Shown one piece after another: positions 1 to 54,735 of a stretch of 54,735 nt of DNA. Source of the stretch: Sphaerodactylus townsendi (Eukaryota); NCBI RefSeq assembly GCF_021028975.2, contig NC_059441.1, positions 5,961,266-6,016,000 on the forward strand. Reading direction: 5' to 3'. Below the pieces are notes generated by a model. The model worked only from the letters and a program-made list of their open reading frames with translations. It made no database searches and was not told the origin of the DNA. How positions within the stretch are numbered: position 1 is the first letter of the stretch; every line of letters begins with the position of its first letter. Both the position numbers and the translations under genes were made by a program.

Positions 1-16
1 GGGATCTTTTCTGCAG

Positions 17-3000
17 ACGGGGAACTGTACACCGGGACAGTGAGCAACTTCCAAGGCAACGAGCCGACCATTTCCCGGAGCCACAGTAGCCGCGTGGCCA
101 TCAAGACCGAGAACTCCCTCAGCTGGCTGCAAGGTGAGTGCCGGAAAGGAGGGCGGGGCGGGGGGGCAGCAGCCGCAGGAGAGCAGCCTGGAGCAGGAGG
201 GGGGGTACTCGGCTAGGAGGCCCGCTCGGTGGAGGGTCTGATCCGGCTCTTCCACTGACACACTCTTGGCTCCCGTGTCAATGAGGGAAGCCAGTGTTGT
301 TGTGGACGGGGCTGTTGGCACCTGAAGGAGGCCGGTCCTCACCTGCCTGTCTTTGGTGTGGCTGCGGCACAGACCCTTCGTTTGCGGGTTCCGCGTTCCT
401 CCGCGAGAGTCTCCCGCCCAGCGATTCCCAGGAGGACGACGACGACGACAAGATCTACTTCTTCTTCAGTGAGAGCGGCAAAGAATTTGACTTCTTCGAG
501 GACACGATTGTGTCACGCATCGCACGCGTGTGCAAGGTGAGGGGCGTGTGTGCTGATGGCCAGCAGGCGCTTTGGAGCTGGGCTCTGGTGGGGAGGGGGC
601 TTCTCTTTGGGGGGCCGGGCAGCGGGCCAAGTATTCAGGAACCCGAAGCTGTTGGTGAGGTGGAAACCAAAATGGAGGAGTTGGAGAGGATGCGGCAGCA
701 GAGGTCCGGTGTGAGTAACTCAGGCGCGTCTGGCCTTGGGTTTGAAGTGGATCCACGAGGATATTTCTGTGTGCAGCAGCAGCAGCAGCAGCAGCGAAAA
801 ACAGGCGAAGCTGTGCTTGGGAAAGGTCTTGAAACCCAAACTGCCCGGATGGCAGCATTCTCGTACAGCTTCAGAGCAGCCTCCTGGGGAATTGTGCGTA
901 CAGTTTAGCTTGCTGTATCCCCAAAAACTCCATACGAGTTTTAAGAAAGGTGTAGGACAGAGCAACCCGCGGCTCTTTCAGCCTTATACTGCAGCTCCGG
1001 TGGCCTGGAGGTCAGAGGGTAGCATAGGCGTGTCCCTCCAGGAAAGGTGAGTGGAGGGGCCAAACTGGAGGCAGCTCCACACGGAGCCACCTCTCCGGCT
1101 CAGTAGATCTTTGGGGCCATGGGAAATGGGTCCAAATGGCTCTTTGGGTGGTAAAAGTTGCTGACCCCTGGTGTAGGACAACCACAAGGGATCGGAGCGC
1201 TTTCCTTGTGAGGAGGGGCCATGAATCAGGCATTTCAGTTCAGGGGGGAAAACAGTAAAGGAGCAGGAATGTGAGAGGTGCACGAAGTTATCCCTGACGC
1301 GGAGGGGACGGATGGTGAGAACGAACGGTTTCTCCCCCTCACATAAAAGTCAGACTAACAGACATCCAGTGAAGTTGATGGCCAGAAAGTGACAGTAAAA
1401 AAGCCCTTCTCCTTTCAAAGTGGGATTTGCTATCAGAGGATGCAGCCGTGGCCCCACGTGGCCCTTCAGAGGGGGACACGCAGGACAGGTCTAGCTGAGG
1501 CTGCTGGCTGAAAGGACTCGGTGAGCCTAGTACATGCAGAGGCAATATGACAGAGAGAAATTTTGCTCTCTTTCTCACAATACTAGAACCAGGGGGCATC
1601 CATTGAAAATGCTGGGGGGAAGAATTAGGACTAATAAAAGGAAACACTTCTTCACGCAACGTGTGATTGGTGTTTGGAATATGCTGCCACAGGAGGTGGT
1701 GATGGCCACTAACCTGGAGAGCTTTAAAAGGGGCTTGGACAGATTTATGGAGGAGAAGTCGATCTCTGGCTACCAATCTTGATCCTCCTTGATCTGAGGT
1801 TACAAATGCCTTAGCAGTCCAGGTGCCCGGGAGCAGCAGCCGCAGAAGGCCGTTGCTTTCACCTCCTGCATGTGAGCTCCCGAAGGCACCTGGTGGGCCA
1901 CTGCGAGTAGCAGAGAGCTGGACTAGGTAGACTCTGGTCTGATCCAGCTGGCTTGTTCTTATGTTCTTATGTCAGCCAACAGAAGACCCTCTGTGCCCTG
2001 CTGGAGGGTCTTCCAGACGGACCATTTATCTGCAGCTCCCCCAAGTGTGCAGCTCTGAGTGAGCTGCTTCCACCCCCAGCAGATGCCTGCCCTTGTGGGG
2101 AGGGTGCTCCTTGGATGTGGGGTGGTGGTGAATGTCCAGCTGCCGGCTTGGGCCATCTCACTAGGACTGGCCTCCCTGCCTCTCTGCAGGGTCTGGGGCA
2201 CAGACCCTCTTCTCAGAGGTCAGAGGGAACTTCCTCCGGTTCTCCACCAGGGTCTGGCCACTGAGGAGAGCTCTTGGCTGAGGTGCTCGAGTGTGGAGCT
2301 CTGACGGGAACTTGTCCCCACCTTAGTTCCGATTTTACAAAAACCGCTCTTCGTTGCTGAACTGTGAGGTCGGAAGAGCTCTTATTGGGGTCCCACCGGG
2401 GCTCATTCTTTCCCGGTGATCCTGGGGGGGTCTCATGGGCTGTTCTTGCTCTGTCCCCCTTCCTGCCAGGGCGATGTCGGAGGCGAGCGGGTGCTCCAGA
2501 GGCGCTGGACAACCTTCCTGAAGGCGCAGCTGCTGTGCTCACGCCCCAGAGATGGCTTCCCCTTCAACGTGCTGCAGGATGTGTTTACGTTGACTCCTGG
2601 CGAGCGCTGGCTGGAAACCGTCTTCTACGGGGTTTTCTCCTCTCAGTGGTGAGCTTCAGCAGGAAACAGTGGTGGAGGGCCAGCCGTGGGATGGCGGGAG
2701 AGGCTGAGACACGCAGGCATTGTGGCGCCACACACACTGGGGCAACGGCTCCCAGTGGGCGGGTTTCGCCACGAGGGAAATCTGGGGCTCCGTTCTGTGT
2801 GCGGGCACCTGATCGCTCCCTGTGGGCCTCTGTTCCTCTCTGCCAGGGATAGGAAGGGCAGCGTGGGCACCGCAGTGTGTGCCTTCTCCATGGCTGATGT
2901 GAAGGAAGCCTTCAATGGCCTCTACAAGGAAATCAGCCGAGAGACGCAGCAGTGGTACACGGACACCCACCCTGTGCCGGAGCCTCGGCCTGGAGCGGTA

Positions 3001-6000
3001 CGTAGCTCTGGCAGGCACCAGGCCTCGGGGCAGCTCTTGCTGCTGCTTTGCGCCCCTGGCTTGCCGGTTGCGCGGCTGTCTGAGACCCTCATCCTCTTCA
3101 TCCCCCCCCACCCCCCCCACCCCACAGTGCATCACCAGCCGCGCACGCCACATGAAGATCACCTCTTCGCTCCAGATGCCCGACCGGGTGCTCAACTACC
3201 TGAAAGACCACTTCTTGATGGACAGCGCCGTTCGCAGCCAGCCGCTCCTGCTGCAAGGCCAGGCTCACTACCAGCAGATCAGCGCGCAGCGTGTCCAGGG
3301 CCTGCACCGCACCTACGATGTCCTCTTCCTGGGTGCAGGTGGGGCGCAAGAGTAGGAGAAGGGTCTTGGGGTTAGGATGACAAGGCCCTGGGGCGGGAGG
3401 GGTCTGGGAGAGGGGTCTTGCCACTGAAATGGCCACACAAACCCTGCGCAGAAGTCTCCCGAGAACTTGCTCCAAGGGCAGGCCGAGGTTCTGCCAGGAA
3501 CTGCCAGGGTCAGGGACTTCCCGAGAAGTGGCCGAGGAGCTCTTCCCCACCTGACGGGCAGTGCTGGACTCCTGGTGCTGTGTGGCACGGCCGAGGGCCC
3601 AGGCTCGCTCTGAGGCAGCTCCAGTTAGCAGAGCTGTTGGGAAAGCCTCAGCCTCCTCATATGCAGTGGTGGGATCCAAAAATTTTAGTAACAGGTTCCC
3701 ATGGTGGTGGGATTCAAACTGTGGGGTAGCGCCAATGGGGCTGGGCAGGGCACGATGGGGGCGTGGCCGGGCATTCCTGGGGCATGGCATTCCTGGGCGG
3801 GGCTGTGGCAAGGACGCAGCCGCTGCGCTGGTCCTTGGGTGGGAAACGAATGCACGCAGGCACAGGCTGCCACGCACGCCGGTGCACCTCCTGCTAGGCT
3901 GCTTCAAGTTCTGTGCGCTACTGCTGAGAGGAGGGGCGTAACTAAGGCAAAAATCATGTGGCAAAATCACCCATTAGTAACCCCCTCTCGGCACACACCA
4001 ATAATTAGTAACCTACTCTCAGGAAACTGTGAGAACCTGCTGGATCCCACCTCTGCTCATATGGCATACGATGGCTGCCAGTCAGAGGAGAGGCTGCCGG
4101 GCGGGAGGGACCAGGGGTCTGGGCTGCTCAGCAGCAGTTCTAGGGGCCCCTCAGCCCCACGCACACTTTCTGGGGGCTATGGGCTTGCAATTATTTCAAT
4201 CAGTCCTTTTGTTTTGGTGCCTTCATTCTGAGAGCTGCCCTGTGAGACCATAATAGAAAAGGATGAACATCGGAGGGAGCTTTTCTGGAGCAAGCCAGGT
4301 TACGGCTGGAGTTGCCAATCAAACGTCCCTCGTTGCAGTCAGCAAATGAAAATATTGCGGTGACCCCCTGGCCCAAAGGAGGTCCAGGCAAGGGGGCTCT
4401 CCATCCTAGCCCCAGACTGGGGGAAAATTCTGTTTGGCGAGACCCGGCCCCTGTGGGACTTACTCCACAGGGCCTGTGAGATGAGATGGTTCCATCAGGC
4501 ATAAGGTTGAAGCAGCTGCCGTTTCCCATCTGTTGGACTCTCTCTTTCCCACTTACCTTGACTTCCCTCGAACATAAGAATGAGCCTGCTGGATGAGACC
4601 AGAGCTCTCTGCTACTCACAGTGGCCTACCAGGTGCCTTTGGGAGCTCACATGCAGGAGGTGAAAGCAAGGGCCTGCTGCTGCTGCTGCTGCTGCTGCTC
4701 CTGAGCACCTGGTCTGCTAAGGCATTTGCAACCTCAGATCAAGGAGGATCAAGATTGGTAGCCATAGATCGACTTCTCCATAAATCTGTCCAAGCCCTTT
4801 TTAAAGCTATAAAGGTTAGTGGCCATCACCACCTCCTGGGGCAGCATATTCCAAACACCAATCATGCGTTGCGTGAAGAAGTGTTTCCTTTTATTAGTGC
4901 TAATTCTTCCCCCCAGCATTTTCAATGGATGCCCCCTGGTTCTAGTATTGTGAGAAAGAGAGAAAAATTTCTCTCTGTCAACATTTTCTACCCCATGCAT
5001 AGTTTTATAGACTTCAATTCTATCCCCCCTCAGCCGTCTCCTCTCCAAACTAAAGAGTCCCAAACGCTGCAGCCTCTCCTCATAAGGAAGGTGCTCCAAT
5101 CCTTCAATCATCCTCGTTGCCCTTCTCTGCACTTTTTCTATCTCTTCGATACCCTTTTTGAGATGTGGCGACCAGAACTGAACACAGGACTCCAAGTGTG
5201 GTCGCACCACAGCTTTATATAAGGGCATGACAATCTTTGCAGTTTTATGATCAATTCCTTTCCTAATTATCCCCAGCATAGAACATTTTAGTTAATATGA
5301 TTTTGTCATCACATGACATGATTTAGATTATGTTTTGAACCATTTTGTATTACTGTATTTATAAATTGTTGTGAGCCGCCCTGAGCTCACAAGGGAAAGG
5401 ATGGCAGATAAAACTAAATAACAACAACAACAACCGGACCCTGGGCACCATCCCAAAAACGCTCAGGCAGCACTTGAAACATTTTCAAATTGACAAAATC
5501 AACCTGTGAGATTCAGAAGGCAGCCCTGCTGGGATCCGCACGAATACTGTGCCGATACGTTACACCACCCTGAGCCTCTGGCTTGGACTTTTTCCTGCTC
5601 ACTCAGTTCACATTTTCACTGAGCTTTCCAGTACTACAACCCCGAGGTCTCTCTGTTTGCTTGCACTTAGTCCAAACCTCCTTAGCAGGATTTTTGTCCC
5701 ACTGTGCATCCCTGGGCCTCACCCTCGCCTGCTGGCTCTTCGTGGGCATTGCAGGAGAGCCAGTGGATTAGGACTCATGGAAAGTGGCAAATGGGCTCTT
5801 AATCCTGAACCAAAAAAAACGCGAAAAGGAAACCTTGCTGGTAAAAGGCGGCAGCAGCAGCAGCAGCAGCAGCAGCACACACACACAGACACGGTGCCTC
5901 ATGAGACGGTCTCTTTCGTTTGGTTTCAGCGGTGCCAGGTCCTTTGCATGTGTACTTGGGAGCAGGTCCGTGCACGTTCAAGTGACTCAGAGGAACACCC

Positions 6001-9000
6001 TGTTCAGCTTGTGTTCGACCTGCAAAGCGATTTGCTTCGACTTGCTTAACCTGCTGCTCTCATTTGTTTCCAAATTTTGTTCTTCTGCATTGTTGAGTTC
6101 AGTCAAAGGTTCACTTGCTGTCGGGGGACGTTTTAGTTGGTTGTACAATGAGATCCTGCCAATACTGTCAGAAAGCAGCAGACAATTGCAGGGGCTGCCG
6201 GCCTGCCCGGAAGAGGTCCCCGTTGGTAGTCTGAGCTCCTACGCCTCTAGCGTTCTGCTACTTCCTGGTTTCAGGGGACAGAAGTATTGGCTCAGGTTCT
6301 CTCCCCCTTTCTGCTTCTGGGGGCAGAGGGTGTGGCAGGGTGGGGCGTGCAGAGTTGTGCTGCTGGCAGGATGAGGAGCCGTGGGTGGCGGAGTCACGGC
6401 AAATCTTGCACCAGAGAGGTCCAGGGTCACCCCGGCACAAAGTTCAGCAGGTCCCCTTCGGCCAGTCCCACACTCAAAGCCCAGCCTGCTGTTGTGGGGA
6501 TAAAGTGGAGGGTGGAGAATCCTCGCTGCTGCCACAGAGAACCCCGTGGCTGAATTCCTTGGAGGATGACGAAATGGGAACTGGCTGCTAGCTGTGAAAG
6601 CAGGGCCTCTCTCGGTGCGTGTGCACACGTGCGCTTACCTTTTGAACAAATGCGCTGCGTTACTCAGAAGCAGGATCGTGCCTCCTTTGTACTGGTGCCG
6701 GAGGAGGTCTCGCTTTGCTGCACTGACCTTTGAGGAAACAGCTGCCTGGCTTCAGGCTGGGAAAGAGCCAAGGTGGGGGAGCCAGGCTGGGCCAATCCGG
6801 TACAGTGGGGGAGGGCTCTTCAGCAGCTTCCCATGTGTTTTGCAGGTGATGGACGGCTCCACAAGGCTGTGGCGATGGGCCAGCAGGCGCACATCATCGA
6901 GGAGATCCAACTCTTCCCCGTGGGGCAGCCTGTCCTCAAGCTGTTGCTGGACCCCACCCAGGCAAGGCAGGGGGTGAGGCCGGGGGGGGGGGGGGGCTCA
7001 TGCCAAGGCCAGAACTGGCCCCTGCTGGAGGGAAGACTAGAGGAAAAAACCGGGCATACATACAATGCCAATGAAAGCAACAGGTTGGCCAGACCCCAAG
7101 AAAACACTGCCCAGTGCAAGGAACAAGTGCAAAACAATAATTCGCAATAACAATATTCCTGGGTTACAGACAATAATAAGAGTCAATATCCTTATAGCTT
7201 TGCAACGTACAGTCCGCTTCACCACATGTAGACTACATGTGATTGAATGAAATAATAAAGACGTCTGGATATAGCCGGTTGACACAGAATAATACCATTT
7301 AGTTCCAGCATTCTTACATTTACCTGTATATTTGTACGTTGTAAAGCTTACCCACACCAACCTGTTGCTTTCATTGGGAGGGAAGGCTAGCCCAGGTGGT
7401 AAACAGGGAGCAGCAGTGGCATAGTGGCTAAGAGCAGGTGAACTCTGATCTGGAGGAACTGGGTTTGATTCCCAGCTCTGCCGCTTGAGTTGTGGAGACT
7501 TATCTGAGGAATTCAGATTAGTCTGTGCACTCCCACACACACCAGCTGGGTGACCTTGGGCTAGTCACATCTTCTTGGAGCTCTCTCAGCCCCACCTACC
7601 TCACAGGGTGTTTGTTGTGAGGGGGAAGGGCAAGGAGATTGTCAGCCCCTTTGAGTCTCCTACAGGAGAGAAAGGGGGGACATAAATCCAAACTCTTCTT
7701 CTTCTTCTAAAGCATTTGCCTCCCACAGCCTCTGAGGTGGGGGCAGGGAAGGGCTGCCAGGCTCCAATTTCTTCCTGGGACTGGACTCGGCCTCAGGTCT
7801 GCGCTGAGCGGCTTCTGCTGCCTGGCAGAGGGAGGGCTGCCTTTGGCCGCAGCGGCCCCCCTGCTCCACTCAGCCAGCCTCTCCACCCCTGCAGGGCCTG
7901 CTCTACGCTGCCTCCTATTCTGCACTGGCACAGTTGCCGGTTGCCAACTGCAGCCGCTACCGGAGCTGCGGGGAATGCATCCTGGCTCGGGACCCCTACT
8001 GCGCGTGGAGCGGAGAAGCCTGCCGGCCTGTGCCTCTTTACCAGCAGCAGCCTGCGGCGTAAGTGCTTTTTGGGGGGGAGGGGGAGGTTGCCTGTGGTGC
8101 TGGTTGCCCCCCCCCCCTCCAGATCTGAGCTTGCTCTGTGGTTTTCCTTCCTCGCAGGCCCTGGGCCCAGGATATCGAGACAGCTGCTGCAGAGCAACTT
8201 TGCCAGACCGGACACGAAGAGCTCAGCCAATCAACAGGTACAGAGCTGAGGGGGGAGGGGAGCAACAACCTTGGGGGGGGGAGGCTCAGAGAAAAGGGGG
8301 GCATTCCCCCCTTGCTGGCAGAGGGCCAAGACTTGCTGTCTCCTGCTTTCACCCACCTTTCCCCCCCCCTCAGCTGCGAAGTGCCAGCCTCTGTGGCTGA
8401 CCCCCAACGCGGTGAAGCTGCTCCCGTGCCCCCGCCTCTCCAACCTGGCCTCCCGCCAGTGGGTGCGGGAGGGGGCTGCCCTGAACGACTCCTTCCTGGT
8501 GCTGCCCAAGGGGGAGCTGGTGCTGGTGGGCAGCCCCGACCAGGCCGGCCACTACGAGTGCTGGTCTCAGGAGAGGGGCTTCCGTCAACTGATGGCCAAC
8601 TACTGCGTGAGGGTGGAGCTGGCAGCGCCCGATTGGCTCGTGCCGCCCGAGGGTCCGCTGGAGACCATCAGCACTTCGCGGAGCACCTCTTCCGTGGCGG
8701 CAGCAGCGGGGGGCATCGCGGCCCTGCTGGAGGGCAAGACCTACTGGACGGAGTTCCTGGTCATGTGCGTGCTCTTTGGGCTGATGGTGACGCTCCTGAC
8801 ACTCTTCGTATTGCACCGGCACCAGAACGCCATGAAGGGCTTCCTCAAGCAGGGCAGATGCAACAACGCCCACGCCAAGAAACTGTGCAAAGCAGGGCTG
8901 CCCACGGAAAGCCTGCCCCTCAACGGCACCAGCGCACCCAGCACCTTGCCAGACCACAAGGGCTACCAGACACTCGATGACAGACACGTGGCGAGCACCC

Positions 9001-9152
9001 CTCTGCGGGACGCCCAGGCGCCTCCCGGCATGGCCTTCCTGGAGGCCGACCAGCAGCCACGGAACGTGCACGAAAGCTTCGTGGAAATGCTGGTCCCTTC
9101 GCAGCGGCTCCGCGTGCGCCTCGGCTCAGAGATTCGGGACTCAGTGGTGTGA
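17..9152 (+). CDS. SEMA4B: Semaphorin-4B, 3' part (5'-partial; Sema domain C-half, PSI, Ig-like, TM, cytoplasmic tail)
   Basis: Exons with AG/GT borders: 17-133, 373-536, 2470-2648, 2847-2997, 3128-3338, 6846-6961 (GC donor; alternative GT at 6973), 7895-8058, 8158-8237, 8374-9152. Spliced frame gives [61 protein letters not shown] (PSI), [16 protein letters not shown] and C-terminal EIRDSVV (PDZ-binding), typical of SEMA4B. Confidence 0.95.
1549..1972 (+). mobile_element. CR1 LINE 3' fragment
   Basis: RT C-terminus [36 protein letters not shown] and (TTCTTATG)n tail. Confidence 0.9.
3664..4055. mobile_element. Non-autonomous hAT DNA transposon
   Basis: TIRs CAGTGGTGGGATCC / GGATCCCACCTCTG with a perfect 8-bp TSD CTCATATG (3656-3663, 4056-4063). 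Confidence 0.85.
4571..5280 (-). mobile_element. CR1 LINE 3' fragment
   Basis: ORF 4749-5279 has [23 protein letters not shown]...VQRRATRMI (CR1 RT C-terminus) and the same 3' UTR as the 1549 copy. Confidence 0.92.
7041..7376. mobile_element. Unclassified AT-rich insertion with 21-bp inverted repeat and 14-bp flanking direct repeat
   Basis: IR CCAATGAAAGCAACAGGTTGG (7068-7088 / 7357-7377); flanks GGAGGGAAGACTAG (7027-7040) and GGAGGGAAGGCTAG (7377-7390). Confidence 0.6.
7406..7708 (+). mobile_element. tRNA-derived squamate SINE (Squam3-like)
   Basis: A-box-like GTGGCATAGTGG, B-box-like GGTTTGATTCCC, (CTT)n tail. Near-identical copies elsewhere in the window. Confidence 0.8.
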
Positions 9153-10064
9153 GCAAGCAGTTCTCCCTCGGTGGATCCCTGGGGCTGGATTTCTAGTGCC
9201 AACTGACCCCCACCCCCGCTCTGAACTGAGCCCAGCACTGGAACAAGCCGTGGGAGATGCCCCCCCAGACTGTGGGGCGGCTGGATTCAAGGGCTGCTGC
9301 TGCCGCCACAGGAGGAGAAGGAGATGTACAGTCTGTTGGGTCCCAGCAGCCTCTTTTGCTAAGAGGGGCCGTTGAGGTTGCAAAAGGAATGTTTCTGGGC
9401 TGCACCTGCAGGCTGCAAGAACTCGGAACACCTGCAACCAGCCCCTGCAGCAGCAGCAGCAGCAGGCGACGCAGCCCCTGGCGGCCCCCACCCGGGCACT
9501 GCTGGTAGTGGGAGAAATCTGTCCAGCTGCAGCTATGGAGGCGAGAGAGAGGAGCCGATGCTGAAGGGAAGGCCGGGCATTTGCCCATCTGTTGTTGTAG
9601 AGAACTGGCCCTTCTTTGCGGGCTTGGGGGGGGGAAGTCCGTCTAGCCCTGTCTGATGACTCTCTTTGACCTTCCGGTTGTCTGAATGCCTCAAAATGTG
9701 AATTCTTCCTGGCTGGAGCCACTCCAGGGTCCCGATGCCCCCCCCCCCCTTCCCCTCGTTCTTGCACAAGAAGCTGTCTTTGCTGGGTGTGTTTACATAA
9801 AGCGAATGTGTGTTCTTTGGCAGCTGTGTAGGCCTGGCTTCGTTGGAGCCCAGCCCCTTGTTCATGTACCACGGGGACAGGTCTCTCTCCTTGCTCCTGG
9901 GCCATGTCTGGCCTTGCCCTTGAGGGCAGGGACTATTTCCTGTTTTGACATCTCCTGCCCCGCCCCATTTCTCAGAGAAGGGAAGCTCCACCTCCTGGGC
10001 TGGCTGCAAAGGGAGGCGGGGGGGGGGGCTGCTGTGTTCCTTGGGGTGGAGGGTGGAGACCGAC

Positions 10065-10070
10065 AATAAA
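10065..10070 (+). terminator. Poly(A) signal, SEMA4B
   Basis: First AATAAA seen downstream of the SEMA4B stop. Confidence 0.65.
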
Positions 10071-10103
10071 GACCTCGGCACTCGACAGGCTTTGCTCCTG
10101 AGA

Positions 10104-10109
10104 TTTATT
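10104..10109 (-). terminator. Poly(A) signal, CIB1
   Basis: TTTATT on + (AATAAA on -), about 500 nt downstream of the CIB1 stop. Confidence 0.65.
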
Positions 10110-10604
10110 AGTCTTCCAAGCAAAGGCCAGACAGGGCCATGACTGAGGCTGTAAGGCAGGGGGCAGAGGCAAGCGTCTCCCTCCCTCTCTAATCACAGGT
10201 GTCTCCCCCCCCACCCCCAAACTCCACATTTGCAAACTTCTCCCACTGTGGAATGGAGAGCAGGTAGCACCAAACTGGACAACTGCGGTCAAGGCACAGA
10301 GTGAGTTCCCACGGGGCAACCAGCCCAGGGGGAGGGGGAGACCTCAGTGGGAGGCTGGCTCAAGACCCCTGTGGAATGGCTACCTCAAGGAAGGCAGGTG
10401 TAGCGCCCCCCCCCCAACACTTGCCTTGACTAAGGCACAAAAACTCAGAGCAGGACACAAGAAAAATAGGGAGGGGGTGGAGAGGCAACCCATTGACCTC
10501 CCATCCCGACAGAGCAGGTGCCGACATCTTCCTTGGCTCAACTGGAGTCACACTGGAGAGAAATGGGCCAGGAAGATGAGGAGGAGGAACCTTCGGCAAA
10601 CCCA

Positions 10605-13600
10605 TCACAGCACGATTTTAAAGGAGCTGGAAGAGAAGGCGGGGGGGGGGGGAGGGGTGGCTGCTCAGACCTGCTGAGGGGGGCAAAGTTCTCAGGCCCC
10701 GCCCTTGGGGAAGAGCAGCAGGGGTGGCTACCTGGGGAAGTCAGGTGAACGCGAGATGATGTGCTGGAACTCGGAGAGGTTGATGGTCCCATCCTTGTCA
10801 ATGTCTGATTCTTCCAGGATCTGCAGGAGAGAGGGCAGCCGGGGAAGGTCAGGGCAGCGGAGACTCCCTCCCCCTGCCTGGTTCTCCCTCCCCAGGCCTG
10901 CTGACCCAACGCATCCCCCCCCCCCAAGCACTCACATTCTGGATGAGCTGCTCCATCTCCACGGGGCTCAGCCGGCTGTGCTCTCCTTCGCCTGTCAGGC
11001 AGTTCACCAGCTGCTCCAGGTCCTTCTTGTCCAGAGTCCCGTCGTCATCAAAATCTCAAGGAACGAACAGGACAAGAGTTGGCCATTATGCTGTGGGGGG
11101 GGGGATTGACTTGTGCAGAGGGAGCCACTTAAAAGGCTGCTGCTCCCCCGCCCCCCCACCCCCCATCTTCCTAGGGCAGGGAAGAAAGCTCTTATTGAGA
11201 CAGCTCTGCTGGGTGGGTTGCAGACAGCCTGGAAGACCAGCTGGGGACCTTGCCAATCAGGCGTTCCTCCCATTGGGAGGCCCACAACTTTGGACTCCCT
11301 AAACCAGGGGTCTTCAAACTATGGCCCTCCAGATGTTCATGGACTACAATTCCCATCAGCCTCTGCCAGCATGGCTGAGTGGCAGGGCTGATGGGAATTG
11401 TAGTTCATGAACATCTGGGGGGCCATAGTTTGAAGACCCCTGCCCTAAACCAAACCTCACCAAACCTGGATGATATTATCAGGAGAGTCTCCCAAAAAAT
11501 CCCTGAAGTTTTAGTGCCTAAAAACTACACCCTCTGCAGGCCAAAAATGGAAAAACACTGAAAATGCAAAAAATCCCACAAATGAACCTGCAATTTTTGC
11601 ACCCCCCACAAGGCTGCGCCCCTCCCAAAGGGAGTGCCCCCATCCCCCATTGTTTCCAATGGGAGCTAATAGGAGATGGGGGCTACACCTTTGAGGGTCC
11701 ATAACTTTGGACCCCCTGAACCAAACTTCACCAAACCTGGGTTGTATCCTCAGTAGGGTCTCACGAAGATACTCTGAAATTTTGGTGCTGCTATCTTAAT
11801 AATTGCACCCCTGACAACAGGCACCCCCTAAATTTCCCCAGATCTTCCTTTTAAATCCACCCCCTTCCTGCCAATGCTTGTTTTCTTTCTTTCTTTTATT
11901 CTCTCAATGCCTAATAAAGGCTATTATTATTATTATTAAATCCACTCCCTTCGGCATGGATTTAAAGGGAGAATCTGAGGTCCCCAGTTTAAACACTGAA
12001 AGTGATGCTGTTTCAGGGTGGGGGGGATAATCCACCCCAAAACAGCATCACTTTCAATGTTGTTTAACTAGGGAGCCCAGATTCTCCCTTTAAGGTGGAT
12101 TTAAAAGGAGAATCTGGGCTCCCTAGTTTAAACACCATTGAAAATAATGCTGTTTGGGGGGTGGATTCCAGCATCACTTGTTTAAACTAGATACACCACC
12201 ATAAAATGTTTTCACAGCAGTAATAAAACATTTTGAAAGCATTTTGAAAATGTTTTCAAAAATATTTCTGCTGTGTTCAGATTTGTGAGTTGGGGCATGT
12301 TCTATGTGATGGTGACTTTGAAACAACCTGGTGGAAAAAATCTTTGTTTGGTCATGGTGGGGGAGGGTGGTTGCCCATGGGTGGGGGCACCAAACTCAGG
12401 TTTTGCCCAGGGCTCCATTTTGCCTAGGTACGCCTAGTGGGCAGGCAGGGGGGGCCCCAAAGACCAGAGTCTGGCTGCCTTCCTTGAAGGCTGCTCTGAG
12501 ACCACCAGGGCTACAACGACTGAACCAGCCCCCCCTCCTAGATTCTGCCGATTAGCTGCTGCTGGGGGCTGTCCTGGATAACTCTCTTCCCCTGCGTGCC
12601 CCCCCCCTCCAAGCGTTGTCACATTTTAATCTGGCTTTTCCTCCAGGAAACTGAAGCCTAGCATGAGGTTTCCCCCGCTCCCATTCCAGCCTCAGTGACA
12701 ACCCTGCAAGGTAGACCCAGCTGAGAGAGGGCGAAGAAGGAGCCAAGCATCCTGCCCCGCCCCCCCGCCCCGCCTTCGCTGCCCGGGCCGGCCGCGGGGC
12801 GCCGCTGCTGCTGCTCCTCCTGCTCACCGAAGATGCGGAAGGCGTAGTGGGACTTGAGCTCCGCGGAAGCGGCCTCGCTGAAGACGCTCAGCAGGTCCAG
12901 GAAGTCCTCGAAGGACAGGCCGCCCTCCCCGTCGGCGGCCGTCGAGAAGACCTGACAGATGCGCGCGCCGAAGGGGTTGGCCTGCCGGGCGACACGAGAG
13001 CTGAGCGGAGCGGGGGGGGGGGGCGCCTCCTTGGCTCAAGGCCGGACGCCTCGGCGGGGGGGGGGGGGGGGGGAGGCTCGGGCGGAGAGCGGGAGTGGCG
13101 AAGACGGCCGTTCTCTGGCGGGGCAGACAGGAGACGCTCCGCTTTCTCTGCTGGGACCGCGCGGGGGTGGGGGGGGGGTCTGAGGTGCCAAACGCCCGGG
13201 TCCCCCCCCCGCCTCCCTCCCTCCCTCCCTCCGGGGCCAACAGGCTTCCGGACCCCACCGCAGGGAGAAATGTCCCCCCGCCCGCCCCAGCAACCTGGGG
13301 CTCTCCCCCCCCCCCGGAGATGGAGCCGAGGCCCCCCCAGGCCCGGCCTACCCGCAGCTCCGGCAGCAGCAGCATCGTTCTCCGGGGGAGCCTGGTGAGC
13401 AAAGCGCGGTCCCGCTCCTCTTTGGGCAGCAGCTCGCTGAAGCGCCGGTGAGCCCTGCGAGGCAAAGAGGCCTTGCCTGGGCCCGGGGCCAGCCGAGGGG
13501 CGCCGCTCGACCCCCCGCCCCCCCGAGCACGGCCACAGAGGCCTCCGCCGGCCCCGCCCTCCCCCCTCCCCCCGGGTGGAGCTACTCACAGCAAGATCTC

Positions 13601-13765
13601 CTGCTTGCTCAGGAAGGTCAACTCCTAGGAGGGCAGCGGAGAGCAGGAGTGAGTGGCGGCCCCCAGGCCCCGCCCCCCACCCCCCATGTCCCGCTCCGCT
13701 CTCCCCCCCCCCACCTGGTACTCGCTCAGCAGGTCCCGCGGCAGGTGGCTGCCCGAGCCCCCCAT
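10605..13765 (-). CDS. CIB1: Calcium- and integrin-binding protein 1 (EF-hand, N-myristoylation motif)
   Basis: Seven coding exons: 13765-13715, 13624-13590, 13454-13352, 12981-12828, 11054-10936, 10820-10732, 10626-10605, all GT-AG. Protein MGGSGSHLPRDLLSEYQELTFLSKQEILLAHRRF...LSFEDFLDLLSVFS...YAFRIFDFDDDGTLDK...ESDIDKDGTINLSEFQHIISRSPDFPSSFKIVL. Confidence 0.96.
11305..11442. mobile_element. Palindromic hAT (Charlie-like) MITE
   Basis: Near-perfect hairpin CAGGGGTCTTCAAACT...AGTTTGAAGACCCCTG with 8-bp TSD CCCTAAAC. Confidence 0.88.
11450..12440. mobile_element. Probable larger non-autonomous DNA transposon hosting the 11305 MITE
   Basis: AT-richer segment with internal direct and inverted repeats (CCAAAC[C/T]TCACCAAACCTGG; GGATTTAAA...GAGAATCTG; AAACAGCATCACTTTCA). 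Boundaries approximate. Confidence 0.45.
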
Positions 13766-13953
13766 GGCCGCCGCCCGGCCGCTTCCTCCTCCGTCTTCTG
13801 CTGCGCCTCGGCCGCCGCGCGCACTTCCTCCTCGGGCAGGGGGCGGGACCGGCCAGCCCCACGCCCGCCCCCCCAGGAGCCCGGCCGCCCGCTCGGGCCA
13901 GACTCGCCCTTCGGCCCCTCTAGACGGCCGGCTCAGGGCGCCACCCACTCGTC
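13766..13953. promoter_or_regulatory. Bidirectional CpG-island promoter for CIB1/GDPGP1
   Basis: 188 bp between divergent ATGs, GC boxes (GGGGGCGGGA, CCCGCCCC), inside a CpG island of roughly 12750-15550. Confidence 0.7.
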
Positions 13954-15072
13954 ATGGCGGCCACGGAGCCTCCGCCGCAGGACGGGCCCGGCGCGGGCGC
14001 GGAGGTCTTCTGCTACGCGCCCGAGGAGGACTTCGTCCGGGAGGGCGTCGAGTGGGCGGGGGGCGGCGGCGGGCCGTCGGCCTTCGACCGAGCGCTGCAG
14101 CGCAGCTGGACGGACCGGCTGGAACGGGGGCTCTTCCGCTACCGGCTGGGGGACCTGCAGACGCGGCTGCTGCCCGGGCCCGCCGGCTTCGTGGCGCAGC
14201 TGAACCCGCGGCGCGGCTCGGACCGGAGGCGGCCGCAGGAGGTGTGGAGCGTCCGGCAGAGCTTCGACCCGCGCCAGTTCAACTTCACGCAGATCCGGCC
14301 GGCCGAGGTGCTCTTCGCGCTGGGCCCCCGCCGACCCCCCCAACCCCCGGGGCCCCCCTCGCCGCCGCCGCCGGTCCTGGTGGCCATCAACGTCAGCCCG
14401 CTGGAGTTCGGCCACGTGCTGCTGCTGCCGGAGCCGTCGCGGGGGCTGCCGCAGGTGCTGACGGCCGAGGCGCTGCGGGCGGGCCTGGACGCGCTGCTGC
14501 TGAGCGGGCGGGCGGCCTTCCGCGTGGGCTTCAACAGCCTGGGCGCCGGCGCCTCCGTCAACCACCTGCACCTGCACGCCTTCTACCTGGAGCGCCCGCT
14601 GCGCCTGGAGGCGGCGCCCTGCCGGCCCCTGCTGCCCGACGCCGGCCTCTACCTCCTGCAGGGCGGCCCCGCGCCGGGCCTGCTCTTCTACCACGGCGGC
14701 GGCGGCGGCGGGCAGGGCCTGGACGAGCTGTCGCGCCGCGTGTGCCGCCTGACCGACCACCTGGCGCGGCACGAGGTGGCGCACAACCTGTTCGCCACGC
14801 GCGGGGCCGCGCCCGAGGGCCCCCCGCACGCCCGGCCGGGCATCCGCGTGGCGCTGTGGCCGCGGCGCGCCTGCTTCGGCGCCAAGGACGGGGCCGCCTT
14901 CAACGTGGCCCTCTGCGAGCTGGCCGGACACCTGCCCGTCAAGACGGCCGCCCACTTCGAGGCGCTCACCGAGGCCGCCGCCCTGCGCCTCGTCCGCGAC
15001 CACCTCCTGCCCGAGCCCCACTTCGCCCGGCTGCAGCGGGACCTGGTCGCCCTCCTCCGCCGCCACGAGTGA
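13954..15072 (+). CDS. GDPGP1: GDP-D-glucose phosphorylase 1 (HIT family), single coding exon, 372 aa
   Basis: Intact ORF with GLFRYRL, GFVAQLN, FDPRQFNF, INVSPLEFGHVLL, FRVGFNSLGAGASVNHLHLH (HIT-like motif) and FNVALCELAGHLP. Syntenic position next to CIB1. Confidence 0.95.
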   Translation: MAATEPPPQDGPGAGAEVFCYAPEEDFVREGVEWAGGGGGPSAFDRALQRSWTDRLERGLFRYRLGDLQTRLLPGPAGFVAQLNPRRGSDRRRPQEVWSVRQSFDPRQFNFTQIRPAEVLFALGPRRPPQPPGPPSPPPPVLVAINVSPLEFGHVLLLPEPSRGLPQVLTAEALRAGLDALLLSGRAAFRVGFNSLGAGASVNHLHLHAFYLERPLRLEAAPCRPLLPDAGLYLLQGGPAPGLLFYHGGGGGGQGLDELSRRVCRLTDHLARHEVAHNLFATRGAAPEGPPHARPGIRVALWPRRACFGAKDGAAFNVALCELAGHLPVKTAAHFEALTEAAALRLVRDHLLPEPHFARLQRDLVALLRRHE

Positions 15073-15394
15073 CCCACCTCCTCCCCCCCCACTCCTGCCC
15101 TGGCCAGCCGTGGGGCGGCTCCCTGCAAGGCTGGCTGCGGCCCGGAGTGGGGGCCTCGGAGGGGCACGGACAAGGGAGCTCCGGTTCTGCAACCAGGCAG
15201 GCTTGGGGGGGGGGGGGGTTCCAATCACGGGCGGGGTCTCTGCTGCGCCTGCACCTTTCATGTGGCATTTCACTGCGAGGGGGGGGAGGAATGGAGCCTC
15301 CATGTGCGGGAGCAGAAGCCGGACACAGCCGGCGCCGCCCGGATATCCGCCCCCCCTGAAAACCCAAGCCAGGCGCGCTCAGGCTCCGCTGGGA

Positions 15395-15560
15395 AAGTGC
15401 TGCCAATCGGGGGCGGAGCCAGCGCGCTACGGACGGGCCAATGAGGAGCGAGAGGTCGCTGGCGTCACGGAGAACGAGACGCCTGCTGGCAGCGAGCACG
15501 GCTGTGTGGAGCTCCGCCCCTCCCTGGCCCAAAGGGGCGGAGCCAGGTGTCGCCCTGGTG
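15395..15560 (+). promoter_or_regulatory. CCAAT/GC-box promoter, probably of TTLL13
   Basis: GCCAATCGGGGGCGGAGCC, GGCCAATGAG, CTCCGCCCC and GGGGCGGAGCC clustered about 350-500 bp upstream of the TTLL13 ATG. Confidence 0.55.
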
Positions 15561-15909
15561 ACGGCGTAAGGACGGGAAGCCCACGCACCGCCCCCCCTCC
15601 CCCAGTGTGAGCCGCGTGGCAGGTGAGGGGGCAGGTGGAAGACCCTCCCGCCCTTTGGCCCCTGGGGCACCTCCCGGGGGACCCCCTGGCTGGCAGGTGG
15701 CAACGGGCTTCTCCAGGGGTGCCCCCCCATCACAACTGGTGATCAGGGCGCCCTGGGAAAGATGGCCACTGCAAGTCCCCCCTTCTTTGCCCTGCCTTGG
15801 CTGTAAGCGCCTGGCTGACTTGGCCAGGTAGAGGCAGTGCTGAGGAGGGGGAGGGAGGGAGCAGCAGCCCCCCCCCTCTGTCTCTGTCCCAAGAGGGCCT
15901 GAGAGGAGG

Positions 15910-18810
15910 ATGAAGATCAGTGCAGAGGGAAGCAGTGACCCTGAGGGTGAAACTGGGGAGGAGGAGGAGGAGGAGGAAGCCTCTCCCAGGAAGCCACAGG
16001 GCCCCAGTCCAGGGCACAGAAGCAAAGCAGGCAGCAGGAAGGGCCAGCCAGGGGGGTCACCAGTCCATCTGGAGAGGATGGCTGAGGAGTGGCATGCCGA
16101 GCAGTCCAAGAGGAGGAAAAGGGAAAAGTTCAGGCCAGTGGTCTTCCCTTGCCCTGCATTCCCACGCTGGCAGCCCCACAGCAAGCTGTGGACTCCCGTC
16201 TCCTCATTGTTGGAGGTGGTTTGGGATTGCACCCCTTTCTTGCTGAGCCTTGGGGCGGGGGGGGGGGGCAGCCCTCCCTCCCTCCCTCTGGCTAGTGGCA
16301 GCTCTGTCCAGCCTCTGAACAGTTCCTTCCTTGGTTCCAGGCAGCTCTCCATCAACCTGTCCAGCTGCAAATACGAGAGCAGTAAGTCAGGTGCTTCTCC
16401 CTCTAGCTGGACAGCCCCGGGCAGGAAGGGGCCTTCCTGGGTTTCCCACAGTGGCCGCGGAGCGGACTTGGCATCCAGGCTGAGGAGGAGGAGGCATGGG
16501 ATCCCTGCCCTAGAGAAACAGTTCCCAGGGCCCCGCTAGGGATGCTTCTGCGGGGCACCCTGTTGCATTGACTCCGGTCCTGGGGCGTGGACTGTGGCAG
16601 CCCCCTCCTCCTGCCAACAGACAGGTAAATGCCTCTCCCCCTTTCGCTGCAGTGAGGCGTGCTGCTCGGCACTGTGGCCTGAAAGTCGGCAAAGACTAGA
16701 AGTGGACAGTTTACTGGACTGACTTCTCTGTCTCGCTGGAGCAGGTCATGGAGATGAGGAGGTTTCAGGTACCTGCTGTGGAATCACGGACGTCTCTAGT
16801 TTTGAAAAGCCTCCTGTAGCCAGCAGATTCTGAAATGCCACGAGACCTCCACTGCTCCCGCTGCCACTTCTCCTGCCAGCTCCTAGAAATTCCCAACACC
16901 AATCAGCACGCTTGCCGAGAAGCCTGTGGGCTGCCCCTACCAGACGTCTTTGCCTCTGTGAAGCCACCTTCGGGTGTCCTACCCAAACAAAAAAAACCAA
17001 TTGTGGCATCAGGTTAATGAATCAGTGGTGGTGTGTTTATTTGCACTCTTTGTAGTGCATCTTTCTCACAGGGACTCAAGCTGCATTACAGCCAACAAAG
17101 TGGAACATTCCATAAACAACAACATCACAACACAACACAAGCCTTTATTGGCATATAAAACAGGACAAAATTTTAAAACAAAACAAGGTTAAGAAATACA
17201 GTTAAAATTACTAATTTCCAGTATAAAATTTGCAACAGTTTCACAAAAGAGTACATCAGAGCTGTTCAGGAGATTGGGTATCTTATAACACTCATGCCAC
17301 TGAGAACATTGCAAGAAAATGGAATTCATGTATTTCATGCATATCTTATTGTATTTAGGGCATAGAAACAGAGAATAGTCAAGTATTTCAACCGTAGTCA
17401 TATCACATGAACAAACTCTTTTTGAACGTTCCATATTCTTGAATCTTCCCTCCAGCAGAGCTGATGGCAGCACATTACATCTTGCAGTAGCCGAGGCTCT
17501 CCTCTGGGTGGGATTAATCAGCAGACGAAGATATGCTGCCATAATTCCACGCTCGCATGGGATTAATAATGTAGTCAGAGAACAGGTTGTCTTGGCAGCA
17601 CGAGTCAAATTATGAAAATCAAGATCCAAGAGCCTATTCTTAACTAGTCTGAAGGCTTCCACCTTTGTGAGCATAAGGAGAGATTCCAAGGGGAAACCAA
17701 TGGCTTCAACCTTTCCAAAGATCAAAGTATACCATTCTGAAATAAAGTGATCTCATAACAGAGAGGGAATATAGCTATTGGATATTCCATAAACAGTGCA
17801 TTGGGATTGTAGAACTCTAGGACCCCCCCCGAAAGAACAGAAGACACACTAAGCAGTGCAAAAATTACATGATACAATCCTCCTCTGAGTAGGCTGCCCT
17901 GCTTTGACTAAGCGCATAGACCACAGTCCCTAATCATTTATCCAAGTAGGTTGAGGAACTATTTTGTCCAGAGCAAACCTCCTTTCGGTGCACAAAAGCC
18001 TTCCAGAGCCATCCAGTTGTCTCTAGATTGCAGAAAGCCCAGACAGGGAGACCCTTCCCCCGCCGGCCTCCTCAGACAGGCTGTGCAAACGGGTGAGGGG
18101 CGTCTATGGGAATCATGGAATTAGCAGTCTTTCGGTAAAGTTATATACAAAGTCATTCAGGAAAAAACATATAGTGAGAGGGAAACATGGGAGGCTGAAA
18201 CTGCAGGGGGCAAAATACAAATGTGGACAAACAAATCCCTGTAAACATTAATAGCAACAGGCAGGACTTGCAGGTCACATGTAGGGCAAAAATACCAGCT
18301 GAACCTTAGTCTGCTTGTCTATTTCAAAACTGCGTTACAGGTGGGCATTCCTTTTGCTAGATGCGCTGGCAGCACCACGGGGCAGCTCCCCTGCTCTTGC
18401 TCTGTTTCAGAAAATAAACCATTTCCCAGGCATGGCCGAGATTGCCGCAAGGACCTGCTGGCCCCCAGCCTCAGCCTCTTCCCCAAGGAGGACGGCATCT
18501 TCCCCTGCTCGTGGTGTTTGCCGGCTGAGTGAGTGGCTGACGTGGGCTGCCTGCAGCCCCAGCCCCCAGGAATCTGGCATAAAGGAGAGGGGGAGGCTCC
18601 CAGATAGCATGAGTTGCCCCGACTTTCAGGGCCCCTGTGGCTATGTGGTTTTGTTCCTGTGCAGCTATGGGGACTTCCAAGCCTACGGGCGAATGAGGAA
18701 GAACAGGACACACATTTGCAAGCCAGACAGCGGCTGCCAAGGACGAGGCATCTTCATTACGCGCAACCCCAAGGAGGTCAAGCATGGCACTCATCCAGCA
18801 TGCCAGCCCA
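15910..18810 (+). pseudogene. TTLL13: Tubulin polyglutamylase TTLL13, degraded and 3'-truncated
   Basis: Exon remnants 15910-16133 (acidic N-terminus, KRRKREK), 16341-16381 (RQLSINLSSCKYES), 16653-16768 (RRAARHCGLKVGKD*KWTVYWTDFSVSLEQVMEMRRFQ; TAG at 16697-16699), 18411-18528 (KINHFPGMAEI then frameshift to CRKDLLA...FPCSWCLPA), 18665-~18810 (YGDFQAYGR...ICKPDSGCQGRGIFITRNPKEVKHG). No downstream catalytic exons before NGRN. Confidence 0.88.
17115..17790 (-). mobile_element. LINE 3' fragment (RTE-X-like)
   Basis: ORF 17189-17725 has RRASATARCNVLPSALLEGRF...RVCSCD...FLCPKY (degenerate C-terminal zinc knuckle), followed by AATAAA and a (TTG/TTGTG)n tail. Confidence 0.7.
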
Positions 18811-18971
18811 CCCCCGCTCCGGCCCCGCGGCCCCGCTGCCCCTTGGCCAGCCTAGGTAGCCCCCGCCCGCCCGCCCGCCTGCCTTCTCTTAGGGAAGAGC
18901 CTGAGAGCCAATGTCCCGCTGGAGTGCCGCCCCCCACCCTGCCCTGCCACTTTTGTAACTGTATTAAATTT

Positions 18972-19456
18972 AGACGTCTGAGGGGGGATATGATTGAAGT
19001 CTATAAAATTATGCCTGGGGTAGAAAATGTTGACAGAGAGGAATTTTTTTCTCTTTCTCACAATACTAGAACCAGTATTCATTGAAATTCATTGAAAATG
19101 CTGGGGGGAAGAATTAGGACTAATAAAAGGAAACACTTCTTCATGCAACGTGTGATTGGTGTTTGGAATATGCTGCCACAGGAGGTGGTGATGGCCACTC
19201 ACCTGGATAGCTTTAAAAAGGGCTTGGGCAGATTGATGGAGGAGAAGTCGATCTCTGGCTACCAATCTTGATCCTCCTTGATCTGAGATTGCAAATGCCT
19301 TAGCAGACCAGGTGCTCAGGAGCAGCAGCAGAAGGCCATTGCGTTCACTTCCTGCAGGTGAGCTCCCAAAGGCACCTGGTGGGCCACTGCGAGTAGCAGA
19401 GAGCTGGACTAGATGGACTCTGGTCTGATCCAGCAGGCTCGTTCTTATGTTCTTAT
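18972..19456 (+). mobile_element. CR1 LINE 3' fragment
   Basis: RRLRGDMIEVYKIM...[16 protein letters not shown]1 3' UTR and TTCTTATGTTCTTA tail. Confidence 0.9.
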
Positions 19457-19711
19457 TATTTTATGTATTATTTTTACATATACAATATACAATACATAGT
19501 TTAGTTATTAAATGTATTATTTCCATCCGAATGTTTTGAATTTTTGGATGTTCCAGCCAGTGGCTCTAACAGTCAATACGGCGCCCGTTCCCCCCGCCGG
19601 CTCTTTCCCGTCTTCCGGGGCGGGGCCGCGGCGGCTCGGCCTTGCCTTTGCCCTCGTGTGCGCGCGCGCGCGCGCGCGCCGCTCTTCCGCCGGCTGCCTG
19701 CTTGGGCCGCG

Positions 19712-20280
19712 ATGGCCGCGCGCTGGGGGCGGTGGCGGGCGCTGGGCCTGCGGGCGGGGCTCGGGGCGCTGGAGTCGGAGGAGGAGGCGGCGGCCAGGTA
19801 GGGGGAGGGGAGCGGGGGGGGGGGCGTCTGAGGACCCCCGCGACGAGCCAGCTGCTCTGCCCCGACAGGTCCCTCCGCCGAGAGGCCCCGGAGGAGTGGC
19901 CGGTCTCCCGCCTGGCGCGCAGCTTCGAGGTGAGCCCCGACGTCGTCGCCAGGATCCTGCGGAGCCGCTTCTCGCCTTCCCCGCGACGGGCGCTGGCGCA
20001 GGACAGCCGGGTGCAGGCCCCGCGGAGCAGTGGCGGGGGCGGCCTGCCGGCGCCGGCCAGCCCAGGGCTGCTCCCCAGCCGTGCGGGGGTCGCGGCGCTC
20101 CTGGCCCCGGGGCCGGCGCAGAGGAAGAGGCCCGGCGGCGGCGCCCCTCCGCTCGCAAGCAGCCCCCCGCCGAGCCCCGCCGAGGATGAGCAGCCCCGCC
20201 GCCTGCGGGCTGTGCGGAAGGGCCGCGAGGTGGTGGACGAGGAGGGGAACCTGCTGTACAGGATCCCCCCCAGGAGCTGA
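19712..20280 (+). CDS. NGRN: Neugrin (mitochondrial ribosome biogenesis factor), two exons as assembled
   Basis: Exon 19712-19797 (MAARWGRWRALGLRAG..., Arg-rich targeting-like) and exon 19869-20280 (RSLRREAPEEWPVSRLARSFEVSPDVVARILRSRF ... KGREVVDEEGNLLYRI). These match the Neugrin core and the conserved C-terminal GREFFDSNGNFLYRI motif. Syntenic after TTLL13. Confidence 0.85.
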
Positions 20281-20641
20281 GGCGGCTGGGTGCCTGGGGC
20301 GATCTGGGGGGGGGGCTCCTCTGGCAGAACGGGCTGAAAGCCCCACCCCCGTGGCTGGCTGCGTAGACCTGCAGCCCTGGTGGGTGGTCGCCCAGCGCCT
20401 CCCTGCCACCACAGCATTTGACTTGGCATTTCCAGGCTGCCCCGTTGAGTCAGGGCAGGGGGGAGAGGACTTGCCCACATGGGGGGCCCAGGTTCTCTGT
20501 CTAGTGGTCTTCGTAACATTCTCTGGCCTGGAGGGCAGGAAGATCCGGAGAGGGGGNNNNNNNNNNNNNNNNNNNNNNNNNNNNNNNNNNNNNNNNNNNN
20601 NNNNNNNNNNNNNNNNNNNNNNNNNNNNNNNNNNNNNNNNN

Positions 20642-20732
20642 CCGCCGCCACCGCCGCCGCCGCCGCCAACAGGAGCTGCAGCGCCGCCGCCCACAGAGCG
20701 CCGGTCCTCCCGGCAGCCCCCGACGAGCCCAT
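20642..20732 (-). CDS. SEMA4B: Probable SEMA4B first coding exon (signal peptide), cut by assembly gap
   Basis: ATG at 20732 in a CpG island encodes MGSSGAAGRTGALWAAALQLLLAAAAAVAA, a signal-peptide-like sequence running into Ns. It lies head-to-head with IDH2, where SEMA4B exon 1 sits in mammals. Identity is inferred from synteny. Confidence 0.6.
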
Positions 20733-22179
20733 CTCGCTCGCGGCCTCGACGGAGGCTCCGGCGCTCGGCCGGGGCGGGCTGCTTCTCGCCGCCTCCGCTC
20801 CACACGGCCCCGCTCTCCGCGGGGAGGGCCGGCACGGGGCGGGGCGGGCTGGGGGGCGGGCCACTGCCGCCGGCGCTCCCACCCTCGCCACGCCCACTCT
20901 GCCCGGCCCCGGAACCCCCCGGCCGACCCCCGCGCCTTCGCTCGCCGCCAGCTCTACCTCCGCCTCGCCCCTCGCCCGCCTTTCGGGCCAAGGCGGCAGG
21001 CAGCCCCACCCCCCACCGGGCGCTTCTTCCACGGACGGACCGGGCAGGGGCAGCTGCTGCCTTGCTTGCGACGGCGGGCAGGCCGGCCGGCCTCTTCCCA
21101 CCGCAGAGGGGCGCTGGGCAACCACCCCGGTCGGGGAGAGCCGCCCCCGCCCCGCCCCGCCCCGCCCGCTCCTGGTTGTCGGCCTGCCTGCCTGCCTGCC
21201 TGCCTGCCCTCCCGTCGGCGGCACCCGGGGGCTCTGGGGGACTGCGGGTAGAGGGGGGGGGGCGCTTCTCCCTGCCTGCCCCCTCCTGGAACCGTGGGGC
21301 GGGAGGGAGACCCAGAGCCACACACAGCCCGGTGCCAACAAGGCGACCTCTCAGCGCCAGCCAGGCTTGCTCAAGGCTTCGTCGTGGTGCTGCAGCCACC
21401 GGTAGGGCAGCTCCCCCCGGAGCCCTCCTGGGCACGCGGAACTGGCACAGCCGGCCCCGCCCCTCTCTCCTCAGCCCAGCAAAGGCAGCGGGGGGGGGAG
21501 GGAGGGGTGCGATCTTTCCTGCCCCAGAGGGCAAAACCTGCCCAAACAGCTGCCCGGCAGAGTCAGACAGGAAGGCAGCCTCTTCTACCCCCCCCCCCTG
21601 TTGGGCTGAGAGTTCTGGACCAAGATGTGGGAGACCCTGGTTCGACTCCCCCCTCACTCCATCACGCAGGCTGGCTGGCTGGCTGGCTGGCCCTGGGCCA
21701 GGAACACTATCTTCGCCTGCAGGGTTGTTGTGAGCATAACCTGCTTTGGGGACCTGTTAACTGACCAAACAGGCGCTATCCGGAACAGCGGGGAAGCTGC
21801 TGGGAGGCTTCCAGTCAGGTTGTCTGGGGGATGAGTGACGCCCTTCCCAGCTGCAGCCCCCACCTGACCCCGCAGCTTCTCCACGTGTGCTCCTGGGACT
21901 GATCGGTGAGGGATCCATCTGTTCAGCACAGCCTAGGAGGGGGAACCACTGGCCTCACTTTCTTCATTGATACCCCTCCTTCCTCCCCCCCACAAATGGG
22001 GGCCCAAAGCAGCTGACCCCCTCCTCTCTCCATTTTATCTTCCTCAGACCAACCCTGTGAGGTTGGTTGGCCTGAAAGGCAGCTCCGCCTGGCCCACAGT
22101 CGCCCAGGGAGCTTCCACGGAAAAGTGAGGATTCAGATGGGGACCCTCAATTATGTCTAGCCCCCCCCCCCCCCTCCAA

Positions 22180-22470
22180 TCTCCTCTTCTCCAGACTAAA
22201 CATTCCCAAGGTGCTCAGCCTCGCCTCGCAGGTCTGGTCTCCTGGCCCCTGATCGTCCTCGTCGTTCTCTTCTCCACCTGCTCTGTTCTGTTACGCTTTT
22301 TGAAGTGAGGCCTCCAGAACTCTACACAATACTCCAATGTCTGACCAATGCAGTGTACAGTGGAACTATAACATCTTGCGATTAGGATGATGCCTCTGTT
22401 GACAAAGATCGCATTAGCTCTTTTTGTCGCTGCATCACACTGGTTGCCCATATTTAACTTACTGTCCCAA
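22180..22470 (-). mobile_element. Older CR1 RT fragment
   Basis: SKLNMGNQCDAATKRANAI...LEYCVEFWRPHFKK. Confidence 0.7.
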
Positions 22471-24106
22471 AATCTGAACCAACTGCCAGTACTGAGCATC
22501 AGCATATGATGGATGAGCTGTGGAGTCGGCTGATCCACAATGTGTACCATGTCAACTAACTCAATCAATGCACTGCCATGGAGAGTGTTGTGTGGCATGA
22601 TGGTTGCTTGGAGGATGGTGGTGCCGTGGTGTCCTCCAGCTGGCCTTCCAGCAACATCCATCAGTGCAGAGAAACCCCTCCCCATACAGGAAGGAAGTCC
22701 AAGGCACCGGGGGTGGGGGTGGGGGAGGAATTGTTAGGTCTGGTCACTTTTCTGACTTTGGGAGGGGAAGACTTTGTCTCTTCCGTTTAGATCAGGACTG
22801 AATCTCCAAATGTTAGGATACCAGCAGCTCCCTCAACACCCATGGGGAAGGCAGTCTGGGGAAATACGAAACCGTGGCCTCTGCCATAGCCCCCAAAGGG
22901 AGTGAGCCTCCTTCACCCAAAGTAGTGACCGCCTGTGAGTTTTCTGGTTTGCTCTGGCTTGCTTCAGGGAGCAGATGGAGGGCCTTCTCCCAGCCACAGA
23001 ATCTCTTCAACACACGTGAAAAGTAACGGGCTGTGCAGGCAGGGCACGCCCAAGCAAATAAAGCACGGTCACTGATTAACTATGCAGGGAATAATAAAAT
23101 TCACCATGTACAAGAAGCCTACAGACAAATCCAAAGAAGTTGTGGAGCACATATCAGCCGCAGACAACAATTTTCCTCAGGAGAGTTTTCTAAGGCTGAC
23201 ACAGCTGTGGTGGGCCCACAGGCCAAAACTGTGTCTTTGTAGGGAAATATTGCACCTAAACTCTGGCTCTAGACATTTGCAAAGCACGGCATGAAGCAGA
23301 CACCCGTCCTGTCCCTGCTCAGACCCCTACAGGAAAGTAAACACTGACTGAGCCAGAGAGGAGGGAGTGAAAAGCCCAGTTCGGGCAGAGTTCATCCACT
23401 GAGACACACTGGGTGCGGGAGGAACCCTCTGAGAAATGGGTGACAATTCACCCAGAGCAACTGGAATTTCCTCTTCTGTGCCTGGTGCCAGGGCAATCTT
23501 AGTGCTTGACCCAATTTCTTTGAGGTCAAGCAATCTCTGAAAGAAAATTCCAGTCACAAAAGAAAAGAGGTTTCCAAGCTTCCCATCTGCGGCACCCTCC
23601 CAAAATAATTACCTTGTCATGTGCGCCCAATTTCTGCTGTCTTCACAGTAAATAACGATGAACTCAGTGCTTATCTAGGCCTCTCTAGCCCAAGGATAAC
23701 ACAATGAACCATTACACCACACAGATTACCATCAGGGCCCGCCCTAACAAGTCCTCTTCAGAGGATCACGGAGACTCACCCTGTGGAGCCCAAGATCCCA
23801 GGAGGCCCCCCACAGTTCCTGCTGGGCCCTCAAACACACAAGACTCTGTCGAGATCACAGCCCATGAACGGGAACCAGACACAGAGGCCACAGAAGAACC
23901 CTTCAATGAAACCTGCCCGTTGCCAGGGAGTCCGTGGGCACCCCCAGAGACTCTGGAGCCCAGGAGACAGGAAGCCCAAGTCGGGCTACAGATCCGGTTG
24001 CAAAGTGCCCAGTTGGCTGCCTGGGACCTCTCCTCTGCCTCCAGGGGTTCCGCACTACAGAAGGGAGCTAAGGTCAACTCAGTTCCCTTCAGTGGGGGGC
24101 GATTCC

Positions 24107-24538
24107 AGGCTGTCCGCACAGCAACTTACTTGGCCCCCTGGAACCGAGCTAAGTGGGCGGGATCATCTTGGTGCCTGTTTCGCTCTTCGATCATGATTGG
24201 AGCTTGTGTTATCATGGGAAACGGGAGCGTTCTTTTTTTTTTTTTTACAGTTTACAGTTACATGCTCGCCACGACTCTCCCATTCTGCGCATGCCACAAA
24301 AGCGGCTCCTGATTGGTTGAACGGATGAGGTGTCGTTTCGATGCGTCCGCGCTCTCGAAGCTTGAAGGCGGTATCGACCTTGTTCCAGCAGAAAGGTGCA
24401 GTTCATAACTGCGACAGGGATGTCACAGTTCTGAGGGGGTGGAACTGAGGCAAAACAATGTTGAGCTCAGTTGCAGTGTGGATACACTGAGGTGAATCTA
24501 GATAGAAACCAGTACAACTCTGTCAGTGCGGAAAGCCT
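24107..24538. mobile_element. Putative MITE (PIF/Harbinger-like TIRs)
   Basis: Ends AGGCTGTCCGCAC and GTGCGGAAAGCCT are inverted complements (12/13). CpG-rich interior. No clear TSD. Confidence 0.5.
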
Positions 24539-25494
24539 CCAAGATTCACCCTGGTGGTCTCGCCTTCTTAGATGCTCACGGGGTCTATAGCTCCAGTACA
24601 CCTTGCTGTACCTAGCCTAAGCTGGAAGGGCCGGGAACTGATTGGAGAACAGTCAGGACAACCCCCTCCATTTACAGGGTCATAACCTGAAGAAAAATAC
24701 AAACAGTAGTCTAGTGGCTTCTTCAATTTATTCCAGCATAACATCCCATGAGAATTAACTGCATCCGATCGAATCAGTGGGTTGGAAGGGCCATATGGAC
24801 TATCACGTCCAACCCCCTGCCCAATGCAGGATCAGCCCCCTAGGCAATTGGGCATGCTGGCAGGGGCTGATGGGAATTGTAGTCCATGAACATCTAGAGA
24901 GCCACAGGTTGCAGACCCCTGGCCTAGAGCATCCCTGATAAATGTTTGTCCAGCCCTGTGGGGGGGCGGGGGGGCTCACCACCGCTCGAGGCAGCTGGTT
25001 CCACTGGTGAACAACTCTTTGCTGCAAACATTTTTCCTGACGTCTACTTGTACTTTTCTGTCCATAATTTATACCAATTGGTGCAACAGGTGTGCGTGGG
25101 AAGAGGGGGTGTTACAGAGAGGAGCTGGATCAAAACAAGACCCAGAGCACAGAAGAATCAGTTCCCTTGGGATGGGTGTGGCACTGCCACCTGGGCCTCT
25201 GAGCTCAGCCCACACGTGGCTTGTGACACTTGTTGGTGCACACGGGCCACTCCCTGCCAGCCATTCCTCCATCTGCTCCAAAGGGTTTGCTTTTGATGAG
25301 CCTCCCCCCCCCCCCACACCTCCACACTACGGTGCTATTATGCCAGCGAGGAGTAAAGTCTGACCGATCAGTTGTCTGACTGATCTGGGGGTGGCCGGCA
25401 TCCTCCACACGTCTTTTTCTTCAGGAGGAGCAATGTCCAGCATTGACCGCGTGTGCCTTGTGTTGGGTACCAGGGAGAGATCAGGTTCACCACT

Positions 25495-25650
25495 AAGAAC
25501 ATAAGAACAAGCCAGCTGGATCAGACCAGAGTCCATCTAGTCCAGCTCTCTGCTACTTGCAGTGGCCCACCAGGTGCCTTTGGGAGCTCACCTGCAGGAG
25601 GTGAAAGCAAGGGCCTTTTGCGGCTGTTGCTCCCAAGCACCTGGACTGCT
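25495..25650 (-). mobile_element. CR1 3' UTR fragment
   Basis: AAGAACATAAGAACAAGCCAGCTGGATCAGACC..., same 3' end as the other CR1 copies. Confidence 0.8.
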
Positions 25651-26004
25651 TGACTGCTTGACTCTCCACCTGGCTTCTGGTGGAAACTGTCTCAAAGCCA
25701 AGTGTTGAGGACTCTCGGGAGGGCTGCCCAGTCTCTCTCTTGTCTAGGTGTTCTCTGGACTTCATTGTCCCCATGGCAACTGTGGGGCTAAAGAATATCA
25801 TAGGGGCTGAAGAATATCATAGGTTGGATCTTCGCTGGGGTACCCAGTCTGGTGCCTCATGATCTGACAGGGGGCTGGAAATAAAGCCGCTGCCTCCTAA
25901 AGCAGTGATCCTCAACACAAGGCCTGCTGCCCTCTCCCCAAAGGGAAGAGCCAGGCCTGGCTTTCCTCTACCACATGGAGGCTGGGGGGGCTTCAGGAGA
26001 ATAA

Positions 26005-26275
26005 TGGTTTGGATTTATAACCCCCCCTTTCTCTCCTGTAGGGATACTCAAAGCCCTTCCTCTCCCCACAACAGACCCCCTGAGAAGCAGGTGGGTCTGA
26101 GAGAGCTCTGGGAGAACTGGGACTAGCCCAAGATCACTCCGCAGGAATGTAGGAGTGGGGGAACCAATCTGACTCACCAGATAAGAGTTCTCCATTCATG
26201 TGGACAACTGGGAATCCAACTTGGTTCTGAAGATTAGAGTCCCCCTGCTCTCGCCCGCTCCGCCACACTGGCTCT
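26005..26275 (-). mobile_element. Degraded Squam3-like SINE
   Basis: GTTTGGATTTATA...GACTAGCCCAAG...CTCACCAGATAAG similarity to the intact copies. Confidence 0.65.
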
Positions 26276-26414
26276 CCCAGAGAGGTATCTCTTTTGTGCT
26301 TGCAGGGATTCCCTATTCAGAAACGGCTACTTCCTTTCAATATCCCCCAAATAGACCACAGCGAATATTTAGATCTTGGCAGCCATTTTTTGACAGGGCC
26401 CACTTCATGCCAAT

Positions 26415-27075
26415 TTTCTTTTCTTTTTTTTTGATAATATTTTTATTGCAATTTCACAATAGGCATTAAGGAATATTGCATACATTTATAGGTGAGAGCA
26501 TTTGTCCGTACATGAAATAAAAGAGTTTCCCATATAGAGTTTTACAAAAAATCAAAGCTTTACTACTCACATTTAGTATTTGTCCTTAATCCCTTAAACA
26601 AACTCTTCCCTCCTCCCCCTCCCACTGAATACCCCTCTGACTTCCCCTCTATAGGTTTGTGACTAGTATTATTAAAATTTACAGAATTTTATATACAGTA
26701 ATTTCTTCTTAAGCGGTATAGAGAGAGCAAAAGAAAATTTAAACTTAAACACTTAGCAAATTTGGTGAAACTTTATTAACTCTAGCTAAGTAATTGATCC
26801 ATGGCTGCCATACTTTATAATATTCCTCAGTTGGCCGGTCTTTTAAATTAAAAGAAATTCTGTCCATCATATACAGTTCCTGAACCTTACTTCGCCATTC
26901 CTCCACACTCGGTATCTTCTTGGTCTTCCAGGATCGCGCTAGCACTATCTTTGCTGCGGAGAACATATGGAACAATAGGTGCTTACTGTCAAAAGATATG
27001 TTTTCATTCATCATTGCTGGCCCCAAAAGATAAGTAATACTTAATTTTTTAAATTTCATTTTTGTTATTTCTATA
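26415..27075 (-). mobile_element. L1-clade LINE 3' fragment
   Basis: ORF 26745-27059 SAAKIVLARSWK...PSVEEWRSKV...WQPWINYL (L1 ORF2 C-terminus), AT-rich 3' UTR, AATAAA and A-rich tail. Confidence 0.75.
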
Positions 27076-27344
27076 ATCTGCTCATGCCAATTTTCTTAAA
27101 GTGCCCAGAAGTTTGGAGGCGTATGTAGGAAAAGCACAATTGGTGAGGTCCTGCCTTCCCACTGACAAGGCAGGGACCCTATCCCACAGGTCCAGCAGAG
27201 GAGTTTTCAGGGCATCCAAAGAGGTTCCAGAACGCCCAGGTGGGTCTGGAGACCCTGGATGGCAACTCTGCAGAAGCCCAGGCCGAAGACCGGAGTGACG
27301 GGTCATCAGACGCTGCTCCCCGGCACCCTTACTCCTCCTCAAGT

Positions 27345-28475
27345 GGGAGCAGCAGTGGCGCAGTGGTTAAGAGAAGAAGAAGAAGAAGAGTTTGGATTTA
27401 TATCCCCTCTTTCTCTGCTGCAGGAGACTCAAAGGGGCTGACAATCTCCTTGCCCTTCCCCCCTCACAACAAACACCCTGTGAGGTGGGTGGGGCCGAGA
27501 GAGCTCCGAGAAGCTGTGACTAGCCCAAGGTCACCCAGCTGGCATGTGTGGGAGTGCACAGGCTAATCTGAATTCCCCAGAGAAGCCTCCACAGCTCAGG
27601 CGGCAGAGCTGGGAATCAAACCCGGTTCCTCCAGATTAGAGACACGAGCTCTTAACTTCCTACGCCACTGCAGGGGCACTCTTATCTGGAGAACCGGGTT
27701 TGATTCCCTGCTCTGCCACTGTTAGGGCCCAGCCTGGTCTGAATGGGAACCCCTGGGAGGAAGACTCAGATAGTGTTGGTTCCAGACTCTCAGGCACGAC
27801 CTGTAGCTGCAGAGACTGAGCGGCAGATAGAAGTTCCTGTAGAACCAGGTCCTCCGGCTCAAGCACAGCATTCAGGCTGGGATCTGCAGCCGGGCCCAAG
27901 CTCTGAGATTCCCCAGCAACAGCTTCGCTCTGAGAGTCTTCTTCGGCCCCTGATGGAGAGCCAGAGGGGACAGCTCTTGACTCCAGAGCCCCAGGAGCAG
28001 CGCAGGAGGACATGACATTTTACAGCAGAGGAGATGCAGCAGCAGGTTGGCAGCGATGGAGCAAGCTAGAGTAGATGCAGAGTCTTTTCAGGAGCCAGAC
28101 TAGAGTAACCCAGCTGCAAGAGAGGCTGCAGCAGAGCTAGCTGGTGGCAGCAACGTTGTGGTTTAGCTTGCAGGTACTGTGTCTGTTTCTTGTCTGGGTT
28201 CCTTGCTCTGTGCACAGAAAACATCTGGACCTGCTAAGACCTGTGTGTGGACTATCCTTGGTTCCTGAGGGCCTGGCTACAGCTGTCACTTGAGCTTTGG
28301 AGGCTTATCTGGTGAACCAGATAAGCTTGTGCACTCCAACACAGTTGGGTGACCTTGAGCTAGTCACAGCTCTTTGGAGCTCTCTCAGCCCCACCCTGGG
28401 GGTGGGGGGAAAGAGAAAGGAGATTGTAAGCCCCTTTGAGTTTCCTTGCAGGAGAGAAGGGGGGTATAAATCCAA
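27345..28475 (+). mobile_element. Squam3-like SINE interrupted by an inverted SINE (27372-27670) and a TG...CA element (27720-28281)
   Basis: Host head GGGAGCAGCAGTGGCGCAGTGGTTAAGAG resumes at CAGGGGCACTCTTATCTGG (~27671) and again at CACTTGAGCTTTGGAGGC (~28287). Confidence 0.7.
27720..28281. mobile_element. Putative solo LTR
   Basis: Starts TGTTAGG, ends GGCTACA, and splits a SINE. TSD not clean. Confidence 0.45.
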
Positions 28476-31290
28476 NNNNNNNNNNNNNNNNNNNNNNNNN
28501 NNNNNNNNNNNNNNNNNNNNNNNNNNNNNNNNNNNNNNNNNNNNNNNNNNNNNNNNNNNNNNNNNNNNNNNNNNNNNNNNNNNNNNNNNNNNNNNNNNNN
28601 NNNNNNNNNNNNNNCTTTAAGCAGGAACTGAAGCAGCTGAAGATAGTTGGGTGACATCTAGAGCTCTGTAGGTGGAAGAACCAGAGCTGCATATAGCATA
28701 TTCCAAACGAGGCTGCATTACAGATCCATTCAGTAACATTACTTGTTTGAAATATTTTTTTTTATTTTTCCACAAAACATTACAAGAGTGAAAAAAATAA
28801 ATTTGGAAAAGAAAAAAGGGTTATGTGGATCCGCAATAATCCTCCAGTTAAAAATCATGCTGTAGATTCAGTAAAAAAAAAAAAAAAAGGGGAGAGGTTG
28901 CCAACAAAAGCCCCCCAAAAAACAAAATAACCTAGAAACCCAGCCTGAAAGCAAAGGCTGACCATCCTGGCCAGGCCCCCCAAAGAGCAAGGTGGAGGGA
29001 TCGGCCTGGGCTCCAGAGAGAGGAGAGGAAGGAGAGGACTGCTTCGCAGGTGCCCGTGGCCCGCCCGGCAGGTCAGGCTGAGTGAGCTTCTCAGAAGCCT
29101 GGCCTCAGATGTGGCCTAGTGTGTGCGTGTGTTTGGGGGGGGGGAGGCCCTTCTGGCGCTCCTCTCGCAAGAGGGAAGCCAGCAGCCGCTCAGCAGAGGC
29201 CCCTCCGAGGAGCCACCGACAGGCAGCCATCCAGCAGTTACCGTGGCAACCCATTATAAGTGGGGGCGGGACTTTTGCCATAGCAATGGGAGCAGGAGAG
29301 AAAGGTCCTGGCTTGTGGCTGCTGAAAGCCTGGGTGGGGGACAAGATGCCGAGCCAGGGAGCACGGAAGCCACTTTTGGAGAGAAGATTTCTATTGGGGG
29401 AGGGGGGGCGCACAGGAACAGAGGACGGGAGGAAGTGGCAGGAGCAGACCCCCACCACCATGCCAGCGGACTGGGAGGCCCAGGAGGGAAGCTGGCCTCC
29501 TCCCAAGCAAACTGCCCCAGTTCCACCAGCAGGGAGTGGGCCCAGGACAAAAGCCCCCTGGGACCCACGTGTGTCCTCCCTGAGCAGACTCTTGGGCAGC
29601 CCCCTCACCAGCCCCACACGGACTGGAGTCCCCGCACCGGCCAGAGGGCTGAGCGTGTGCAGGGCTGCCAGGGTGGGGGTGCCAACTGGCCTGGAGAAAA
29701 CTGGACCTTGCAAAACAGAGCAGAAGCAGAGCTGTGGCTGTCCTGAAGCCGCACAGCTGATGGCTGATTTTAGGAGGTCCACAGTGTGTGGAGTTGGGGG
29801 GCTCCTTTGCTTGTGCTGCTTGGTTGGGGGGGGAGGGAGGGGGGATCTTTGTCTGCAGCTGGCCCTGTCAGGGGTGGGCGGGCAAGGCCTCCGCCAAGAT
29901 GGTGACTCTCAGGTGCTGGTCTGGCCCCTCCTTCCCAGCAAGGCCCCTCTGAGAGCACACTGGAGATCCACACCCAGTCAGCAGCAGCACCCACAGGTGG
30001 CACAATCATCGCACCTGGCTTCGTGGGACTGCCGCCCACCCCGCGATGGCCATGACCGCCAGACCTGGGAATGCCTGCCGGCTCTTCTCAGCACCAGTGG
30101 CCTCTGCACATCTTTGGGGGGTGCGGCCATCACAGCGTTGTGGGCATCAAGGGGATGCTGCGGCACTCACTGGGGAGGGGGCTCTGACCTCAGCAGCAGA
30201 TGGAACCCCCACCTCCCTGAGGCTCGCTTGATTGGGTCTTCTAAGGGGACAAAGTACTTGGGTTGCTGGCAGAGAATTTCTCACTCTGCCCTCCTGCAGC
30301 TGGGATTTTCCATCAGAAAAACATTGGGGGTGGGTGGCAGGTGGGAAGTGGTGAGCCCCTCCCTCCCCCTCATCCCCCGCTCCTGGGCAGGTTCGCAGTT
30401 CCAGTCCTTGACCTTTGGTTTCACTGGGATTTGGGCCAGGACCAGCGGGGGGGGGGGGCTGACCTCGTCTCTGCAGCCCACCTCTGTCCAAGCAGGGCTC
30501 TTCGGCAAACATTTGTCTTGGTGAACTTTGTCCATGCCCGCTGCAGCGCCAAGCCTTCCCACCCCACCCGAGCAGACACAGAGAGGAGCTGCCGGCCGGG
30601 GCTCCAGCTGGCGCGCAGCCAGCCCTCTCGGCCAGTGGGCACCCATTCAGCCCGCTTGCCCCCCCACCCCGCCCGCCCGCAGGGTGCCCTCTGCGCCAGA
30701 CCGCAGGCCGGCCGGCCAAGTGCAACGCGGCACCCTGTCGAGGCACGAAGCACAACTGGACGCTGGGAACACCTGGAGGCCCCCCGGGGGTGGGTCTGGG
30801 GAGGACCCTCCTTGGCCTCTGTCCCCAGCACGGGCAGCCTCAGCCCCGGCCGGGCCAGAGAAGGGGCGCTGGAAGCCCCCGGGGCCAGGCGCAGCAGCGG
30901 GGCGACCCTTCGGGTGTGGCGCCGCCCGAGCAGTCGTGGCCAGGACGAGCCTTCTCGGCCTCGGCCCCGCGGGGGGGGGGGGGGACAAAGGCGCGCACAC
31001 GTGGCTGCCCGACCACGGCCCCGCTCGGCTCTCGGCGCAGCAGCAGCAGCAGCAGCAGCTCCCGGCTCCCGCCAGCTCCGCCCCGGGGAGGGCCGAGGGG
31101 GGTGCAGGCCGGCCGGCGAGCGAGCGACTCCAGCGCCCGGGGGGCGGCTCCCTCCTTCCCCCCGCCCCCCTCTCTCTCCGCCCCTCCCTCCCTCCCTCCC
31201 TCGCGCTCGCTCGCTCGCTCGCTCGTGCCGCCGCCGCCGCCGGCGCGCTCGCCTTCCTCTTCCTCTCTCCTTCCTGTGCCCTCCCGCGCC

Positions 31291-40538
<9,248 letters not shown>

Positions 40539-40935
40539 GAGGGTGCAGCAGGGGCAGCAACGGCAGCAGCACCGCCCTGAGGTTGCATGGAGGGGGACGG
40601 CGGGAGCCCATTTACCTCATTTTTAATAGAACAAGCTCTGTCTGCTCTTCCTTTCAACCAGGAAAACATTCTGGGTCACCTGTTTTCCATTGGTTGTTTT
40701 TAAAAATCCCCGTAAGCTATCCCAAGAAGGCCCCCCGCCAGTGACTGCTGCTCACAAGGGAAGGTGGGGGGGTCAGTCATGAAGGAGAGGGTTTTGTGCT
40801 ATAATTTATGTACTGTCATTTGGGCCTCGTGGTAGCAATTAAAATCTAGTTCTCACACATCCTGCTTTCTGGCATGGGTTGTATCTGCGCCCCCCGCCCA
40901 CCCGCGAACTACTTGCATCAGCCAAAGAATACTCA

Positions 40936-40941
40936 TTTATT
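40936..40941 (-). terminator. Poly(A) signal, ZNF710
   Basis: TTTATT on +, about 510 nt downstream of the ZNF710 stop. Confidence 0.55.
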
Positions 40942-41450
40942 GCTGAATTTCTTCAGAACAGGAAAATAAACACAGTAGATCTATGCACACGAGGGACCGT
41001 CCGCTCTGCGTCAGCAAAGTGAGGTGGTGGGGTACTGGCTTGCACCACTGGCCTTTGGGGCAAGCCCCCTGCCCTGAAACATATATTTTTTTTGGTGTGG
41101 GGCAGAGGTAGTTTGTCAGGGAGTGCGGCAGGTCTGGCCTGGCAGCTCTGGAGCCCATTTGGCCGGCTCTGGCCTGCCTCGCAGCCTTCCCTAGACCAGC
41201 CACACGTAGCACTGTTGCCAGAGGCTGTGGGAGGTAGTGGGACGGAGGCCCTTCGTGGGTTGGAGAAGTGCTGCCTCCCAGCCCCTGCCCAGCCCTGAGC
41301 CGGGGCCACGTCCATTGCAGAACAGAAGAGCAGGAGCGGGGAGGGGGGGACAGTGCCCCCTCCGCCACTCGGGAGCTCTCCCTGCTCAGCAGAGGCTCCA
41401 CCGGAGGGCAGGGTGGCCCTCTTCCACATAACCTCTCTCCCCCCAGCACA

Positions 41451-44400
41451 CTACAGCATGCTGTAATAGGCTGACTCGTTGGTGGGGTTCCCTCCCACGC
41501 CGTACTCATAGGGGTTCTCTTCGTCCTCGTAGTCCTCCATCTCCTGCGGCCCATCCAGGTCTGCGTGGTCACCGGTGGTCAGCTCCAGCATGGGGTCTGC
41601 AGGGAGGAGAGGGGGACAGCAAACGCATGGCCATGAAACCCTCCAGTAGGACTGTGCCGGCCTTTGGCGGGCACATCCCCAGATGGCCTGCAGGGGGAGC
41701 TGCAGCACAGCATGGCACGTCCCCGGATGGCCTGCAGGGGGAGCTGCAGCACAGCATGGCACGTCCCCGGATGGCCTGCAGGGGGAGCTGCAGCACAGCA
41801 TGGCACGTCCCCGGATGGCCTGCAGGGGGAGCTGCAGCACAGCATGGCACGTCCCCGGATGGCCTGCAGGGGGAGCTGCAGCACAGCATGGCACATCCCC
41901 AGATGGCCTGCAGGGGGAGCTGCAGCACAGCATGGCACGTCCCCGGATGGCCTGCAGGGGGAGCTGCAGCACAGCGCGGCACATCCCCAGATGGCCTGCA
42001 GGGGGAGCTGCAGCACAGCATGGCACGTCCCCAGATGGCCTGCAGGGGGAGCTGCAGCACAGCGCGGCACCCACCTTGGCTGTCCAGACTGACGTCCATC
42101 ACCCCGTGCTTGACCTTCATGTGGCGACTGAGGTTCCCCTTCAGGTTGAACTTGCTGGAGCAGTAAGGGCACTTGAAGGGCTTGCTGCCCGCATGCAGGT
42201 GCATGTGGCCCAGGAGGTTGTACATGCGGTTGAAGGATTTCCCACACACCTGGGAGGGGCAAAGAAGAGGAGGAGGAGAAGGAGGAAAGAGGGGCCCGGA
42301 CTTGCCTCTGCAGCATGCGGGGCTTCTGCCCACCCCCGGTCCCTGCAGCACCGGCTGGAGACCTGAGTTCAAATCCCAGCCCAGCAAGGCTCTGCGCACG
42401 GGGGGGGGGGGGGCGCACTGCGGACGATATGCACCCCAGCACGCTTGGGACAAGGGAGCTCATCCGGAGGCCAGCTGTCCTTTGCCCCGCCCTCCCAGCC
42501 CCAGCCAGCTGCCCATGCAGGCAGTCCTGTTCCCCACCCCCGCCTGGGCTGCTGCTTGTTGCAGGCCCGGCCCTGGCCGACTACCTTGCACTTGAAGGGC
42601 TTGACCGGCGAGTGCACAATCATGTGGGTCTTGAGCGTCTGCTTCTGCACGAAGGTCTTGAAGCAGATGTGGCACTGGTACGGGCGCACGCTGGTGTGGA
42701 TCAGCAGGTGCCGCTTCATGTTGGCCTGCAGCGTGAACTCTCGGCCACACACGTCGCACTTGAACTCCTTCACGCCCTGCAAGCGGCGGCAGGCACAGGC
42801 TGGGCACCAGGAGAGCCAGGGGGCTGCCCGCCCACCCACCCGCCGGACCTCTCCTTGCCCAAGGGCAGCCTCTCCTTCACGGGACAGCTCCCAGGGCAGA
42901 TGGGGCCCTGGGCAGGCTGCCCTGGGTAGGCCAGCAAGGGTGGGAGGGGGGGCACTTGTGCTGTTGAGCCTCTGATTTCAGGGAGCTGTGGGGATCGCTG
43001 CTGCCCTTTTGTGGGCCGGCCTTCTCCAGGGCTCCGGCAACAGCCCCCCCAGGCACAGAAAAGCTCAGTCCTCCGGCCCTTCTGGGGCGTGACCAGAACA
43101 CCCCAGGGCCCCGGGACACATGAAACAAATGGCACCGTCTGCTGGGCCCTGCGTCTCCCCCCCACCCACACAGCGCGGTCCCTCGGCCAGCCTACCTTGT
43201 GGGTCAGGGAGTGCTGCTTCAGGTGGTGGATCTGGCTGAACTCCATGCCGCACTCGGTGCAGACGAAGGGCCGCACGTTCTGGTGCTTGAGCATGTGGTT
43301 CTGCAGCTGGCTGCGGTAGTGGAAGGCCTTGCTGCACTCGGGGCAGGGGTAGAGGGTGGGCCCCTGGTGGGTGGCCAGGTGGCGCTTGAGCTGCGGGAGG
43401 GTGGAGAAGTCCAGGCCGCACTCCACGCAGACGTGGCAGCGCCCGCTCTCGTGCTTGCCCTCGTGGGCCTTCAGCTCGCTGGGGTAGGCGAAGCCGCGGC
43501 CACAGAAGCGGCAGCTGTAGGGCTTGACGTCCGANNNNNNNNNNNNNNNNNNNNNNNNNNNNNNNNNNNNNNNNNNNNNNNNNNNNNNNNNNNNNNNNNN
43601 NNNNNNNNNNNNNNNNNNNNNNNNNNNNNNNNNNNNNNNNNNNNNNNNNNNNNNNNNNNNNNNNNNNNNNNAGTGGGGGCAGGAGTGGGGCTTGACCCCG
43701 TTGTGGCCCAGGATGTGCGTCACCAGGTTGTACTTGGAGGTGTACGACTTCTCGCACAGGCGGCACTGCCAGCGCTTCTCCACCAGGTACGAGTCGTCGA
43801 TCTGCACGTTGATGTCCAGCCGGTCCAGCTGGGCCTTCTTGCTGTGCTCCCCGTGGGCCTCCGGCTCGAAGTCCAGCGGCTCCTGCCAGGCAAAGCCCGG
43901 CTTGGCCTGGTCCTGCTCCGGGGGCACGTCCAGCGCGTGCTCCCCTGCGTGGGTCAAGGCTGGCACGGGGGCCTGGAAGCCGTAGTCGCCAGGCAGGGCC
44001 TCCATGCTCTCGGGGCCGCTGGGCAGGGGCGGGCTGGGAAGGCCCTCCTTGCGCTCCCCAGGGGAGAGCTCTTGGTGCGAGGGCCGTCGCAGGCTCCGGA
44101 GGCACCGCGGCTTGCGGCTGTACGCGCTGAGGTCTATCATTTTCGTGGCACTGCTCTGGACAGCCTGCTCGGGGTTGGGCTCCTCCATGCAGGCGGGGGG
44201 GCTGGGAGGCTGCGCTTCTCCGTCTCCATTTGGGGCAGCCGACCCGGAGCCCCGCTCGTCCTGTTCCGCCTCGCTGTTCTCATGCTTCACTTTGGGCAGT
44301 AGTCTGACGGGCGGCCGCTTCCTCCGCCGGGCGTGCTTCCCGAACGGCGCCTCTGCCTCCACGCCCTCCTCCTCGGGAAGGTCCGCCTGGCCTTGGCCCT

Positions 44401-44623
44401 CACACTCCTGGGGGCAGTCCCCGCCTGCCTGCTCCGGCTCCACAGCCGCCGCTGCCGGGTCTTCCAGCTCACTGGCAAACCCTGGGAAAAAGCCTCCGGG
44501 GCTGGCAGTGGCCCCAAACCACTCGTTCTCAGCCACCAGGCCCCAGTGTGGGACTGCTGCTTGCGCCAGAGACAAAACCACCACCGCCTCCGTCTGCGTT
44601 CCAGAGTCCGCAAACCGGTCCAT
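41451..44623 (-). CDS. ZNF710: Zinc finger protein 710 (C2H2 array)
   Basis: Coding exons 44623-43196 (137-N gap at 43535-43671), 42776-42585, 42249-42075, 41596-41451. DSGTQTEAVVVLSLAQAAV, KMIDLSA, KKAQLDRLDINVQIDDSYLVE, tandem C2H2 fingers, C-terminal AYYSML. Acceptor at 44654/44653 implies upstream non-coding exon(s). Confidence 0.95.
41670..42070. repeat. 44-bp GC-rich minisatellite, nine units, in the last ZNF710 intron
   Basis: Unit GGCAC[G/A]TCCCC[G/A]GATGGCCTGCAGGGGGAGCTGCAGCACAGC[AT/GC] x9 plus GGCAC. Confidence 0.95.
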
Positions 44624-44901
44624 ATCGCACACCATCAAGCACAGCGTCCGTTTCTGGAAAAAGAAGAGAGGGAAGCAATCAGCCATTCTTGCCCCCAGAG
44701 GGGCACTCCGGGCCAGAACCCACGGAGCTCAGCAGCTCAGCAAAGCGGTGGGGGAGGGGAGGGGAACTGACAAAGGAGTTCCTGTAAAACCACCGATTTC
44801 CCAGACACAAACTCTAGTAGCCCTAAAAGCAGAAGCCACGTTGAGGCCTTTTGGAGGACCAACCAGCGTCGTCAATCAGCAAGGGAGTTTTCAGAATCAC
44901 A

Positions 44902-45042
44902 GGCTCCTTCCGCACAGGCAGAATAATGCACTTTCAAACTGCTTTCAGTGCTCTTTGAAGCTGTGCGGAATAGCAACGTCCACTAGCAAACAGTTGTGAA
45001 AGTGGTTTGAAAATGCATTATTTTGCGTGTGCGGAAGGGGCC
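44902..45042. mobile_element. Short MITE with long imperfect TIRs (Harbinger-like)
   Basis: GGCTCCTTCCGCACAGGCAGAATAATGCACTTTCAAAC ... GTTTGAAAATGCATTATTTTGCGTGTGCGGAAGGGGCC. Confidence 0.75.
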
Positions 45043-46205
45043 ATAATAGACTTGCTGCTGGACTTAGTGTGGTGGTGGTTGCTGTTTTTTTTTTAAAAAA
45101 AGGTGTGTCAGGAGGGGAGCGATTTCCAGGCCTCATGAAAGGCGGAGCCCCCCCCCCCCCCCCAAGTCTCCACCATTGGAAATGGCTCCCCGTCCAGGAC
45201 CATTTGCCCAGGTGGCCTCCTGCTGCCTCTATTAAGCAATGGATGAGAATTTCCCACAGGCTGACTTTGGTTCTCACGGCCTTGAAAAAGGGGGCGCCTG
45301 GGCTGGGAGGGCGTGGCTGCAGTTTAGAGCCCCGCCCCCATCATTCTGGGCAGGGAGGGGAGGGGAGACCATGTGACAAACCAGTAAAGGGCTACCCTAA
45401 GAAGAAGCTCTCTTGCCACACGTGTCCTGAAAGCATTCTTCACAGCCCCCACTGGCTCAGCCGGCCCCAGCACAAGCGCGCCCCCCCCCTCCCCAGGACC
45501 TTCCGATTCTTTCACCAAGTTTTTACCCTTGAAAAGGACTTTAAAACAACGGGGTAACCGGACCTTCACAAAATGGAGAACTTTTAATGACCCATGAGCA
45601 GGCAGGTGAGTGTGCAGCGCCAGGTGAGAGAGGTGTGGCAAATGGGGCATCTACTAAAACAGATCTCCGGATGCCGACACGTAGCTGATGCAGCGCCGGA
45701 ACAGCCAGTCAGCTTCCTCCGTTCTCAGCACAGAAGAGAAATCAACCCCCCCCCCCACCCACGAAGAGATTTCAGCAACAGCACTGGGCCCACAGAGCCA
45801 GCGGCCTCACCCCCGCCCCCCCAGTTTCCAGGCTGATGAAGGTCCTGTGACAACCATATACAGAAGCAAGCAAGCAGGCCCCGATCCCAAGCTCCCTCTG
45901 CAGCGTGGTGGGGAGGGGGCACGGGGTATCCCGTCGGCACCGTCCTGCCTCCACCTGCCATTGGGCCTCTGCAAGGCAAGGCTCAAATCCCCGCCTGAAA
46001 ACATGCTTAACCCCAAAACAGCCCACCTGGCAGCCTCCCCCGACCCAGGGCCAAGAGGAGTGGCGTAGCTACGGAAAATGGAGCCCGGGGCAGACTCTGA
46101 ATTTTCCAACCCCCCCCCCCCCGAATGCCACACACCATTCCTCTACCCACACGGCCAACTGGGACAAAACAGACAGAAGACCCATCACGGGTCAACAACA
46201 ATAAC

Positions 46206-46508
46206 AAGAAGAAGAAGAAGAGTTTGGATTTATATCCCCCCTTTCTCTCCTGCAGGACACTCAAAGGGGCTGACAATCTCCTTGCCCTTCCCCTCTCACA
46301 ACAAACACCCTGTGAGGTGGGTGGGGCTGAGAGAGCTCCGAGAAGCTGTGACTAGCCCGGGGGCACGCAGCTGGCGTGTGTGGGGGAGCCCAGGCTAATC
46401 TGAATTCCCCAGAGAAGCCTCCACAGCTCAGGCGGCAGAGCTGGCAATCAAACCCGGTTCTCCAGATTAGATACACGAGCTCTTAACCTCCTACGCCACT
46501 GCTGCTCC
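46206..46508 (-). mobile_element. Squam3-like SINE
   Basis: (AAG)n tail and full body on the - strand. Confidence 0.82.
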
Positions 46509-48265
46509 TACAGAAGACCCATCATGGGTCTTTTGGAGACCCTCTGGTCACCCCAGGGGGCACAGACGAAGCAGCAGCAGCAGCACACGCTGGGCATGCG
46601 ATCCTGGCATCTGGCCAGGCCAGCAGAGGCCCTGCACTGACAGACCCAGGCCACCAGGGGGGGCTGCTCAAGCCACGCCCCATCCACCCCTCCTCCTGCA
46701 TTCACCAGGGCCGCTCTCGCTGCGGCTCTTCCCAGCAACCCTTGCTCTCACCCTTCCCTCCCTATCGATCATGCAGGCTGATTAGATGGGCGGGGCCTAA
46801 CCCCCAAGGAGCCCCCACCCCCCTTGCAGGACCCCTCCCACTGCAAATCCAGGGCTGAAGCCAGGAGGGGGGGTGGGCGAAACACGCGCAACCACAACAC
46901 AATCCCCGTCTTTATTAAACAGCAACCAGAGTGGAGTTGGGAGAGCCAACCCTCTCGGCTCCCGTGTGCCTCTGCAAGGGACGCTGAGGGGCAGAAGGAT
47001 TGCAAGTACTGGTGCTGGTCCACAATCCTCAGCCGAGGCCTCTGTCATGGTGCTGGAACCCGGCCGGCACACCCACCTGGTGGCCCGTGGATGCATCCTG
47101 CCCATGGAAACTCTTGCCAGGATCAAGCCTTGGCGGGCAGGTGCCTCCGCACCTTAAAAAGGGGCCCAAATAAAGGACAGTCAGCAGCAGCTATGAAAAG
47201 TCTCACTCGAGCACTTGGCCCTTCTAGCCACGGGGGGGGGGGGGGGTGGGGGGTGGCACAGGTGGGCCACGGGGCCACTCTTCACCCACCTTGGAAAGGA
47301 GTGGCAGCAAAAGGCCTCTTGGGGCTCTGACCCATCACAAGGGACCCTGAATGCTCCGTCACCTGTGACTGGAGTGGGGGGGGGGGGGCGCTTTCCAGCG
47401 GCATACAGGGTATAGCCTCAGCCGTGAAGCTGCCTGCGTCCACAGGTGGGGCTATCCCCTGCATGCCACTGCCACGCTCTGCCCACTTTTCTCTGGCAGG
47501 AGCCAGCCCTTCTCCGGAGCCCTCTGCTGGGAGGCACAGCCAGTGACGGCTGAGAGGGAAGGGCTGTGCAGCTGAGGCATGGGGAGGTCCATGAAGGGGT
47601 GAGAGACGGTGACAGTCCGGGGGTGAGGCAGGGCTTCCCCTCCCTGGCTCACCTGTGTGGGGGAGGTCCACGGCCTTGCAGCCCAGTCATGGGCGGGGGG
47701 GGGGGGGGGGAGAGGTTCCAGTTCCGGAAGCCAAGTGCCTCCTCTCTGCATTCTGAACCGCGCCGTGTTCTCCTGCATTGTTCACGCTCTGAGCCCTCTT
47801 CCTCCACACAACGTGGTCCCATTTCAGCTGCGACGTCAACACACGGCAGGCCCCAAAGGAAGTAGCTCTGCTTTCCCTGCTGGCCCCTAGCTGCCCCCCC
47901 CCCCCCAAGACCAGCCTTGGCCCCAGCAACTCCGGATCCTGAGAACCCCCCCTCCCAAAAAACCGGAAGGCTCAGAAAGCACAGCCTGGCCCCAAACAGC
48001 CCCAGCGCTGCAGGGGTTCCGGTTCCCTTTTCTGGCATGCGGGGTCGTTGGCTGAAGCTGAAGGCGGGAGATTCAAAACAGGCAGAAGGAAGAGTTCCTT
48101 CATGCAGTGCATGGTGCAGCTGTGGAACTCCCTGCCCCAGGATGGGGTGTGAAGGCTGCCAAACTTGGAAGGGGAGAAGAGGGCTGTCCAGGGCTACTGG
48201 TCAAAATGGATACTAGTCACGATGCACACCCATTTCCAGTATTCAAGGAGCAGGCCTGTTACATT

Positions 48266-48393
48266 CAGGGGGCTGCAACCTGCGGCTCTCCAGCTGTTCA
48301 TGGACTACAATTCCCATCAGCCCCTGCCAGCATGGCCAAATGGTAGAATTGTAGTTCATGAACATCTGGAGAGCCGCAGGGTGCAGACCCCTG
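48266..48393. mobile_element. hAT MITE
   Basis: CAGGGGGCTGCAACCTGCGGCTCTCCAG ... CTGGAGAGCCGCAGGGTGCAGACCCCTG hairpin. Confidence 0.75.
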
Positions 48394-49190
48394 CAGTAAA
48401 TGCTGTGGACTTGTCAGAGGCACCTGGTCGGCCACCGTGTTATGGGCCATGGTCTTATGTGCAAACCCCCCCCCCCCACACACATAGACAAACCCTCTGT
48501 CTTGGAGCACACGGAGTCGGAGTCTCCTCTCCTCCGCTGCTCTGCCTCTCTCGTTCTCTCCGTTTCCCTGGCAACCCCTCTCTCTGCTGGGCGGGTCTCT
48601 TCCCTCCGCCTCTTCCCTCTCTCTTCCCTCTCTCATCCATCAGCCCCCTCCTCTCCTTTCTCCCCGCTCTGCCTCCAGGTGACGCCTGACCGGGCCCTTC
48701 CTCCGGGAAGCCCTCCCAGCCAGGTCTGCCTCCTGGGGCCGCCCTCAGCCCCCGCCCCCATTTCAGCTCTCTCAAAGACAGACCGCCTCCTGCCCCCCAC
48801 CAGCACTCTTGGGCAAGCCATGTTGCTCAGGGTGGCCCCTCCTGCAAAGGTGCCGGGTGACATACAGCACTCACCTTCCCCCCACGCCCCCCCCCCCTCA
48901 GCTTCACCTTGCTCAACCCTCTGGTCAAGTTTGACAGCCCCCCCCCTCACAGGTATCCTCTCCCCAAACACCCCCAGGAACAGCAATCACATGCCTGCAC
49001 ATTCACCTGCCACAGAAACAGATGAAGGGAGTGGCCACCTTGCCGGATCAGGTCCTGCTAGCCAGCCACTGTTTTTTCCAGTCTAATGCTACCTGGGTGG
49101 TACTCAGGTGCTGCAGTCAGACCACCCATTCCAGCCCTCATAGGATGGCTTCCCCCTTAATATCCATGGCCAATTGTCCAAGCCCTAAAT

Positions 49191-49329
49191 CAGGGGTCTG
49201 CAACCTACAGTTCTCCAGATATTCGTGGACTACAAATCCCATCAGCCCCGGCCAACTGGCCATGCTGGCAGGGGCTGATGGGATTTGTAGTCCACGAACA
49301 TCTGGACAGCAGCAGGTTGCAGACCCCTG
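49191..49329. mobile_element. hAT MITE
   Basis: CAGGGGTCTGCAACCT ... AGGTTGCAGACCCCTG with 8-bp TSD CCCTAAAT. Confidence 0.85.
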
Positions 49330-52300
49330 CCCTAAATCATCATCATTATAATTATCCCCCTCCCCCCTAGTAGAATGTGCCGGTATATTTGTGGCTGGCC
49401 GAGACTCCAGGAAAGATGACACACTGGCAGTGAGGGCAGCACAGGGGAGCCGTCCTGTGAAGGAAGAGGCCGTCTTGCACCAGGCAGAGTTTGGCCCAGA
49501 GAAAGCCACCCAAACAGAGTCACTCAGTGCAAAACTTGGCTCACCCCGAAAAGTTTACCAAGTTCAGGCACAAGATGTCCTGGCTGCCCTTTGCAAGCTC
49601 TGGCGGAAGTGGAGCAGCATCCTCCGTTCCGCCACCTGGAAGCCAGCCTGATTGGTTCGCGGTGGAGACTCTGAGTCCTTCTCTGAAAGCAAAGAGGTCT
49701 CAGCCCAACAAAGACACCGAACGAAGCCGACAAAGGAGTCATTAACAGGAATAAGTGGAACGCCCTTCCCAAAGCCGGCAAGGGCCAGGGCTCCCGTCCA
49801 CAATGCCGGCCAGACCAATCCCCAACACAAAACAAACACCCCTCCCCTGCCGACACGCTGCTCCTGCCCCACCTGTGCTGCGACATCCGAGCCAAGAGGA
49901 GCCAGCAGGAAATAGTGCTCTCTTCTCCCCCCGCCCCCCCCCCCGCCGCCCCACCTCCTGTCCCCCTGCTGGTTGCTGCTGTTGGTGCACAAGCACAAGA
50001 GGCTAATGACATGCGAGGATGCCAGATACTGCCCAGTGGACGTGAGCAGGGACCGGAAGGGTTCCTTTTCCTGGTTCCAGCCCTCCACACCCGAGAAATC
50101 AAAGCCAGAAGAGCCCGAGATCTGCCTGGGGCAGCTTGATAGAGTCCTCTGCAAATGACTGGAAAAAGGGGCAGATCCCCCCCCCTCGGCCCCCCACAGG
50201 ACAACTGGGAGGGCAGGACAGAGATCTGAAGATGGATCTTCTCTTCTTGCATTTTCTTTAACAGTGAAAAGCAGCTGAAGGAGGGGGTGGAACGGACCCA
50301 AACTGGATTGGGACCAGGAAGAAAGCGGGGGACTGGGGGGGGGCGGGGCGGACAGTGCTCTTCCCCCAGGGCAAATGACCCCAAGCTGTTGTTTGCCTTC
50401 AGAGCGAAAAGACAGGAGGGAAGGGGGGGGTCTTTGCTGTGAGATTCTGCTCAAAGATTCCCTGTTCTCTGCCTCAAAAACATAATTTTTTTTGCTGAAA
50501 TAAGTGGAAAGAAAGGAGGAGAGAGACTTTCAAGTTCCCCTCTGCACAAACGACTTCCCTTCCTTCATGTTCCCTGTCCGCTCTGAAAATAGAAAAGCTA
50601 TTCAAAGGTGGGGGGGGGAGAGAGAGAGAGAGAGAGAGAGGAACTGAATAGAGGAACAAGGAAAGAGAAAGAACTGGAGCCTCAAGGGGGTGGAGAGAAA
50701 CAGAATGAAAAGGGATGAAAAATAAAGGAGGGGGAAGGGAGGGGGGGAAGAGGCAGAGCAGCTCTGAAAAGAACGAGCGAGCGCTCCCAGGCTGCACTCA
50801 GCCTATATAGAAGGGGGGGGGGGCGTAGGAAGGAGGGGGAGCCTTTGAAAAGAAACAGCAGCCACACAAAATGACCCTGGCCTCCATCGCAGGGCAGGCC
50901 AGCCACTCTCAGCCTCCTTCCTTACATTCCCCCTCTTTTTTTCGAGGGGGGGGGAAGGGAAGGAGAGAAAAGAGAAAGAATCCTTAACTGGGTAGGAAAA
51001 TAAATCTGGTCAAATGAGAGAGAGAAGAAGCCATTTTTAAGGCTCCACATCTAAGGACACCCCCCCTCCAAACACGTGGTGCCACATAGAAAACAGACTG
51101 AAAAGGCCTCTATCTAACCTGCAAAAGACTCGCAAAGGCAAGAAGGGACAAGCTCAGACCCCCCCCCCCCCCCCCCCCCCCCGGCACAGCAGCTCCCCCC
51201 TCCCTGCCCCCCCTCCTCTTTACCTTGAAGGAACACTTGGAGCCCAGATCAGGCGGTCTGGTCCACTCAGGCGGCTGCTCTTGCACCGGCCGAGGGCAGC
51301 GGTGACAGGCGGCAAAGGACAACGGGATGCACAGCACTGGACCCCCGACTTGGGGGGCAGCGGGACACGCCCTGTAGAGCAGAGAGATCCAAACACACAC
51401 CGGTTGAGCTCAGCCTGCACCAGATTGACTTAATTTTTGATTGGGAGCTCTAATGGGAGTTTTTAAACGGTGGACTTCTTACTGGGTTCTTATAACAGTT
51501 GTTGAATTGTGCTTTTATTCATTCTAACCATGTTGGATCTATAATGTAGGCTGCCTCCGGTTCTGGAAGGGAAGAGAAAGATGGCTACTAAACAAACAAG
51601 GACCATCTCACAAACGCTTGCGCGTGGAGCTGCCTTTGACACAACCAGCAATTGTGTCAGTGCTTTTAAATGAAACTAAATCATAACCACTGGTTTATAA
51701 AATGCTGGCGAGTTTGCAATTCCCTTTTACGAATGTCTTTTGAATGTCTACCGCAGCAGCACACACACCATTTATAACACGCTTATGACGCACGGGGCAG
51801 ACATGTCATTCTAAGTCAGGTTTTCTGTCCCCCCCCACCCCAAAGGGCAGCCCAGCTTTCAAGGGGGGGTGAGAAGGGAGCCCCCCTCCCTGGTCCTGCT
51901 GCTGACAACTCCGCACCCCATGGCAGCCGCTGCAGCTGCCCCTCCTTTCCTACCAGAGCTTGATCAGCAGGCAACCAGAGGGACTTGGTAGCCCAGGCAG
52001 CCCCCGGAGAGCCGCCAGGGGAAGAAGCGGGCAAAGCACAGCCGCTGCTGCCTCCAGCACAAAAGGGCACCCACCCACCCAGCCTGCCTGCCTTGATCTT
52101 GCCCAGAGTCTGCCCAGACGAGGAGGCCACTTTCTGGAAACAGAGCCCAGGATCCCCAAGGTTGCCTTAGGACAGGGGGGTCCAACTCTGGGGCTTCAGA
52201 TGTTCATGGGCTCCAATTCCCATCCGCCCCTTAGAAGCAGCCAGAGAAATATTAGCCTTGCTGGACTGACCCATCTGGCATTCGAGGAGGTCAACCCCTC

Positions 52301-52779
52301 CCCCTCGGCCAGTGACCCACTAGGCCAGTGGTGGTGAACCTTTGGCACTCCAGATGTTATGGACTACAATTCCCATCNNNNNNNNNNNNNNNNNNNNNNN
52401 NNNNNNNNNNNNNNNNNNNNNNNNNNNNNNNNNNNNNNNNNNNNNNNNNNNNNNNNNNNNNNNNNNNNGGGGGGCAATCAGGGTCATCCGGCGGGCCGGA
52501 TGTGGCCCGAGGGCCGTATAATGCCCAGGTCTGGCCCAGAACATACAGCTCAGTGGTTGTTATTAGCGACGCAGGGCCTTGTGTGGAAGGTGCTGTCAAG
52601 TTGCAACAGACTTATGCAGACTCTGGAGGGTTTTCGGGGCCTGGATGGCCCTGGCTAGCCTGATTTCAACAGCCTTGGTTAGCATTTGGACGGGAGACCC
52701 CCAAGAAAGTCCACGGTTGCGACATAGATGCAGGCAAAGCCCCTCATTTTGTCTCTCGCCCTGACCTGCACGGCCAGGC

Positions 52780-52904
52780 GAACCCTGCCTGATCAGAACT
52801 CAGGAGCTAAGAAGGGTCGGATCTAGTTAGTACTAGGATGGGAGACCACCACGGAAGCCCAGGCTTGCTAGGCAGAGGCAGGAAATAGCGGCAAACCACC
52901 TCTG
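52780..52904 (+). mobile_element. 5S rRNA-derived SINE (SINE3)
   Basis: AGCTAAGAAGGGTCGGATCTAGTTAGTACTAGGATGGGAGACC matches the 5S rRNA internal control region (A box, IE, C box), followed by non-5S GCAGAGGCAGG...GGCAAACCACCTCTG. Confidence 0.75.
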
Positions 52905-53216
52905 AGGAGCAGCAGTGGCGTAGGAGGTTAAGAGCTCGTGTATCTAATCTGGAGGAACCGGGTTTGATTCTCCGCTCTGCCGCCTGAGCTGTGGAGGCTT
53001 ATCTGGGGAATTCAGATTAGCCTGTGCACTCCCACACACGCCAGCTGGGTGACCTTGGGCTAGTCACAGCTTCTCGGAGCTCTCTCAGCCCCACCTACCT
53101 CACAGGGTGTTTGTTGTGAGGGGGGAAGGGCAAGGAGATTGTCAGCCCCTTTGAGTCTCCTGCAGGAGAAGAAGTGGGGGATATAAATCCAAACTCCTCC
53201 TCCTCCTCCTTCTTCT
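52905..53216 (+). mobile_element. Squam3-like SINE
   Basis: Full copy with (CCT/CTT)n tail. Confidence 0.82.
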
Positions 53217-54099
53217 TGCCTTCCCCTGGGTGGCCAAGGCTGGCCCACACTTGTCAGGTCTCAAAAGCTAAGCAGGGTTGGCCCTGCTGGTGAGCAGTGG
53301 GTCCAGGAAGCTACAGCAAACCACCTCTGAGTATCTCTTGCCTTCAAACCCCCAAGACGACGCTTGCTACACACGTACAGGACAGGTATATGGGGTTCGG
53401 GGGCCAACAGAGGGGCGGGAGCAGTGCAGGCATCTTGCACTAAAGGGGAAACAGCAGGTGAGGGACTAGAGCGGCGGTTGAGAGAAACAGCCCCAAGATA
53501 AGCTGACCCCGTTTCTCTGTGCTGAGATTCTTGGGTTTAAGGAGGAGTCGCAAATGCAGCAATGATTTATTTTGACCAAAACACCGCAGTTCAGGACAAC
53601 CTGGGCAGGTGAGAGGCTGCGACGGACTGAAAGCAGATTTCTGCTGTCCTTTGCTGTCAACCCCCCACACCTGGCTAATTCTCTTCTTGCCTTGTGGTTA
53701 AAGGAAGGTGTCAGTGTGAATCACTCCAGGAGAAAGGGGGAGGGGGCGAGATCAACGGAAGTTAACTCAGCTATATTTTAGTCCAGTCGCACCTTAGATA
53801 CTTCAGGTACTAATTTCCCGCACCGATCTCTGTAATAGCAGCTCCTCACCCGGCGATTATTTCTGGCCACTTGCGAACTCCTCCCAGAACTGGCCCTGCC
53901 CGGTCAGGGCTGTGGGAGGGGGTTAGCTCAGGAAAGCCCCCCCCCCCAGCCCTCAAGTCTAGGTGGGGGAGTGCCTGTGCGTGGGGAAATAAACTCAGTG
54001 ACTCCCCCAACTTCCTGCCCCTGCGGGTGGGGTGGGGATCCATCTGCCCGGAACCACGGGGGGGGGGGTGGGGCGGTGGGTGCAGCAGCAGCAACGGGG

Positions 54100-54735
54100 A
54101 GGTCTAGCCCAGGATGACCAAGGGCTGCTCTTTGCCTTTCTCCCCCTCGAGGATCAAAACCAGGCGCAGCGGCGCTCCCAGCAGCGGAAAGGCCTCCCGC
54201 GCCTTCGGAGGCGAAGCGGAATCCCCCCGACGGGATCCCCCCGCCCCGCCCCTTCGGTTTCAGCCAGGGCTTCTCTTCCAGTCGCGGCGGACCCTGGAGC
54301 CGACCGGGCCGTGTTCCGAAGGGCGCCGGCATCGCCTCTCTGGCAGGTCCGGGCAGGCCCGGCAGCCAGACCACGAAGAAGGCTGTTTGGCCCCGTGGCC
54401 GCCCGCGTGGCCTCCTCCGTCCTTCCAATCGCTGCTCCTCCAGCCCCCGCTGGGTGCGGAGACACGCGGCTCTGGCCCACCGATGGGGAGTGGCGTGCCC
54501 GAGGCGCCTTTCCGCCTGGCCTTCCTAGCTGGGTTGTTGTACAGCTGGGAGGGACGGCATCGGTACCGACGGTGACCAAGCACGCAGGCGCAAAAGCATC
54601 CGAGAGAGCCGCGGACTCCGCCGGCTATGGCCCCGCCCCTTTCCCCTCGAACACAAGAGGCGGGGCTCAGCCATCAGGGTCTCTGCAGCCAATCGTGGCC
54701 TCAGGAAATCTTCTGACACCGCCTCCCACCCGGCA
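54100..54735. promoter_or_regulatory. CpG-rich promoter-like region, possibly the ZNF710 5' end
   Basis: CpG-rich with GC boxes (CCCCGCCCC, GGCGGGGC) and AGCCAATC, upstream of ZNF710 on the - strand. Assignment is inferred. Confidence 0.4.

Follow-up and report, generated by a model that had tools for sequence, protein, structure and literature searches.

We found that TTLL13 of the gecko Sphaerodactylus townsendi has very probably been moved rather than lost, the DNA stretch analysed here (the window, 54,735 nucleotides of contig NC_059441.1) carrying the dead parental copy left by a duplicative relocation, with the survivor probably on another chromosome. A sequence-only reading of the window had placed a dead TTLL13 at 15910..18810 and had taken it for a unitary pseudogene, a convergent loss in a reptile. 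The window copy is indeed dead and cannot make an enzyme, but the loss itself was not borne out: there is a full-length TTLL13, XP_048363917.1, with all the catalytic residues that were checked, and a second, intron-bearing copy is found in DNA contigs. The feature does not end where that reading had put its end, a late-exon remnant from 18787 extending past 18810. The elements of the locus are as follows.

13954..15072, + strand: single-exon gene of GDPGP1 type, intact open reading frame of 372 aa (record P0122)
15910..16133, + strand: TTLL13 remnant coding exon 1, some 28 codons short of its length in other geckos, with a GC donor at 16134
16341..16381, + strand: TTLL13 remnant coding exon 2
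16653..16768, + strand: TTLL13 remnant coding exon 3, which has lost one codon at 16684/16685 and bears the nonsense codon
16697..16699, + strand: the in-frame TAG, spliced codon 104, ahead of the TTL domain, with identical contigs in runs X1 and X5
18411..18528, + strand: TTLL13 remnant coding exon 4, with a 1-nt deletion after 18442, a 12-nt deletion near 18475 and several near-invariant residues changed
18665..18787, + strand: 5' part of TTLL13 coding exon 5, truncated by a large deletion, from homologue matches
18787..18858, + strand: remnant of a late TTLL13 exon, corresponding to residues 750-772 of the intact copy and fused directly to exon 5
18893..18935, + strand: possible, tentative remnant of the next exon: AG after a pyrimidine tract, then a brief EEP similarity to the intact copy (weak, without a control)
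19711..20280, + strand: NGRN (neugrin), the downstream synteny marker, Pfam PF06413 at 19870-20070 (record P0123)

The upstream reading frame at 13954..15072, which we take to be GDPGP1, shares 74% identity with the N-terminal part of a fused Gekko model and 55% with a fused hamster model. Such fused gene models place an intact TTLL13 between the same neighbours (GDPGP1-TTLL13 in Gekko kuhli, TTLL13-NGRN in G. japonicus, all three genes in the hamster), and the window is thus the ancestral TTLL13 site, with the remnant in the orthologous, syntenic place between GDPGP1 and NGRN. The remnant has kept its exon-intron structure there, with five exons and their splice sites as well as the late-exon remnant. 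Exon 5 alone is 91-95% identical to squamate and turtle TTLL13, and it also matches the solved TTLL6 (PDB 6VZT/8U3Z); a TTLL6 identity for the remnant was ruled out by the best hits and the neighbours, and a separate TTLL6 model exists. Chimeric models that join GDPGP1, TTLL13 and NGRN are found in several species (P0123, P0037, P0038, P0136). The one labelled Sphaerodactylus townsendi, P0123, strings together the GDPGP1 reading frame, exon 4 with its lesions, and NGRN, just as the window has them, and so conceals the pseudogene within a 561-aa 'uncharacterized protein'. No tandem repeats were found in 15000-20600.

The lesions read from the letters alone proved largely correct. The TAG at 16697-16699, said to replace an acidic residue, is in frame in exon 3 at codon 104, at a position occupied by E in 100 of 101 motif-matching proteins (123 examined). 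The 1-nt deletion proposed as ATT[T]GC near 18443 does exist, after 18442, but the missing base is a C and not a T, the contigs of the intact copies having an extra C. The absence of about four codons from the exon 4 segment was likewise confirmed, with 6 residues between KDLLA and P against 10 in all 107 matching proteins (123 examined). To these we add the one-codon deletion at 16684/16685, the GC donor at intron 1 and the late-exon remnant from 18787. As had also been claimed, no catalytic-core exons precede NGRN: searches of both strands of the window with 120 homologues, and with the same-species copy, recovered none. Core exons displaced within the window or lying behind the N-gap were considered and rejected, the other matches being to low-complexity Pro/Gly/Ala sequence or to neighbour genes in fused models.

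The core went in one event. The sequence right after exon 5 reads, in another frame, as residues 750-772 of the intact copy, and the score of this match (75) is the best of 109,328 six-frame positions, the next being 48; it was reached by none of 300 shuffles. One internal deletion thus joined exon 5 to the late exon at about 18787, removing some 595 codons plus introns. The reading frame of the window copy ends at codon 104, and approximately residues 155 to 749 of the intact protein have no counterpart left in it. A contig of X1 (18513-18997) crosses the deletion junction with 0 differences, which shows that the junction is not a scaffolding join. Within 18770-18859 one frame closes with GQPR and a stop, as the Euleptes C-terminus does, and the frame that continues the match follows the intact copy; the remnant and the intact copy seem, from these frames, to share a change of tail frame that is older than the duplication. 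In a scan with the Euleptes tail, 18770-18859 was absent from the top three places.

DNA contigs from 4 of 21 listed runs were compared with the window at 80% likeness; all were assembled contigs, whose depth served only to tell contigs apart and not as copy number. No RNA holder figured in the list of runs, and 11 rows with small or empty shares, X13 apart, did not enter the comparison. Three of the runs come from three separate studies, X1 from organism A (it may be the assembly's own source), X5 from organism B and X7 from organism C. The sequence-only reading had asked for the TAG and the frameshift to be confirmed in reads. The TAG is present in both an X1 contig (16581-16956) and an X5 contig from the other organism and study (16581-16811), each with 0 differences from the window. 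For the frameshift, the window-type contig of X7 (18408-18698) has no C after 18442 and is 12 letters longer than the window, and the window form of X1 over the frameshift was absent among the 32 pieces listed of about 191,700. We infer that the frameshift is common to organism C and that the 12-nt deletion is younger. The argument that several lesions in a region with no N-gap speak against sequencing error also stands, there being no N-gap in 15910-18810 (the nearest is at 20557-20641) and the contigs being identical. Sequencing error or assembly artefact as the source of the lesions is ruled out by the identical X1 and X5 contigs together with the contig that spans the junction.

Some irregularities of contig cover were seen. 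In X13 a single contig was seen at exons 3 and 5, the introns having none, and since contigs show presence and not absence this was left out of the dating; window-type cover in X7 was absent at the listed places from 16109 to 16630, likewise left unused. At 14600-15216, an X1 contig over the 3' part of the GDPGP1-type gene shows 5 letter differences and 5 gap positions, one of its insertions falling directly after the stop codon; these may be alleles or assembly errors in very GC-rich DNA. Very deep contig cover marks high-copy repeats at 18972-19456, between the remnant and NGRN, and at about 17135-17800, within intron 3.

The intact copy, XP_048363917.1 (P0121), is a TTLL13 protein of 843 aa under the same species label, and its record is not named 'low quality'. 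Both this protein and the remnant exons are TTLL13 by best hits and neighbours. Its contig has 196,596,289 bases against 28,331,578 for that of the window's gene, and the intact copy probably lies at a different genomic site, a placement taken from contig metadata and open to mis-scaffolding. The Pfam TTL domain covers residues 65-347 (E 5.6e-89), and across the core the protein gives a gapless alignment with mouse TTLL6. All 13 of the mouse-TTLL6 active-site positions that were checked, taken from published work (10.1101/2020.06.07.139295), are kept: K125, K174, C179, Q180, G181, R219, R241, T263, N264, D346, E359, H362 and S363. TTLL13 is classed there as an elongase by Q180 and H362, and the intact copy resembles the TTLL13/TTLL6 elongases in keeping the equivalents of Q180, H362, R219, R241, D346 and E359. 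With its TTL domain, Q180, H362 and the ATP/Mg-binding residues, it has the predicted make-up of a TTLL13-type elongating glutamylase; the surviving copy most likely supplies the elongating polyglutamylase and would be expressed and active.

The model of the intact protein begins at an internal Met, without the acidic N-terminus of other geckos, and over residues 1-480 it shares about 90% identity with Euleptes TTLL13, the C-terminal tail being different. A second model, P0007, is identical to it over the last 768 residues. Residues 9-63 of P0007 correspond to GDPGP1 DNA (window 14754-14946) read in three successive frames, which places a frameshifted GDPGP1 fragment upstream of the intact TTLL13.

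In an alignment of 19 sequences, with 149 columns shared with the remnant, three residues (Q18, F56, R67) are common to the remnant and the intact copy only, and there is no residue that the remnant has in common exclusively with Euleptes, Gekko japonicus or Paroedura. The tree split that groups the two has a support of 95/85, the remnant filling 29% of the columns. By the protein comparison the intact copy is thus the sister of the remnant, and younger than the split from the other species. The two have fared unequally since. Over the 149 columns the remnant has 16 private changes (both breaks included) and the intact copy 1, with 1 further column private in both; among columns at least 95% invariant in 230 homologues (of 293), 9 of 63 are altered in the remnant and 4 of 203 in the intact copy. 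At the protein level, these counts show that constraint was kept on the intact copy and lost on the remnant.

Is the function of TTLL13 nonetheless gone, the other copy being an annotation artefact, or silent and dying, with TTLL6 covering for it? We hold this very improbable. It is true that all the lesions at the old site were confirmed, that a TTLL6 model (P0246) exists under the same species label, and that the other copy is fast-changing and has a model without the N-terminus: it has 33 substitutions against 1 in Euleptes with Gekko as the outgroup, and 28-30 against 3-4 with four other outgroups, a comparison without a control gene for the rate of the lineage. Its private changes at otherwise invariant columns number 15, against 0-4 in 14 other squamates. 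Against a loss, two annotations give the same open stretch of 768 residues and the record does not bear the name 'low quality'; an unconstrained frame of 768 codons, at about 5.5% neutral change per copy, would be expected to carry some five nonsense codons, the chance of none being about 0.6% by a rough estimate. The distribution of private changes (16 to 1) also argues against it, as does their nature, 23 of 30 changes in the intact copy being seen in at least two of the 230 homologues, against 5 of 14 in the remnant (Fisher p 0.017). The raised rate would fit a lineage that is fast overall as well as relaxed selection or adaptation. Over residues 19-457 the intact copy has about ten times the substitutions of Euleptes TTLL13, and by eye, uncounted, several match the residue of mouse TTLL6.

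A second copy is also traced in the contigs. Window-type contigs differ from the window at 5 of 1977 letters in X1, 2 of 929 in X5 and 59 of 1503 in X7 (0.3%, 0.2% and 3.9%), and a second, intron-bearing copy differs at 152 of 1241, 92 of 835 and 119 of 1206 respectively (12.2%, 11.0% and 9.9%). The exon-4 frame of the second copy is intact in X1 and X7 (X7 record 29). On the assumption of equal rates, the duplication would be about two to three times older than the split between organisms A and C. At exon 1, shorter in the window by about 28 codons than in other geckos, the contig of the second copy is only 12 letters longer, so the exon 1 deletion is probably older than the duplication; the contigs of the second copy skip 17091-17779, so the repeat element in intron 3 is probably younger. 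One might ask whether the assembly has merely set apart two intron-bearing versions that are really allelic, or gametologues on sex chromosomes, or tandem neighbours, the location being known from metadata only and there being signs of a mis-oriented contig at 20557. A difference of 10-12%, introns included, in three organisms whose window-type copies differ by 0.2-4% is too much for alleles, however, and the duplicated segment includes a broken piece of GDPGP1, all of which makes this explanation extremely improbable, although a misplaced tandem pair would still be compatible with the differences seen.

A further copy of TTLL13 emerged from the same contigs. In X1 and X7, contigs leave out 207 nt at 16130-16338, which is precisely intron 1, and one side of the gap, 44 letters long, stops where exon 2 stops; joints at 18505-18665 connect exon 4 to the exon-5 acceptor at 18665; no joints for introns 2 and 3 were found among the 15 joints listed (148 more exist). 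The X1 and X7 runs contain introns and intergenic DNA, so the intron-skipping joints reflect an intronless copy in the DNA, and a third, processed TTLL13 is present in at least two organisms. No record of it was found in the best 120 of 2,769 matches among shorter proteins. At position 16743, the ancestral G is present in only one of apparently three X1 contigs, against all three in X7, a pattern that might stem from a CpG change arising in parallel in the processed copy.

Replacement of a parent gene by a retrogene is a known route, and the joints in the X1 and X7 DNA contigs raise the question of whether the survivor is this processed copy, the intron-bearing second copy being another pseudogene. 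The intact protein, however, is without two residues just before the exon 1/2 junction that both extra copies, the processed contig included, keep in their DNA. The best account of their absence from the model is a splice donor lying further upstream, and such a donor requires an intron; on this indirect ground we take the intron-bearing copy of the contigs to be the gene for XP_048363917.1. The intron-bearing copy also has an intact exon-4 frame, and pieces of the promoter region are duplicated too (joint 15594-15690); a retrocopy as survivor seems to us very improbable.

The history that we favour, a duplicative relocation with introns, would run as follows. After the split from Euleptes, a DNA segment that began in the 3' part of GDPGP1 and took in TTLL13 with its introns would have been duplicated to another chromosome, and with two copies present the one at the old site would have been free to decay. 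There, the frameshift common to organism C would have come first and the 12-nt deletion, absent in C, later; the TAG is common to organism B, and one large deletion took the catalytic core. Meanwhile the GDPGP1 fragment at the new site would have decayed, and TTLL13 would have remained open there under purifying selection. The third, processed copy also arose.

A unitary pseudogene is defined by having no functional copy elsewhere. The window copy is like one in its lesions and in the orthologous, syntenic site that bears them, but unlike one in that a putatively functional copy is present elsewhere. The gecko TTLL13 is best read as one more instance of alternate retention, a known mode of relocation in which a gene is duplicated and the ancestral copy is then lost; Cenp-C in the Drosophila montium group provides a described example (PMC12724597). 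As in that account, a conserved single-copy gene would have ended up at a new site, the ancestral site has lost it and the survivor keeps its functional motifs; unlike it, the present case concerns a vertebrate and a remnant in good preservation, a hitch-hiking fragment of GDPGP1 has decayed reciprocally, there is a processed copy and the rate of the survivor is raised. The label TTLL13P for the human gene does occur in protein names among the matches, but the human analogy is weak, endogenous TTLL13 having been reported in human keratinocyte cells, with a role in spindle-pole integrity (PMC12219730).

TTLL13 expression is described as low in most tissues (PMC9681853), and TTLL13 knockout mice are reported to have a phenotype in ILC3 development (PMC5550436). 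A true loss of TTLL13 would be notable given the ILC3 and spindle-pole roles, a move less so. A synteny-based screen would call the gene lost in this gecko, though it most likely survives elsewhere; in a survey of squamate gene loss (PMC13005343), TTLL genes are absent from the main text and TTLL13 is a bare row in supplement 1. Our literature search, with most subscription journals outside it, found nothing on TTLL13 in a gecko or lizard, and the works on TTLL13 and pseudogenes, judged by title and the start of the abstract, included none on reptiles. The value of the case lies in a young, well-preserved vertebrate relocation with reciprocal decay and with lesions sorting among related organisms.

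The raised rate of the survivor is open to tests for selection. One might speculate that the relocated TTLL13 was changed by positive selection and not by relaxed constraint, possibly as the new site is one of the large sex-chromosome linkage groups, LG1 and LG3 being described as sex-linked in the genus (10.1101/2021.08.13.456260); we regard this as unlikely. Were it true, the polyglutamylase of this lineage would be a re-tuned one, a live retrocopy might accompany it, and the stepwise death of one copy could be dated across a series of species.

The window also bears on the scaffold. A Sema-domain gene body occupies its start, 1-9400 (+), and at 20643-20732 (-) an ATG-led, signal-peptide-like frame points into the N-gap 20557-20641, head-to-head with IDH2. 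The first exon of the semaphorin, presumably SEMA4B in view of the human gene order, would thus be cut off from its body, and the contig that ends at 20556 is probably mis-oriented in the scaffold. Pfam scans of the neighbour fragments gave no match for 9 of 13; CIB1 and IDH2 were named through solved structures. Further along, at 41582-42580 (-), lies a C2H2 zinc-finger exon, which by synteny we take to be ZNF710; behind it, the list of open reading frames shows a tandem repeat with a unit of about 111 bases.
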